Source of the DNA: a virus
Lineage: Duplodnaviria; Caudoviricetes
Length of the DNA stretch: 64,000 nucleotides
Virus record (IMG/VR): IMGVR_UViG_3300032038_000063
Location: 6,907 to 70,906 of that record
Direction: 5' to 3' (one strand)
Under the pieces are notes generated by a model. The model was not told the origin of the DNA and searched no databases. It was given only the letters and a program-made list of their open reading frames with translations. The first letter of the stretch is position 1. Each line of letters opens with the position of its first letter. This document shows, one piece after another, positions 1 to 64,000 of this stretch. A program made the translations under genes and the position numbers.

Positions 1-60
1 GGAGCGAAGGGGTGCGTCGCTAGGCTCAGGGAGCTTGGTTACGTCAGGAACTCGGACTCC

Positions 61-426
61 GTGAGAATCAAGGCCGCTTCGCTGGGGGTGAGACGCGACC
101 GCTCGAAGAAGTTCCCAGTGGACTCTTGGAGCGAAGAGGAGATTTCCGTACTTAGGAGACACTACCCGCAGCTCGGAGTCAAGGGAACGAGGAAGGCGCT
201 TTCCGACGCGGGGTTCGACAGGTCATACGTCGCGGTGAGGGACAAGGCGGCAGAGCTTGGCGTGAACGGCCCGCACTACCGCAAGAAGGCGAAGGGAAAG
301 GGAGACGTGAAGCTCATACACGTCTGCCTTGACACCAACTTCGACGCCGACATCATAGACGAGATTGAGAGCCAGAGGAACCGAAGCGAGTACATCCGCT
401 CCTTGGTGAGAAGGGACATGTCCTAA
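61..426 (+). CDS. Myb/SANT-like helix-turn-helix protein with possible C-terminal ribbon-helix-helix
   Basis: WSEEE..LRRHYP..G Myb-like motif; C-terminal NRSEYIRSLVRRD. Start uncertain (GTG near the window edge). Confidence 0.5.
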   Translation: MRIKAASLGVRRDRSKKFPVDSWSEEEISVLRRHYPQLGVKGTRKALSDAGFDRSYVAVRDKAAELGVNGPHYRKKAKGKGDVKLIHVCLDTNFDADIIDEIESQRNRSEYIRSLVRRDMS

Positions 427-435
427 AAAAAGTTG

Positions 436-464
436 TTTACAAATAGATTTGTTTGTTGTATAAT
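436..464 (+). promoter_or_regulatory. Sigma70/sigmaA-type promoter P1
   Basis: TTTACA(436-441)-N17-TATAAT(459-464), then AAGCAAAGGAGG leader/RBS. Confidence 0.85.
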
Positions 465-494
465 GTAAATACGTCAAAAGCAAAGGAGGAAAAC

Positions 495-626
495 ATGACG
501 GAGATGGAGAGGAACTTCAAGCGCGACTGCAAGATGGCGGTATTGAAGCAGATTGCCATTTACGGGGCCGCAGTGCTCATTGCAATCCTCACGCATGTCT
601 TCGTGAACGGGGGCATCAAATGGTAG
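495..626 (+). CDS. Small membrane protein (43 aa)
   Basis: GGAGG RBS, hydrophobic stretch IAIYGAAVLIAILTHVFV, stop overlaps the next gene; read by hand, below the ORF-track cutoff. Confidence 0.6.
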   Translation: MTEMERNFKRDCKMAVLKQIAIYGAAVLIAILTHVFVNGGIKW

Positions 627-865
627 GAGAGCTTACGAAGGCCCTGAGAGCAGCCGCCACCGACGCGGAAATGTCCTACTCGAAAGGTTACCTGCTAAAG
701 GGCAGGAGGGTGGATACTGACAACGTCACGACACTCTGGCCCGTAAAGGACAAGCCGCTTCTCACGCTCACGTTCGAGGAAGTGGACGGTGAACTGTTCT
801 GCGAAGACTCAATGACCGTAAACCAAGCGATTGCGATGGCGGAGGTCGCTAGGAATGGCAGATAA
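620..865 (+). CDS. Hypothetical protein
   Basis: ORF coupled to neighbouring genes. Confidence 0.55.
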   Translation: MVGELTKALRAAATDAEMSYSKGYLLKGRRVDTDNVTTLWPVKDKPLLTLTFEEVDGELFCEDSMTVNQAIAMAEVARNGR

Positions 866-1013
866 AGAAGCAATCATCGACGCCGCAAGAGGACTCGAGA
901 CGTGCATACGAGACCTATGCCCGGATACGTTACATAAATCAGTAGCGATTGAGCATTTGAGACGTGCCGTCAAATTGGCGTGCGCAAGCATGGATAGAAA
1001 GGATAGTCAATGA
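855..1013 (+). CDS. Small helical-hairpin protein, divergent paralog of 56537..56752 (Acb2/Tad1-like)
   Basis: ARGLETCIRDLCPDTLHKSVAIEHLRRAVKLACASM aligns without gaps to AKELALLIESDCPLSRERTIAINKIDEAVMWANASI (12/36 identical by hand). Confidence 0.5.
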   Translation: MADKEAIIDAARGLETCIRDLCPDTLHKSVAIEHLRRAVKLACASMDRKDSQ

Positions 1014-1531
1014 ACACGTTTTACCCGAACATTCCCACCGTGCCAAGCGAAGGCACGGAGATGCCGAGATACGCGCATAAGGGCGATGCTGCGGTCGATT
1101 TAGTTGCTACCGAGAACGCAACGCTCATGCCCGGCGAGTGGAAAAAGATTGGAAGCGGCCTGCGGTGCGCTATACCGCGAGGCTTCGTCGGCTTGGTCGT
1201 GCCGAGGAGTGGTCTTGGATGCAAAGGTCTAGTTCTCAAGAACGGATGTGGAGTCATCGACTCCACGTACAGGGGCGAAATCGGACTCACCTTGTACAAC
1301 AACAATCCCACAACGATTTGGAAGAAGGTGAAGGGCATATTCGCCCTAACCTTCACTAACGGTGGACGAGAGGAGCCAGAGGGCACCATCCATGTGTGCA
1401 AAGGCGATAGGGTAGCGCAGATGCTCATCATGCCCGTGGCCGAAGCGACTTTCCTTCAAGCGTCCTCATTGGACGAGACAGAGCGCGGAGAAGGCTCGTT
1501 TGGGTCAACAGGTGTACATGAAAGGCTGTAA
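1010..1531 (+). CDS. dut: Trimeric dUTPase
   Basis: Motifs GDAAVDL, PRSGLG, GVIDSTYRGEI, GDRVAQ, RGEGSFGSTG. Confidence 0.95.
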   Translation: MNTFYPNIPTVPSEGTEMPRYAHKGDAAVDLVATENATLMPGEWKKIGSGLRCAIPRGFVGLVVPRSGLGCKGLVLKNGCGVIDSTYRGEIGLTLYNNNPTTIWKKVKGIFALTFTNGGREEPEGTIHVCKGDRVAQMLIMPVAEATFLQASSLDETERGEGSFGSTGVHERL

Positions 1532-1649
1532 TGGACGGAATCAGAATCATAAGCACTAGCCATTGCGAGACAAGCAAGTGCAGGTACTACGTCAATGGGG
1601 CCTGCACCCTTGCACAGCACTATTGGTGCTCGAACAGGGAGGTGTTGTG

Positions 1650-2483
1650 ATGTTCAATCCGACAGACGAGCTATGCGCGAAGCTTGGCGAGCTGGGAATC
1701 AAGTACACGACTGACGATTCAAATGACTACGAGGTTATAGAGTGGAGAGGGTCATACGACCTTTGGTGGCAGTTCGTCTACGACCCATATGTGGAAGAGC
1801 CATATGGAGAGCTTCGACTTCTAGACACTGGTTCGACAAATCTCACCCCCAAGCAAGCCATCGACGTGACGGTTGGCGATAAGCAGAAAGACAATCCGAG
1901 AAACTACAACCCCGATGGCACACCGAAGATACCGAACATGCACATAGGCGCAGACCCAGATTGGGTCGATTGGGTGGCGAGATTGAAGCACGAGGAGCCG
2001 TTAAGCCTCAAGGAAGCCGTCGAGCAGCTTATGTTCGAGACCATATGCTTCGGAGGTGACATGGGGCCGAACGACTGCGGAGGCGAGCATTGTCCAGACG
2101 AGGGCATGGTGTATACCAACGACTTCATCAATGGTTGGGTGAGCAAAATCGACGTGACAGTGGGCACCGAACCAGACGAAGCGACCATGCTCAAGCTCCA
2201 TGACCGCATGAACGCGGCGCTGCTCGACTACGAGAGCGCGATGGGCATCGATGGCGGGAGCGGGGCGAACACCGTGCCGTCCGTCAACGAGATGCACCAA
2301 ATCATCGAGGACGCCGCGAAGGCGGGCGTGGGGACGTGCCACTGCACAACACCAGATGACGCATGGTGCTTTTCATGCAGCTCATGCGGTAAGAGCTTCC
2401 CGAGGAACGAATTGCATATGGCTTACAACCACGGAGAAATCAACTATTGCCCGAACTGCGGCGCGAAGGTAATCGGAGGTTGA
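1650..2483 (+). CDS. Mosaic hypothetical protein with C-terminal zinc ribbon
   Basis: GGAGG RBS before ATG 1650; CSSCG...YCPNCGAKV at the C-terminus; IDVTVG occurs twice. Confidence 0.6.
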   Translation: MFNPTDELCAKLGELGIKYTTDDSNDYEVIEWRGSYDLWWQFVYDPYVEEPYGELRLLDTGSTNLTPKQAIDVTVGDKQKDNPRNYNPDGTPKIPNMHIGADPDWVDWVARLKHEEPLSLKEAVEQLMFETICFGGDMGPNDCGGEHCPDEGMVYTNDFINGWVSKIDVTVGTEPDEATMLKLHDRMNAALLDYESAMGIDGGSGANTVPSVNEMHQIIEDAAKAGVGTCHCTTPDDAWCFSCSSCGKSFPRNELHMAYNHGEINYCPNCGAKVIGG

Positions 2484-2484
2484 T

Positions 2485-2994
2485 ATGTGGGAACTAGCAG
2501 TGCCGTTCACCATGTACGAGGTGAGCGATAGCGGCGAAGTTCGCAACATCAAAACAAAGCGTGTTTTATCACAACAGGTGAATAACCGAGGATATGCGAA
2601 GGTTTTCCTTTCCAACAACGGAAAGCAGAACGGCGTTCTCGTCCATCGTCTCGTAGCTACAGCTTTTGTTGTGAACGATGACCCAAAAAATAAAACGCAA
2701 GTGAACCACATCAATGAGGACAAGACGGACAACCGAGCCGTGAATCTCGAATGGGTCACTCCATCGGAGAACATCAATCACGGCACAGGTATTGCACGAC
2801 GGACAGCAGAACAATCAATACCAGTCGTGATGATTTATAAAGGCTTGTCCGTGATGTTCGATTCTGCGCACGACGCAGAGAAACGAACAGGCATACCAGC
2901 GAAAAGCATTCAGAAATGCTGTACAGGAAAGCTGCAAACGACTCATGGAGGAGCATCGTTTGCATATCTTGGCGCGAAGGTGGTGAACGAATGA
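2485..2994 (+). CDS. NUMOD4-HNH homing endonuclease
   Basis: YEVSDSGEVRN, VHRLVATAF, QVNHINEDKTDNRAVNLEW. Confidence 0.9.
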   Translation: MWELAVPFTMYEVSDSGEVRNIKTKRVLSQQVNNRGYAKVFLSNNGKQNGVLVHRLVATAFVVNDDPKNKTQVNHINEDKTDNRAVNLEWVTPSENINHGTGIARRTAEQSIPVVMIYKGLSVMFDSAHDAEKRTGIPAKSIQKCCTGKLQTTHGGASFAYLGAKVVNE

Positions 2995-3587
2995 GTAACG
3001 TGCTCCCAAAGCCAGCCTGCGAAGGTATGGGCAGGAAAGAAACGACATCGCTCTTGGACTCCGAGCTGATACGCCTCAGACTGACAAGGAAGAACTCATA
3101 CAGCTATTGGGCGCATGAGGTGTTGGTCGAAAGGAACACCGACCACGAGAGGCGAGTGGACTTCGTTGAGTTCCTTCCGAAGGGAGGTGTGACGTACAGC
3201 GACGGGCCGCACGTCGAGCATGGGACGTTCACTTTCTACGAGGTCAAGAGTTGCGTCGAAGACCTCAAGAGCGGTCACGGCCTGAACTTCTACGGTGACG
3301 AGAACTTTCTCGTCATGCCCGTGGAGATGTACGAGAGCTACAAAGTGTTGAGCATGAATGACGATTACGTGCGTACTCACACGAGGCTTGCAAGGTGCCT
3401 GCTCTATGGAATCGGGAGGAATGGGAAACCGACGTTCTGGGAGCAACCAAAGGATTGGGTTGCCGAATGGCATTGCAGGAAGTATGGTGCGGCAGAGCTT
3501 CTTTTCGCGATGATGCGGGCGATGATTGCGAACTCAGGTCATTCCGACGTTGACCATCCAGTAATGAGAATCAATAAGGAAGGGTGA
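2991..3587 (+). CDS. PD-(D/E)XK restriction-endonuclease-like protein
   Basis: RRVDFVEF...FYEVKSCVEDLKSGHGLNF. Confidence 0.65.
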   Translation: MSNVLPKPACEGMGRKETTSLLDSELIRLRLTRKNSYSYWAHEVLVERNTDHERRVDFVEFLPKGGVTYSDGPHVEHGTFTFYEVKSCVEDLKSGHGLNFYGDENFLVMPVEMYESYKVLSMNDDYVRTHTRLARCLLYGIGRNGKPTFWEQPKDWVAEWHCRKYGAAELLFAMMRAMIANSGHSDVDHPVMRINKEG

Positions 3588-3597
3588 TGAGCGAGTC

Positions 3598-3807
3598 ATG
3601 AAGACAATCATGTTCGCTACAGGATGTGTCGTGGGCTTCGCGGCATTGACAGTGCTTGGAGTCCGCGATGACTTCTTCGGTGGTGACATATGGACGCTCC
3701 GCGAAATAATACGCGAGTACGAGAAGATGACCGAGAAGCTGAAGAAGCTCAAGAAGCACGGCATAGACCTTGATGGTGGCACGTTGAGCATAAGGTTGTG
3801 GGAGTAG
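3598..3807 (+). CDS. Hypothetical protein with N-terminal hydrophobic segment
   Basis: ORF in co-directional gene string. Confidence 0.45.
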   Translation: MKTIMFATGCVVGFAALTVLGVRDDFFGGDIWTLREIIREYEKMTEKLKKLKKHGIDLDGGTLSIRLWE

Positions 3808-4097
3808 TCATGATGCCTGACTCCGACGAGGTGTACTTCTCCGACAAGAGCGACATGAGCATAACTAGGCTGTCGCCAGAGAGGGGCTACGACACTCACA
3901 GATGCCCACGCTCATTAAGGGCTGGATGCTCGATAAGGAGGTATCCCAAGGAGGATGCTAGGAGATTCATGCACAGGGATGGACTATGGCATCTGTACAA
4001 GAGGAGGTACGACTTCGACTATGACATAACGCTCATGGAAGAGGTCGCACGGATAGACTACTGCCCGTTCTGCGGCGAGCCTATCGGATGGGCGTGA
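3798..4097 (+). CDS. Hypothetical protein with C-terminal YCPFCG motif
   Basis: ORF with Cys motif; start uncertain. Confidence 0.5.
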   Translation: MGVVMMPDSDEVYFSDKSDMSITRLSPERGYDTHRCPRSLRAGCSIRRYPKEDARRFMHRDGLWHLYKRRYDFDYDITLMEEVARIDYCPFCGEPIGWA

Positions 4098-4190
4098 CCA
4101 TGGGAGAGGTCATACCCTTCGTGAAGCACGGACACAAGATGAGCGATGCCGTGAGGCGATTGTCCGCCAGACTGATGGACAAGCTGGGAG

Positions 4191-4451
4191 GTGATTCCGA
4201 TGGTCGAGGAAATACAGTCCATCCGAAGCACAATCGATGACCTACGAGACAGCGCCGAAGATATGGAGCGTGCGTTGAATGCCGTCGTGGATGACGGAAA
4301 CAGGCTCATGTCGCGCGTCTCGTGGCTAGAGGCCGAGAACGAAAAGCTGCGTGAGTTGATACGCACCGTGTGGCTTGCTGGTGACTTTCGCTCGTTTCTA
4401 GGTGTTGAAGAAATCAAGGAACGCATGCGCGAATTGGGAATCGAGGTATGA
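4191..4451 (+). CDS. ENxKLREL...RELGIEV family protein (copy 1)
   Basis: ENEKLRELIR ... MRELGIEV. Confidence 0.6.
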   Translation: MIPMVEEIQSIRSTIDDLRDSAEDMERALNAVVDDGNRLMSRVSWLEAENEKLRELIRTVWLAGDFRSFLGVEEIKERMRELGIEV

Positions 4452-4452
4452 A

Positions 4453-4599
4453 ATGAATGACGAAAAGTTAGAGTGCAAGGTAGTTAGAAATGATGGACAG
4501 GTGTACATGGAGTGTGACCGCAAGACGGCTCGCAGGCTTGTCAGGCAGTTAAACGAGATGTACGAGGGCGTGTACAAGTATAGGGTTAAGCCGAGATGA
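4453..4599 (+). CDS. Small hypothetical protein
   Basis: ATG at 4453 directly after the upstream stop. Confidence 0.45.
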   Translation: MNDEKLECKVVRNDGQVYMECDRKTARRLVRQLNEMYEGVYKYRVKPR

Positions 4600-4736
4600 G
4601 CACGATTATCAGGCGTGACTGCGTGTATTGCATCGACTTGCAAGAGCAGGGCGCACTCTGCGACCATCCATGCACGCTGTATGGTTGAGAGCCAATCGAC
4701 GCAGTGTGCAACGGATGCAGGAGGTACGAGCGCAGG

Positions 4737-5018
4737 ATGTCAACACGTGAAATGCTCGACAGGATACACGTGCTCGAAAAAAGATTAAAAGAATCAGAAT
4801 TTTGGCGAGAGAAATACGCAGACGAGATTATCCAACTTAAACCAGAAAACGCCAAGTTACGTGAGTTGGTACGGCACATGGGCGCATGTATCCAGTATTT
4901 GGACCGCACCGACAAGGACGGCGGATGCGTCCGCTGCCCATATCAGACAGTCGAGCACGACTGCGGATTCGAGCAGCGCATGGTCGAGCTGGGAATCTAT
5001 GTTGGCGGTAGCGTATGA
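4737..5018 (+). CDS. ENxKLREL...RELGIEV family protein (copy 2)
   Basis: ENAKLRELVRHM..C..CVRCPY...C..MVELGIYV. Confidence 0.6.
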   Translation: MSTREMLDRIHVLEKRLKESEFWREKYADEIIQLKPENAKLRELVRHMGACIQYLDRTDKDGGCVRCPYQTVEHDCGFEQRMVELGIYVGGSV

Positions 5019-5242
5019 GCCGCCCGCCCATAGCAAACGTTTTGCGCGAGTACGCTGATTTTCTCAAGAAAAGCGGAGAAGTGACCGACTACTACATACT
5101 CATCAACATCGCCGACGAGATAGACGCGGAGCATCGGCGGAGAATGTATCAACAGTCGCACGACATACGCAAGGCGTCGTGCAAGTATCTTGCGCCGGTC
5201 ATAGAGGACTACAGGCACGGGAGAAAGAGGAAGAGAAACTAA
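5015..5242 (+). CDS. Hypothetical protein
   Basis: ATGA and TAATG coupling to neighbouring genes. Confidence 0.55.
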   Translation: MSRPPIANVLREYADFLKKSGEVTDYYILINIADEIDAEHRRRMYQQSHDIRKASCKYLAPVIEDYRHGRKRKRN

Positions 5243-6348
5243 TGAATGAAATCAAATTGACAATCCGTCCATTTGAGATGGACACGTTGAAGGAAGCTGC
5301 AAAGAAAGTGCAGGAAGAGGCGGGCGAGGCTTTTGCAGAGTACGTAATCCTACAAGAGCAGCAGGACAGAAGTACCACAAGACTTGCCGACGAAATCGCC
5401 GACGTGATACAGGCGAGCTGCAATCTCGCGGCGCGATACAACCTCGATTTACAAGCGGCTATGCTGCGCTGCGAACAGAAGAATCGGTCGAGGGGAAGGT
5501 ATCCGATGGAGGAAAAGCATGTCGAGTCTTGCGGAATACGTGACGGCCACGATTGCGATTGCGGCGGGGATTGCGCTGATGCGCCTGCTGGAGTGGGCGT
5601 TCTACGGGAGAAATCGCCCGATGAGATGAGCGTAGAAGAGCTGATTAAGGCGCTTTACCTAGCCAATGGAAATGGCTACTGTGAAGATGGCTCATGTACA
5701 AAAACGCTTGGTGTTGATTGGTGCGGCATCTACCACACTTGCACAAGCTGCCGCGAACGCTTGCTCGACCTACTTGAGACGGCGTACAAGCAGGAAAAAG
5801 AAGGGTTACGGTGCGAGGAGTCATACCTTGCCGACGAGATAGTAAAGCGCGACAAGGAAATCGAGGGGCTGAAAAGGGAAATCGCCGACCTCACCCACAA
5901 GCGCGACGGATTGCGGAATCGTCTCACGGAGTTGAACGAAGCTGGCATCACGGGGTTGCACAGGCTCATGCGGGAGACTGTGGGCGAAGCGAAGAACGTC
6001 ACCCACAACGCACGTGTGTACATCGATAAGCAACAAGGGAGCAAGGATGAGCGGTACGGAGATTGCGGAAGCATTGGGTGGAATCATGGCGGCGATTGTG
6101 GTGCTCAATGTGCTAGAGAGCATCTTCTACCCGCAGAACCGCCCGCGCAAGAGATGAGCGAGCGAGAGAAGGTGTTAGAGCGGCTGCGTGGATATGACGT
6201 CTACATGGCGGAGACGCCGTCAGAGAACGCGAGCAGGCTGTTCGCATGCATAACAGGAAACAAAGATGCAGAGATAGCATGCGGGAACGACATCGAAGCC
6301 GTGCGTGACAAGCTGATTGAGCTGATAGGAGGCGTGAACGATGCCTAG
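5242..6348 (+). CDS. MazG-like NTP pyrophosphohydrolase domain in a long ORF with two further in-frame modules (internal starts at 5626 and 6154)
   Basis: KVQEEAGE...LADEIADVIQASCNL MazG-type acidic motifs; no in-frame stop until 6348. Confidence 0.65.
   Translation: MNEIKLTIRPFEMDTLKEAAKKVQEEAGEAFAEYVILQEQQDRSTTRLADEIADVIQASCNLAARYNLDLQAAMLRCEQKNRSRGRYPMEEKHVESCGIRDGHDCDCGGDCADAPAGVGVLREKSPDEMSVEELIKALYLANGNGYCEDGSCTKTLGVDWCGIYHTCTSCRERLLDLLETAYKQEKEGLRCEESYLADEIVKRDKEIEGLKREIADLTHKRDGLRNRLTELNEAGITGLHRLMRETVGEAKNVTHNARVYIDKQQGSKDERYGDCGSIGWNHGGDCGAQCAREHLLPAEPPAQEMSEREKVLERLRGYDVYMAETPSENASRLFACITGNKDAEIACGNDIEAVRDKLIELIGGVNDA
5519..5629 (+). CDS. Nested 36-aa membrane peptide A (MSSLAEYVTATIAIAAGIALMRLLEWAFYGRNRPMR)
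   Basis: GGAGG RBS 6 nt upstream; +1 frame inside 5242..6348; its TGA overlaps ATG 5626; paralog of 6047..6157. Confidence 0.65.
   Translation: MSSLAEYVTATIAIAAGIALMRLLEWAFYGRNRPMR
6047..6157 (+). CDS. Nested 36-aa membrane peptide B (MSGTEIAEALGGIMAAIVVLNVLESIFYPQNRPRKR)
   Basis: GGGAG RBS; same length, frame and LE..FY..NRP..R tail as peptide A; its TGA overlaps ATG 6154. Confidence 0.65.
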   Translation: MSGTEIAEALGGIMAAIVVLNVLESIFYPQNRPRKR

Positions 6349-6643
6349 TGAGTTTCCCCGACGCACGTGGACGGCTGAGGAAGTGGAAATCCTCAAGGAG
6401 ATGTACCCGATTCACGGCGCGGACGTGAGCAAGTGGGAGAAAAAGATAGAGAAATCCCGCAATGCGATTTACTCTAAGGTAGACAAGCTCGGCCTTTGCC
6501 GATACGACATAGACACGGGTGTCAGCGAAGAGCAGAGGGTCTTGCTCGCCAAGGCTTTCGTGGCGGTCTGCAAGAGAATCGGAATCGACGTGCATCGCGC
6601 AATCAGGGAGATAAATCAGCTCAAAAGAAGGAGGCTCATATGA
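6341..6643 (+). CDS. Myb/SANT-like HTH protein
   Basis: RRTWTAEEVEILKEMYP...KSRNAIYSKVDKLGL. Confidence 0.6.
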   Translation: MPSEFPRRTWTAEEVEILKEMYPIHGADVSKWEKKIEKSRNAIYSKVDKLGLCRYDIDTGVSEEQRVLLAKAFVAVCKRIGIDVHRAIREINQLKRRRLI

Positions 6644-6792
6644 GCGCACAAAAACCGTACTACCATATCGCGTCCGTGCTCAATGTGCCGACGGTATTCG
6701 CAAGCATCGAGTACCCGAGGGACGAGCCGCCAGAGAGCATCGAGATTGACGGCACCGTGTGGAAGAGGGTTGACGATGGCGAGTCTGATTGA
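6640..6792 (+). CDS. Small hypothetical protein
   Basis: GGAGG RBS, ATGA overlap; C-terminal part of track ORF 6496..6792. Confidence 0.5.
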   Translation: MSAQKPYYHIASVLNVPTVFASIEYPRDEPPESIEIDGTVWKRVDDGESD

Positions 6793-7015
6793 GCGCGACC
6801 GTCCCAAGCAGCTCGACTACAAGGAGATTTTCGCCACGACAATGTACGAGATGATTTGCGAGATATTCCCCGCCCACGGAATCGAGCAGATGGACGAGGA
6901 GGAGTTCGACAAGATGGTGACGGAGATTACGCGCGAGCACTACTGGCCCATACTCGGCGAGTTCCGAAAGAAGAACGGGCTTAGTTTGACATCTGGCATA
7001 AGGTTCCGTTGGTAA
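6776..7015 (+). CDS. Hypothetical protein
   Basis: ORF ends just before a terminator. Confidence 0.55.
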   Translation: MASLIERDRPKQLDYKEIFATTMYEMICEIFPAHGIEQMDEEEFDKMVTEITREHYWPILGEFRKKNGLSLTSGIRFRW

Positions 7016-7020
7016 AGACA

Positions 7021-7045
7021 TCCCCGCAACTGCGCGGGGATTTTT
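7021..7045 (+). terminator. Intrinsic terminator
   Basis: TCCCCGC-aactgc-GCGGGGA followed by TTTTT. Confidence 0.8.
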
Positions 7046-7056
7046 AAAAATAGTTC

Positions 7057-7085
7057 TTTCCACAATGATAAGTATATTATATAAT
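7057..7085 (+). promoter_or_regulatory. Promoter P2
   Basis: TTTCCA-N17-TATAAT preceded by AAAAATAGTTC. Confidence 0.75.
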
Positions 7086-7131
7086 GTAAATATAAGCAAA
7101 GTACAGTATTAAAGCAAGGAAAGGGGTTAGA

Positions 7132-7557
7132 GTGAACTTCGCCACTGGAAGGAAGATGAGGGAGGTGCCGAGGAAGCAGTGGCCCTTCATGCCGTCAATC
7201 GAGACGGTACCTCTGAGAGTGTGGTTGAGCAACGACTATCTAGCCGTGCTCTATCAGCAAAGGATTGACGGAAAGAAGAGGCTGACCGTCAACAGGACTA
7301 GGATGAACGGGAGGAGTTGGAGGGACGGAATCACTTGGGACGAGCTACAGCGAATCAAGAACGAGACGCTTGGTGCTGACGTGTGGTGCGTCGAGGTTTA
7401 CCCTCCGGATTCAGAGCTGGTAAACGTAAGCAACATGAGGCACCTATGGGTTCTGCAAGAACCTCCCGAGACTAGGTTCCCAAAAGAGAGGGTGTTCAGC
7501 GACGATGACGCTAAGGTCGCGGTAGGAATGATAAGGAAAATGATTGGGAGGAAGTAG
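7132..7557 (+). CDS. Conserved phage protein (WDELQRIK..VEVYPP...NMRHLW family)
   Basis: ITWDELQRIKNE...VEVYPPDSELVNVSNMRHLW. Confidence 0.7.
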   Translation: MNFATGRKMREVPRKQWPFMPSIETVPLRVWLSNDYLAVLYQQRIDGKKRLTVNRTRMNGRSWRDGITWDELQRIKNETLGADVWCVEVYPPDSELVNVSNMRHLWVLQEPPETRFPKERVFSDDDAKVAVGMIRKMIGRK

Positions 7558-7884
7558 ATGAGGGTCATATGCATAGGAAGCATGCACGACCGCATCGCAG
7601 TGAGGGATTATACGGGAAAAACCGTATTCACTGGGAGCGGAAAGGAGCTTGTGGACGTGCTCAAGTCTCACGAGAGGCTGATGGAAGAGATAGACATGGA
7701 CGAGAGGGGAGAAGAGTGGACTGGACGGACGAGCAGCGAAGGCTTCTGGTCGAATGCGCGACACATGCGACGATAGTGACTGGACACGACCTGCAAGAGT
7801 GCCTGACCGAGCTGCATGTCTTGGTAAAGGCTTACAAGGCGGGAAAAGCCGACGAGGACGGGAGGAACAAATGACTCATGAGGA

Positions 7885-8793
7885 ATGGAGTATGAAGAGA
7901 TGGGCATAACCAACAAGCTCAACCTGCCGCAGCCGTTTGTAGATGCGGCCACCAATGACCACAAGTATAAGCACCACAGGTACAGCGTGACGGAGGTTCT
8001 AGGCGGTACGTGCGAGGCCGTCCTGAAGCGCAGGCACGCGGGCGAGGGAGAGGAAGACGTTGCGGACTCAGTCTGGCGTATACTAGGTTCCGCCGTCCAC
8101 AAGATTCTTGAGGAGGCAGAGTCAACCGAAAGTCAACTCCAAGAAAACTGGTTCAGCGTACCGATTGGAGACAACGGCTACGAATTGAGCGGTATATTCG
8201 ACCTGTACGACGGCGATACGCATACAGTCACGGACTGGAAGACGTGCGCGACGTGGAAAATCATATTCGGAGACTTTGAGGATTGGCGAAAGCAGACGCT
8301 GATGTACTGCTGGATGCTGAGAAAGCTCGGACTAGAAGCCGAAAGCGGCGAGATTGTCGCAATCATGCGAGACCACAACATGAGGAAGGCTAGGACTGAG
8401 AAGGATTACCCGCCGCATCCAGTCTACAAAATCGGCTGGGACTTCACATACGAGGACTTCGACCAAATCGAGAGCGACATCATGTTGTGGTTCTCGAAGG
8501 TCATGCACGAGGAGCAGCTTCCAGACTCGAAGCTCACGCCGTGCAGCCCAGAACAGCGTTGGCACAAGGATGACAAGTGGGCCGTCAAGAAGAAGGGCGT
8601 GAAGAGGGCTGTTCGAGTCTACTCAAGCAAGCAGGACGCATACCAACGTGCCGCTGGCGAGAACATGGAGGCCAAAGGCGAGCCGTTCTATGTCGAGGAG
8701 CGCAGGGGCGAGGATACCAAGTGCGAGTCGTACTGCTCGGTTGCCGAGTTCTGCCCATACTACCGAGCGTTGATGAAAGATAGAGAGCAATAA
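7885..8793 (+). CDS. PD-(D/E)XK exonuclease (Cas4/RecB-like phage recombination nuclease)
   Basis: YSVTEV..., ILGSAVHKILE, LSGIFDLYD..VTDWKT, C-terminal C..YCSVAEFC. Confidence 0.85.
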   Translation: MEYEEMGITNKLNLPQPFVDAATNDHKYKHHRYSVTEVLGGTCEAVLKRRHAGEGEEDVADSVWRILGSAVHKILEEAESTESQLQENWFSVPIGDNGYELSGIFDLYDGDTHTVTDWKTCATWKIIFGDFEDWRKQTLMYCWMLRKLGLEAESGEIVAIMRDHNMRKARTEKDYPPHPVYKIGWDFTYEDFDQIESDIMLWFSKVMHEEQLPDSKLTPCSPEQRWHKDDKWAVKKKGVKRAVRVYSSKQDAYQRAAGENMEAKGEPFYVEERRGEDTKCESYCSVAEFCPYYRALMKDREQ

Positions 8794-8843
8794 GCCAGAG
8801 AAAAGCCCATGAGAAATCGGGGTAAAAATTTTGAAAAAAGTGC

Positions 8844-8872
8844 TTTACATGAAACAAAACATAATGTATAAT
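8844..8872 (+). promoter_or_regulatory. Promoter P3
   Basis: TTTACA-N17-TATAAT. Confidence 0.85.
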
Positions 8873-8928
8873 ATAAGTGAACAGCGGGAAGGAAAGGTCT
8901 TCTCGCACGACATAGGAAAGGACAAGAC

Positions 8929-9105
8929 ATGGAAATCGAGACATTGAAGGCCATCTACGAGGAGAAACAGGCAAAGTACCAGTCGCTGTGCGATGCGTTG
9001 AATGCTGCCAACGAGGCGCAGAGAAGAATCAAGGAGATGTGCGACGCCGCCATGACCGACATGCACAAGGCTGGCGAGGAGCTTCTTGGAGCCATGAAGC
9101 AGTAG
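8929..9105 (+). CDS. Small coiled-coil protein (58 aa)
   Basis: AGGA RBS; the only ORF between P3 and a terminator; read by hand. Confidence 0.6.
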   Translation: MEIETLKAIYEEKQAKYQSLCDALNAANEAQRRIKEMCDAAMTDMHKAGEELLGAMKQ

Positions 9106-9133
9106 ATAGCATAAAAGCAATGGTTTCACCTAT

Positions 9134-9166
9134 GGAGGGTCGGTTTTCTGGCCCTCCAAATTTTTT
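9134..9166 (+). terminator. Intrinsic terminator
   Basis: GGAGGGTCGG-tttt-CTGGCCCTCC, then aaaTTTTTT. Confidence 0.75.
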
Positions 9167-9176
9167 GAAAAAGTTC

Positions 9177-9205
9177 TTTACATTTATGTTGTACTGTTGT
9201 ATACT
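9177..9205 (+). promoter_or_regulatory. Promoter P4
   Basis: TTTACA-N17-TATACT. Confidence 0.85.
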
Positions 9206-9246
9206 GTAATTAAGGCAAAGGGAAAACAACCCGAAAGGAAACTACC

Positions 9247-9519
9247 ATGTATCAGGACTTCGAGACTTTGAACGACCTCATTGAGTATCTTCAGGAATTG
9301 GCGGAGCAGGAGGACAAGGACGGCAACCTCATAGGTGAGCTTCCAGTGGCGATAGCCCACCAGCAGAACTGGCCGCTGGCAGAGCGAATCAGCGCGGTGA
9401 CCGTGGCAGAACGGGACGGCAACAAGGTATGGATTGCGGCAAGCCCTGCATACAATCTCGACTACGCCCCGAGGAGCGCTTGGGAAGGCGGCATCGAGGG
9501 AATCGATTGGGAGGAGTAG
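9247..9519 (+). CDS. Hypothetical acidic protein
   Basis: GAAAGGA RBS after P4. Confidence 0.65.
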   Translation: MYQDFETLNDLIEYLQELAEQEDKDGNLIGELPVAIAHQQNWPLAERISAVTVAERDGNKVWIAASPAYNLDYAPRSAWEGGIEGIDWEE

Positions 9520-9521
9520 GC

Positions 9522-9761
9522 ATGGACGAGAGTATGACAAGAAAGGTGCTTGACCAGTTCCACAAGGAGTACGACTTCATGTACGAGCACGACCGCACGG
9601 CATACGTCGCTGGGTACGACGAGGCTCTGGAATACGGGGACAGGCTCATAGCAGAGCGCCATCCGATAGTAGCGAGCCTATGCAAGATGAGAGGCGACAT
9701 ATTCTCAAGCGACAGGGAGGTGGCCGCACTAGGGTTTGCGGTATCGGAGATACTGGGATAG
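9522..9761 (+). CDS. Hypothetical protein
   Basis: GGAG RBS; C-terminal part of track ORF 9429..9761. Confidence 0.55.
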   Translation: MDESMTRKVLDQFHKEYDFMYEHDRTAYVAGYDEALEYGDRLIAERHPIVASLCKMRGDIFSSDREVAALGFAVSEILG

Positions 9762-9772
9762 AAAGCAATGTG

Positions 9773-9873
9773 GCCCTGAGACAACCTAAGCTGTTCTCAG
9801 GGCTTTTCTCTAATCAGTCCAACAACTACACCAGAAACGAATGGAAGCTCCTCAAATCGCCCCAAAACAAGCC
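9773..9873 (+). repeat. Conserved hairpin + CTCAAATCG element upstream of promoter (copy 1)
   Basis: GCCCTGAGA..TCTCAGGGC-TTTT ... acacca ... CTCAAATCGC; related copies at 15896 and 32791. Confidence 0.7.
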
Positions 9874-9883
9874 AAAAAAGTTC

Positions 9884-9912
9884 TTTACATATAGCAGACA
9901 ATACTATATACT
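9884..9912 (+). promoter_or_regulatory. Promoter P5
   Basis: TTTACA-N17-TATACT. Confidence 0.85.
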
Positions 9913-9950
9913 AGACTATAGCAAAGGAAAAAAGGCGAGGGGAGCCTACA

Positions 9951-10151
9951 ATGACAAGCATCTACATCACAAGCGCAGGTGGGACCTTGGTGGCAGAGGT
10001 CAACGGCGTTAAGCGTTATGAACTCACCGACTGCATCTACGACATGGGCTGGGGCTTCGGCGAGTGCCACGAGATAGACTTCGACATGGACGAGCAAAAC
10101 GACGTGTGGGCGCTTGTCGACGCAATTTACGAAGAGAGCGAGGAGGAGTAG
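9951..10151 (+). CDS. Small acidic hypothetical protein
   Basis: GGAG RBS after P5. Confidence 0.6.
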   Translation: MTSIYITSAGGTLVAEVNGVKRYELTDCIYDMGWGFGECHEIDFDMDEQNDVWALVDAIYEESEEE

Positions 10152-10153
10152 CG

Positions 10154-10405
10154 ATGACCACGGCAGGGAAACTCAAGGCCGCGTGCGCAAAGGCTAGGAA
10201 GGCCACCGAGACCGCAAGGTGGGCTGCTTTTGACGAAAGCCTCACGGAGGAGGAGTTCGACCAGATATGCGAGGACGAGCTTGAGGCAAAGAGGACGTTC
10301 ACCGTGCACCTCACGAGCTTCCTCGGAATCAGCATGGAGGCGGCTCACAGGATGGTATTGCTCAGGTTCGACGATACGTGCGCACTGGTGTCAAAGCTTG
10401 CGTAA
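10154..10405 (+). CDS. Hypothetical protein
   Basis: GGAGG RBS, ATG 10154. Confidence 0.55.
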   Translation: MTTAGKLKAACAKARKATETARWAAFDESLTEEEFDQICEDELEAKRTFTVHLTSFLGISMEAAHRMVLLRFDDTCALVSKLA

Positions 10406-10420
10406 AGGAAGGTGTCAGCT

Positions 10421-10771
10421 ATGACCAAGCTCATGGAGTACACATTCATGGACTGCCACGACAGGATGGAGGCATTGAGAGAGTCGGACATCGACAGGTA
10501 CTTTCGCATTCTGGAGCTTTCGGTTGATGAGAGCGAGGACATAGCAAGGCTGCTCATGTACGCCGCATACTTCCACGGATGCGTACTGATAAGACGCGAG
10601 GGACATGGGACGCAATGGCATTACCTCCACAAGTCTGCAAAGTACGGCAACGACCTACAGCTCACCACATGGGACGAGTACGGCCCAGTGAGCGACGAGA
10701 GGATAAGGGAGTCGGGAGACCTCTCGTATCTCATGAACGGTACCGTAAAGGCATACACGGAAACCGTTTAA
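10421..10771 (+). CDS. Hypothetical protein
   Basis: AAGGAAGG RBS. Confidence 0.55.
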   Translation: MTKLMEYTFMDCHDRMEALRESDIDRYFRILELSVDESEDIARLLMYAAYFHGCVLIRREGHGTQWHYLHKSAKYGNDLQLTTWDEYGPVSDERIRESGDLSYLMNGTVKAYTETV

Positions 10772-10779
10772 GAAAGTTC

Positions 10780-10808
10780 TTTACAAATTTAAACATTTAC
10801 TATATAAT
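10780..10808 (+). promoter_or_regulatory. Promoter P6
   Basis: TTTACA-N17-TATAAT. Confidence 0.85.
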
Positions 10809-10846
10809 GTATAGTACAGCAAAGGAAAAAAGAAAGGAGCTGTGAT

Positions 10847-11197
10847 ATGAGGGTTTGGAGCACCCACAGGCCAGTAAGCATCGGGACATACCCGAGAGAG
10901 TACGGCGTCATCGCCATCCACAACTTCGACCGCAGGGAATGGGTCGAGGAGATTCACAACTACGCTTGGGGCTACATCGACTTCGAGCAGGACCTTCCGA
11001 AGCCTGAGCAGGACCACTACGACCTGCGTCCAGAGCGTCACGCCAACAAGGAGCTTGAGCAGGCTGCAAGGGCCATGGCGAGGGCACTCCAAAAGAGCGA
11101 CATGAGCCGCATTACCAAGATTCTCGAAAGGGCATACGACAAGGGACTGATAGAAAGCGACGATGAGCTGGTCAAAGAGGCACAGCTCTACATGTAG
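10847..11197 (+). CDS. Protein with STHRPVSIGTYP...AWGY motif (DarA C-terminal-domain-like, tentative)
   Basis: STHRPVSIGTYP..IHNFD.R..AWGYIDF..L..YDLRP resembles a mobile-element domain recalled from memory. Confidence 0.45.
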   Translation: MRVWSTHRPVSIGTYPREYGVIAIHNFDRREWVEEIHNYAWGYIDFEQDLPKPEQDHYDLRPERHANKELEQAARAMARALQKSDMSRITKILERAYDKGLIESDDELVKEAQLYM

Positions 11198-11214
11198 CGA
11201 AGGAAGGAAACGAA

Positions 11215-12003
11215 ATGCCACTAATCTACACACCGAGGGGACGGGCTAGGGAGTATAGCCCGAGGGCGCTCAACATCTACCTGTCATGCACGCACGGGTG
11301 CGAGTACTGCTATGCCCCCAGTTGCAGGCATCAGACTAGGGAGCAGTACTTCGCCAAGCCGTGGCCGCGCAAGGACATAGCCAAGAAGCTCTGGAAGGAG
11401 CTTGACCAAGAATCTCCAAAGGAGCAGGTTCTTCTGAGCTTCATCGGTGACGTGTACTGCGAGACGCACGACGAGAACATGGCCACGAGGGAGTGTCTGG
11501 AAGCGCTCTATGCACACAACGTCCCTGTGGCGATACTTACCAAAGGCGGGTACAGGTGCCTCAATGACCTAGAGCTGTTCCGAAAGTTCGGAGAGCACAT
11601 CATGGTGGGAACGACGCTCACGTTCGACAACCCGACAGACAGCTCAAGATGGGAGAGCGGCGCGGCCAGTCCATACGAGAGGGTCGATACGCTCGAAAGG
11701 CTTCACAAGTCTGGCATAAGGACGTTCGCCAGCTTCGAGCCTGTCATAGACCCAGCCCAGAGCCTACACCTGATGAACATCACGATAGACGTTGATTGCG
11801 TCGATGTCTACAAGATAGGAAAGCTCAACAACTATAGGGGGCTGGACAAGCAAATCGACTGGACTGACTTCCTTGGAAAGGCGGTGGGCATTCTTCGTGA
11901 GGCGGGAAAGGAGTTCTACGTGAAGGAGGACTTGAGGAGATGCGCTCCGACAGTCGAGCTGTTCGGCGATGAAACCATTGCGGATGCTCATTGCGTGAGA
12001 TGA
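11215..12003 (+). CDS. Radical SAM protein, spore-photoproduct-lyase-like family
   Basis: CTHGCEYC (CxxxCxxC), SFIGDVY, ILTKGG, SFEPVIDP. Confidence 0.85.
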   Translation: MPLIYTPRGRAREYSPRALNIYLSCTHGCEYCYAPSCRHQTREQYFAKPWPRKDIAKKLWKELDQESPKEQVLLSFIGDVYCETHDENMATRECLEALYAHNVPVAILTKGGYRCLNDLELFRKFGEHIMVGTTLTFDNPTDSSRWESGAASPYERVDTLERLHKSGIRTFASFEPVIDPAQSLHLMNITIDVDCVDVYKIGKLNNYRGLDKQIDWTDFLGKAVGILREAGKEFYVKEDLRRCAPTVELFGDETIADAHCVR

Positions 12004-12057
12004 GGAAGGTGGGAATACCCACCTGCTGAATGTTGGGAGAGTTGGAGGTTTTGAAGC

Positions 12058-12228
12058 ATGGATGATGAGCTGACATGCACATTCTGCGGAGCTAAGAGGT
12101 CGCAGGTCAGTAAGATGGTCACGAACAGCCACGGCGCTGTCATATGCGACGAGTGCGTTATGCAGGCGCTTCGGCTGATGGTGTATGGACAAGCAAGAGA
12201 CGAGGGAGAAGACAATGGGAGGACTTGA
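12058..12228 (+). CDS. Stand-alone ClpX C4-type zinc-finger protein (56 aa)
   Basis: LTCTFCGAKRSQVSKMV...GAVICDECV; GGAGG RBS; read by hand. Confidence 0.75.
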   Translation: MDDELTCTFCGAKRSQVSKMVTNSHGAVICDECVMQALRLMVYGQARDEGEDNGRT

Positions 12229-12478
12229 GTACAAAACCACGGTTCCTAGGTGTCAGGCCATGGTCGATGAAATCACAGTCGAGTTCGATGAATACGGAAT
12301 GTTAGAGCATAGGACTGGAAAGCGGGATAAAGTCCTAGTATGGCCCATACCAACAAAAGACGGTGAATTTGTCGTGGAGTACGAGGAAGGGTACTGCGGG
12401 AGGGTAAAACCCGAACGCCTGAAGTTCCTAGACAGCAAGGAGATTTTCGACCAGTACGATTGGAGCCAGCATGCCTAG
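12215..12478 (+). CDS. Hypothetical protein
   Basis: GGAG RBS. Confidence 0.5.
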   Translation: MGGLEYKTTVPRCQAMVDEITVEFDEYGMLEHRTGKRDKVLVWPIPTKDGEFVVEYEEGYCGRVKPERLKFLDSKEIFDQYDWSQHA

Positions 12479-12674
12479 ACGCAGGTTTGCAGATGCCGCA
12501 GGATACACTCACCACTGCTGGGAGTGCAGTCACGCGAAGGGTTGGAGGCGCGTCAGCACCATCGATGGACATGAGGCCCAGTGCGAGCTTACTGGCGCAA
12601 GGGTCGGCAAGTACGACAGCCCGAACAACCCTTGCAGCCGCATACCAGACGGGTGCGATTGGAGTGAGTCATGA
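12471..12674 (+). CDS. Small Cys-rich hypothetical protein
   Basis: HHCWEC..C..C..C. Confidence 0.5.
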   Translation: MPRRRFADAAGYTHHCWECSHAKGWRRVSTIDGHEAQCELTGARVGKYDSPNNPCSRIPDGCDWSES

Positions 12675-13063
12675 CCATAGACGATGCGATAGAGTACGAA
12701 AGACGTGTCGCTAGGGAGCATAGATACGGAGAGAAAGACCATGCGTATCACATGCAACTCGCCGAATGGTTGAGACAGGCGCGTGGGTCAGAGAAGGCCG
12801 CAAGGTGGTACACGAAGAAGATTGAGGAGCTTGAGAACAGGGTCAACGCCCTTGCAAGACTGCTTGACGAGATGACCGAGGAGCATTGCAAGCAGATTAA
12901 TGAGAACAAGGAGCTTCGTAGTCTGCTATCCGCTTACTACAACGCACCGTGCTCCAATTGCGACCCGTGGTCTGATTCGTGGGGTGGATGCATGCATAGC
13001 GATTGCGGAAACTGCATGCTTGCAAAGAAGGCGGTCGAGCTTGGAATATCGGAGCGGGAATGA
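12671..13063 (+). CDS. ENxKLREL...RELGIEV family protein, divergent (copy 3)
   Basis: AIEYERRVA..HMQLAEWL N-terminus; ENKELRSLL..CSNC..C..CGNC..AVELGISERE. Confidence 0.55.
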   Translation: MTIDDAIEYERRVAREHRYGEKDHAYHMQLAEWLRQARGSEKAARWYTKKIEELENRVNALARLLDEMTEEHCKQINENKELRSLLSAYYNAPCSNCDPWSDSWGGCMHSDCGNCMLAKKAVELGISERE

Positions 13064-13350
13064 TTACATTTGAGCGTCCAAAAGAGCGTGTGGTCGGAGT
13101 CGGCGAGCACATAGAAGGAATTGGCGTGGTTCTCGACCCTGATGACTTTCTAAACTATGCTGAAGCTATTCATAGGCAGACAGCGCAAATAGACAAGTCA
13201 ATCAGGGAGATGAACAGAAAGATAGCGACCGGGTATCCATCCAACCTATGTGAGTACTTCACCTTCAACAACATCGACTTCGAACACGACGATATCCATT
13301 GCACGGTAGACTTCGACGGACTGCGGAAGAAGGCGTGGATGGAGCAATGA
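13060..13350 (+). CDS. Hypothetical protein
   Basis: ATGA overlap with the upstream gene. Confidence 0.5.
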   Translation: MITFERPKERVVGVGEHIEGIGVVLDPDDFLNYAEAIHRQTAQIDKSIREMNRKIATGYPSNLCEYFTFNNIDFEHDDIHCTVDFDGLRKKAWMEQ

Positions 13351-13450
13351 CCACCGAGCAAATCATAGGCTTCACGCTCATCGGTATAATACTCCTTGTG
13401 GCCGTGGGCGTTGTGTGCTACGTCCTCGGATACGAAGTTGGAAGGGGCAA

Positions 13451-13939
13451 ATGATGCCAGCCGAAATCACCTGCCAAGTCTGCGGGAAGGTCTTCGTCGG
13501 TCGCAAAGGCTCGAAGTACTGTTGCAAGGCGTGCTACCGCAAAGCGTCCGAGCAGAGGAGAAAGCAGGCCGATTCGACATTTTTTGATAGATGCCTACCA
13601 TCGGCTATAAAAGCCGTGGCAGCTTGCGACGAAGAGACAATCGACAGGTTGACCTCGATTTTCGCCACGAACGACCGCTACTCCGCGTCAAAGCTGAAAA
13701 GAGGATGGGTGCAGAGCGGGCCGTCATTCAAGGGACGAGTCTGCGAAGTCTGCGGAAGGAAATTCAATGCAAATAGCTCGACTCAAAAGTATTGCAGCCG
13801 TGAGTGCGTCAAGGTCGCAAAGAAGAGGAAGCAGATTACGACCAAGGATAGGCACACGGAGGCCGCGAGGATTGCGGTTGGCGGGCTGTCTGACGAGGCT
13901 CGGACGAGGCTTGCACACTTGATGGGAGTTGATGATTGA
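13451..13939 (+). CDS. Protein with two CxxC-x-YCxxxC zinc-ribbon repeats
   Basis: CQVCGKVF..KYCCKAC and CEVCGRKF..KYCSREC. Confidence 0.7.
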   Translation: MMPAEITCQVCGKVFVGRKGSKYCCKACYRKASEQRRKQADSTFFDRCLPSAIKAVAACDEETIDRLTSIFATNDRYSASKLKRGWVQSGPSFKGRVCEVCGRKFNANSSTQKYCSRECVKVAKKRKQITTKDRHTEAARIAVGGLSDEARTRLAHLMGVDD

Positions 13940-14391
13940 TGGCATGGGACAAGGACAGACCAGTAGCGCCGTTCGGAGTCTACGGGAAGAAGACGTTTGC
14001 ATACGCTGACGGCAAGCGCGAGGACATGATGCCGTTCACCTACCACAAGCCGAGCGAAGAGGACATCGAAGAGGCTTGGAAGAGCGGAAGAGCAGTGGTC
14101 GTTCCGTATGAAGGTGGCTGGAACGGAGTCGAGTTCAGGCCGTTCAAAGACGTCGAGCTGAACCTGACGTATGCAGGCTGCAAAGGAGAAAGAAGCACGT
14201 TCTGGTGGAGGGACAAGAACGGCGTGACCTATCCGATGTTTGCCAAAGAGATTGACAGGCTGCTGGAAATGGGACTCCTGTCAAGAGTCATGGGCGGAGT
14301 CTGGTCGGCAGAGAAGAGGGGCCAGAACTACGGGATAAGGCTTGAGCAACTGCACTTCAGGGATTCATCGGCCAATACGACTTCCGAGTAA
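13936..14391 (+). CDS. Hypothetical protein
   Basis: ORF coupled to the upstream gene. Confidence 0.6.
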   Translation: MMAWDKDRPVAPFGVYGKKTFAYADGKREDMMPFTYHKPSEEDIEEAWKSGRAVVVPYEGGWNGVEFRPFKDVELNLTYAGCKGERSTFWWRDKNGVTYPMFAKEIDRLLEMGLLSRVMGGVWSAEKRGQNYGIRLEQLHFRDSSANTTSE

Positions 14392-14438
14392 AAGAAGGGC
14401 CTCGGGTCGAGATTGACTCACATCCAATTGCAGCAGAC

Positions 14439-14468
14439 GGGGAGGGCAAAACCTCCCCAATTTTTTTT
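14439..14468 (+). terminator. Intrinsic terminator
   Basis: GGGGAGG-gcaaaa-CCTCCCC-aa-T8. Confidence 0.85.
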
Positions 14469-14478
14469 GAAAAAGTTC

Positions 14479-14507
14479 TTTACACCAACAATGAACTAGT
14501 GTATAAT
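14479..14507 (+). promoter_or_regulatory. Promoter P7
   Basis: TTTACA-N17-TATAAT. Confidence 0.85.
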
Positions 14508-14550
14508 ATGAATTAAGCAAAGGGAAAAACAAGCCCAAGGAGGAGCCAAA

Positions 14551-14736
14551 ATGACTTACAGGATTTACAAGGGTTACAGCGGAACCAAGTGTGTTCGCAA
14601 GTTCGACAACCTCGATGACGCGAAGATGTGGTGCTGGCTCAAGGACAGGGGCGAGGAGCCGTATCGAATCGAATGGGTCGAGGAAGCTGACGAGGAGCAC
14701 GGAATACCGGAGCGCAAGAACAAGATGTTCTTCTAG
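14551..14736 (+). CDS. Small hypothetical protein
   Basis: GGAGG RBS after P7. Confidence 0.65.
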   Translation: MTYRIYKGYSGTKCVRKFDNLDDAKMWCWLKDRGEEPYRIEWVEEADEEHGIPERKNKMFF

Positions 14737-14796
14737 GACAAGGCCAACGGGAGGGGCTTAATCCTCCCATCAATGGCAAGAAAAGGAGAGGGAACC

Positions 14797-15246
14797 ATGA
14801 AGGAAAACAAGGTGATGAACGAACTCACCAAGAAGCTCAACGCATACGAGCGTGAGCGCAAGGCATACGAGGACTCAAAGGAGGAGGCGCGCAAGCAGGG
14901 CCACGAGGCGTTGATGGATTGGTACGAGAACGGCCCCAAGAAGCCTGAATATCCGCTCACTGGCGGTCAGTCTAAGGCATGGAGCATGTGGTACTGGAAC
15001 GAGCGAGATGAGATGAACTTCGATGACTTCGTGTGGGAGCACGATGCCAAGGACTTCATCGACACGCTGAGGGCGGCAGGGGTCAAGACCTTCACGGTCA
15101 CCAACCAGAGCACGTCACTGATGGAGAACATGCACTGGTTCCAGCAGAACGGTTGCACGCTCATGGGGCTGTGCGAGGTCGAGGAGACCGACGAGTGGAA
15201 CCGAAAGCACTACGGGAACAAGATGGGCGTGAGGTTCGCCCTCTAG
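14797..15246 (+). CDS. Conserved phage/mobile-element protein
   Basis: DFVW..DAKDFIDTLRAAGVKTFTVTNQSTSLMENM. Confidence 0.7.
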   Translation: MKENKVMNELTKKLNAYERERKAYEDSKEEARKQGHEALMDWYENGPKKPEYPLTGGQSKAWSMWYWNERDEMNFDDFVWEHDAKDFIDTLRAAGVKTFTVTNQSTSLMENMHWFQQNGCTLMGLCEVEETDEWNRKHYGNKMGVRFAL

Positions 15247-15311
15247 AGCCTTCAACACGGCAACGGGCTGGTGCCGAAAAACCAGCCCACGCTCAAAGGA
15301 TTGGAGAGAAT

Positions 15312-15887
15312 ATGGGACTCGACCAGTGGCTAGTAACGAACAGCAAGGGAATGAGCAAGGCAATCAATAAGCTGGAGAAAGGAGCGCCCGACTACGAGAC
15401 AAGATGGGTCAATTACCGTTCGAGGAATGGGATAGTGGCCGAGTGGAGAAAGGCCAACCAGATTCACGGATGGTTTGTCAAGAACGTGCAGGACGGCAAG
15501 GACGATTGCGGTCGCTACGAGGTGGAAGTCAGCCAACTCAAGGAACTTCTTGAAACAGTGGACAAGGTTCTGGATAGCACGAGGCTAGTCAAGGGCATGG
15601 TGAGCAACGGATACTCCTACGACCACAATCTCAACAAGGTCCACCACATGGCAGAGGGCCTAGTGCTTGAGGACTCAAAGACGGCCAGAGAGCTGTTGCC
15701 GACCCAAGAGGGATTCTTCTTCGGAGGCACCGACTACGACGAGTATTATTGGTGCGACCTAGAGTGCACAAAGGAGCAGTTGGAGAAGATTCTCGGAATG
15801 GTGGAGAAGGGCGAGGACGGCTGGGGCTGGCATTACAAGGGTGAGGAAGACTGGAACCTCACCATAACGTACCACTCAAGTTGGTAG
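15312..15887 (+). CDS. Conserved phage protein (MGLD..WRKANQIHGWF family)
   Basis: MGLDQWL...EWRKANQIHGWFV...GFFFGGTDYDEYY. Confidence 0.75.
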   Translation: MGLDQWLVTNSKGMSKAINKLEKGAPDYETRWVNYRSRNGIVAEWRKANQIHGWFVKNVQDGKDDCGRYEVEVSQLKELLETVDKVLDSTRLVKGMVSNGYSYDHNLNKVHHMAEGLVLEDSKTARELLPTQEGFFFGGTDYDEYYWCDLECTKEQLEKILGMVEKGEDGWGWHYKGEEDWNLTITYHSSW

Positions 15888-15895
15888 GAACCATA

Positions 15896-15997
15896 GGCCC
15901 TGAGACGCACACAGCCAATCTCAGGGCCTTTTGTGCTCAAACATTGACAACCCACCAGACAAGAGAACCAAAGGCTCAAATCGGCTTAAAATTGCCC
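15896..15997 (+). repeat. Conserved hairpin + CTCAAATCG element (copy 2)
   Basis: GGCCCTGAGA..TCTCAGGGCC-TTTT ... CTCAAATCGGC. Confidence 0.7.
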
Positions 15998-16007
15998 AAA
16001 ATAATTC

Positions 16008-16036
16008 TTTACATCCATAATCAGTTAATGTATAAT
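16008..16036 (+). promoter_or_regulatory. Promoter P8
   Basis: TTTACA-N17-TATAAT. Confidence 0.85.
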
Positions 16037-16075
16037 AAAGTTAAAGCAAGGGGATACAAAAGAAGGGAACCAGCG

Positions 16076-16279
16076 ATGAAGGTACAGGAACTCAGGAAGA
16101 ACGACAGGCTCTACAGCAACGTGTGCGGCCACAGGTATTGGTACTTCACGGGAAGGACGCTCAAGAAGACGGGTTATCCCGACTGGGGCAAGGTCAAGAG
16201 GTATCGCTTCGAGGATGTCTGTGGACACACAGAGGACTACACGGCAGAGGAAATCGAGAAGCACTTCGAGAAGCGCTAG
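16076..16279 (+). CDS. Small basic hypothetical protein
   Basis: AAGGGA RBS; ATG 16076 after P8. Confidence 0.6.
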   Translation: MKVQELRKNDRLYSNVCGHRYWYFTGRTLKKTGYPDWGKVKRYRFEDVCGHTEDYTAEEIEKHFEKR

Positions 16280-16341
16280 ACAAGCAAAGGAAAATCTGGG
16301 AACGGGAAACAGGCATCACCATTCCCGCGTATGGAAGGAGA
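16275..16341 (+). repeat. ~67-bp direct repeat, copy 1
   Basis: GCTAGACAAGCAAAGGAAAATCTGGGAACGGGAAACAGG... repeated at 16968. Confidence 0.9.
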
Positions 16342-16348
16342 TTCGGCA

Positions 16349-16972
16349 ATGGGTGCATGCAACTTCATCGAGTTTTCTAAGGCAAAGACGGCACGCGAGG
16401 CGTTTGATGCGTTGGTAAGCGACGCAGAGTTCCAATACGGGCATGGCCCTTACAACGGAACAATATCAACTACAAGGCTCAGCAGCAGGTCGCCAAAGGT
16501 AGTCCGCAAACAGTACACGGAAAAGGCCCGTGAAGAGGCAACGAAGATTGCAGAGATGGATGGATGGGGCGAGAAGTGGGAGTCTCGCATCCTAGACCTC
16601 GGAATCGTCGGATGGGAGGTGTCTACCTACGAGAAGACGCCACGCACGTCTCAGATAGCTGCCAAGGTCTCCTATCAGACGTTCTATGTGGGATACGCGG
16701 ACGATAATGAGATATGTTGCGAGAAGACGGCGGCTGCGGCAAAGCAGAGGGTAATCGACCACATGGAACGCAACGGACATGGCGTGGTCGAGCGCTATCA
16801 GGTTAGAAAGGAGAGTAGATGTCTCAAGGATGGCAAGGTCATGAACCAGAACAGGGTTGACACACGCTCTTTCGAGATGGTCCGCAAAACACGGGTCACG
16901 AAATCAAAGCCAAAGAGCAGAAACGCAAGGGCAGTACACATGTGGGCGTTCTACGGCTGGGCAAGCTGCTAG
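16349..16972 (+). CDS. Hypothetical protein between the direct repeats
   Basis: MGAC..F..A..AREAFDALV..A...YGHGPYNGTIST. Confidence 0.7.
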   Translation: MGACNFIEFSKAKTAREAFDALVSDAEFQYGHGPYNGTISTTRLSSRSPKVVRKQYTEKAREEATKIAEMDGWGEKWESRILDLGIVGWEVSTYEKTPRTSQIAAKVSYQTFYVGYADDNEICCEKTAAAAKQRVIDHMERNGHGVVERYQVRKESRCLKDGKVMNQNRVDTRSFEMVRKTRVTKSKPKSRNARAVHMWAFYGWASC

Positions 16973-17034
16973 ACAAGCAAAGGAAAATCTGGGAACGGGA
17001 AACAGGGATTACCGTTCCCGCATATGAAAGGAGA
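16968..17034 (+). repeat. ~67-bp direct repeat, copy 2
   Basis: First 39 bp identical to copy 1, remainder near-identical; contains a GGGAACGG/CCGTTCCC stem. Confidence 0.9.
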
Positions 17035-17039
17035 AACAG

Positions 17040-17951
17040 ATGGGAATCAAGATTACCAAGTACGAGGACATTGACTGGGGCGAGGACGATTTCTGGCGTG
17101 TACGCATATCACCAGATATCGCGCGGAAGATGCTCGGCAAGAACCACAAGAACAATCGAGACGAGAAGCGCCGCAGGGAGCAATACCAGCGGGACATGGA
17201 GAAGGGCCGCTGGGTGGAGAAGGACGGCAACACGATAAAGTTCGACGCAGACGGAACCCTTTTTGATGGCGCCAACCGTCTCAGGGCAATCATCGCCTCT
17301 GGGAAGACGCTGGACCTCGACATAAAGACGGGATGCCCAAAAGCCGCCATGATGACCGTCGATGACATTGCCGTAAGAACCAATGCCGACGCCATAAAAA
17401 TAACTCTCGGCATGAACGACCAGAACAACGTGGCAGCAATATCGAACGTCGTGCAACTTCTGAGGAACGGAGCTTACAACACAGGAACCCACGTCGGCGT
17501 CAGCGTCAAGCCGACGAGACAGGAGATAGTCGAGTTCGCCGACATGAACAGAGAGCAGATAAGGGGAGCGATATCAAAGGGACGAAAGGCCTCCAAAATC
17601 GGCATCAAGGGAATGGGCATCAGGCTTTGGTACGTCTGCTATTGGCTGACGTCGATTATGAACGAAGAAAAGGCCGACGAGTTCTACGAGTCCGTCTGCT
17701 CAATGGACGGCATAGGGGAGGGGTTCGTCGAAGACGCGTTGCTCAAAGACCCGGAGACTGGGAGGCAGAAGCCATCGCAATGGATTTGCTACAAGTATGT
17801 CAGGGAGTTCGACAGGTTGATGATGCACAACCGGAGGGAGGTCGGCGGAACCCCAGAGAGGGTCGCAGCCGCATACAAGACGATATGGAAGGACTACGTT
17901 GACCACATGATTGAGACAAAAGAAGTTGGATTTACATTCATCAGGCAGTAG
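17040..17951 (+). CDS. ParB-like (DGQHRL-type) N-terminal domain protein
   Basis: ISPDIARKML..N..NR...Y.RDM..GRW...TIKFDADG.LFDGANRL.AIIASG. Confidence 0.65.
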   Translation: MGIKITKYEDIDWGEDDFWRVRISPDIARKMLGKNHKNNRDEKRRREQYQRDMEKGRWVEKDGNTIKFDADGTLFDGANRLRAIIASGKTLDLDIKTGCPKAAMMTVDDIAVRTNADAIKITLGMNDQNNVAAISNVVQLLRNGAYNTGTHVGVSVKPTRQEIVEFADMNREQIRGAISKGRKASKIGIKGMGIRLWYVCYWLTSIMNEEKADEFYESVCSMDGIGEGFVEDALLKDPETGRQKPSQWICYKYVREFDRLMMHNRREVGGTPERVAAAYKTIWKDYVDHMIETKEVGFTFIRQ

Positions 17952-18058
17952 CGATTAAGAAGCTCATGGGATGGTCAACGAATAACATGGTATAAATTGG
18001 CATGGTATGGGTATAATGGTAAAAGTTTAGCAATAACACAAACAGAAAGGAACATAAC

Positions 18059-18466
18059 ATGCCATTTGACCCAATGAAGAACGGATTCACGACGGTACCA
18101 GCGAGACGGGACGGAATACCTACCGATGGATGCTATCTGAGGGTGACCAAGGAAGCCAACGGAAGGAGAAGACTGTCGCTGATTCTGAGCAAGGAAGTAA
18201 CGGAGAGAACCAAGAAGCTGTTCGGCAAGACATGCGACGTAGCTCTTAGGGAAAGCGACGCGACCATAGCGCTCTATGAGGGTAAGTCACGCAAGCTCAT
18301 AGACGATTACGGCGGGAAGTCACTTGTGAACATATCTCACATGATGGCAGACGTACAGGCTGTAACTGGCGATTTCAAGAGGCTTAAGTGCATACCGAAA
18401 GTCCTAAACGATGGCGAGGCCATATCGGTAACACCGTGCATTCATCACCCATCAATGGATAGGTAG
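18059..18466 (+). CDS. Hypothetical protein
   Basis: GAAAGGA RBS. Confidence 0.6.
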   Translation: MPFDPMKNGFTTVPARRDGIPTDGCYLRVTKEANGRRRLSLILSKEVTERTKKLFGKTCDVALRESDATIALYEGKSRKLIDDYGGKSLVNISHMMADVQAVTGDFKRLKCIPKVLNDGEAISVTPCIHHPSMDR

Positions 18467-18482
18467 ACAGTTAGGAGAAAAC

Positions 18483-19139
18483 ATGAAAAAGAGCACGTTC
18501 AAGAAGCTGTTCAACATCTACGACGCATTGGTAGACGCTGACCACAGTCACCTTATTGAGGCAGAGTTCAAAGAAGAGATTAAGGATATGCGCGACATAC
18601 TCTTCGAAGTAGCTGAGGACGGATTAGATAGCGAAGACAAGGAGTTTAATTCCGAGAAGGAGATTCAAGAATATCTCTCGAAGTGGACCAAATTCGGAAT
18701 TGCATATGAGGAACCTAAACCAGCGGAGCACAGCGGCGTGATTTTCTGGTCACAGCGCGACCACAAGATTAACGACTCAGACTCGATGGACTGCTGGCCC
18801 ACGTGGTGCGATGGAAGGTTGGTCAGAATAGGCGAGAAGGCCGTCTCTATGAGAGGGCCGCTTGAGATAACGGGAATCGAACTTGTAGATGGTGGATACC
18901 ACCTGTGGGGCTATGTCGATGACGGTGAAGTTGATGATGTCACAGGTATGCATCTCAAGCGTAAGTACATCATAGATTCAGGAAGCAGCGAGCACTCGCA
19001 CCCTGTACGAGAGGGCGAGTATTGCGACTTCTGGCCCGAGTCTGAGGAGGACGCACTCGAATATTACGGAAAAGAGGTCTTGTACAAAAACACTGGGAGG
19101 GCGCATCTACTGGAGGAAGATGATGGGCAAGAAGGTTAG
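18483..19139 (+). CDS. Hypothetical acidic protein
   Basis: AGGAG RBS. Confidence 0.6.
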   Translation: MKKSTFKKLFNIYDALVDADHSHLIEAEFKEEIKDMRDILFEVAEDGLDSEDKEFNSEKEIQEYLSKWTKFGIAYEEPKPAEHSGVIFWSQRDHKINDSDSMDCWPTWCDGRLVRIGEKAVSMRGPLEITGIELVDGGYHLWGYVDDGEVDDVTGMHLKRKYIIDSGSSEHSHPVREGEYCDFWPESEEDALEYYGKEVLYKNTGRAHLLEEDDGQEG

Positions 19140-19980
19140 AAAGCTGTACGTCGAATATTTCGAGGATTGCATAAAGAACGGAATGCTCGACTATAAGGAT
19201 GGACTCATAGGCGCACTCGACGGTGGATATTACGGGGCGGTCGTGGAGCACACGTACTGGGAGCTTTACGACCCAGACGATATGGCGGTGGAATCCTATA
19301 GACAAGCGACTACGCAAGCGTTCGAGCTTTGGAGAGAGTACGGCTCACAAGTCATAATGTTTGACAAGGACGCGGAAATCGCCATCGGTAAGACCGAGCA
19401 GAGCGGGGAGTTTTCAGAGATGCAAGTATGCGAGTCGTTTCCGTACACGGTGGCATACCTCATGTTCAACCACAACAGGCTCTATGACGGAGCATTCATC
19501 GTCATAGACAAAGATGACGGCGTGCTCATGGATATGGAGTTGCCAAAAATATCGAAGGTGTGCGAGATTGCTGGCATTCGGGGCGGAATGTCAAGCGCGA
19601 CCGATATAGACGAGCAAGTCTACAACACCGAGTACGTCAGAAACCTATGCATGTACACTGCTGCGATAAACGCCGACATAAACATCGTCTACAAGCCACC
19701 AACTGACAAAAGGGCACTTGGAAACCCAAAGAAGCGCAGGAGTTCGGCAACTGTGACGGAAGTTGGATTCAGGATAGGCTCGTCGTTAAGAGAGTACGGC
19801 CGCTCCGTGTCAAGAGGAGACGGAAGCGGCGCAACAGTTAGGCCGCATGTCAGACGAGCACACTGGCACCGATTCTGGACTGGCCCGATGGGTGGCGATA
19901 GAAAGCTCGTCACAAAATGGCTCCATCCGTGCCTAGTCGGTGTCGGTGAGGTGCAAACGACATTACATAAGGTAATTTGA
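19120..19980 (+). CDS. AcrVA2/FinQ-like protein
   Basis: C-terminal EVGFRIG..LREY...RPHVRRAHWHRFWTG...KWLHPCLV pattern. Confidence 0.6.
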   Translation: MMGKKVRKLYVEYFEDCIKNGMLDYKDGLIGALDGGYYGAVVEHTYWELYDPDDMAVESYRQATTQAFELWREYGSQVIMFDKDAEIAIGKTEQSGEFSEMQVCESFPYTVAYLMFNHNRLYDGAFIVIDKDDGVLMDMELPKISKVCEIAGIRGGMSSATDIDEQVYNTEYVRNLCMYTAAINADINIVYKPPTDKRALGNPKKRRSSATVTEVGFRIGSSLREYGRSVSRGDGSGATVRPHVRRAHWHRFWTGPMGGDRKLVTKWLHPCLVGVGEVQTTLHKVI

Positions 19981-20017
19981 TTTGGAGAGGTGCGAGAGTA
20001 CGAAATCGAGGTGAACG

Positions 20018-20293
20018 ATGACTGATGACTACGAGCCGATGATTCACGACTCTTGGTGGGATAGGCAAGTCGGAGGCTCACCAGAGGAAAAGACGATAGC
20101 AAGGCTAAGGGCGGAGAACGCGAAGTTGCGCAAGTATGCCAAGCTGTATGCTGGCGTAGTCAAGACCAATTGTGACTTCTGCCCATACTGCGATGACTTC
20201 GAGGTATGTAAAGACGCGGAGGTTGAGCCGATGAGTGAAGGATGCGCTCTGTACGTTGAGATGCGCGAACTTGGAATCGAGGTGGAGGAATGA
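20018..20293 (+). CDS. ENxKLREL...RELGIEV family protein (copy 4)
   Basis: ENAKLRKY..CDFCPYC..C..C..MRELGIEVEE. Confidence 0.65.
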   Translation: MTDDYEPMIHDSWWDRQVGGSPEEKTIARLRAENAKLRKYAKLYAGVVKTNCDFCPYCDDFEVCKDAEVEPMSEGCALYVEMRELGIEVEE

Positions 20294-20580
20294 AGCTGTC
20301 CGAAGCCATCCGCAATTGGAAGTCCAACATAACCACCCATATGGCGGTCGAATACGTGCTGACGCTGCGTGCCAACATTAACGCCTTCTCCGATGCGGCA
20401 CAGTCACTCGAAGACGATAACGTCAAGCTGAGGGAGCTTGTGCGGGACATGTGGAATGGCATGTGCGGATACGGGCACGATTGCCGCTTCTGCGAGCACT
20501 ACGAGCTGTACGAGGGGCAGAGCCTCGTCGGCGAGTGTGAGTATCACAGGCGTCTGCGCGAGCTGGGAATCGAGGCGTGA
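20290..20580 (+). CDS. ENxKLREL...RELGIEV family protein (copy 5)
   Basis: DNVKLRELVRDM..C..CRFC..C..LRELGIEA. Confidence 0.65.
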   Translation: MKLSEAIRNWKSNITTHMAVEYVLTLRANINAFSDAAQSLEDDNVKLRELVRDMWNGMCGYGHDCRFCEHYELYEGQSLVGECEYHRRLRELGIEA

Positions 20581-20942
20581 CGATGGGCAAGAACTATGAT
20601 TATGCACTGACCCTTATCGAGAACGAGGTCAGAAATGATTGCGAGTACTACGTCTATTCGCGGTTGCGTGATGTGGTTGACGGCCTTGAGAACGACAATG
20701 AAGCGTTGACTAGGCTTCTCAAGGACGCGCTTGAGAAGAAGTACTCGAAAGAGGACGAGTTGCAAGTCGAGAACACCAAGTTGCGGGAGCTGGTGTGCAG
20801 GTACGTAGAGTACACGAGCCAAGACCGCTGTGAGGGATGCGTGTTCAAGTTAAGATGCAACGACGGCGAAGTTGACGAGTGCTGGCAGCTCACGGAGATT
20901 CGGGGGCTGGCACGCGAGCTGGGAATCGAGGTAAAGGAATGA
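20577..20942 (+). CDS. ENxKLREL...RELGIEV family protein (copy 6)
   Basis: ENTKLRELV..CEGC..C..C..ARELGIEVKE. Confidence 0.65.
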   Translation: MTMGKNYDYALTLIENEVRNDCEYYVYSRLRDVVDGLENDNEALTRLLKDALEKKYSKEDELQVENTKLRELVCRYVEYTSQDRCEGCVFKLRCNDGEVDECWQLTEIRGLARELGIEVKE

Positions 20943-21265
20943 GCGAGTTCATAAGGCTTCCAGAGGTCAGGATTGAGGGCATAGAAAAAAACGTATACAT
21001 GGAGCCTTCACTTGTAGAAGTGGACGGCAAATACAGGCTTCATCACATAACGGTAAGTGGTGTGCTCTACCCGAGCAGCAAGTTCGTGCCGTTGGAGCAT
21101 CTTGGCAAGCGCCGTCGAAAGGTCGTAGACGTGGAGCTTGAGAACCAGAGGCTACGAGAGCTGTGCGAGATGGCCGCATCGAAGCTGGACACCGACGAAG
21201 CCGACGATGATACAAAGAGCATCCTTTCCGCAATGAGAGAGCTTGGTATAGAGGTCAGTGGATAG
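20939..21265 (+). CDS. ENxKLREL...RELGIEV family protein (copy 7)
   Basis: ENQRLRELCEM..MRELGIEVSG. Confidence 0.65.
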   Translation: MSEFIRLPEVRIEGIEKNVYMEPSLVEVDGKYRLHHITVSGVLYPSSKFVPLEHLGKRRRKVVDVELENQRLRELCEMAASKLDTDEADDDTKSILSAMRELGIEVSG

Positions 21266-21267
21266 AC

Positions 21268-21489
21268 ATGACTTGGAACGAGTTGATGGGACGCATACTG
21301 TTCGAGATTATCAGGAACCCGAGCGTTGCGAACATGCCAGCGATGGTATGGCTTTTCGATGACGTGGCGTATCGAAGCGGAGAGCACGAGATTTGCAGCC
21401 TCGACGCATGCTTTCCAGAAGACGCCGTTTCCGATGACAACAGGCTGTCAATGAACCTTCTTGAGGATGATGGTATGTTGTCTATGTAA
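21268..21489 (+). CDS. Small hypothetical protein
   Basis: ORF directly after the upstream stop. Confidence 0.5.
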   Translation: MTWNELMGRILFEIIRNPSVANMPAMVWLFDDVAYRSGEHEICSLDACFPEDAVSDDNRLSMNLLEDDGMLSM

Positions 21490-21540
21490 CTGTAATTCAA
21501 ATCAGAAATGATGTAAGCAATGGAGTATGAAAGGGACAAC

Positions 21541-22038
21541 ATGAAAAGCCTAGAGAAGCTTAGGAAGGTTGCCGAGGAGCAAAGCAGCCCAGTCATGTGC
21601 AAGCTCGTGAGGGTATACACAGACCAAGACGGGATGTCCGCCGACAACAAATCCATCATGGAGGCTCTGGGAAACGCCATAGACGAGATAGAGGAGGAGC
21701 TGGCAAGATATTACGTGGAGCTTCCGAAAGACAGCGATGGGGTGCCAATCCGTCCAAATGACGAGATAGTGGTTAGCTATCCAGACACGGAGCCACAGCT
21801 TAGTACGGTAACTGCACTAATACTCAGCGACAGATGGGACTTCGAGCAATCGTGCTATGAAACGGACAGTCGTGACGTAAATAACCTCAGCGACTTCTAT
21901 GAACATGTGAAACACGTCCAGCCTGATTCATGGGAAAGCATCGAAGAGGACGCAAGGAAATGGATGTATGAGAACGGAACGCCATGTGGCGTCATGAACT
22001 TCATAAGCAGATGCAAGGCTCTGGAAGGTGTGAAGTGA
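21541..22038 (+). CDS. Hypothetical protein, paralog of 34235..34705
   Basis: MKSLEKLR ... LPKDSDGVPI. Confidence 0.6.
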   Translation: MKSLEKLRKVAEEQSSPVMCKLVRVYTDQDGMSADNKSIMEALGNAIDEIEEELARYYVELPKDSDGVPIRPNDEIVVSYPDTEPQLSTVTALILSDRWDFEQSCYETDSRDVNNLSDFYEHVKHVQPDSWESIEEDARKWMYENGTPCGVMNFISRCKALEGVK

Positions 22039-22244
22039 GCTACATAGACGAGAACAGCAATCTAAAGCCGTGTCCTTGGTGCGGAACGACGCTGGGATAC
22101 TACGCGAAGAAGTATTCTCTTGGCGTACCGTACTACAAGTTCGTACACAGCACGGAACGATGCAACATTACAGTCGAGACCGATTGGTACAGAAGCAAAG
22201 AAAAGTGTGACGGGATATGGAACGACCGAGCTGCCGTGTCATAG
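22035..22244 (+). CDS. Lar-like (restriction alleviation) zinc-ribbon protein
   Basis: LKPCPWCG...C...WN.RA; GTG start overlapping the upstream TGA. Confidence 0.55.
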   Translation: MSYIDENSNLKPCPWCGTTLGYYAKKYSLGVPYYKFVHSTERCNITVETDWYRSKEKCDGIWNDRAAVS

Positions 22245-22590
22245 GCTTTTTCTGCAACCAAAGCAAGAAGGGGAAGAGGTGACGAGAGATACCCGCATTG
22301 CGGGGCCATGCTCGCAAGAACAAAAGCGGGTGACTCCGACTCGATTTCATGAGGAGGTGTGGGATGAGCGAATGTACGATTCGTGAAATCGCAGGCTACG
22401 TCGCAATCACAATCATGACCGTCGCGGCGTTGTTTTCGATGAGGAGATAGCACTTTCATGAATACATCAACAAACCCACTTCGTTGTGATACAATTCAGA
22501 AATTGACGTATGGTTGCAGCTAACGTCCCAAACAGCCAAACAACCCCGATAGCTGCAACCTATCGGGGTTGTTTTTTATCGGAGGGAAGC

Positions 22591-24495
22591 ATGGCGGAGA
22601 ACTTCGGCTCGTTCTTCAGCGACGTGGGAGGCGGAGAGGGAGAGCGCTGCAACTACACTACCAGATTGGACACCTATGGATGCGGATGCGCCCATGACTG
22701 CCGCTATTGCGTAGACCCAGAAACCCTCGTGCTCATGTACGATGGCACTCATAAGCCTATTAAAGACGTACAGATAGGTGATGAGATTTATGGCGTGTCG
22801 TGGCAAGGCAATTACACGAAGTACACCTATGCCGTTGTGACCAATAAGCACATCACGTGGAAGCCGTCATACAGGATAGAGCTGGAAAACGGCACGGCCA
22901 TTGTCCGCTCTGGCGACCATAGATGGCTCACCGACAGAGGATGGAAGTACACCATCGGTGAGGAAACTGGCGAAGGCCGCAGGCCGCATATAACCATGAA
23001 CAATCGAATGATGGGTCTCTCACACTACGACTTCACGCCGTATAAGGAGAGCGAGCGTTACAGGGAGGGTTACATAGCTGGCGTAATGGAGGGAGACGGT
23101 ACCGTCCGTGAGTATCATTACGATGATGGCGACGTCTACCAAGTCAGGCTTGCCATGAAGGAATATTCGGCGGTCAAGAGGACGCGGAAGTACCTGAGTG
23201 GATTCGGAATCGAAACCCATGAGTTCTCGTTTCCCATGAGGGACCGTGACGGCAACGTAGTGGATACCGTAGCCATACGAACAAGCAAGCAAAGCGATTA
23301 TCGATTTGTACGTGGCCTGATAGATGCAAGAACGTCCCAGCCGACCGCAGGCGACGCCGACTATATGCGCGGATATCTCGGTGGAATCTACGACGCCGAA
23401 GGAACCTCCGACAAGTATATAAAGCGGATATTTAATGCCGATGACGAGGTCATATCCTATGTGTGCAAGTGTCTTGACGCGCTCGGATTCTCTTACACGC
23501 TCGACAAGGATGCCCAGCGAAAGAACTCGGTGGTAAAGACGATACGCCTCACTGGCGGCATCCAAGAGTCATTCAGGCTCATGCAGGTGATAAACCCAGC
23601 CATAAGGAGCAAGTTCACCTTAGACGGCGTCACGCTGAAGAATCCGTATGCGGGAGAACTCAAAGTGAAGTCAATTACTCCGTATTCGGATTCTCAGGAG
23701 CTTGTGGACATAACCACAACGACGGGAAACTTCATTGCAAACGGGTGCGTGTCGCATAACTGCTATGCAAAGAGCCTGCTGGACTTCCGAAAGAACTGGC
23801 ACCCAGACAGCCCACATGTGGCCTCCACTTCTGAAATATCGAAGGCACTACGCAAGGTCAAGAGGGGGCAAATCCTACGTCTAGGAGGCATGACCGACTG
23901 CTTCCAGCCATATGAGCGGATATACGGGGCCACGAGGCAGGCAATCCAGATGATGAACGCAAGGGGAATCGGATATCTCATAGTCACCAAGAGCGACCTC
24001 GTTGCGGAGAAGTCGTATTTGAGGATACTTGACCCAGAGCTGGCGCACATACAGATAAGCGTAACCAGCACAAGTGACGAGCCGAACTTCCTAGGCGAGA
24101 GAGCGCCGAAGCCAAGCAGGAGGATAGATGCCGCAAAGAGGCTCCAAGACCTCGGATATGACGTGCAGCTAAGAATAAGCCCATACATACCGAGGCTGGT
24201 TGACGTTGACGTGCTTCTGGAATCTGGCATGAGGAAGTGCCTCGTGGAGTTCCTTCGCGTCAACGGATTCATAAAGAAGTGGCTCGGACAGGCAGGATGC
24301 GCGACTTCCGAGTACACCTTCAAGAGCGGAGGGTACAGGCATTTGCCGTTGTGGAAGAAGAAAGACCTCATAGAGCCGTTCAAGCAGTTCGAGGAGCTGA
24401 CCGTATGCGAGGACGAGCCAATTGCATACGAATACTGGAAGGAAAGCGTAAACCACAACAAGGATGACTGTTGCAATTTGAGGAAGGAACTGTAA
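22591..24495 (+). CDS. Intein-containing radical SAM protein (SPL-like family) precursor
   Basis: GGAGGG RBS; CAHDCRY|intein|CYAK rebuilds CxxxCxxC; C-extein RLGGMTDCFQP, IVTKSD. Confidence 0.9.
   Translation: MAENFGSFFSDVGGGEGERCNYTTRLDTYGCGCAHDCRYCVDPETLVLMYDGTHKPIKDVQIGDEIYGVSWQGNYTKYTYAVVTNKHITWKPSYRIELENGTAIVRSGDHRWLTDRGWKYTIGEETGEGRRPHITMNNRMMGLSHYDFTPYKESERYREGYIAGVMEGDGTVREYHYDDGDVYQVRLAMKEYSAVKRTRKYLSGFGIETHEFSFPMRDRDGNVVDTVAIRTSKQSDYRFVRGLIDARTSQPTAGDADYMRGYLGGIYDAEGTSDKYIKRIFNADDEVISYVCKCLDALGFSYTLDKDAQRKNSVVKTIRLTGGIQESFRLMQVINPAIRSKFTLDGVTLKNPYAGELKVKSITPYSDSQELVDITTTTGNFIANGCVSHNCYAKSLLDFRKNWHPDSPHVASTSEISKALRKVKRGQILRLGGMTDCFQPYERIYGATRQAIQMMNARGIGYLIVTKSDLVAEKSYLRILDPELAHIQISVTSTSDEPNFLGERAPKPSRRIDAAKRLQDLGYDVQLRISPYIPRLVDVDVLLESGMRKCLVEFLRVNGFIKKWLGQAGCATSEYTFKSGGYRHLPLWKKKDLIEPFKQFEELTVCEDEPIAYEYWKESVNHNKDDCCNLRKEL
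22708..23760 (+). mobile_element. Intein (351 aa) with LAGLIDADG homing endonuclease
   Basis: N-terminal CVDPETLVLM, block B SGDHRWLT, EGYIAGVMEGDG and RGYLGGIYDAEG, C-terminal NFIANGCVSHN followed by +1 Cys. Confidence 0.92.
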
Positions 24496-24596
24496 TGTAC
24501 GAATGCTTTCACTGCGGTAAGAGAGCCGTCATATGGGGTGGAGACTTCTCGTTGGACGAATGGGAGCCAGAGACCGAGGAGAAGGGCGAAGAATGA
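24495..24596 (+). pseudogene. Possibly truncated small Zn-binding phage gene (MYECFHCG...)
   Basis: 33-aa ORF coupled to the rSAM stop; only one CxxC half is present, just before the GIY-YIG gene. Confidence 0.4.
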
Positions 24597-24627
24597 GACC
24601 CGTGCCAGAGTTGAAGGTGGTTAAGGT

Positions 24628-25248
24628 ATGTCGAGTAAGGTAAATTGGAGAAAGGCACAAGGAAGGCCGTGGGACATATATTCCATCACCAACCTTATAA
24701 ACCATAAGGTGTACATCGGTCAGACGAAACAGCGTCTTCAGACGAGGTTTTCACAGCACCTATGCCCAAGGAGCGCGTGTGGAGCACTTAGAGCAGCCGT
24801 AAACAAGTACGGCAAAGAAAACTTTGAACTCATGAAGATAACGACAGCCGCCACGCAAGAGGAGGCAGACATGCTTGAAAGGCTATGGATTCGCCTGTAT
24901 AGGTCCAATGACCCAAAAAGAGGCTACAACCAGACTGACGGAGGGCGTGGAAACGGCATTGGATTTACTGACGAGGTAAAGACTAGAATGAGCCATGAAA
25001 GGGTTGGTGCAAGGAACCCATTCTATGGTAAGCATCACTCTGAGGAATCGAAGCGCAAGATGCATGAATCACACGCTGGGCAACGTCACTATTGGCAAGA
25101 GAAACCAGTCGTCTGCATTGACACTGGAGAGCTTTTCGAGAGCATCAAGGAAGCAGCTTTAGCAAAGGGGTTGAACAGCGGAAAGATAGGCGATGTTTGT
25201 CGTGGCGCAAGGAAAAGCACTGGTGGCACTTATTGGAGGTATGCGTAA
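24628..25248 (+). CDS. GIY-YIG homing endonuclease with NUMOD3/NUMOD1-type DNA-binding repeats
   Basis: DIYSITNLINHKVYIGQT, GYNQTDGG, NPFYGKHHSEESKRKM, FESIKEAA. Confidence 0.9.
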   Translation: MSSKVNWRKAQGRPWDIYSITNLINHKVYIGQTKQRLQTRFSQHLCPRSACGALRAAVNKYGKENFELMKITTAATQEEADMLERLWIRLYRSNDPKRGYNQTDGGRGNGIGFTDEVKTRMSHERVGARNPFYGKHHSEESKRKMHESHAGQRHYWQEKPVVCIDTGELFESIKEAALAKGLNSGKIGDVCRGARKSTGGTYWRYA

Positions 25249-25842
25249 ATGAAACAGCAGGCACAGCTAAAGATTGACTACGTTCCAATCGATGACCTTT
25301 TGGAATATAGAGGGAATGCAAAGCTCCATCCATCAAGTCAAATCGACCAAATAGCATCTTCAATAGAAGAGTTCAATTTCAATAACCCGATTCTTGCATG
25401 GCACAACGAGGACGGAGAGCCAGAGATAGTCGCAGGTCACGGTCGTTTGATGGCTGCTCGCAAGCTTGGACTCCAAGAGCTTCCTGTCGTATTTCTCGAC
25501 CACCTCAGCGAGGAGGCTAGACGTGCGTACACCCTCGTGGACAATCAACTTACTATGAACAGCGGCTTTGACTTTGGAATCTTACAGAGCGAGCTGAATG
25601 AAATCGTAGGCATCGATATGGCCCAGTTTGACTTTAACGTTTCTTTGGATACTGTCGAAATAGCCGAAGACTACGGTGGCGCGGACGAAAACGACGAGGC
25701 ATACGCGCCGCAGTCGGATACGCACTTTAACTACAAGGAGCAATACGGCGTAATCGTCATGTGCGATGGCGAGGATGACCAAGAGCGCGTATACAACAGG
25801 CTTACCGAGGAAGGCTACACGTGCAAGGTGGTGGCCGTGTAA
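25249..25842 (+). CDS. ParB/Srx N-terminal domain protein 1
   Basis: NAKLH..QI.QIASSIEEF.F.NPIL..EIVAGHGRLMAARKLG. Confidence 0.9.
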   Translation: MKQQAQLKIDYVPIDDLLEYRGNAKLHPSSQIDQIASSIEEFNFNNPILAWHNEDGEPEIVAGHGRLMAARKLGLQELPVVFLDHLSEEARRAYTLVDNQLTMNSGFDFGILQSELNEIVGIDMAQFDFNVSLDTVEIAEDYGGADENDEAYAPQSDTHFNYKEQYGVIVMCDGEDDQERVYNRLTEEGYTCKVVAV

Positions 25843-34234: not shown

Positions 34235-34705
34235 ATGAAGTCGTTGGACAAACTGAGGAGTTGTTTCGACAACTACGCGCTCTTGAACACCACGACTGCG
34301 AAGAGTGTTGTGAGGGAGAAAGCGGACGAAATCGAGAAGGAGATTGAGGAACGTTGTGTTTTACTCCCGCTCGACAAGGACGGTGTTCCCATCCACATCG
34401 GGGACGAGATGGCTGACCAAGAAAAAGACAGGTTTGTCGTGAGCGGACTCGACTTCAGCGACACTTACGTTGGCGTATGCAAAATCATAGGCATCAGATA
34501 CGGTATCGAATACCCTTATCAGCCGTCCAAAATCGTCCACTATCACAAGCCCACAGTGGAGGAAGTGCTTGAAGAGTACCGCGTCAGGTACTACGACCTC
34601 GTGACCGACATGGAGTGCAAGAACATCACCAATGAGGAGTACGTGCGGGGCATAAGGGAGCTTGCGACGGAATATGCCGCCAAGCTTCAACTCAAGGAGG
34701 AGTAG
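34235..34705 (+). CDS. Hypothetical protein, paralog of 21541..22038
   Basis: MKSLDKLR ... LPLDKDGVPI. Confidence 0.6.
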   Translation: MKSLDKLRSCFDNYALLNTTTAKSVVREKADEIEKEIEERCVLLPLDKDGVPIHIGDEMADQEKDRFVVSGLDFSDTYVGVCKIIGIRYGIEYPYQPSKIVHYHKPTVEEVLEEYRVRYYDLVTDMECKNITNEEYVRGIRELATEYAAKLQLKEE

Positions 34706-34708
34706 GAC

Positions 34709-34978
34709 TTGAACGCAAACGATTATGTCAGAGGATACGACGAGCACGGAGACGAGATTGACGAGCTTGAGAGGCTTATCAAGGACGGAAAGCTCCAATC
34801 GAGACTCAATGAACTTGCCTCACATTGGGAAGAGGTCATGAGGCTGTGCGAGAAGTACGGGCTCATAAACTTCTGCTACGGAGGAGCCGCCACGTTATGC
34901 ACGCACAAGGCCTATCTCGAAGCCAACTCGCCGAAGGACGTTGCCGACAGGTTGAGGACTTGCAGCGTTGACATATGA
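34709..34978 (+). CDS. Hypothetical protein
   Basis: GGAGGAG upstream of a TTG start. Confidence 0.5.
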   Translation: MNANDYVRGYDEHGDEIDELERLIKDGKLQSRLNELASHWEEVMRLCEKYGLINFCYGGAATLCTHKAYLEANSPKDVADRLRTCSVDI

Positions 34979-35186
34979 TTCGAAGCTTGCCATAATTGGA
35001 TGGTGAGGCAAAGTAACGGATTCCTCATCTTCCTTCTTGGGCGGACAAGCCGTCGAGTGTCCGAAACAACCACGGCAAGGGGTTTTGCCAGCCGTACCCT
35101 GATTGGCACCTCCATGACAAACGGCTGGCTCCTTTCGGTGTATAATCGCCGACATAGGCGAAACTCAAAGACCGAGAGGCTTTTCT

Positions 35187-36581
35187 ATGACTGGATTGGT
35201 CACGTATCAGGACTTCTTGGAGGCCAAGGAAAAGGACGGCCTCGTGGAGTTCATATCTTCCGCTATAGACTCGTACAAGAGAGGCGACGATTACAAGACG
35301 GCCTTGATAGCTGACGAGTACGACAGACAGATGAACACCACCATAGTCAACTACTCGCGCACTTTGTACAGCTTGACTGGGACGAAGGTTGAGGACTACA
35401 CCGCTTCGAACAACAAGCTGTGCTCGAACTTCTTCAACCGACTCAACACGCAGAGGTGCGAGTACTCCCTCGGCAACGGAATATCGTTCGTAGGCGCTGG
35501 CGAGAGAGGGAAGGACACGACCAAGGAGAGACTTGGCAAGCACTTCGACCACGACGTGAAGCAGGCTGGATACTACGCGTTGACTCACGGCAAGTCGTAC
35601 CTGTTCTGGGACTTGGACAGGATACACGTATTCAAGGTCACGGAATTCGTGCCTCTCGTGGACGAGAGCACTGGCGAGCTGAGAGCTGGCATAAGGTGGT
35701 GGCAGATTGACCGAAGCAAGCCGATGATTGCCGTTCTCTACGAGGTTGACGGGTTCACGAAGTACAAGACGGCAAAGGACGGAGGGCTTGAGGAGTCGCA
35801 GCCGAAGAGGGCGTATGTGCAGAGGTACCAGAAGACCGACGCCGATGACACGGCGGAACTCCTCGGCGAGGACAACTACGACTCGCTGCCGATAGTCACG
35901 ATGTACGGCTCTAGGCTCAAGCAGTCGACGATAGTGGGCATGCGGCCGCTCATAGACTCATACGACCTCGTGTGCTCCGGCTTTGCTAACAACATGACCG
36001 ACTGCGCGGAGATATACTGGATTGTGAACAACGCCGGAGGCATGGAAGACCAAGACCTCATGAGGTTCCGCGACCGATTGAAGTTGCAGCACATAGCGAC
36101 TGTCGACGGCTCTGAGGGCGCTAGCGTTGTCCCATACACGCAGAGCGTCCCTCACGAGTCAAGCGAGGCGTTGCTGGACAGGCTTCAGAACGACCTCTAC
36201 AGGAACTTCGGGGCGCTAGACGTGCACACGGTGGCCGCAAGCTCGACCAACGACCACATAGACGCGGCGTACCAACCGATGGACGAGAACGCAAGCGACT
36301 TCGAGAGCTGGGTTTCCGAGGCCATAGTAAACCTGCTCGCCCTCTTGTGCATTGATGACGAGCCAGTGTTCAGCAGGAACAGGATATCGAATCAGCTTGA
36401 GCAGGTGCAGATTGTGGCTCAGGAGGCGCAGTGGCTCGACCACGAGACCACGTTGAGGAAGCTTCCGAACATCACCCCAGAGGAGGTTCAGGCAGTGCTT
36501 GACAGGTCCGAGGAGGAGAACATGAGAAGGTTCACGTCGATGCAGCAGCCGAGACAGGAGGAAGAGGATGAGAGCGAATAG
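35187..36581 (+). CDS. Portal protein (SPP1 gp6-like)
   Basis: 464 aa; NFF.RL.TQ..EYSLGNG, LIDSYDL..S..ANN; followed by a MuF-like gene. Confidence 0.85.
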   Translation: MTGLVTYQDFLEAKEKDGLVEFISSAIDSYKRGDDYKTALIADEYDRQMNTTIVNYSRTLYSLTGTKVEDYTASNNKLCSNFFNRLNTQRCEYSLGNGISFVGAGERGKDTTKERLGKHFDHDVKQAGYYALTHGKSYLFWDLDRIHVFKVTEFVPLVDESTGELRAGIRWWQIDRSKPMIAVLYEVDGFTKYKTAKDGGLEESQPKRAYVQRYQKTDADDTAELLGEDNYDSLPIVTMYGSRLKQSTIVGMRPLIDSYDLVCSGFANNMTDCAEIYWIVNNAGGMEDQDLMRFRDRLKLQHIATVDGSEGASVVPYTQSVPHESSEALLDRLQNDLYRNFGALDVHTVAASSTNDHIDAAYQPMDENASDFESWVSEAIVNLLALLCIDDEPVFSRNRISNQLEQVQIVAQEAQWLDHETTLRKLPNITPEEVQAVLDRSEEENMRRFTSMQQPRQEEEDESE

Positions 36582-36924
36582 CGAGAGCAACATGATGGTG
36601 CCGAACGTGCATCTATTCCACAACAGAAAGAAGTGCAAGAAGTTCTTGAAGCGCAACGGATGGAAGAAGGTCAAGTTCTACGGGACTGGCGCACAGATGA
36701 TGTACGCGGACGGCATGGCCGTAATACTCATGGAGCACGAGGGAGACCCGATTGCCGAGGCATCTTTGCTCGTGCACGAGTGCTACCACGCAGCCTACCA
36801 TCACATGGACTGGATGGGCGAGGACGATTACGGCGAGGAGTCGATGGCATACCTGATTCAGACGATATCGCATGGCGTACTAGAGGCTCATGACGCTTGG
36901 AGGCGCAAGCGAAGAGTGGTATGA
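36568..36924 (+). CDS. HExxH-containing putative zinc-metallopeptidase-like protein
   Basis: LLVHECYHAA...EESMAY. Confidence 0.5.
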   Translation: MRANSESNMMVPNVHLFHNRKKCKKFLKRNGWKKVKFYGTGAQMMYADGMAVILMEHEGDPIAEASLLVHECYHAAYHHMDWMGEDDYGEESMAYLIQTISHGVLEAHDAWRRKRRVV

Positions 36925-37228
36925 TTTCCATGCAGTCGATGCGTTTGCGTCGGGCTGTATTCACCACGGCGTTTGAACGCAACGGGTCGCAACCGTTGGG
37001 CGCGGTGGGAGGGTTGGCTTCCCTTAATCCAAGTGAATCGGAAGGCCCGAGAAAAGACCCCCGAGTGGCTTAGGACTTCGGGGGAATTTTCTTGCAAAAG
37101 TCCTTTACAAAAGTCTGATAGAATTCAAGTCTGACGCCCCCGTGGGCGCTGGCAGAGCTTGGAACTGCCCGAAAACAACAAGCCCTCTTGGCGGCGCGGG
37201 GCAACGCCATGGACTCTAGACTGCGGGG

Positions 37229-38239
37229 GTGAGCATGAGGGACATAGGCCACGAGTGGACCGACGAGGAGATTCGCAAGCTTGAGATAAGGCTGCACGGG
37301 ATATACTCTCAGGCCGCGAACGAGATGCAGGACAAGCTGGAAGAATGGCTCAAGGACTACGAGAAGCAGAGGAAGGCTTGGGAGTCTGCGGTGAAGTCAG
37401 GCTCAAGGACTCGTCAGGACTACGAGGACTGGCTGTCTGACAGGGCGATGGAGCGCTCTTGGCAGGAGGGCATGATTGAGACCATTTCCAGAGACGCGGT
37501 GAACGCCGACATAAGGGCACGCCAGATAATCAACGACGAGATTCCCACGATAATCACCGAGAACGCGAACATGTCGGGATACGCCATTGACATGCAGAGC
37601 GGACTCGACACCATGTTCACGCTCTACGACCAAGACGCGATACGATTCCTCCTGAGCGAACCAGAGCTTTACCCGCAGGTGGACGTACCGAGGGACTTGG
37701 CTTGGAACAGGCAGAAGTTCTCAAGCGCGATGACGCAATCGATTCTACAGGGAGAGTCGATACCGAACATAGCGAGAAGGCTGTCAACCGTTCTGGACAT
37801 GGACGCGAGGGCCGCAGTGATGGTTGCAAGGACTTCCACCACATACGCCGAGTCCACTGGGAAGAGGCTTTCCTACGAAAGGGCCAAGAGCATCGGCATA
37901 CCGATACGTCAGGAGTGGAGGGCGAACCTAGACGGAAGGACTCGACTTGAGCACAGACAGGCCGACGGTCAGGTGGTTGAGGTAGGCCAGAAGTTCAACG
38001 TGGGAGGGTACAAGATGGTAAGCCCCGGAGACCCATCGGCTCCATACCACCTAATTTGCAACTGCCGCTGCCGCCTACGGCCCGTCTTGGACTACGACAA
38101 CATACCAGAGGCCGTGGTCCATAGGTACAACCGACTACCGAAGAACGTATCATACGAGGACTGGAAGAGCGGCATCTACCGAACGCATCCAGACCACACC
38201 GAAACCGAGTCCAGTAAAAAGGAGAGGGGTGTGAAGTAA
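37229..38239 (+). CDS. Minor head protein (SPP1 gp7/Mu gpF-like)
   Basis: SILQGESIP.IARRL, ARTSTT, W.A.LDGRTR.EH..ADGQ, NCRC. Confidence 0.88.
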   Translation: MSMRDIGHEWTDEEIRKLEIRLHGIYSQAANEMQDKLEEWLKDYEKQRKAWESAVKSGSRTRQDYEDWLSDRAMERSWQEGMIETISRDAVNADIRARQIINDEIPTIITENANMSGYAIDMQSGLDTMFTLYDQDAIRFLLSEPELYPQVDVPRDLAWNRQKFSSAMTQSILQGESIPNIARRLSTVLDMDARAAVMVARTSTTYAESTGKRLSYERAKSIGIPIRQEWRANLDGRTRLEHRQADGQVVEVGQKFNVGGYKMVSPGDPSAPYHLICNCRCRLRPVLDYDNIPEAVVHRYNRLPKNVSYEDWKSGIYRTHPDHTETESSKKERGVK

Positions 38240-38682
38240 TGGCACTTTCTGACGATTTGAGCAAAAGGATAGGGAAGTACACCAAGAAGGGTACCAAGAT
38301 AACCCAAGCTCACGTTGACCAAGCAAGGGCGATTGAGTCCGAGAACGTAATAATAGCTCAGAACAACACCCGTATAATTGCCAATGCGATAAACCAAGCT
38401 ACGATGAGGGCATTGGAGGCGGTTGGTCTTGAGGTCCAGAGGATAGCATCCGACAACGCCCCCGTCGACACAGGGAGGCTCGCTGCGTCCATCACGCACG
38501 CGCTCGACCCAGACGAGCCAGCGGTGTACATAGGCACGAACGTCGAATACGCTGGCGTTCAGGAGCTTGGTTCTTCTAAGCAATCAGCAGCCAACGGTGG
38601 TCGTGGGTATCTCAGACCTGCCGTAAACGACAATGTGGCGAGAATAAACGCAATCTTCAACGCCGAGTTCAGAAACGGCTAG
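38239..38682 (+). CDS. HK97 gp10-like head-tail component
   Basis: APVDTGRLAASI, YIGTNVEYA..QELG. Confidence 0.8.
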   Translation: MALSDDLSKRIGKYTKKGTKITQAHVDQARAIESENVIIAQNNTRIIANAINQATMRALEAVGLEVQRIASDNAPVDTGRLAASITHALDPDEPAVYIGTNVEYAGVQELGSSKQSAANGGRGYLRPAVNDNVARINAIFNAEFRNG

Positions 38683-38790
38683 AATGTAGCCAATTGCCCT
38701 CGAACGCTTCGGCTGAGAGGTAGGCCCGTGGCATGCGTGTTGCGGGTCTTTCTTTGTAAAAAAATTCTGCAAGAAAATTTGTATTATCAC

Positions 38791-38819
38791 TATACAAATA
38801 GTGTTTAGTATTGTATAAT
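38791..38819 (+). promoter_or_regulatory. Promoter P11
   Basis: TATACA-N17-TATAAT followed by the AAGCAAAGGAAAA leader. Confidence 0.75.
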
Positions 38820-38861
38820 ATAACAATAAGCAAAGGAAAACCAACCGAAAGGAACCCCAAA

Positions 38862-39254
38862 ATGACCAAGGCAGAGAACATATTCAGGGCTACTAGGTTC
38901 GAAGCGTTGAGGATTATCGAGAGCAGTCACCAAGAACTCACCGAGCACTGGCGGATAGCTGGCTGGTGCTATGGCAAGACCCCAGAAGGACAGCAGTTCA
39001 TGAGCCAGCGAACTCTGAACGACGTTCTCAAGCACATCGAAAGGGAAGAGCGCAGGCTTGACATGAACGACAAGTACGGCATCAGCGCAAAAGACCCCGA
39101 GAGGGCAGCGATGCAGCGCGAGGCCGTGAGGGTACTCAAGGACATGGCTGCTGAGCAGCAGAAGAGGTTCGACCGAGAGAAGGAGGAAAGAGCGGCCCGC
39201 AAGACCATGAGCTACGATGACTTCATGGCTGAGTACTACCCGCAGTATTGCTAA
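38862..39254 (+). CDS. Moron-like accessory protein within the head module
   Basis: Has its own promoter (P11), GAAAGGA RBS and terminator. Confidence 0.7.
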   Translation: MTKAENIFRATRFEALRIIESSHQELTEHWRIAGWCYGKTPEGQQFMSQRTLNDVLKHIEREERRLDMNDKYGISAKDPERAAMQREAVRVLKDMAAEQQKRFDREKEERAARKTMSYDDFMAEYYPQYC

Positions 39255-39303
39255 AGAAGAAGGGAGTCCGAAAGGACTCCCAAGCAAAGGCATTCACAAT
39301 TGC

Positions 39304-39329
39304 GCCCGCCTACCAAGCGGGCTTTTTTT
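39304..39329 (+). terminator. Intrinsic terminator
   Basis: GCCCGC-ctaccaa-GCGGGC-T7. Confidence 0.85.
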
Positions 39330-39481
39330 ATGGCTGTAGAACGCACGAGAATATGTGAGCATGCATAAACATCCGTCTTTATAAACACAGTTTGCATAGA
39401 TTGTCAAGTAGTGATAACATCGTGCATAGAGCGGCGAGGAACTGACCGCGAATCTGGATAATCCGAAGAAATGGAGAACAC

Positions 39482-40120
39482 ATGCTCACACGGAAGATGC
39501 TCAAGGCAATGAGTATTGAAAGTGACGCCATCGACCAAATCATCGAGGCCCACACCGAGACCGTGGACGCGCTAAAGGAGCAGCGCGACGGCTACAAGGC
39601 CGAGGCGGAGAAGGCAAAGGGGCTTAGCGACGAGCTTGACAAGGTGAAGAGGCAGCTTGACGAGGCGAGCAAGGACAACGGAACCGCAGAGCTTCAGAAG
39701 ACCAACGACCAACAGGCCAAGGAAATCGAAAAGCTCAAGGCAGAAAACGAGTCACTGAAGTCCGAGTTCGATGCCTACAAGTCAGACGCAGAGGCCAAGG
39801 ACGCGATGCGTGCGAAGACCGAAGCGTACAAGTCGCTGCTTGAGAAGGCGGGAATCGCCCCGAAGTACGTGGGCAAGGTTCTTAAAGTGACAAGCCTCGA
39901 AGACGTAGAGCTTGACGAGAACGGCGAGGTCAAGGACTCCGAAAGCGCACTGAAGTGCATCAAGGACGAGTGGCCCGAGTTCATCGCGAAGAAGCAGGTC
40001 AGAGGCGCAGGCACCGAGAACCCGCCCAGTGGCGGCAAGACTCCCGAGGGCATGAGCGAAATCGCCCAGAGGGCTATCCAGAGACACAACGAGAAGTACG
40101 GAATCGAACCAAAGGAGTAG
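39482..40120 (+). CDS. Head scaffolding protein
   Basis: LTRKMLKAM.I..D.IDQII.AH.ET, coiled coil, ends GAGTENPP; upstream of the capsid genes. Confidence 0.8.
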   Translation: MLTRKMLKAMSIESDAIDQIIEAHTETVDALKEQRDGYKAEAEKAKGLSDELDKVKRQLDEASKDNGTAELQKTNDQQAKEIEKLKAENESLKSEFDAYKSDAEAKDAMRAKTEAYKSLLEKAGIAPKYVGKVLKVTSLEDVELDENGEVKDSESALKCIKDEWPEFIAKKQVRGAGTENPPSGGKTPEGMSEIAQRAIQRHNEKYGIEPKE

Positions 40121-40123
40121 CTT

Positions 40124-40768
40124 ATGAGCTTCACCGCATCCGCTCAAGGCACGACCTTCGAGGCTGGCTGGTTCCTCGTAGATGACGAGAGCTGCCTTAG
40201 GGAGACCGCCACAATCGCGGCGAACCACGCCCAGAAGGTGACCCGCAACGGTCGCGTAATCGTTCCCATGGGAGCGGTAATTCCAGCGAACGGCGCAACT
40301 GCCAAGGGCATCCTCTACGAGGACATCGACGTTACCGATGGTGACGCGCCCGGTTCCATCGTGACCAAGGGCGTAATCTACGGCGACCGACTCCCTGCAA
40401 CGCTCGACAGCGACGCAGCGACGGCGCTGACTGGAATCAAGGTAAAGACCTCGCCAGCAGTCGTTCGGCCGTCAGTGTTCGGAAAGTTTGACACGCTCAC
40501 AGTAGAGTCCGAGGCTGGCACCGCAGTTGGCGACACCAAGCTCACGGTCGCAGGACACACGCTCGATTCTGGCGAGTCCTACGTCTACAAGACCCACGCC
40601 ACCGTAGCTCCGACCGTCAAGCTCGGGGATGACCTTACGGGCTGGACGGCTTGGGACGGCGACGATAATATCACGGCGACCACGGGCCACAAGATTACCG
40701 TCGCTGTCAAGGGAGCAGACGGCACCGCAGTTGCCGCTGGTTCCGCGACTGTTACCGCCAAGGCGTAA
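40124..40768 (+). CDS. Head decoration protein with C-terminal Ig-like domain
   Basis: KGILYEDIDVTDGD.PG..V..G; Thr/Ala-rich beta-strand C-terminus. Confidence 0.7.
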   Translation: MSFTASAQGTTFEAGWFLVDDESCLRETATIAANHAQKVTRNGRVIVPMGAVIPANGATAKGILYEDIDVTDGDAPGSIVTKGVIYGDRLPATLDSDAATALTGIKVKTSPAVVRPSVFGKFDTLTVESEAGTAVGDTKLTVAGHTLDSGESYVYKTHATVAPTVKLGDDLTGWTAWDGDDNITATTGHKITVAVKGADGTAVAAGSATVTAKA

Positions 40769-40779
40769 GGAGGCATGAC

Positions 40780-41856
40780 ATGGAACTCTTCAAGAACGTA
40801 CTCGGCATGGTCAGCGAGCCTGACCTGCTGAACACCGGATTCACCGTGGCGCGTCCGACCGACCCGACCGACGGGCTGTTCCCAGACGAGCGCACGGACA
40901 ACCTAGTGGCGAAGTGGAACATCATCGCCTCTGAGTACCAGATTCCGCAGATGGCGCAGTTCCACGCGTTCGACACCGTGGCGCAGAAGTCCATCCGCGT
41001 GCCCATCGACGAGAAGAACGTGGAGAAGGGCCTAATCAAGGTCAAGCGCAACACCTCCGAACTCCTCTACCAGCTCACGAACCGTGGCGTAACCGTTGAG
41101 TCGGCACTTTACGAGTACGTCATGAACGACAACCTCGCGCTCGCGGACGAGGTAATCACCCGCACGAAGGTGGCGAAGAACGAGCTGCTAGCGACTGGTC
41201 AGGTGACAATCAAGGAGAACAACCTCGACCTCACCGTTGACTACAACGTTCCTGCCGAGAACCTCTCCCTCACCCTCGACCTCGGAGACGGGGCATCCAA
41301 GCCAGCGGCAGACCAGATTGACGAAATCGTGAACACTGCGGCAGAGAAGGGCGTGACGCTCACTGGTATCGTGACCTCGCGCTCGACGCTTTCGAAGATG
41401 CGGCAGAACACGTCAATCCAGAAGGCAATCAACGGCAACTCAATGGCAGGAGTGCTCGTAAGCCGCAGCTCGCTCGAATCCTTCCTCGAAGCCGAGTTCG
41501 GCATCGACCGAATCATCACGAACGACCTCTCCTACTCCACTCCCTACACCGAAGGCTCCAACGGTCGGCCAGTCGTTCACCAGAAGCGCTTCTATCCGAA
41601 GGACAAGATTACGTTCTTCGGAACTGGAAACGGCATGACCCTTGGCCGAGGACTCTGGGGCATCCCGCCCGAGGAGCAGATTGCACGCTTCGAGCAGGTC
41701 GGTCAGTCTGGCGAGAACCCCTACGTATTCATGACCCAGTGGGCGGAGAAAGACCCCGCAGTCGTGTGGACGAAGGCTTCGGGGCTGTTCATGCCAGTGC
41801 TGTACAACCCCTACTCGCTCTACGTCGCGACCGTAACCGCCACGCCCGGAGCATAA
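40780..41856 (+). CDS. Major capsid protein (lambda gpE-like family)
   Basis: 358 aa after scaffold/decoration genes; A.FHAFDT.A, W.EKDP...WTKAS..FMPVL. Confidence 0.85.
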   Translation: MELFKNVLGMVSEPDLLNTGFTVARPTDPTDGLFPDERTDNLVAKWNIIASEYQIPQMAQFHAFDTVAQKSIRVPIDEKNVEKGLIKVKRNTSELLYQLTNRGVTVESALYEYVMNDNLALADEVITRTKVAKNELLATGQVTIKENNLDLTVDYNVPAENLSLTLDLGDGASKPAADQIDEIVNTAAEKGVTLTGIVTSRSTLSKMRQNTSIQKAINGNSMAGVLVSRSSLESFLEAEFGIDRIITNDLSYSTPYTEGSNGRPVVHQKRFYPKDKITFFGTGNGMTLGRGLWGIPPEEQIARFEQVGQSGENPYVFMTQWAEKDPAVVWTKASGLFMPVLYNPYSLYVATVTATPGA

Positions 41857-41858
41857 CC

Positions 41859-42053
41859 ATGTTCGCGGAGTGCGTAAGGGCGTTCCGCGACTTCACCCAC
41901 GGCATGCGTGAGGAGGGAGAGCGCTTCGAGGTCACCGAGGAGCGCTTCGCCCAAATCAACGGAACCAGATACGGCCAGTTGGTCAAGGCCGTGGATGCAG
42001 TCGAGAGGCCAAAGCGGAGACGGAGGAAGGATGACGAAGGAAGCGCTGCTTGA
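41859..42053 (+). CDS. Small head-associated protein
   Basis: CVRAFRD..H..R.EGERFEVTEERF..IN; directly after the MCP gene. Confidence 0.6.
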   Translation: MFAECVRAFRDFTHGMREEGERFEVTEERFAQINGTRYGQLVKAVDAVERPKRRRRKDDEGSAA

Positions 42054-42477
42054 CGATGTCCTGTCGTACATACACAACTACTTCGCCCGTGACCAACGCC
42101 CTGTGAGCGGTTGTGAAATCGCTGGCGGGGCGTTGCCCTTCGACATGCCAGAAGGCGTGTGGTACCGCATAGAAGGCTCCCTGCTCAACGACGGGATGCA
42201 CCAAGCGGGAAGCGAGGAGGTTCTTGCAGACGAGACGTTCGACGGAACCATAACGCTCTGCGCCGTTCCCAAGCCGCTGTTGGAGACGGTCGACCAGATT
42301 CTCGCTTGGATGGAGAAGAACGGCGACTCTGCCTATGGCCCGTACCAGTCCGAGTCGTTCGGAGGGTACAGCTACACGTTGAAGGGAAGCTCCACGTCAA
42401 ACGGCACGACTCCTCCCGTCACTGGATGGAAGGCCGCGTTCGCGGGAAGCTTCACGAGATGGAGGAAGTTGTCGTGA
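42031..42477 (+). CDS. Head-tail adaptor protein
   Basis: Position; L..IHNYF...QSESFGGYSYT. Confidence 0.7.
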   Translation: MTKEALLDDVLSYIHNYFARDQRPVSGCEIAGGALPFDMPEGVWYRIEGSLLNDGMHQAGSEEVLADETFDGTITLCAVPKPLLETVDQILAWMEKNGDSAYGPYQSESFGGYSYTLKGSSTSNGTTPPVTGWKAAFAGSFTRWRKLS

Positions 42478-42821
42478 GCCTGATAGACGATTTCAAGGTG
42501 CCATGCACCCTGCTTGAGAAGACGAGGGTTCCAGACGGCGAGGGTGGATGGAGCGTCGCTTGGAAGGACGGCATGAAGTTCACGGCGGCGATAACCAACC
42601 CTAACACGATAGAGTCTAGGGTTGCCGAGAAGGAGGGAATGACCTCGACGTTCACGGTGACAACCGAGAAGAACATGGGCCTAGACTTCCACGACGTGTT
42701 CCGCAGGGACACGGACGGAGACATATTCAGGGTGACTTCCGACTCGCAGGACAAGATGACGCCTGACAGGGCATCGTTCCAGTTCTCTCAGGTGTCTGCG
42801 GAGAAGTGGAGCCTCACATGA
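42474..42821 (+). CDS. Head closure (stopper) protein
   Basis: Position; DGEGG..V.W.DG..F, DIFRVTSD. Confidence 0.65.
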   Translation: MSLIDDFKVPCTLLEKTRVPDGEGGWSVAWKDGMKFTAAITNPNTIESRVAEKEGMTSTFTVTTEKNMGLDFHDVFRRDTDGDIFRVTSDSQDKMTPDRASFQFSQVSAEKWSLT

Positions 42822-43192
42822 CCTCGGAGGCGGCGCTGTACCAGTTCTTCAACGGCTTCCAGATTCCCGCCTATGCCGCGTCATCGGTTCCCAGCGACGC
42901 GACATTCCCGTACATCACTTACGAGCTTGCGATAGGCGAGATGATGGAGGAGGAGGTCAACATCCCCGTCAACGTCTGGTACAGGACGGAATCCGAGGCG
43001 CAGCCCAACGCCAAGGTGAGGGAGATGTACGACAGGATAGGCATGGGAGGGGTCACCGTGCCAGTAGACGACGGCATGCTCTGGATTAAGAGGGGCAGGC
43101 CATGGGCGCAGTCCATCACCGTAGCAGGCGAGGACGAGAAGGTAAAGAGACGCTATTTGAACATAGACGTAGAGTATCTGACCATAGGTTAG
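42818..43192 (+). CDS. Tail terminator/completion protein
   Basis: ALYQFF..F.IPAY...FPYITYE; immediately before the MTP gene. Confidence 0.7.
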   Translation: MTSEAALYQFFNGFQIPAYAASSVPSDATFPYITYELAIGEMMEEEVNIPVNVWYRTESEAQPNAKVREMYDRIGMGGVTVPVDDGMLWIKRGRPWAQSITVAGEDEKVKRRYLNIDVEYLTIG

Positions 43193-43202
43193 GAGCCTTA
43201 AT

Positions 43203-43793
43203 ATGAAATTCACACAGGTAGCTGCGGACGCCTTCGAGAAGCTTCAGCTCAACGCTGGCGTGCTGCTGACCGAGTTCGACCCCGCGACGGGTACGCTCGA
43301 CCGAACCAAGATTTTCGGTGCAACCACTGGCGGCGTTAACTTCACCGCCACGCCAGAGTTCACAGACTTCGGCGAGGACGTTGACAACGTTCCCGCCAAC
43401 ATGAAGGAGTTCAAGGTTCTCAGCTCCGTCACCGTCACCATGAGCGGCACGTTCCTCACCGTGGACACCGATACCGCCAAGAAGCTCATGGGTGCCGCAG
43501 ACATAGCGAGCAACAAGATAACGCCACGCGCAGACCTCAAGAGCACCGACTTCTTCGACATCTGGTGGGTCGGTGACTACAGCGACGTGAACGTTGACGG
43601 AGGGCAGGGTGCTTCCGCTGGCTTCATGGCAATCAAGCTCATCAACGCGCTTTCCACGGGCGGCTTCCAAGTGCAGAGCACCAAGGACGGGAAGGGCAAT
43701 ATGGCGTTCGAGTTCACGGGCCACTACAGCCTAGCCGACACGTCAATCGTGCCGTATGAGATTTACATCAAGCAGGGAACCGCATCCGAGTAG
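43203..43793 (+). CDS. Major tail protein
   Basis: GATTGGVNF.ATPEF.D.G, FEFTGHYS; position. Confidence 0.85.
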   Translation: MKFTQVAADAFEKLQLNAGVLLTEFDPATGTLDRTKIFGATTGGVNFTATPEFTDFGEDVDNVPANMKEFKVLSSVTVTMSGTFLTVDTDTAKKLMGAADIASNKITPRADLKSTDFFDIWWVGDYSDVNVDGGQGASAGFMAIKLINALSTGGFQVQSTKDGKGNMAFEFTGHYSLADTSIVPYEIYIKQGTASE

Positions 43794-43804
43794 GAGGAAG
43801 AGAA

Positions 43805-44215
43805 TTGAAGCTGTCTGAAATCAAGGGCGAGCGCGTGTTCGACGTCATCGCCGACGTGATAGGGCCAGTGGCCACGATAGCGCAGGACGAGGATGCCGCA
43901 AGGCTCTTCGACTCCAAGGACAAGCCAGAGGACATGACCTCTTGGCAGTTCTTCGTCGAGAGGGCCAAGGTGTCAATCCCAGCGATAATGCGCAACCACA
44001 AGTCGGAGATTTGCGAGATAATGTCCGTGGTCAACGGCATAACGGCAGAAGAGTACGTGAACGGTGTCGAGAACCCAGACTACGAGCCTGAGAGGGCCAG
44101 CGAGGAAGGGTATTCGGTTCCCAAGTACAAGGTTTCCCCGCTGACCGTCACGAAGCTGTTCGCAGACCTCCTCGACCTCGTGACGGACAGCGAATTCGTG
44201 TCTTTTTTCTCATAG
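43805..44215 (+). CDS. Tail assembly chaperone G
   Basis: Between MTP and TMP; TTG start; ends at the slippery site. Confidence 0.8.
   Translation: MKLSEIKGERVFDVIADVIGPVATIAQDEDAARLFDSKDKPEDMTSWQFFVERAKVSIPAIMRNHKSEICEIMSVVNGITAEEYVNGVENPDYEPERASEEGYSVPKYKVSPLTVTKLFADLLDLVTDSEFVSFFS
44203..44209 (+). other. -1 programmed ribosomal frameshift site T-TTT-TTC producing the G-T fusion (continues to 44496)
   Basis: X XXY YYZ heptamer in the G frame; the -1 frame is open from 44203 into ORF 44236..44496. Confidence 0.8.
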
Positions 44216-44235
44216 CGCACGAGGACGAGAACCTA

Positions 44236-44496
44236 TTGTGGATGGCCCTTGGCAACTATCGGGGGCCATCCTTTTTTAAAGCCTTCGTGCGCTACGTGTT
44301 CGCGCTCTACGAGAGGGATATGAAGGAGCTTCACTACAGGATATACGTGACCGACATGCTCAGGAACATACCGCAGATGACCTATTTGACCGACAGGTGG
44401 ATTGATACGGTAAAATCCAACAGGAAGGCCGACAATCGGACTGCCGACGAGATAGTGGACGACTTGATTGCTTCTATGTCTGGGGGTAACTCATGA
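44236..44496 (+). CDS. Tail assembly chaperone T part (frameshift extension)
   Basis: -1 frame relative to G; overlaps the TMP start. Confidence 0.75.
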   Translation: MWMALGNYRGPSFFKAFVRYVFALYERDMKELHYRIYVTDMLRNIPQMTYLTDRWIDTVKSNRKADNRTADEIVDDLIASMSGGNS

Positions 44497-47400
44497 ACCT
44501 TGGAGAGCTGTACATAAAGATAAGCGCCGACGTGTCGGCGGTAGACTCGATGGTGAGGGCGTTCGACAACTCCGCCAGAGCCGCCGAGAAAGCTGGTAGC
44601 AGGATTGACAGCGCCTTCAGCAACGCTGGAAACGCGGCATCGTCAACGAACGACATAGGTGATTCGCTTGAGAGCGCGATAGCAAAGGGGAACCTCTTCG
44701 CAGATGCCATAGAGTCGGCGTTCAATAGGGTCATAGACATCGCTGGTAAGGTCGCGGGCGCGTTCAAGGACATGGTTTCCGAAGCCGTTGAGTCTTATGC
44801 AGACTTTGAGCAGGGTGCCGAGGCGCTTAGCGCCACATACGGCAACTCATCCAACGACTTGATGCAATGGATGCAGAACAACTCTGCCACCTACGGCATA
44901 TCCCTCAACGACATGATAAACAAGTCGGTCGAGCTTGGTGCCGTTCTCAACAAGGCAAACGCCCAGAGGAGGGCTGAGGACGAGGCTGGCGAACAGGCTT
45001 CGACCGAAACCCAGAAGCAGGAATTGAGCAACAGGCTACAAGACCTACGCGCAAGCCTTTCGAGCCAGCTTGCAGAGACGCGCGAGGCTCAGCAAGCCGA
45101 ATACAACAGTTGGAAGAATCACTACGCCGACCTTGAGGAACAGCTACGCGACCAATTGCAGGACGAGTACGACCAGCTCAAGGACTACTTGGACTCCCGC
45201 GTTGACGCGCAGAGGAAGGCGAACGAGCAGGAGTACAACGAGCGCAAGCGTGCGTTGGATGACTCGTATGACGCCCTGAAGGACAGCCTCGACAAGGAAG
45301 TTGACGCCTTCGAGTACGCCACAGACCAGAGAATCAAGCAGATAGACCGAGAATACACAGAGCGGTACAAGCTGATAGACGAGCAGAAGTACGCCGAACT
45401 CAAGGCGCTTCAAGACCAGATTGACGCGCTTGACGCACAGCAGAAGGCCGAGGACAGGGCGGCTCAGGACAGGAAGGACGCCCAGAAGAGGGCCAACCTC
45501 GAATACAAGGCAGCGAACGATAAGTACCAAGAGGACAGGGACAAGGCTGCGAGGGAGCTTGCCGAGCTTGAGATTTCAATCGATGAGCGCAAGAACAAGG
45601 ACATTCGCTCTGACATGAAATCTGCAATCAAGCAGCAGATGAGCGACGTTAAAGACCACTACTCCCAGATGAAGTCCCAGCTCAAGGAACAGCATAAGGA
45701 GGAGAAGGACGCCTACAAGGAAGCTAGGGATAGCGAAGAGGCGGTGCTTCGCCAATCCAACGATAACAAGCTCAAGCTTGCGAAGCGTGCCAACGAGGAC
45801 GAACTCAACGAGCTGAAAAATTATCAAAAGCAAGTCATCGAGTCGATGACCCAAGAGAACGACAGCCTTCTCAAGGAGAAGCAACGTAGCAACAAGCAAC
45901 TAATCAACGAGCAGAAGGCAGCGGACGCGGAGCAACTTTCCAACCTCAAGGCATCGCAGTCCGCACAGCTACGCGAGATTCAGGAGCACAACCGCAAGGT
46001 TCTACAGGAGCAGTCCAACCTCATAGCCCAGCAGAAGAAGGCCCTTACCGAGGGTTCCAAGGCAACGGGGACGTATGCCAAGGTCACTGAAGAGGACATG
46101 AAGCAGAGCACCAAGACGATGGAGGCATTGTTCAAGGCGGCGGCGAACATCGGCGCTCGAAGGAACATGAACACATCCTCCGTGTTCGACATACTTTCAT
46201 CGACTGTGTATGGCCGCTTTGACACGTTCGACAACTTGGGAACTGGGTACGCAAACAAGTCGGGCATGCAGCAGCTCGTGGCCGACATGAACTCGAAGCT
46301 TGAGCAGAGCGGCAAGGAAGGCAATCTGAGCGCTGACAACTACAACGACATAGCTACGGCGCTGGAAATGCTCATAGACGACATGAACATATCCAACCTC
46401 GCCGCCGAGGAGTCGGAGAAGACCTTCTCAGGCTCACTCAACTCACTCAAGGCTCAGTGGAAGGACTTCATCTTGTCGCTTGGAGTGGATGATGAGGTCA
46501 TGAACACCGACGAACAACTCAACAAGCTACTTGAGAGGTTCGACACGTTCGTTGACCGTGCGATGCCAATAGTAACGAAGGTCATAGACGCCATAATAAC
46601 CGTCATAGTGAGCCGTGGCCCTGAGATTGTCGATACCGTTAAGACAACCATTCTTGATGCGCTTCCACCCGAATGGCAGCAGAAGGTAGAGGACTTCAAG
46701 AAGTCCATAGAGACGATTGCGGCTGTGTTCGTACCGCTTGCGGCTGTGTTCGCTGGATTCGCTGCGGCTGAAGGCGTTCTGGCTGTGATGAATGTCTTCA
46801 GTATGCTTTCAAGCTCCTTCACGACGATTGCCGGCATCATTGGCTCAACAGTAATACCAGCGATTCAGAGCTTCGCAGCGGAGTCAAGCATCGTCGGTGC
46901 TGGATTGCAAGCTGGACTCATAGGGCCGTTGGACATCCTTAGCACAGCGATAGAGGCAATAGGTGGCCCCATAACCGTAATAATAGCGCTGATAGCTGGC
47001 GTCATCGCCAACAGCGAGGACTTACGCAACCTTCTCGGTGACATAGCAGCAACGATAGGTGACGTGCTCATGGGCGCGTTGAATACCCTGTCTCCGATAC
47101 TTGATACGGTGAAGGGTCTTTGGGAGAGGCTGAACGAGGCTCTTGGCTTCATAGGTGACAAGATAGCCCAAGTGCTGCAACCAGCGTTCGACAAGCTCAA
47201 GGAGACGCTTGGCCCTCCCCTACAGGATGTCATGAGCATAGTCAAGGACATATTGACCAAGTTAGGCGAGATTGTCCTCAACATAGCAGACACGCTAGGG
47301 AACATACTCGGCCCTGCGATAAACGTGATAGCTGGCATACTGACGCCAATATTCGAGGCTGTTGCAACGTTCGTCGGCGGGCCGCTCGGAATACTCGTAG

Positions 47401-48650
47401 AGATACTCGGAGGCGGATTCCTCACAGCAATAGACATATTGACCACGGCGCTAAAGGTTCTGTCAGACATAATCAAGACCATCTCAGAGGCCATAGGAGG
47501 CTTCCTAAGCTGGGTCGGCGAGCAGATAGGTATATTCTCCGCTGGCGTAGACGAGGGGCTTGGTGGCGTGGTCGATTGGTTCAAGAACCTCTTCGGGAAG
47601 ATAAGCGAGGCGCTTGGAAGCCCGATAGAATGGCTCGTTAACGCTGGCAAGGAGATAATAAACGGCCTGAAGAAGGGCATAGACGATGCGTGGAAGGGCG
47701 TTCAGGAGTTCTTCGGCGGCGTACTAGACTGGATTGTGGCGAACAAGGGGCCTATCGACAAGGACAGGCAAGCGCTCGTCCCCGCTGGCAAGGCGATAAT
47801 GGAGGGACTGAAGGACGGAAGCGAGGGTGGATGGCCCGATGTGCAAGGCTTCTTCCAAGGGATACCGAACTCGATAGGCGGCGCATTCAACGGCGCAAGC
47901 TCTTGGCTGCAAGGAGACGGAGCTGAAATACTGAACGGGTTGCAGGGCGGCATGAACAATGCTTGGAACGCAGTCGCAAGCTTCGTCTCAAGCATCCCAA
48001 GCGGTATAACGGGAGCGTTCTCGAATGCTGGTGGCTGGCTCGTTAACGCTGGCTCTAATATAATGACTGGCCTGTACAACGGATTGGTTGACATCTACAA
48101 CAACTACATCCAGCCCCTCATTTCTGGTGTTGGGCAATGGATGCAGCAGCATAAGGGGCCTGAGTCATACGACAAGAAGCTCCTCGTGCGGAACGGCCAG
48201 TGGGTCATGCAGAGCCTCTACACGGGACTCGTGAGCGGATTCGAGAGCGACGTTGCGCCATTCGTAACGGGAATGTCCGACAGACTTGAGGATATGGTCG
48301 GCGGAGCGAGCATAGACTTCCCAACCTCCTACGAAACCGTGATGGACGGCATGGACGATGCCAAGGATGCCTTCTCGTCGATGGCTAGGGACATGGTTGA
48401 CGTATGGCGCGAATCGACCGAGGAGATGGCCGAGATGATGTCGGAGGTCGTGTCGTTCGACACCAACACTTTCGGCTCGCCGTTCGCAAGGGGAGTGATG
48501 GTCAACACGAGCCAGCAGCAGGTACGGCAGCCGACGACGATAAACGCTATACTTGAGCTTGACAGGGTTCAGTTCGGCAGGTTGGTGTACCAGATTAACA
48601 ACGAGGAGCGTCAGAGGGTCGGAGTCAACCTTTCGGGAGGTTACGCATGA
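44493..48650 (+). CDS. Tape measure protein
   Basis: 1385 aa; MNLGELYIKISAD start; amphipathic W/F-spaced repeats in the C-terminal half. Confidence 0.92.
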   Translation: MNLGELYIKISADVSAVDSMVRAFDNSARAAEKAGSRIDSAFSNAGNAASSTNDIGDSLESAIAKGNLFADAIESAFNRVIDIAGKVAGAFKDMVSEAVESYADFEQGAEALSATYGNSSNDLMQWMQNNSATYGISLNDMINKSVELGAVLNKANAQRRAEDEAGEQASTETQKQELSNRLQDLRASLSSQLAETREAQQAEYNSWKNHYADLEEQLRDQLQDEYDQLKDYLDSRVDAQRKANEQEYNERKRALDDSYDALKDSLDKEVDAFEYATDQRIKQIDREYTERYKLIDEQKYAELKALQDQIDALDAQQKAEDRAAQDRKDAQKRANLEYKAANDKYQEDRDKAARELAELEISIDERKNKDIRSDMKSAIKQQMSDVKDHYSQMKSQLKEQHKEEKDAYKEARDSEEAVLRQSNDNKLKLAKRANEDELNELKNYQKQVIESMTQENDSLLKEKQRSNKQLINEQKAADAEQLSNLKASQSAQLREIQEHNRKVLQEQSNLIAQQKKALTEGSKATGTYAKVTEEDMKQSTKTMEALFKAAANIGARRNMNTSSVFDILSSTVYGRFDTFDNLGTGYANKSGMQQLVADMNSKLEQSGKEGNLSADNYNDIATALEMLIDDMNISNLAAEESEKTFSGSLNSLKAQWKDFILSLGVDDEVMNTDEQLNKLLERFDTFVDRAMPIVTKVIDAIITVIVSRGPEIVDTVKTTILDALPPEWQQKVEDFKKSIETIAAVFVPLAAVFAGFAAAEGVLAVMNVFSMLSSSFTTIAGIIGSTVIPAIQSFAAESSIVGAGLQAGLIGPLDILSTAIEAIGGPITVIIALIAGVIANSEDLRNLLGDIAATIGDVLMGALNTLSPILDTVKGLWERLNEALGFIGDKIAQVLQPAFDKLKETLGPPLQDVMSIVKDILTKLGEIVLNIADTLGNILGPAINVIAGILTPIFEAVATFVGGPLGILVEILGGGFLTAIDILTTALKVLSDIIKTISEAIGGFLSWVGEQIGIFSAGVDEGLGGVVDWFKNLFGKISEALGSPIEWLVNAGKEIINGLKKGIDDAWKGVQEFFGGVLDWIVANKGPIDKDRQALVPAGKAIMEGLKDGSEGGWPDVQGFFQGIPNSIGGAFNGASSWLQGDGAEILNGLQGGMNNAWNAVASFVSSIPSGITGAFSNAGGWLVNAGSNIMTGLYNGLVDIYNNYIQPLISGVGQWMQQHKGPESYDKKLLVRNGQWVMQSLYTGLVSGFESDVAPFVTGMSDRLEDMVGGASIDFPTSYETVMDGMDDAKDAFSSMARDMVDVWRESTEEMAEMMSEVVSFDTNTFGSPFARGVMVNTSQQQVRQPTTINAILELDRVQFGRLVYQINNEERQRVGVNLSGGYA

Positions 48651-49210
48651 TATCGATAGACGGAGCGGAGTGGGACGTTCCCTGCGACATCAGACGCACG
48701 GCGGACATGACGCAGAGCGAGATTAGCGGCATGATGCTGGACAAGACGTACTTCAACGACGTTCTGGGGACGTTCCTCACCTATGACATTACCATTGCGG
48801 TTCCACCGACGATGGAGGAAGAGTACTTCCAGATATACGAGGCCTTGACAGACCCGGTTGAATCGCATCAGTTCGTGATGCCATACAACGGTGACACGGT
48901 TGAGCTTACCGCTAGGGTCGAGAGCGTCAGGGACGCATTGGTGTACACGGTCAGCAGGAAGCAGCTATGGAAGGGCGTGGAGTTCACCGTCATAGCAAAC
49001 CACCCCACAAAGAAGATGAACTACGGCGAAATCGTCACCATCGGAAGGTCAACAGTCCCCGACATGCCAGAGGGCATCGCTGGGCAGGTGTGCATATACG
49101 ACGGCTCTGAGTGGCAGGAGGTCAACTTGGAGCAGGGAAAGCTCTACGAGTACACGGGGACTGGCTTCACGGAGTCGGAGATTACCGACGCTGACGATAC
49201 GGAGTACTGA
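48647..49210 (+). CDS. Distal tail (Dit-like) protein
   Basis: Immediately after TMP. Confidence 0.6.
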   Translation: MISIDGAEWDVPCDIRRTADMTQSEISGMMLDKTYFNDVLGTFLTYDITIAVPPTMEEEYFQIYEALTDPVESHQFVMPYNGDTVELTARVESVRDALVYTVSRKQLWKGVEFTVIANHPTKKMNYGEIVTIGRSTVPDMPEGIAGQVCIYDGSEWQEVNLEQGKLYEYTGTGFTESEITDADDTEY

Positions 49211-50502
49211 TGTACGTCAAGATTGACAACACGGCTTACACGGTCATATCGAACCTACAGTTCGAGCCTGAGACGGACGTGACTGGCTCGAAGGTACCCG
49301 TCAACGAGCTTTGGGTCAGCGTCAAGACCGACGATGAAATAGCACTCGGCTCAAGGGTGTCGCTCTACGACGATGCGGACACCCTCTGGGCCAAGTACTG
49401 GGTCACTTATGCCGAGAGGGAGGACAAGTACAACATCAGGGTTCACGGCGAGTCTGCCCTGATAAGGATAGACTCCGTTACGCTAGACCCCGTGATGTAC
49501 GAGTCTGACAGCGTTGGGACGGTACTGAGCGAAGTCCTCTCCCCGCTGAACGGAGAGTACGTGCTGGACTCAGAGCTTGCCAGCAAGACCCTCTCTGGAT
49601 ACGCCCCGAAGCAGACCGCTAGGGTGAGGCTACAGTGGATATGCCTAGTGATAGGGGCGTATCTGAAGAACAGCTTCAACGACCGCTTGGAGATTCTTCC
49701 GATAGATGACGATTCGCAACTCATAATCCCACTCTCGGATACGTACTGGAAGCCCAAGGTCACGTACAACGACCACGTTACCGCCATAAAGGCCACCTAC
49801 TACGAGTACGTGCAGGGAGTGCCGTCTAGGACTGACGATTACGTTACCATCGGTGACAGGTCGAAGGGCGAGACGGAGGTGTATTACATCCAGACCAAGA
49901 CGGAAGTCACCCTCACTAACAACCAAGTCCCCTCTGGTGCACGTGAGAACGTCATAACCCTCGACAACATAACCCTACTCAACGAGGACAACGTCTCGGA
50001 GGTCATGTCCTTCATGGCGAAGTACAGGTTCATGAGGACGGAGTTGCAGTTGGACGCAATAGACAACGGGACCTACATGCCCGGCCAGAGGGTGTACGCC
50101 TTCATGGACGAGGATACGATGGTGGAGGGCTACATAGAGTCATGCTCATTCTCCTTCGGGCTACAGGCAAAGGCTTCGATGCACTTCACTGCCGTGGAGG
50201 TGAGGGAGAGCGCGGCGCTTTCCATAGCCTTCACGTGGGAGGGAAGGCAGGTAGGCTACAGGGTGTTCAGGTTCCCCGTGGGATACGACTTCGAGGTGGA
50301 GAACCCGTACATCGACGTTTGCAGCAACGGACACAGATACGTATTCAGACCCCTCGACAAGACCGTATCTGGGACGATGACAGCGGAGGGCATCATAATA
50401 ACCCAGCCAGTGGAGATTGCGCTTGACATGTTCGACGGCAAGCTACACGTGGTATCGGTTGACAAGTACGGCATGGTGGGCAACACAATCGCGATATCGT
50501 AG
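49210..50502 (+). CDS. Baseplate hub/tail tip protein
   Basis: Position after the Dit-like gene; 430 aa, acidic, beta-rich. Confidence 0.55.
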   Translation: MYVKIDNTAYTVISNLQFEPETDVTGSKVPVNELWVSVKTDDEIALGSRVSLYDDADTLWAKYWVTYAEREDKYNIRVHGESALIRIDSVTLDPVMYESDSVGTVLSEVLSPLNGEYVLDSELASKTLSGYAPKQTARVRLQWICLVIGAYLKNSFNDRLEILPIDDDSQLIIPLSDTYWKPKVTYNDHVTAIKATYYEYVQGVPSRTDDYVTIGDRSKGETEVYYIQTKTEVTLTNNQVPSGARENVITLDNITLLNEDNVSEVMSFMAKYRFMRTELQLDAIDNGTYMPGQRVYAFMDEDTMVEGYIESCSFSFGLQAKASMHFTAVEVRESAALSIAFTWEGRQVGYRVFRFPVGYDFEVENPYIDVCSNGHRYVFRPLDKTVSGTMTAEGIIITQPVEIALDMFDGKLHVVSVDKYGMVGNTIAIS

Positions 50503-50510
50503 GTGGAATC

Positions 50511-51308
50511 ATGACCAAGCAGATAACCATAAAGGAAGACGGCGTTTCCAAGAGCGAGTCGGTCGACTTCATCAACACTCAGGTAGCGGGCGGCTCGGCC
50601 AACTGGATGCCAGAGGACGAGGCTCAGGAAGGAGTCTTCTACGTCCATGCGAACGGCGAGTACGTCCCAAGCGAGTACGGGCTTTACGGATTCCTCGCGG
50701 TGAGCGTCATGGTTCCCGGTGGGAACGGTGCGGAGGCGATGACTCCCGAAAACCCGTCCCCGAATTACGTCAAGCCACTTCCCGCCACTGGCACAGGCGC
50801 GTCTCTCATAGGGGTAGACCCAACGGACGGCGCTCTGTACAGGACGGAGATACAGGACGTTAACGGCGTTCCCACGATGGTTAAGACGAAGGTTGCTGAC
50901 AGCAAGCAGGACTACAAGCCCACGTCCATGAAGATATTGATAAAGCCCGCGAAGTTGTCATACAACATTGGCGATAAGATTCAGTACGCGGGCCTCGTCG
51001 TGCAACTACTGGACTCGACTGGGTACACGTTCGTTGACGAGAGATTCCCACAGGGCATAATCTCGTGGTCACCATTAAAGAACACACTTCATCCAGAGTA
51101 TGATTTGATTACGCCTGTTGAGTACGTAGAGACAACGTTGCAGGCAGAGTCCGAGCTAGAAATTCCCGTCCAGTGGAACTCCCCCTATGACAACCAGACC
51201 TACGAGGATACGTTTGAGATAGAAGTGAGTGACAGCGAGAGTCCCAGCAGTGAAAGCGAATCATCGGGAGGAAGCTCGTCTGGCGGAGGCGAAGGGCAAT
51301 CGTCCTAA
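50511..51308 (+). CDS. Tail appendage protein A1 with Ig-like domain
   Basis: KP.KLSY..GD.I.Y.GL.V Ig-like motif; IPVQWNSPYD; Ser/Gly-rich tail. Confidence 0.6.
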   Translation: MTKQITIKEDGVSKSESVDFINTQVAGGSANWMPEDEAQEGVFYVHANGEYVPSEYGLYGFLAVSVMVPGGNGAEAMTPENPSPNYVKPLPATGTGASLIGVDPTDGALYRTEIQDVNGVPTMVKTKVADSKQDYKPTSMKILIKPAKLSYNIGDKIQYAGLVVQLLDSTGYTFVDERFPQGIISWSPLKNTLHPEYDLITPVEYVETTLQAESELEIPVQWNSPYDNQTYEDTFEIEVSDSESPSSESESSGGSSSGGGEGQSS

Positions 51309-51321
51309 GTTAGGAGTTAAA

Positions 51322-52206
51322 ATGGCAAAAGTAATGACGGACGAATCGAACTACTCTGCGATAGCAGGCGCGATACGCTCGAAGCTAGGGGTGTCCACTA
51401 GGTACAAGCCATCGGAGATGGCTGCTGCCATAGGCTCCATATCTGGCGTGTCATCTGCGGACAACGGCAAGGTCGTTGTGGACGGTCAGCTGACGCAACA
51501 GACGTCTCGCAGCGTGTCGCAGAACGGCACATATGACACCACGACCAACAACGAGGTCGTTGTGAACGTGTCTGGCACCGAGCAAAGGCCGAGATGCGTG
51601 TACGTGTTTGATGACCCAAATAACTCTACTAGAGTTCTGGACATTCCAAATAAAATTTACCCAGAGGCGGGGGTGATATCCCAGCAATACAGCTATGTCT
51701 TTTTGTTTGCCGACAACCAGACAACCAACATAACGATAGACGGCGTAGCACACTCAAGCTCCGACATACTGATAGGCTCGTCGTGGAATGGCGACAACGT
51801 GTACGCGTTTGTCGATGAGTCTCAGGGGTTTAGTATTGCGCTCAATGTCGGCGATGGGGGCAACCACGCATGCACAATCATAGCAGTCGAGGGGACGTTC
51901 GCAACGAAGTACACTCAGACCATGTTCGCGGTCGCGTCAGCATCCCAGACGATATCAGCCGCGCTCGATGAGGCGTATGTGCTGTTGCTGTTCTGCATAT
52001 ACAACGGGGGGAGTACGGCGTCAGTCACGTTCATGGGCGAGTCCGTGACCGTTGACAGATACGCCAACAGATACTCGAACTCGATATACTGCTACGCCAC
52101 AAAGCTGACGAACCTAGCCGCAAATGACGTTGTAAGCGTGTCGATAGACGCCAACGCAGCGAACGTTATAGGAATCATGGGAATATTCGGAGGCGCAAAT
52201 GCCTAG
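51322..52206 (+). CDS. Tail fibre/appendage protein
   Basis: AGGAG RBS; AIAGAIR.K.G....KPSEMAAAI..I N-terminus typical of phage tail proteins. Confidence 0.6.
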   Translation: MAKVMTDESNYSAIAGAIRSKLGVSTRYKPSEMAAAIGSISGVSSADNGKVVVDGQLTQQTSRSVSQNGTYDTTTNNEVVVNVSGTEQRPRCVYVFDDPNNSTRVLDIPNKIYPEAGVISQQYSYVFLFADNQTTNITIDGVAHSSSDILIGSSWNGDNVYAFVDESQGFSIALNVGDGGNHACTIIAVEGTFATKYTQTMFAVASASQTISAALDEAYVLLLFCIYNGGSTASVTFMGESVTVDRYANRYSNSIYCYATKLTNLAANDVVSVSIDANAANVIGIMGIFGGANA

Positions 52207-52447
52207 CATAGAGACGGCCATCCAGACCCTCCTGACCGCAGTTATCACCGCGTTCGTCACGCGCGTGTCCCGACAGCTCATCGGCTACCGTGCCGAGAGT
52301 AGGGCGTGGCGCGACGAGCCGATGCAGAAGGTGGACCTCATCAACGAGGCGACGCATGCGACCATGAGGACCGAGCTAATTAACGGGAAACCTTTTCAAG
52401 AACGCTGGGACTGGCAGTTTCGTACTCGGGACAGACTAGGAACCTAA
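52199..52447 (+). pseudogene. Membrane protein, probably C-terminally truncated
   Basis: TM helix followed by A.MRTELI, then an abrupt unrelated tail, just before the duplicated A2 gene. Confidence 0.35.
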
Positions 52448-52501
52448 ATTGCTTGTTCCATCCCATCTCCTCTACAAAGATTTCACCAAGGAGGCCATCA
52501 T

Positions 52502-53776
52502 ATGCCGAAGAACGTAATCATATCGGAGGGTGGTAAGGGGCTTCGGTTCGCGGACGTGTCGAAGCTCATAACCGACAAGAGCAACGGAAACGACTCTTGG
52601 GTGCCGACCGAGGACAGAATTATACGTCAGAAGTACATAAGCAAGAACGGCGTCTACTATGCCAAGGACGATGGGATATACGGCTTCTCCAAGCTCACGG
52701 TGAACATTCCCGGTGGTGCTCAGGGGTATACAGTGCCGACGGTGGCATCGCTCCCATATGGCGTGGAGACGATAACCACAGACCCCTCACAACCCATGCC
52801 GATAATACCGGGGACGGTGGGAAGCTCGGTCATGGGCTTAGACCCAGACACTGGATACGTAAGCATCGCAACGGTTAATCCGAAGGGTGAGGTAGAGATT
52901 AAGGCCATTCCACAGGCCATAGCCGTAACTAAGATGCCCAACAAGCTATCCTATACGGAAGGTGACGAAATTGACTACACTGGCATAGAGGTGAACCTGT
53001 ACGTAAAGTACGAGGAGACTTCATCTGGCGGCTCTACGCACATCGATGCAATTCCATACAAAGACGAAAGGTATCCAGATGGCAAGATACCTTTCGAAGA
53101 GCTGATATTTCCAAAGAAAACCGCAAAGGGTGATGGTGGATACGCGTCAGATGTTGACACGTCTCCGATACAGAAACCGATACAGGTTGCTGGCATAGTC
53201 TCTTACTATAGTTGGACGAACAACGTGCACAGAATGGCCACTACCACCGTCACACCAGACGATGGAAGTGTTCTACTGCTTGCATACACAACAACAGGCG
53301 CTTGGAAGATACGTGTGTATGCGGCGTCGGAAAACAGTACTCCAAAGGCGACGATAATTCGCCATTCAAATCATTCTGGGCAAACTTGGGAAGAGGCAAT
53401 GAGTGGGGCAAGTTCAGCGGGTGCCAGAATCACATCAGAGACTTTTCATGGGAAGACGGTCTACATAAGAGAAGTCGCGTTCAGTGCGCTCAGCAATGGA
53501 TTAGTCGCAGAAGAAAGGGCAGCATTGTTGTCTGGGACATACTTGCTTCCGCAAGGTTCTTGGAATTCATGGGACGTTGACGAAGCCGCGTGGGTTGCCA
53601 TATACGGGGATGGCGCATCGTCAATTGTTCCAGTCCAATGGAAAAGCCCTTATGATGACAAGACCTATGAAACGTCGTTCAAGATAGATGTCGTAAAGAA
53701 GAACGAAGAATCAGGAGGCGGTTCCTCGGAAGGAGGCTCATCCGAAGGCGGCGGTGGCGGAGGACACTCGTTCTAG
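52502..53776 (+). CDS. Tail appendage protein A2, paralog of A1 with an inserted domain
   Basis: KMPNKLSY.EGD.IDYTGI.V; IVPVQWKSPYD; Ser/Gly tail; about 160 aa extra. Confidence 0.6.
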   Translation: MPKNVIISEGGKGLRFADVSKLITDKSNGNDSWVPTEDRIIRQKYISKNGVYYAKDDGIYGFSKLTVNIPGGAQGYTVPTVASLPYGVETITTDPSQPMPIIPGTVGSSVMGLDPDTGYVSIATVNPKGEVEIKAIPQAIAVTKMPNKLSYTEGDEIDYTGIEVNLYVKYEETSSGGSTHIDAIPYKDERYPDGKIPFEELIFPKKTAKGDGGYASDVDTSPIQKPIQVAGIVSYYSWTNNVHRMATTTVTPDDGSVLLLAYTTTGAWKIRVYAASENSTPKATIIRHSNHSGQTWEEAMSGASSAGARITSETFHGKTVYIREVAFSALSNGLVAEERAALLSGTYLLPQGSWNSWDVDEAAWVAIYGDGASSIVPVQWKSPYDDKTYETSFKIDVVKKNEESGGGSSEGGSSEGGGGGGHSF

Positions 53777-53814
53777 GAATAATGATATACTCATACCAAA
53801 AAGGCGGTGATTAA

Positions 53815-54018
53815 ATGGTATCCATAAACAGGAGAACCCTCTATGGGGAAGTGTACAACGACGTTCGGTGCCTCTCCTCAGACCCAAAGCCAACGGACGG
53901 AATAAGAAACGGCTCCACCTTGACCGAGATAGACACTGGCGAGACCTACATGTACGACTCCGACAACGAGACGTGGCATGAGGTACAATCGTCACCGTTC
54001 TCGGCCATAAACCTCTAG
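53815..54018 (+). CDS. Small tail-region protein, tandem copy 1
   Basis: MVSINRRTLYGEVYNDVRCLSSD.KPT.GI.NGSTL.EIDTG. Confidence 0.7.
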   Translation: MVSINRRTLYGEVYNDVRCLSSDPKPTDGIRNGSTLTEIDTGETYMYDSDNETWHEVQSSPFSAINL

Positions 54019-54026
54019 GAGGCCAT

Positions 54027-54350
54027 ATGATATCAGTGAACAGACGAACCCTATACGGGGAGGTATTCAACGACGTGAGGTGCCTCTCAAGCGACGAGAA
54101 GCCCACAGAGGGCATAAAGAACGGCTCGACGCTCATTGAGATAGACACGGGAAAAAGGTACCTCTACGACGCTCTCAGCGGCTCGTGGAACGAGTTCTCG
54201 CAAGGCGGAGGCGGCGAGTACGTGCTCCCCACCATGTCCCCCACGACCAAGGGCGGTGCCAAGCTCGGTAGCGGGCTTAGCATCACGGGTGACGTATTAT
54301 CAGTTGACACGATAACCGTGTCACAGGTTCATCAGATTACGGGGGTATAG
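54027..54350 (+). CDS. Small tail-region protein, tandem copy 2 with C-terminal extension
   Basis: Near-identical N-terminus to copy 1; YVLP..S.TTKGG.KLG.GL.I tail-fibre motif. Confidence 0.7.
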   Translation: MISVNRRTLYGEVFNDVRCLSSDEKPTEGIKNGSTLIEIDTGKRYLYDALSGSWNEFSQGGGGEYVLPTMSPTTKGGAKLGSGLSITGDVLSVDTITVSQVHQITGV

Positions 54351-54352
54351 AC

Positions 54353-56443
54353 ATGGCATACTTGGATGAAGCGGGCCTTGAGGCCCTTTGGGGAGACGTA
54401 GAGGAGCTTGTAGACGGCGTTACCATAAGCGATGGTGGAGTCACCACTGCCAAGCTTGCCGACGGAGCCGTGACGGATGAGAAGCTTGCGCAGAGTGGTG
54501 GGGTGCTGGAAAGGGTCGATGATTTAAAGAATGCAACAAGCGAAGTTATTGATTACGTCACAGAGTATAGGGAAATAGAATTAACTATAGAAAATGGTTA
54601 TTATACTACTACGGCCCATGCAGTTACGTTTCACGAAGATAACAGTAGACAATCAGCTATTGTTAATGTAAATGCTGGAGAGAATTATAAAATTTCATGC
54701 TCTCAAAGCTCACCATTTATTCATGGCATAATTGAATTAGCTGACGATTACGTTACGAATGAATTGTTGCAAGGTAAAGGGAGCTTTGTTGATTATGTTG
54801 ATTATGAATTTATAATCCCAAATAACTGTAACAAAATTATTATTTGCTCCGCTTATCCCAATAGAGTACAACTAAAGTTGAAAAAGTACGGGACTTATTA
54901 TGAAAGCAAGGTATATACTAAAGATGAGGTATATACTAAAAATGATGTATATACTAAAAGCGAAGTATATAATAAAAATGAAATAGATGAAATCAGTATC
55001 ACAAGTGCTTCTATTAAAAAATATGGTATAAAATGGTCAACCACAGATGCAAATGATGAAGGTAGCAGATGTTTTGATGCTGTTGGTCTTTCTGCTACGA
55101 TTGGAGTCGGAAGTACAAACGGTTCATCTGATTTTGACAATATTTATCCATGGTCTGGTATCAAAAGATGTAATATTAAGATTAACGCAAACGGGGCAAA
55201 AATAGTTACTTATGAAGGAGAATCTGGATTTGCCCTTGACGGAACAAATGGTGATGTGTTTGTCAAAATTCCCAGATTTTGTGTTGAAAGATACATTGAT
55301 AATGGATATGAATATCGTGTGATTTCTGCCAATGATGGACAAATTCATGAAGCATTTGTTGAAGATGGAAAGATACTAGACGATATTTTTGTTGGTGCTT
55401 TTGAAGCTTATTCTGATGGCTCAAAATTACATTCCATTAGTGGCGTGATTCCAACAAGCAACCTTGTCGCTTCGGATTTCTTGACATTGGCAACAGCAAA
55501 CGGTGACGGCTATACCCTGTATGACATGCGCACGTCAGAGGCAATATGGCTGCTAATGGCAATAGAATATGGTAAACGAAATAGCAATAGAATACTTGGA
55601 TATGGGTTTTCGGACTTTTGCCAACCTGATTCAAACGCCAATTTGCTGATTAGAGAAGCGGCAACAAATACAAATATAGTAAAAGTCAATGAAACCGCTA
55701 TTGTACGTGAATTGATGCCAATAGGCAGCAATATAACTATCTGTGATGGCACACAGCAAAATATCATTGCTCAACGTACTATCACTGCAATAAACGAAGC
55801 AGGCGGTACATATGCAGAATTTACATTCGATGGTGAGCCAATAGATGTTACTCTTGACTGCTTCATTGGTTCTGCCGGGTGTACTACTAATTTCTGTCAA
55901 TCTGTTTCAAATGGAGCTTTATCATGGCATACTGGAAGAACTACTTGGCAAACTGGTAACGGAACATATACAAGAAATCCTATACGATATAGATGGATTG
56001 AAAATATATTCGGAAGTATTTGGGCGTTTTTCCCAGATGTGACCTTTGATAATTTGCAAATGTATGTTTGTAAGAGCATTAAAAAATATCAGTTTTTTAA
56101 GCACGATGGAACAGACTATGTTCCCATTGGAATGACTTATATGGAAAATGCTGTTAATGGAGTAAAAGGTGATGTTGCAAATTCCAATTATTGGGTTACA
56201 AAGTTATCCAATGAGACTTTCGCAAAATTTAATGATTTCGGGAGAGCCTATGACAAATCGTTGACTTCTACAAAAGCATTCGGAGCATACTATTACCTTT
56301 ATACTGGCACTGTATGTATTGCAAATGGTGGTGGCTTTGACCATCTTTATAGAAGCAATATACTCACTAATAGAGGATGGATAAGAACGCAGTCAAGATG
56401 GTACTTATATGGAGCACGATTGATGTATAAGAATTTGACATGA
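54353..56443 (+). CDS. Putative receptor-binding/tail fibre protein with C-terminal FGE/C-type-lectin-like domain
   Basis: DG.VTT.KLADGAVT anchor; YVKIPRF-like motif, FVGAFEA, RY..IEN.FG.IW, terminal GARL; AT-rich body. Confidence 0.7.
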   Translation: MAYLDEAGLEALWGDVEELVDGVTISDGGVTTAKLADGAVTDEKLAQSGGVLERVDDLKNATSEVIDYVTEYREIELTIENGYYTTTAHAVTFHEDNSRQSAIVNVNAGENYKISCSQSSPFIHGIIELADDYVTNELLQGKGSFVDYVDYEFIIPNNCNKIIICSAYPNRVQLKLKKYGTYYESKVYTKDEVYTKNDVYTKSEVYNKNEIDEISITSASIKKYGIKWSTTDANDEGSRCFDAVGLSATIGVGSTNGSSDFDNIYPWSGIKRCNIKINANGAKIVTYEGESGFALDGTNGDVFVKIPRFCVERYIDNGYEYRVISANDGQIHEAFVEDGKILDDIFVGAFEAYSDGSKLHSISGVIPTSNLVASDFLTLATANGDGYTLYDMRTSEAIWLLMAIEYGKRNSNRILGYGFSDFCQPDSNANLLIREAATNTNIVKVNETAIVRELMPIGSNITICDGTQQNIIAQRTITAINEAGGTYAEFTFDGEPIDVTLDCFIGSAGCTTNFCQSVSNGALSWHTGRTTWQTGNGTYTRNPIRYRWIENIFGSIWAFFPDVTFDNLQMYVCKSIKKYQFFKHDGTDYVPIGMTYMENAVNGVKGDVANSNYWVTKLSNETFAKFNDFGRAYDKSLTSTKAFGAYYYLYTGTVCIANGGGFDHLYRSNILTNRGWIRTQSRWYLYGARLMYKNLT
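54911..54982 (+). repeat. 4 x 18-bp tandem repeat encoding VYTKxx
   Basis: GTATATACTAAA-N6 x3, then GTATATAATAAA. Confidence 0.85.
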
Positions 56444-56493
56444 CAATGACTCATAGGACACTTTAAGTAACAAGACGGCTTGCGGTATTCACC

Positions 56494-56522
56494 AGCCCAT
56501 CCCACGGCGGGGTGGGCTTTTT
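56494..56522 (+). terminator. Intrinsic terminator
   Basis: AGCCCATCCC-acggc-GGGGTGGGCT-TTTT. Confidence 0.8.
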
Positions 56523-56536
56523 CGTAAGGAGGATTG

Positions 56537-56752
56537 ACCATGATTGACGAAAGCAGAATCAACAACCGCTTCACCTATCATCCACCAAAGGACGGCCAAC
56601 CAGAGCGTTACGTGAAGATACGCGAGAAGGCAAAGGAGCTTGCCTTGCTAATCGAATCCGATTGTCCTCTCAGCAGAGAGCGCACAATCGCAATCAACAA
56701 GATTGATGAAGCCGTGATGTGGGCGAACGCATCCATAGCCCGCAACGAGTAG
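56537..56752 (+). CDS. Acb2/Tad1-like helical-hairpin protein (candidate immune-signal sponge)
   Basis: NRFTYHPP..GQ.ERY..IR.KAKELA..I...CP.SRE...AI.KIDEAVMWANASIAR. Confidence 0.6.
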   Translation, partial: TMIDESRINNRFTYHPPKDGQPERYVKIREKAKELALLIESDCPLSRERTIAINKIDEAVMWANASIARNE

Positions 56753-56827
56753 ACAGCTAGCCGCCCACCTTGTAAGACCGCGCATGGTGGGCGGCTTATT
56801 TGTCACGTGGTCAGAAGGGAGAAGTAA

Positions 56828-56905
56828 GTGGATGCTATAGGCTACCTACTCACCGGATTGGTGGTTGGCTCGCTTGTGGGGTTTGTATTAGCTGAATTAC
56901 TTTAG
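56828..56905 (+). CDS. 25-aa hydrophobic peptide upstream of the holin
   Basis: GGGAG RBS, GTG start, MDAIGYLLTGLVVGSLVGFVLAELL. Confidence 0.35.
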   Translation: MDAIGYLLTGLVVGSLVGFVLAELL

Positions 56906-57045
56906 GAATGATACCCATTGCTTGTCGTAGCGAATGTGTCAGTTGTGAAATATTCCTACACGTTCATCGAATTTATTTGAATCGATTCTTGACAACGCTC
57001 CGGCGAAACGCTTTACTGAAGTCAACCAATCGCAAGGAGCAGTGT

Positions 57046-57456
57046 ATGCCCGCTTATCTAGATGTTTTCATTTCGCCGATACGAGACAACAGCTTTGCGC
57101 AGATTCTTCTCGTTGCGCTTATGTTCGGCATCGTAGGGGATATCGTCTCAGGCTTCATCGGCGCAGCTGTGAACAACGACATAAACTCGTCTAAGATGCG
57201 AAAAGGCATCTGGCATAAGTTGGCCGAGATAATGTTCGTGTTCGTTGCGGACGTTATCGACGGCCTTCTTCTTGGCGGGCTTCAGATAGGTATGCAGCCA
57301 GTGCTCGTAGGGACGTTGCTTTTCCTAGTGTTCATGGAATTGTTCTCAATACTCGAAAACCTCGTGAAGGCATCGCCCGACCTTGCCAAGGTGCCCATAT
57401 TCAGCAAGCTCTCGCAGGCTGTGAAAGAGATGGAAGAAGACAAGAATGAGCAATAG
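57046..57456 (+). CDS. Holin (toxin secretion/phage lysis holin family)
   Basis: D..SG..GA....INSSKMRKGI.HK, E..SILENL; three TM segments; AAGGAG RBS. Confidence 0.85.
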   Translation: MPAYLDVFISPIRDNSFAQILLVALMFGIVGDIVSGFIGAAVNNDINSSKMRKGIWHKLAEIMFVFVADVIDGLLLGGLQIGMQPVLVGTLLFLVFMELFSILENLVKASPDLAKVPIFSKLSQAVKEMEEDKNEQ

Positions 57457-58723
57457 CCCGCTTGTTTCGGACGTGATATTGAGTCCCAACACCTACGGAG
57501 CGAGAAAACAGCCGATACTCGGCGCGGCCATCCACTACATGTGCTGGTACTGCACGGCGGAGACGTGTGCGGAGTCGTTCGTTCCGGTGTCCAGACATGC
57601 AAGCGCCAACTACATGGTGGGGAAGTACGGCGATATCGTACTTGGAGTCCCAGAAGACGAGGCGGCAGGTACGACTTCGAGCGAATATTGCGACCAGAGA
57701 TGCATCACCATCGAGTGCGCGAACTACATGGAAGACGCGGACGGTCACATGTATGGACAGCTCCCAGACGCCACGTGGGAATCGCTCGTAGCGCTTTTGG
57801 CCGACATATGCAGGCGCAACGGCAAGACGCGGGCAGTCTATAACGGCAGAGCGGACTTCGACACTGTGAGGCCTGAAGAATTGATTCTCGTCAAGCACAA
57901 GTGGTTTGGAAGCACCGACTGCCCCGGCCCTTGGCTGGATTTGCAATTTGATAGACTTGCCGATGAGGTAAATGAACGTCTTGGAGCTACCGAGCCAGAA
58001 GAGCTGCATGGATGGGTCACGAACATCGACGAGTGCAGGGACGCATCGGATTATGCCTACTGCACATGTGCGGTCTACTCTTGTGGTTACTCGCAGGAAG
58101 ACCGCAAGGACATAAGCATCGAGCGCTTGAAGAACGGCACGGCGGAGACGGACTGCTCCGCTGGCGTGTCTTGGTGGCTCTACAAGGGCGGACTACTTGA
58201 CGAGAACCCTTGGTTCTATACGGCGATTGAGATTGACTACCTCACCGAGCACGGCTTCACGCTTCTCAAGGCCACGGAAGTGACGCCAAAAAGAAATGAC
58301 GTTCTTTGGAGAAGCGGCCATACTGCCATCTACATCGGTGATGGTATGCAAGCCGAGGCGCTTTGGAGCGAGAATCATACCATTGACGGCGAGGCGGGAG
58401 ACCAGACGGGCGGCGAGACGCTTGTAAGAGAGTACCCCGCAGGTGGGTGGACTTACATTCTCAGGCCACCAGCACACGAAAAGGAAGAGGATACGGAGGA
58501 CGAAATGGTTTGCGTATTCAGACCCAACAACGACGAGTCACAGCCGTTGTGCTACTACGACGGCGTAATCGTCCATCCATTGGAGTCTCAGGCCAAGTAC
58601 GACGCGGTCAATGAGATGTACCAAAAGCTCCATGGAGGGAAGAGCATCCCGACAATCTCGCTTGGCGAGAAGACCGCGCCTTACGGCACGGAGTTCATCC
58701 AAGTGACTCAGACCAAGTGGTAA
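57446..58723 (+). CDS. Endolysin: N-acetylmuramoyl-L-alanine amidase + NlpC/P60-like peptidase
   Basis: IHYM..ASANY..IEC..HKWF.STDCPG; TDCSAGV..DVLWRSGHTAIYIGDG. Confidence 0.88.
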   Translation: MSNSPLVSDVILSPNTYGARKQPILGAAIHYMCWYCTAETCAESFVPVSRHASANYMVGKYGDIVLGVPEDEAAGTTSSEYCDQRCITIECANYMEDADGHMYGQLPDATWESLVALLADICRRNGKTRAVYNGRADFDTVRPEELILVKHKWFGSTDCPGPWLDLQFDRLADEVNERLGATEPEELHGWVTNIDECRDASDYAYCTCAVYSCGYSQEDRKDISIERLKNGTAETDCSAGVSWWLYKGGLLDENPWFYTAIEIDYLTEHGFTLLKATEVTPKRNDVLWRSGHTAIYIGDGMQAEALWSENHTIDGEAGDQTGGETLVREYPAGGWTYILRPPAHEKEEDTEDEMVCVFRPNNDESQPLCYYDGVIVHPLESQAKYDAVNEMYQKLHGGKSIPTISLGEKTAPYGTEFIQVTQTKW

Positions 58724-58971
58724 CCCATGCCGTACAATCCAACTTGGGTAAACCCATACATGCAACAGCAGCGTGGTGCAGCCTGCCCAGTACGAGTCGA
58801 TAATGGCGAAGATAAGGGCCCTGGGAGGAAAATAGTCTCTTTACATCGACGTTCCAATCTACTATAATCTTAGGCAGACCCTCGGCGCACTCCTTTCCGT
58901 CGCAGTGTCTTTCCTTTGCTTGCCCCCGCCGCCCATATATGCGACGGGGTGCTTCTTTTTTAGATTCATAC

Positions 58972-59000
58972 TTTACAAATTAAATACTTTCCTATATACT
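58972..59000 (+). promoter_or_regulatory. Promoter P12
   Basis: TTTACA-N17-TATACT. Confidence 0.8.
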
Positions 59001-59035
59001 ATATATATAGGATGTAAATTTCGGAAGGAGCATTT

Positions 59036-59224
59036 ATGAGAAACGTACCTCTGGTTAGGGTAGAGAGGCCAAAGTCGTATTACAGCAGGGAGCGCAGGAC
59101 AAGACCACATAGGCCGAAGATTGAGGTGACTCCGATTGAGGCGCTGGCGCCATACGCATTCGTCGCGTACCTGATACTCATGCTTGCATCGATTCTGGTG
59201 CCTGCCATGGCGTTCCTGCCATAG
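59036..59224 (+). CDS. Small membrane protein
   Basis: AAGGAG RBS; C-terminal hydrophobic helix. Confidence 0.6.
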   Translation: MRNVPLVRVERPKSYYSRERRTRPHRPKIEVTPIEALAPYAFVAYLILMLASILVPAMAFLP

Positions 59225-59301
59225 CGAGTACAAGGGGACCAAGCGGACTGTTGTCACCAGAGCACAGGTTAAGTCGATATCTGAGGCGTAAACATCAATT
59301 C

Positions 59302-59329
59302 GGGGAGTCGAAAGGCTCCCCAACTTTTT
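59302..59329 (+). terminator. Intrinsic terminator
   Basis: GGGGAG-tcgaaagg-CTCCCC-aac-TTTTT. Confidence 0.75.
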
Positions 59330-59355
59330 AAAATCCCCCTTTTTTAAAAAATACC

Positions 59356-59384
59356 TTTACACAAAGAGATTTATAATGTATAAT
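59356..59384 (+). promoter_or_regulatory. Promoter P13
   Basis: TTTACA-N17-TATAAT. Confidence 0.85.
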
Positions 59385-59414
59385 GTAATAACAAACAAAG
59401 GAAAGGAGCCTGCA

Positions 59415-59951
59415 ATGACCATCACCGAGTTCAAGTTCTTCAAGCCCATGAGGGGACGCACCATCTTCTCAACTCCTATTGAGGAGATTAAGAGGCAGTA
59501 TCGCAAGCTTGCAATCAAGCACCATCCAGACATGGGTGGCAAGCTTGAGGACATGCAGCGAGTGAACGCAGAGTTCGACGCACTCAAGAAGCGCGTGTAC
59601 AACATCCACGAGAGCCAGAGCGGTGAAGTGTACACCGACCAGACTCAGGAAGCGCCAGATGATGTTACCGAGCGCTTCAAGGACATCATCGAAAAGCTCA
59701 TCCACATGGAGGGGCTTGAGATTGAGATTTGCGGCTCCTTCCTCTGGGTCGGTGGCAACACCAAGCCCAACAAGGACGAACTCAAGGGCATGGGATTCCG
59801 CTGGGCCTCAAAGAAGAAGCGCTGGTTCCTCGCACCGCATGGATGGAGGAAGAAGGGTCGCAGGGAGCTGACCATGGGAGAGATTAGGGAAAGTTACGGT
59901 TCACAGAGAATACAGTACAAGCATGCTGCTGGAAGGGCGCTCAATGCCTAA
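59415..59951 (+). CDS. J-domain (DnaJ-like) protein
   Basis: IKRQYRKLAIKHHPDMGG..EDMQRVNAEF; C-terminal LK.MGFRW..KKKRW domain. Confidence 0.85.
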   Translation: MTITEFKFFKPMRGRTIFSTPIEEIKRQYRKLAIKHHPDMGGKLEDMQRVNAEFDALKKRVYNIHESQSGEVYTDQTQEAPDDVTERFKDIIEKLIHMEGLEIEICGSFLWVGGNTKPNKDELKGMGFRWASKKKRWFLAPHGWRKKGRRELTMGEIRESYGSQRIQYKHAAGRALNA

Positions 59952-60132
59952 TAAAACACCCGCCGTGTTTCGCATCGCTGAGAGGCGTGGCGGGTTCGCT
60001 TGAGAGTGAAAGGCACTTCCGTAGCCTTGGCTGTGGGTAAACAAGCCGTCTGGTGTCTACAAGGCGTGCCTTCGCTGGAAGAATATCACATCGGTAACAA
60101 ATTGCAAGGAGTTTTTTAGAAAGGAGCCTGTC

Positions 60133-60399
60133 ATGGCAATAGGATTCGAGGTTACCGTACAGAACTCTCACAAGGAGGGCTTCTGGTTTCCCCACGACGA
60201 GTGGGAGTCAAGGACAATAAAAGCTGCGACGCTGTCCGAGGCAGTATGCGCGGCAATGCCCCTCGTTGGCGAGAACGACGATGTGATTGTCAGCATCGTC
60301 ACGTTCGACCCAGCCACACCGCACTGGACAACCACGCAGGTCGTATACGACTTCCTCCACGGGAAGATGAGCCACAGGGCAAAGAAGTACCAGCTCTAA
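60133..60399 (+). CDS. Hypothetical protein
   Basis: AAGGAG RBS. Confidence 0.6.
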   Translation: MAIGFEVTVQNSHKEGFWFPHDEWESRTIKAATLSEAVCAAMPLVGENDDVIVSIVTFDPATPHWTTTQVVYDFLHGKMSHRAKKYQL

Positions 60400-60409
60400 A
60401 ACATAACTC

Positions 60410-60438
60410 TTTACAAGAGACTGTATATAATGTATAAT
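60410..60438 (+). promoter_or_regulatory. Promoter P14
   Basis: TTTACA-N17-TATAAT. Confidence 0.8.
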
Positions 60439-60549
60439 TTAGTAAAGCGAACGGGCTAAACAGATTTAGGGGGAAAGGATGACGATATTCACGGTGGGCT
60501 GCGTTGTCGTGATTATGGTTGTGGCGGCATATGCGGGAAGGACTTTCAG

Positions 60550-60735
60550 ATGAGCGAAATTGCGGAGAAGATAACGTCGATTGGCATACGCGAAGGGGAT
60601 GACCTGCATGTAGGCTCTCTCCGCAGGCTCGGAATCACGAGAGAGGACTTGGAGGAGGTGGCGATGGAAATCGGTGCAGAGGGGATAACTCAGATATCGG
60701 GAATCGACTATTACGTTCTGCGTGGAGTTTCATAA
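60550..60735 (+). CDS. Small hypothetical protein
   Basis: ORF downstream of P14. Confidence 0.45.
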   Translation: MSEIAEKITSIGIREGDDLHVGSLRRLGITREDLEEVAMEIGAEGITQISGIDYYVLRGVS

Positions 60736-60840
60736 TCGCATAAAACGGCTGTTCGGTTATTGATAGAATGAAGGCTGACGAGAAGGACTGGAACGGCGGC
60801 CTTCATTGACCTTCATTATTGATTCGAAAGGAGGTGAACG

Positions 60841-61128
60841 ATGAAAGTTACGGAAAAGGAAGTATACGACGAGGTACGCAGGTTCATCGACGAGAACGGG
60901 TACAGCCCGTCGATAAGAGACCTATGCCGTAAGTTCGGAGTATCGACGAGCACGATGCATAAAAGGGTCGATACGATGTGCTTCAGGCGAATGCTGAGCA
61001 GGAAGAGGGGCTTGTCTAGGTCGTTGGTTCCACTGCCAGAAAGCGAGTGGAAGAATGACGCTAGAGTTCTTCATACCAAGCAACCGGACGAACAAGGACG
61101 GTACGCCAGCTCCTCTGGACGGGATTAA
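60841..61128 (+). CDS. LexA N-terminal-like winged-helix DNA-binding protein
   Basis: RFIDENGYSPSIRDLC..FGVSTSTMH. Confidence 0.75.
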   Translation: MKVTEKEVYDEVRRFIDENGYSPSIRDLCRKFGVSTSTMHKRVDTMCFRRMLSRKRGLSRSLVPLPESEWKNDARVLHTKQPDEQGRYASSSGRD

Positions 61129-61486
61129 CGAGCTTGTGGCGGCTGAGAGGGCAAAGTATGGCCCATCGCTCAAGCGCAAGAACGGAAGGCATGCCGAGGC
61201 CGTCTGTCTAGAGGCAATGAGGTCACAGGGATGGACTTGTCCGAGATGCAAATGCGTCGTTGAGCTTACGTTCGTTGAGCCTCACGACAAGCGAGACCCA
61301 GATAACATACTTGGGGGTGCGAAGTTCATCCTTGACGGAATCATAAAGCCGAAGGGAAGGAAGAGCTACGGAGCCGGAGCGATAGAGGACGATTCGCAAA
61401 GGTGGATTGTTCTCAAGTACGGGGACATAGAGATAGACGAGGGGGCACCGGGTTGCAAGGTACGGATAAGCACGATAGAAGGTTGA
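61055..61486 (+). CDS. rusA: RusA-like Holliday junction resolvase
   Basis: RDPDNILGGAKFILDG...IEDDSQ..I. Confidence 0.75.
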   Translation: MTLEFFIPSNRTNKDGTPAPLDGINELVAAERAKYGPSLKRKNGRHAEAVCLEAMRSQGWTCPRCKCVVELTFVEPHDKRDPDNILGGAKFILDGIIKPKGRKSYGAGAIEDDSQRWIVLKYGDIEIDEGAPGCKVRISTIEG

Positions 61487-61537
61487 GAAGGAGAGACCTG
61501 TTGCAAGGGAAGAACAAGAGATACGGGAGGGATTCAG

Positions 61538-62071
61538 ATGGGGATTAGTTTCAGGGCGCTAAGGGCCGAAGAAGTTGAATGTAGAATCGGCCAAATAGCA
61601 AAAAACGGAAGCGGTCTATCTTTGCTGCTTTTTAAGACGGCAAGGACGGATATGGATATTCTTGATGAGACTGTAGGGCCTGACAACTGGCAATGCAAGT
61701 TCTATGAGCAGAAGGGCACGTTGTTCTGCTCGATAGGAATAAAGATAGAAAGGGGCAACGGTGAATTCGAGTGGGTATGGAAGGATGACGCGGGAAGCCC
61801 GTCGAACATAGAGGCGGTCAAGGGCGAGGCCAGCGACGCAAGGAAGAGAGCGGGATTTGCTTGGGGAATAGGCAGATGTCTCTATACCGTCCCACGGATA
61901 TACATTTATTCTGATAGATGTAACATCAAACAGTCAAATAACGGTAAATACCAATGTTACGATGAGTTCAGGTGTGAAAAAATAAGAATTCAAGACGGCA
62001 AGATTACTGGAATATCAATATTTAACGACACGACAAAGCACAGGGTTTTCGTCTGGACTACGGAAGAATAA
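61538..62071 (+). CDS. Sak/Rad52-like single-strand annealing protein
   Basis: LLLFKTAR.DM.ILDETVG..NW, KGEASDA.KRA...WGIGR.LY. Confidence 0.8.
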   Translation: MGISFRALRAEEVECRIGQIAKNGSGLSLLLFKTARTDMDILDETVGPDNWQCKFYEQKGTLFCSIGIKIERGNGEFEWVWKDDAGSPSNIEAVKGEASDARKRAGFAWGIGRCLYTVPRIYIYSDRCNIKQSNNGKYQCYDEFRCEKIRIQDGKITGISIFNDTTKHRVFVWTTEE

Positions 62072-62074
62072 CAA

Positions 62075-62563
62075 ATGGAAGTATGGAAGACTATCCCATC
62101 GTTGCCAAACTATGAGGCCTCCACGAGCGGTAGAGTACGGCACAAGGGCAAAGAACCGAGAAAACTGCAAGTAAACAAACGTAACGGCTACGTGTATATC
62201 CCTGTCAGAAAGGATATGAAGTTCCAAAGTTTAAGGGTACACAGACTTATAGCAGAAGCGTTTATACCTAACCCCGAAAACAGACCTCACGTAAACCATA
62301 TCGACGGCAACAAGCAAAACAACAGCGTCGAAAACTTAGAATGGTGCACGCAATCAGAGAACGAACTCCACAAATGCAGGGTTTTGGGAAAGAAAAATGA
62401 ACCGCCACACATATTAAAGCCAGTCATTGACTTAGACACTGGAATTGTATACGAGTCGATAAAAGCGGCTGCACAGGAAACGGGAATAGACCATAGAAAG
62501 ATAGGAGAGATAGCTGCTGGAAAGAGGAAGACATGCCACGGGAAGAGATTTTCATGGGCATAG
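62075..62563 (+). CDS. NUMOD4-HNH homing endonuclease
   Basis: EVWKTIP..PNYEAS..GRVR, VHRLIAEAFIPNP, VNHIDGNKQNN..NLEW. Confidence 0.92.
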   Translation: MEVWKTIPSLPNYEASTSGRVRHKGKEPRKLQVNKRNGYVYIPVRKDMKFQSLRVHRLIAEAFIPNPENRPHVNHIDGNKQNNSVENLEWCTQSENELHKCRVLGKKNEPPHILKPVIDLDTGIVYESIKAAAQETGIDHRKIGEIAAGKRKTCHGKRFSWA

Positions 62564-62627
62564 ATACGACTTGCCGAGTGACTGCGATAGGACAGCTCAG
62601 AACATGGGCCGAGAAGGGATAGGGAGA

Positions 62628-64000: not shown

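Follow-up and report, generated by a model that had tools for sequence, protein, structure and literature searches.

Can one stretch of phage DNA encode a continuous multidomain protein in one frame and, within the linkers of that protein, two membrane peptides in another? This question is raised by a locus in the window, by which we mean the whole 64,000-nucleotide stretch analyzed here; it makes up the greater part of a complete virus record (70.9 kb, direct terminal repeats). The virus is a tailed phage whose tape-measure gene has its nearest matches in phages of Gram-positive hosts. The locus belongs to a plus-strand run of small early genes, among them those for dUTPase, a PD-(D/E)XK nuclease and an HNH endonuclease; Lar-like and Acb2/Tad1-like genes were seen near the locus in its relatives. 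An earlier note, made from the sequence alone, had described two paralogous membrane peptides hidden out of frame inside one long MazG-containing open reading frame (ORF). It had further proposed a repeated unit of peptide and partner, possibly small proteins for superinfection exclusion or of a toxin/antitoxin-like kind, with MazG either fused on purpose or having lost its stop.

Results

Layout of the locus

The long frame-0 ORF runs without a stop from ATG 5242 to the TAG at 6346-6348, and its frame is already open from GTG 5179 (Table 1). Both short ORFs, pep1 and pep2, lie in the +1 frame relative to it and begin with M-S, and their TGA stops (5627-5629 and 6155-6157) overlap the in-frame ATGs of the long ORF, so that the dual-coding sequence totals 2 x 111 = 222 nt. 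All coordinates of the geometry described earlier were reproduced (positions, 36-aa lengths, M-S starts, +1 frame and ATGA overlaps), and the ribosome-binding site claimed for each peptide is present. No Shine-Dalgarno (SD) sequence was found upstream of ATG 5626 or ATG 6154. Among all ORFs of the 64-kb window, only pep1 and pep2 end in NRPxx*. A scan found no terminators inside the locus, and neither crude scans for promoter-like sites on either strand (5000-6500) nor Rfam returned a match.

Table 1. Features of the locus, numbered from the first nucleotide of the window
Feature	Position	Strand	Remarks
Long frame-0 ORF	5242..6348	+	368 aa: domain A, linker 1, domain B, linker 2, domain C
Domain A, predicted all-alpha MazG-like NTP pyrophosphohydrolase	5242..5517	+	Small; RGRY at end
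pep1 SD, GGAGG	5508..5512	+	Spacing to pep1 ATG, 6 nt
pep1, predicted single-pass membrane peptide	5519..5629	+	36 aa, +1 frame; over linker 1, long-ORF aa 93-129
Domain B, Cys-cluster and long coiled coil	5626..6046	+	ATG 5626 overlaps pep1 stop (ATGA)
pep2 SD, AGGGAG	6036..6041	+	Spacing to pep2 ATG, 5 nt
pep2, pep1 paralogue	6047..6157	+	36 aa, +1 frame; over linker 2, long-ORF aa 269-305
Domain C, helical	6154..6348	+	64 aa; in-frame ATG 6154 overlaps pep2 stop

Taken by itself, this geometry is not improbable as a chance outcome. By exact calculation, the probability that frame 0 is open by chance, given the peptide sequence, was 0.43 for pep1 and 0.31 for pep2, and the probability that the +1 frame is open by chance, given the frame-0 protein, was 0.35-0.49. 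Overall, such probabilities were about 0.2-0.8, which is too high for openness to serve as evidence of coding, and we discarded it as such. Because the bare geometry can be explained by chance, the case for dual coding depends on the data from relatives.

A MazG-like domain and the predicted fold of the long protein

As a single sequence, domain A fell below the Pfam cut-off (17.3 bits versus 27; E 0.006-0.02). A profile of 26 homologues matched E. coli MazG (3cra, E 3.5e-8), 1yvw (2e-7) and 7ody (4.8e-5), and also HisE, YpjD and phage MazZ, confirming at the family level the MazG label that the earlier note had given. The residues of the acidic metal-binding motif EExxE...ExxD (E25, E26, E29, E51 and D54) are invariant in the alignment of the family. 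At the profile level, domain A can be taken as a member of the MazG-like all-alpha NTP pyrophosphohydrolase superfamily, sharing both the profile and the acidic residues with the phage MazG-like proteins (PF03819, PF12643; PDB 3cra, 7ody).

More than 100 homologues of domain A are stand-alone proteins of ~85-130 aa in which the match ends at RGRY, whereas the long ORF has no stop after RGRY and contains two extra domains. The proposed check of whether homologous MazG genes stop near RGRY was run, and they do: stand-alone homologues of 88-90 aa end 1-2 residues past RGRY, and close ones (88-89 aa) end in RGRYE, RGRYGD or RGRYAD. The ancestral stop would therefore have stood exactly where the pep1 cassette now starts, in agreement with the suggestion that MazG had lost its stop.

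AlphaFold2, run with a 22-sequence alignment, predicted helical domains at aa 16-83, 131-265 and 307-363 of the long protein. Residues 89-122 and 264-305, which are the overlaps, had a pLDDT below 50 and no secondary structure, and both overlaps are predicted to fall in disordered linkers.

The peptides are probably a duplicated cassette

Aligned as families with hhalign, pep1 and pep2 scored 97.3% (E 2.7e-11), and the similarity of the cassette DNA spans the 3′ half. On this comparison, the two families are homologous and the peptides are paralogues. In each peptide, a short acidic N-terminus is followed by a hydrophobic stretch of ~23 residues (Kyte-Doolittle 15-residue maxima of 2.0 and 2.4) and then by a basic tail, F-Y-x-x-N-R-P-R-R, and both fit a size of 60 aa or less with one predicted transmembrane helix. 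The paralogous membrane peptides proposed earlier were thus recovered as homologous, hydrophobic and, as described below, conserved in relatives. By the positive-inside rule, the peptides would insert into the host membrane in an N-out/C-in orientation. Toward its end, the hydrophobic stretch has conserved polar residues (E25 in pep1; N21, E24 and S25 among the 17 invariant residues of pep2), which suggest helix-helix contacts, either between copies of the peptide or with a host membrane protein. Neither peptide has a conserved Cys that could form a lipobox. Searches of Pfam, PHROGs, NCBIfam and the ESM Atlas gave no usable family match for the peptides; PHROG 1172 came closest (E 0.21), alongside Atlas scores of 0.81-0.82, which are at chance level.

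Domains B and C were tried as the repeated partners of the peptides and rejected, as they gave no alignment and showed no similarity. The proposal of a repeated peptide-partner unit found no support: B lacks homology to C, relatives missing pep2 have an uninterrupted B-C, and in two relatives ATA precedes C. As judged from these comparisons, the repeat is limited to the peptide cassette and does not extend to a peptide-partner pair.

The peptide ORFs are conserved in related loci

About 20 uncultured relatives share the layout, with one open frame of 330-418 aa and an identity of 43-88%, and DNA was read for 15 distinct related loci. A pep1-type ORF is intact in 13 of these 15, as a 36/37-aa form in 10 and as a 59-aa form in 3, and pep2 is intact, with its ATG, SD-like motif and stop, in all 14 relatives carrying its cassette. 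The SD-like motif and ATG of pep1 are retained in the ten 36/37-aa copies as well as in the three 59-aa variants. In pep2, the SD-like purine motif is mostly GGGAG (GGAGAG in two), and motif and ATG occur together in 14/14 relatives. The ATGs of both peptides are conserved although the frame-0 residues spanning them vary (H/D and V/A). The 59-aa form, found in L004, L007 and L009, is a different cassette with an unrelated and longer frame-0 sequence. In the +1 frame, it preserves an N-terminal MQ[ST]L.E, a strongly hydrophobic core and a C-terminal RNRP[KM][KR]. Hydrophobic character is preserved across three cassette types. The earlier note had tied its reading to conservation of the +1 peptides in related genomes, and this is what we found.

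The pep1 ORF is damaged in two relatives, by a 15-codon core deletion in L006 and by a truncation in L018, and pep2 is missing from L002, L010 and P0023-25. Therefore, neither peptide is indispensable. Gene calls for the peptides numbered only 3 among 5.8 billion database proteins, although nearly all relatives with readable DNA carry the peptide ORFs; in P0156 and P0157, pep2 has a gene call of its own. No close relatives were found among named phages by blastn, and neither protein-pattern scans of IMG/VR nor a search of GTDB genomes gave a match.

Amino-acid constraint changes frame at the overlaps

We pooled Nei-Gojobori counts over a codon alignment of 12 loci. In domains A, B and C, pN/pS was lowest in frame 0 (0.39-0.60, versus 0.75-1.2 in the +1 frame). 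In both overlaps of the same 12 loci, omega was 0.40 and 0.44 in the +1 frame versus 0.77 and 1.14 in frame 0, and upstream of the peptides the +1 omega was ~1.2. With all 14 pep2 sequences, omega was 0.42 (+1) versus 1.52 (frame 0), and in a paired codon bootstrap the difference was at or below zero in 0.15% of replicates (a fraction of 0.0015). With 10 pep1 sequences, omega was 0.51 (+1) versus 0.68 (frame 0), a contrast that was not significant (p about 0.23). The pep2 overlap is under purifying selection in the +1 frame, whereas the pep1 overlap only leans that way. The dN/dS comparison in both frames, which had been suggested as a check, therefore came out in favor of pep2 and gave a trend for pep1, and the dual coding of the overlaps is borne out by this switch of constraint in relatives. 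Since its own contrast is not significant, pep1 rests on its homology to pep2, on its conserved ATG and on the locus L010 described below.

Frame 0 is kept open through the cassettes

Within a cassette, a frame-0 stop can arise at just one kind of site, a peptide codon with T in third position followed by a codon starting AA, AG or GA. At these at-risk sites, a stop-creating T occurred in 0/138 cells and 0/12 columns, compared with 24/48 control columns (Fisher p 0.002), or with 14/38 columns when the controls were restricted to a non-T majority (p 0.012), although the sequences are related and non-independent and few independent changes underlie the counts. The frequency of T at equivalent sites elsewhere in the phage is 0.17. 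Length differences were multiples of three in every case seen: the pep1 variant is longer by 23 codons, the L006 deletion removes 15, an in-frame deletion in L018 takes out the end of pep1 together with the start of B, and B-C linkers with and without pep2 differ by 34 codons. Because its length is divisible by three and frame 0 meets no stop in it, the cassette does not break the host ORF.

The junction between pep2 and domain C is informative as well. L007 and L017, which carry different pep2 and C variants, have ATAA there, so that the peptide stop is kept and the start codon of C is gone; lacking this ATG, C would be made only as part of B-C in these two loci. At the B-C junction position corresponding to the ATA variants, P0020 reads EIS, and L003 has GTG in place of the in-frame ATG of domain C. 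In the relatives without pep2 (L002, L010 and P0023-25), B-C forms one continuous protein. C-only gene calls exist, one of them (P0164) on an 8.4-kb contig, which may represent a split form; those on 1.3- and 1.8-kb contigs look like contig-edge artefacts, since P0026 and P0157 equal L016 sequences. On the evidence of these patterns, frame 0 does appear to be read through both cassettes as one protein. As for the suggestion that MazG was fused on purpose, the fusion appears to be maintained, with stops avoided in frame 0.

A locus without the MazG domain

The sole frame-0 stop that we observed is in L010, the one locus without domain A. In L010, the MazG domain is deleted except for its first nine codons, and frame 0 then meets a TAG inside the cassette. 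The pep1 ORF is intact and free-standing, and the source pipeline lists it as a gene of 36 aa. Through an ATGA, the pep1 stop overlaps with the first codon of a 196-aa B-C protein, and because this protein lacks an SD, coupling to pep1 is implied. Read at the level of its DNA, this locus shows that the peptide ORF is maintained independently of the host frame and that the ATGA junction can serve reinitiation.

Discussion

Overall, after analyzing the locus and its relatives, we consider it probable that the locus is genuinely dual-coding, with a three-domain frame-0 protein and two +1 micro-genes in its linkers, and we propose a putative scheme for its expression. Frame 0 would give one protein with a MazG-like domain, a Cys-cluster/coiled-coil domain and a small helical domain separated by disordered linkers. 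In each linker cassette, an SD and an ATG would precede a ~23-residue transmembrane helix bearing conserved polar residues, and a basic NRPRR tail would lead to the stop. From the start at 5242, ribosomes would traverse both cassettes without stopping, whereas internal initiation at the SD/ATG of each cassette would yield the 36-aa peptides, which may then insert into the membrane with the N-terminus outside and the C-terminus inside. In the overlaps, selection would target the peptide sequence, and on frame 0 it would target only openness. The ATGA junctions may add termination-reinitiation, which would be needed in the relative without domain A. We infer that the peptides are translated and inserted into the membrane, and likewise whatever role they may have; at a guess, held with low confidence, this role could be early and membrane-directed, in host takeover, exclusion or a toxin-like function.

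A plausible history can also be outlined. The ancestral order may have been A, pep1 and B-C, with ATGA coupling. Loss of the stop of A would have allowed A to read through the cassette into B, and the frame-neutral cassette would then have been copied into the B-C linker, with pep2 arising from a duplicated pep1-type cassette. Going further, and tentatively enough that we would sooner doubt it than rely on it, such modules may represent "ORF-transparent" micro-gene cassettes, that is, stop-free units of SD, ATG, transmembrane peptide and stop that can be copied into interdomain linkers without breaking the host ORF.

The most serious alternative concerns frame 0. The fusion might be incidental, with the real products being A with a junk tail, pep1, B-C, pep2 and C, made by ATGA reinitiation, and the 368-aa protein being a by-product of the lost stop. 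Stand-alone homologues of A do end just past RGRY, the ATG after pep1 is conserved in 13/13 sequences, L010 produces B-C from an ATGA start without A, C-only calls include P0164 with its 8.4-kb contig, and chance alone would leave frame 0 open with a probability of ~0.3-0.4 per cassette. However, a frame of no consequence should not have avoided the stop-creating T in every at-risk column (p 0.002-0.012) or have confined its indels to in-frame ones. C is conserved in L007 and L017 despite the ATA before it, B-C is continuous in relatives without pep2, and the only stop in frame 0 occurs where A is deleted. We therefore regard an incidental fusion as unlikely and retain the reading of a maintained three-domain protein. 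A different doubt concerns the +1 ORFs, which might not be genes at all but chance open frames conserved through nucleotide-level or frame-0 constraint. An open +1 frame is expected by chance at a probability of 0.3-0.8, the omega contrast of pep1 is not significant, the peptides have no family match, and a peptide is absent or damaged in some relatives. Constraint in frame 0 could hardly account for the pep2 overlap, in which frame 0 has an omega of 1.1-1.5 against 0.42 in the +1 frame, and no Rfam match was found at the locus. Moreover, the peptide ORF outlasts a broken frame 0 in L010, the 59-aa variant retains the peptide features over an unrelated frame-0 sequence, and the SD-like motif and ATG persist where the frame-0 residues at the ATG change (H/D, V/A). 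We judge it improbable that the +1 ORFs are not genes.

If the small ORFs are translated, they might still act as translational couplers only, in the manner of uORFs, feeding the SD-less ATGs of B and C while the peptide sequence is irrelevant. This would fit the ATGA junctions in 13/13 pep1 and 11/14 pep2 sequences, the lack of an SD at ATG 5626 and ATG 6154, and the expression of B-C in L010, which must rely on coupling. It is nevertheless difficult to reconcile with the amino-acid constraint, above all with the invariant residues of pep2, whose polar N21, E24 and S25 lie within the helix, or with the hydrophobicity common to three cassette types. In L007 and L017, ATAA abolishes coupling, and pep2 is kept regardless; a role limited to coupling therefore seems very unlikely to us. 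Frameshifting or hopping readings were rejected, there being no signal for them and each cassette having its own SD-ATG. Specifically, a programmed +1 frameshift from frame 0 would join the transmembrane segment to A and B as tail-anchored A-TM and B-TM isoforms, in place of free peptides or in addition to them. The +1 frame is indeed open for at least 37 codons upstream of both peptide ATGs, and an SD-like GGAGG lies close upstream, as in prfB. In contrast, the junctions (5490-5525 and 6020-6050) contain no stop, hungry codon or slippery site, the upstream +1 omega of ~1.2 gives no sign of constraint, and relatives differ freely in how far the +1 frame is open upstream. Since each cassette has a canonical SD-ATG and the L010 cassette works without an upstream ORF, we give frameshifting hardly any credence. 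Free peptides started within the linkers remain our preferred reading.

Several known systems resemble this arrangement in part. Lambda makes both Rz and Rz1, a small membrane-targeted protein whose gene has a separate start and lies wholly within Rz in the +1 frame. The likeness is that of a small membrane-peptide gene contained entirely in another gene, in the +1 frame, of a dsDNA phage. However, Rz1 is a lipoprotein with a lipobox Cys encoded in the lysis cassette, whereas pep1 and pep2 lack a lipobox, lie in an early nucleotide-metabolism region and form a pair of paralogues. Rz1 also lies in a folded or periplasmic domain of its host protein, whereas the overlaps described here fall in predicted disordered linkers. 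Nor does the location match that of an embedded o-spanin, which would lie in a lysis cassette within an i-spanin gene: the host ORF is a MazG-like fusion, and the neighbors are dUTPase and the two nucleases. Type I toxins of Gram-positive bacteria and prophages, of the Fst, BsrG and TxpA type, are 30-40 aa long with one transmembrane helix and a charged C-terminal tail. The peptides share this size, helix and charged tail, which is a resemblance only; for pep1 and pep2, crude scans gave no antisense RNA or promoter, and no family matched.

Phages phiX174 and MS2, with genomes of 3.5-5.4 kb, are under strong size pressure, and their proteins E and L cause lysis. In contrast, the genome here is 71 kb, and the 36-aa peptides have an early position and no sequence similarity to E or L. 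What is shared is the form of the genes, since E in D and L across coat/replicase are likewise short single-pass membrane proteins overprinted in the +1 frame (reviewed in PMC8227390). Willis and Masel (bioRxiv 10.1101/229690) report, as a general trend, that regions of overlapping genes are enriched in intrinsic disorder. The locus follows this trend in that the predicted disorder of its host protein coincides with the overlaps. It differs in that the embedded hydrophobic peptide is the constrained partner and that the cassette appears to have been duplicated into a second linker.

The locus provides a comparatively validated example, in a 71-kb dsDNA phage, of an embedded frame that holds the amino-acid constraint while the host frame is kept just as an open linker, predicted to be disordered. 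From this example, phages would seem to place hidden membrane peptides preferentially in interdomain linkers. Because gene callers forbid embedded genes, such micro-proteins are routinely missed. Single synonymous changes could disable either frame alone, which offers simple genetic handles, and learning what the peptides do would add new information, as they belong to no known family. If the notion of an ORF-transparent cassette were true, the cassette would parallel intein or intron insertion at the level of translation, and phages would gain genes without added intergenic DNA.

Variation in the modules around the cassettes

A clean deletion has removed the MazG-like domain at the related locus L010 (L010:1017-1090), leaving its first nine codons (MSEIKLTIH) as the sole remnant. 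These codons directly abut the Shine-Dalgarno sequence of pep1, the first out-of-frame membrane peptide, and frame 0 downstream of them stops at a TAG within the pep1 cassette. At three other loci, pep1 takes a 59-aa form whose hydrophobic core far exceeds that of the 36-aa form in length and might fold as a helical hairpin; the two forms share their N- and C-terminal motifs.

Beyond these loci, the homologous proteins P0030, P0034 and P0171 carry the MazG-like domain joined, after RGRY, to different and unrelated C-terminal parts, among them zinc-ribbon-like Cys clusters. In P0030 the junction reads PEMSE, similar to the cassette end. The P0034 linker is rich in G, D, C and H, and its sequence could hide another out-of-frame peptide.

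Domain B of the long ORF opens with a Cys cluster, followed by a coiled coil of approximately 100 residues; the spacing of this cluster differs between relatives, and in L018 the cluster is deleted. Domain C is a reusable unit, since the large proteins P0057, P0058 and P0065 (343-387 aa) hold two or three copies of a similar module (ERHKVVCKLR...ACGNDLEE.RDRLIHLLGG).

Gene neighbourhood

Features of the window and of related loci
Feature	Location	Description
dUTPase	window 1010-1531	clear Pfam match, E 7e-25
HNH_3/NUMOD4 homing-type endonuclease	window 2485-2994	clear Pfam match
Small ORFs upstream of the long ORF	window 4191-4451, 4704-5018	common coiled-coil ENxKLREL motif, then Cys residues
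Cys cluster, start of domain B	window 5650-5760	C-x4-C ... W-C ... C-x2-C
PD-(D/E)XK nuclease with DUF2188 segment	window 7885-8793	clear Pfam match
59-aa pep1 cassette variant	L004:552-731; L007:1829-2008; L009:343-522	

The two small upstream ORFs belong to a paralogue family that is separate from the dual-coding case described here. On the contigs of relatives, genes for a Lar restriction-alleviation protein (PF14354) and for a member of the Acb2/Tad1-hairpin family (PF24729) lie close to the homologous ORF, a hint that these surroundings form an early anti-defence region.

Follow-up and report, generated by a model that had tools for sequence, protein, structure and literature searches.

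A phage gene for a radical SAM protein carries a 351-residue intein inside the motif for its iron-sulfur cluster, and we consider it highly probable that this intein is a selfish homing element that the gene acquired recently. The window analysed here, 64,000 nucleotides, makes up most of a virus record of 70,906 bp that is complete and has direct terminal repeats. The intein occupies positions 22708-23760 on the plus strand. Its residues, profile matches and predicted fold identify it as a class-1 intein (Cys1 ... His350-Asn351) with a nested LAGLIDADG homing endonuclease. It is the only intein in the phage genome.

The host gene lies in an uninterrupted plus-strand open reading frame of 661 codons (22510-24495). 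Its start is most likely the ATG at 22591 rather than the listed 22510, because homologs of the protein begin at the residues M-A-E-N-F-G-S-F, a ribosome-binding site (GGAGGG, 22581-22586) sits 5 nt before this ATG, and a terminator-like hairpin with a T-run (hairpin 22555-22572) falls within the longer frame. The 22510 start was dropped on these grounds, and we read the plus-strand segment 22555-22586 as the putative terminator of the upstream unit followed by the ribosome-binding site of the radical SAM gene. Counted from 22591, the predicted precursor has 634 residues and the predicted spliced product 283. The N-extein (22591-22707, plus strand, 39 residues), which aligns over its full length with the intein-free homolog P0122/L005, contains C31, C33 (22687-22689) and C37 (22699-22701), of which C33 and C37 are the first two cysteines of CxxxCxxC. 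The C-extein (23761-24495, plus strand; 244 residues encoded by 23761-24492, then the stop) begins with the Cys+1 codon at 23761-23763, matches Pfam Radical_SAM and is 93% identical to P0122.

At the upstream boundary (22699-22716) the DNA reads TGC CGC TAT and then TGC GTA GAC, and at the downstream boundary (23755-23769) CAT AAC and then TGC TAT GCA. The insert between them is 1053 nt or 351 codons long, with Cys as its first residue, His-Asn as its last two and a further Cys directly after it; its flanks are C33-A-H-D-C37-R-Y before and C-Y-A-K after. The N-terminal splicing region (22708-22944, plus strand) comprises block A (22708-22746), which supplies the position-1 nucleophile of class-1 inteins as a Cys at 22708-22710, and block B (22909-22944), in which intein residues 68-71 give the T-x-x-H pattern as S-G-D-H. 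Most inteins have Thr where this one has Ser. Ser68 is thus atypical, yet it is invariant across the clade (39 homologs). At the other end, the C-terminal splicing region (23701-23760, plus strand) consists of block F (...DITT.TGNFIANG) and block G (C-V-S-H-N), with H350-N351 running directly into the Cys+1 nucleophile (23755-23763). Between the two, the LAGLIDADG core (23059-23409, plus strand) contains motif 1 (...GVMEGDG, 23059-23106) and motif 2 (...GIYDAEG, 23362-23409), and both helices end in their acidic residue. Cys1, Ser68, His71, the block F Asp, His350, Asn351 and Cys+1 are all invariant in the 39-sequence alignment.

Profile searches and structure prediction point the same way. 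Pfam LAGLIDADG_3 matches the insert with an E-value of 6e-11 (42.9 bits against a cut-off of 22.5), and the intein part alone matches NCBIfam NF038136 at E 1e-46, while Pfam Intein_splicing, Hint and Hom_end_hint score below their gathering cut-offs. The precursor was modelled with AF2 from 39 homologs, at a mean pLDDT of 87.8. Foldseek matched this model to the TliVMA intein (E 9e-16) and also to PI-PfuI and PI-SceI, with probability 1.00, and aligned its endonuclease part with I-DmoI at a TM score of 0.77. The model thus predicts a HINT fold and a LAGLIDADG fold within the insert and, judged by its sequence, the insert is a true intein on evidence that goes far past chance. The location and length given in a preliminary description of this DNA are therefore borne out by residues, NF038136, Foldseek and exactly rejoining homologs alike, as is its remark that both LAGLIDADG motifs look intact, since the acidic residues are kept and LAGLIDADG_3 exceeds its cut-off.

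We then looked at homologs that lack the insert. A search with the C-extein gave 5314 relatives of 134-427 residues. The best of them, P0122, is intein-free, 93% identical and 283 residues long, which equals the predicted spliced length; further empty alleles are P0123 (92% identical) and P0125 (80%). The exteins joined in silico are collinear with P0122 and differ from it at 19 of 283 residues. L001 (MT835521), from a human-gut phage contig, encodes a 278-residue homolog that reads ...C-Q-H-D-C-A-Y-C-Y-A-K-S-L-L... without interruption. In L001, P0122, P0123, P0125 and P0039 the two sides rejoin exactly, as ...C-x-Y-C-Y-A-K/R with zero extra residues. Other homologs carry, at the identical point, either a full-length intein (about 630-680 residues in total) or a mini-intein (about 420-450 in total), so that the empty, mini-intein and full-intein stages of the homing cycle all occur at this site. 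The DNA of the empty site is ...TGC CGT TAT TGC TAC GCT CGC GCA... in L005 and ...TGC GCG TAC TGC TAC GCG AAA AGC... in L006, the closest empty alleles having A-R-A variants.

These alleles also fix the identity of the residue after the insert. In-silico splicing restores the cluster motif C33-A-H-D-C37-R-Y-C40 near the N-terminus and, because C33, C37 and C40 are conserved in every one of 52 empty homologs, Cys+1 corresponds to the third cluster ligand. Two points of the preliminary description hold up here: that CxxxCxxC has the +1 Cys as its third Cys, as intein-free alleles read C-x-H-D-C-x-Y-C-Y-A-K; and that the segment is an insertion at this position, as homolog alignments present it as a precise insert in an extein collinear with P0122. 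The intein-free alleles for which that description proposed a search (those found include P0122, P0123, P0125 and L001) close the gap exactly. The same alignments bear on whether the insert might instead be a domain that does not splice, of Hint/BIL type or a nuclease in a loop, and is kept in the mature enzyme. Large insertions are known in radical SAM proteins, but such a domain would leave the third cluster ligand 351 residues from the first two, its boundaries display the full intein signature of Cys1, His-Asn and Cys+1, the empty alleles rejoin without one extra residue, and the top structural matches are bona fide splicing inteins. We regard a retained domain as extremely unlikely.

All of the residues fit the canonical class-1 pathway, which we would expect this intein to follow. 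After entry of the 351-residue element between Tyr39 and the third cluster Cys, each precursor would undergo an N-S acyl shift at Cys1; the resulting thioester would be attacked by Cys+1, the future [4Fe-4S] ligand; Asn351 would cyclise; and the joined extein would recover the motif C-A-H-D-C-R-Y-C. The freed intein could in turn cleave the reconstituted site of empty alleles and spread into them through gene conversion during co-infection. Both splicing and endonuclease cleavage are predictions from conserved residues. It is very unlikely, in our view, that the intein has decayed to a splicing-dead form and left the radical SAM gene a disrupted pseudogene. Such decay would suit a gene that is dispensable in many phages, and the sub-threshold Pfam Intein_splicing and Hint scores could be read in its favour. 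However, the 634-codon frame is unbroken, Cys1, Ser68/His71, the block F Asp, His350, Asn351 and Cys+1 are all in place and invariant in the 39 homologs, and the AF2 model is confident (pLDDT 87.8). Codon differences between the extein and L005, 78 synonymous against 19 non-synonymous, indicate purifying selection on the host gene and further argue against a pseudogene.

To place the host protein, we used P0122 as its stand-in, being a 93%-identical empty homolog. A sequence search of P0122 against the PDB gave no significant relative, and a fold search was therefore required. The P0122 model (pLDDT 88.4), with the fold of a partial TIM barrel, best matched spore photoproduct lyase (4fhc, TMq 0.64, E 5e-7), with PFL-activating enzyme ranking second, which suggests that the host protein resembles spore photoproduct lyase and belongs to an SPL-like branch of radical SAM proteins (COG1533). 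Although NF038136 describes an intein-bearing radical SAM family, the whole precursor reaches only 217 bits against its curated cut-off of 700; the model matches the intein and a short extein stretch only, and the host protein is therefore not a member of that family. Scores for NF033668 (PA0069), NF038135 (Rv2578c) and TIGR04470 (rSAM mobile pair B) were 60, 37 and 44 bits for the precursor and 76, 48 and 57 bits for P0122, against curated cut-offs of 360, 430 and 410 bits, respectively. By these scores the three appear to be related families, distinct from the host protein.

The radical SAM gene has as neighbours genes for a Lar-like protein, a GIY-YIG endonuclease, a ParB_N protein, an ATPase/GNAT protein and a formyltransferase, and relatives of the gene adjoin QueC and Vut_1 genes. 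QueC and Vut_1 raised the idea of a possible 7-deazaguanine (DpdA) role for the locus; the complete genome contains no TGT/DpdA. Megablast found no match among deposited phages for 24.5 kb of the window. Other mobile genes have left traces nearby. A small zinc-ribbon-like ORF, complete in L005 and in another empty allele, L007, is truncated in the window by a GIY-YIG gene (24628-25248). L007 has a GIY-YIG/NUMOD3 endonuclease gene after codon 33 of the radical SAM gene, and beyond that endonuclease gene the N-terminal coding region occurs a second time.

Few alleles of the phage family carry the intein: among the best 80 in IMG/VR, 77 are empty, one has an intein and two are unresolved. In their exteins, the intein-bearing alleles that we found all reach only 44-57% identity to the window, so the nearest kin of the window gene are all empty. 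Sporadic spread together with empty relatives at 92-93% identity is the pattern of a selfish homing element. It also undercuts the earlier suggestion that the insertion implies strong selection on the radical SAM enzyme, given that one of the best 80 IMG/VR alleles has the intein and the closest relatives (92-93%) do without it. A single gain in the window lineage is the economical reading, and we infer that this gain was recent and occurred by homing. As for a donor, no close relative of the intein was found in IMG/VR, and the nearest anywhere is 49% identical. The G+C content of the intein (51.6%) is close to that of the phage (52.6%) and so gives no compositional sign of foreign origin.

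The DNA around the junction is itself mosaic. A tract of high divergence from L005 extends 45 nt upstream (22663-22707) and 126 nt downstream (23761-23886) of the insertion point on the plus strand, with 51 mismatches in 171 positions against 69 in 681 elsewhere (Fisher 9e-10; 0 of 200 permutations), and these mismatches are mostly synonymous. Divergence is also raised in this tract between the empty alleles L005 and L007, and the tract should therefore be taken as a conversion hot spot rather than as proof of a single gain event. The 80%-identical allele L006 was too divergent to serve as an outgroup for polarising the changes between the window and L005 there.

We next asked how common this insertion site is, since it had been described as uncommon. 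That description does not stand, because the site is a common one that has already been catalogued. The form with an intein has its own curated NCBIfam model (NF038136, 'intein-containing Rv2578c family radical SAM protein'), and SplB/COG1533 is listed with 48 inteins in Actinobacteria (Novikova et al. 2016, PMC4760082, Table 1). When we scanned a database holding one genome per prokaryote species, 77 of the best 80 of 527 relatives had an intein of 338-349 residues at C-x-x-x-C-x-x / C, so that at least 77 species-representative genomes in 10 phyla carry it; cultured carriers include Microbulbifer magnicolonia and Trebonia kvetii. Our literature search returned nothing on inteins at CxxxCxxC or in Rv2578c.

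When the intein by itself served as the query of an exhaustive search, 2090 cluster representatives came up at E <= 1e-3. Among 56 full-length relatives, about 50 occupy CxxxCxx / C, which makes this motif the usual home of the clade. Their hosts belong to the Radical_SAM, DUF5131, B12-binding radical SAM and SPL families and split into nine extein groups that are unrelated by BLAST. A quick maximum-likelihood tree of the inteins mixes these host groups, with 18 label changes against a minimum of 8. In it the window intein clusters with P0025, from its own family, and P0244, from another host type (SH-aLRT 96), and the PA0069/Rv2578c inteins form their own clade (99) apart from it. For the Rv2578c-type P0095, identity to the window is 47-54% in the splicing regions and only 23-31% in the extein. 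The clade thus appears to live almost exclusively at the CxxxCxx / C motif, across many radical SAM families. Two further viral genes with related inteins were set aside. One, in virus Rctr197k, is annotated 'radical SAM protein-like', but its translation looks helicase-type and unlike radical SAM; the other, in MT840030, lies in a different, non-radical-SAM phage protein and is irrelevant to the site.

Insertion before a cluster ligand raises the possibility that splicing is regulated. The clusters of radical SAM enzymes are oxygen-labile. The intein could therefore be a domesticated switch, in which a disulfide between C37, at position -3, and Cys1, or metal or Fe-S binding by C33, C37 and Cys1, makes splicing and enzyme activation await reducing or iron-replete conditions. 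The precursor has the Cys(-3)-x-x-Cys1 layout this would need, as C37-R-Y-C1, and the same layout is reported to prevent the MoaA intein of Pyrococcus abyssi from splicing in the oxidised state (PMC3922620, PMC10663303). It also retains a full CxxxCxxC, with the intein's Cys1 as third Cys, and for this reason the preliminary description went too far in stating that no cluster can form before splicing: the unspliced protein still reads C33-x-x-x-C37-x-x-Cys1 and might bind a cluster or metal. On the other hand, landing before the third Cys creates this layout automatically, so that adaptation need not be invoked; relatives at 92-93% identity function without the intein, which is found in only one of the best 80 viral alleles; and both endonuclease motifs are preserved, which fits a mobile element better than a fixed one. 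Because the layout is automatic, the close relatives are empty and the endonuclease looks intact, we judge a domesticated switch unlikely and retain the selfish homing element as the highly probable reading.

A broader proposal combines the clade's history with this chemistry. A motif-specialist clade would have spread repeatedly between unrelated radical SAM families, its precursors would each offer a mock cluster site at Cys(-7), Cys(-3) and Cys1, and a disulfide, metal or Fe-S cluster at that site would delay splicing in the window phage. We think it quite unlikely that the proposal holds as a whole. If it were true, the intein would gate a DNA-acting radical SAM enzyme post-translationally in the course of infection.

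For the selfish homing intein that we favour, what is new is one further allele, in an uncultured phage, at a site catalogued in bacteria. It offers a contiguous and apparently active intein, going by its conserved residues, whose +1 nucleophile is a [4Fe-4S] ligand, and the 93%-identical empty allele provides both a natural control and an endonuclease target. Such an intein-plus/intein-minus pair would be a clean system in which to study cluster, metal or redox control of splicing. The occurrence of one clade at a single motif in hosts of the Radical_SAM, DUF5131, B12-binding and SPL types is also relevant to the question of how inteins pass between genes that are not orthologous.

The known systems closest to the window intein include the SplB/COG1533 inteins. 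These share its exact insertion point (G-C-x-H-x-C-x-Y / C ... S-H-N / C-Y/F-A-R/K) and are homologous to it, of LAGLIDADG type and similar in length (338-349 residues in bacteria against 351 here), whereas the host protein of the window represents a different, phage-borne branch of the SPL-like group. The MoaA intein of Pyrococcus abyssi likewise interrupts an oxygen-sensitive iron-sulfur enzyme, and there a C-x-x-C made up of the native Cys at -3 and Cys1 of the intein can hold up the first step of splicing on oxidation (PMC3922620 and PMC10663303, summarising Callahan et al. 2011); C37-R-Y-C1 of the window matches the Cys-3/Cys1 layout given in those reviews. However, the MoaA host is archaeal and belongs to a different radical SAM family, and redox control has been demonstrated for MoaA, while for the window intein it is a proposal. 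Finally, TliVMA/PhoVMA (7qsu, 7qss, 7qst), PI-PfuI (1dq3) and PI-SceI (1vde, 1ef0) are built in the same way, a two-motif LAGLIDADG endonuclease being nested in a HINT domain (Foldseek E 9e-16 to 1e-11), but they are only 11-17% identical in sequence, reside in V-ATPase and RNR hosts, and are larger than the 351-residue intein of the window.

We identified a second mobile element at the radical SAM (rSAM) locus, independent of the intein: a free-standing homing endonuclease gene of the GIY-YIG/NUMOD3 type, found at window 24628-25248 between the rSAM and ParB genes. Upstream of it lies the remnant of a small ORF with a CxxC...CxxC pattern (24495-24572), of which 23-26 initial codons are left. 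This ORF is complete, at 55 aa, in L005 and L007, the loci with the closest intein-free (empty) alleles of the window rSAM gene, and is cut short in the window. On DNA comparison, the homology of the window to these two loci ends at 24586.

L007, whose empty allele is 92% identical, also carries a GIY-YIG/NUMOD3 endonuclease gene. Within positions 506-1470 of this locus, the endonuclease gene (246 aa) comes after rSAM codons 1-33, the last of which encodes the first motif Cys. Downstream of the endonuclease gene, the N-terminal coding sequence occurs once more, in a more divergent version that continues into the full rSAM gene. This arrangement looks like an endonuclease cassette carrying its own replacement 5’ end.

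The empty alleles of L005 and L007 also differ at the intein target, with several codon changes spanning the insertion site. The residues past the site read C-Y/F-A-R-A-L-L in these two loci and C-Y-A-K-S-L-L in the window and most relatives, the difference falling at +3/+4. These variants may be endonuclease-resistant targets.

Inteins related to that of the window usually sit before the third Cys of the CxxxCxxC motif, and several variants were seen among them. In P0267, Ser replaces Cys1 of the intein. In P0247, a B12-binding rSAM protein, the intein precedes the second motif Cys, between ...G-C-P-Y-R and C-N-F-C, and the host junctions of the related inteins in P0389 and P0391 have no CxxxCxxC. 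An epimerase domain and a helicase domain gave one Pfam match each, counted over the whole set and not linked to individual proteins.

The rSAM gene belongs to a string of genes (window 21984-31986) that also encodes a Lar-like protein, two ParB_N proteins (25249-25842 and 29566-30156), an ATPase/GNAT protein (phrog_11143) and a formyltransferase. Among the loci of relatives, QueC is found near the rSAM gene in L005 and Vut_1 near that of L006, another empty allele. The complete phage genome contains no TGT/DpdA. The string may be a DNA-modification module.

The longest ORF for the rSAM gene, a mechanical call, starts at 22510 and overlaps a terminator-like hairpin at 22555-22572; automatic annotation could attach 27 spurious residues (22510-22590) to the rSAM N-terminus.

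Finally, the C-terminus of the empty homolog P0039 carries a fused second region of radical SAM-like type, and in L137 (1001-3600) a family member is adjoined by a gene of this same second type. The fusion and the gene pair agree with the weak match of the window precursor to the ‘radical SAM mobile pair’ family (TIGR04470).
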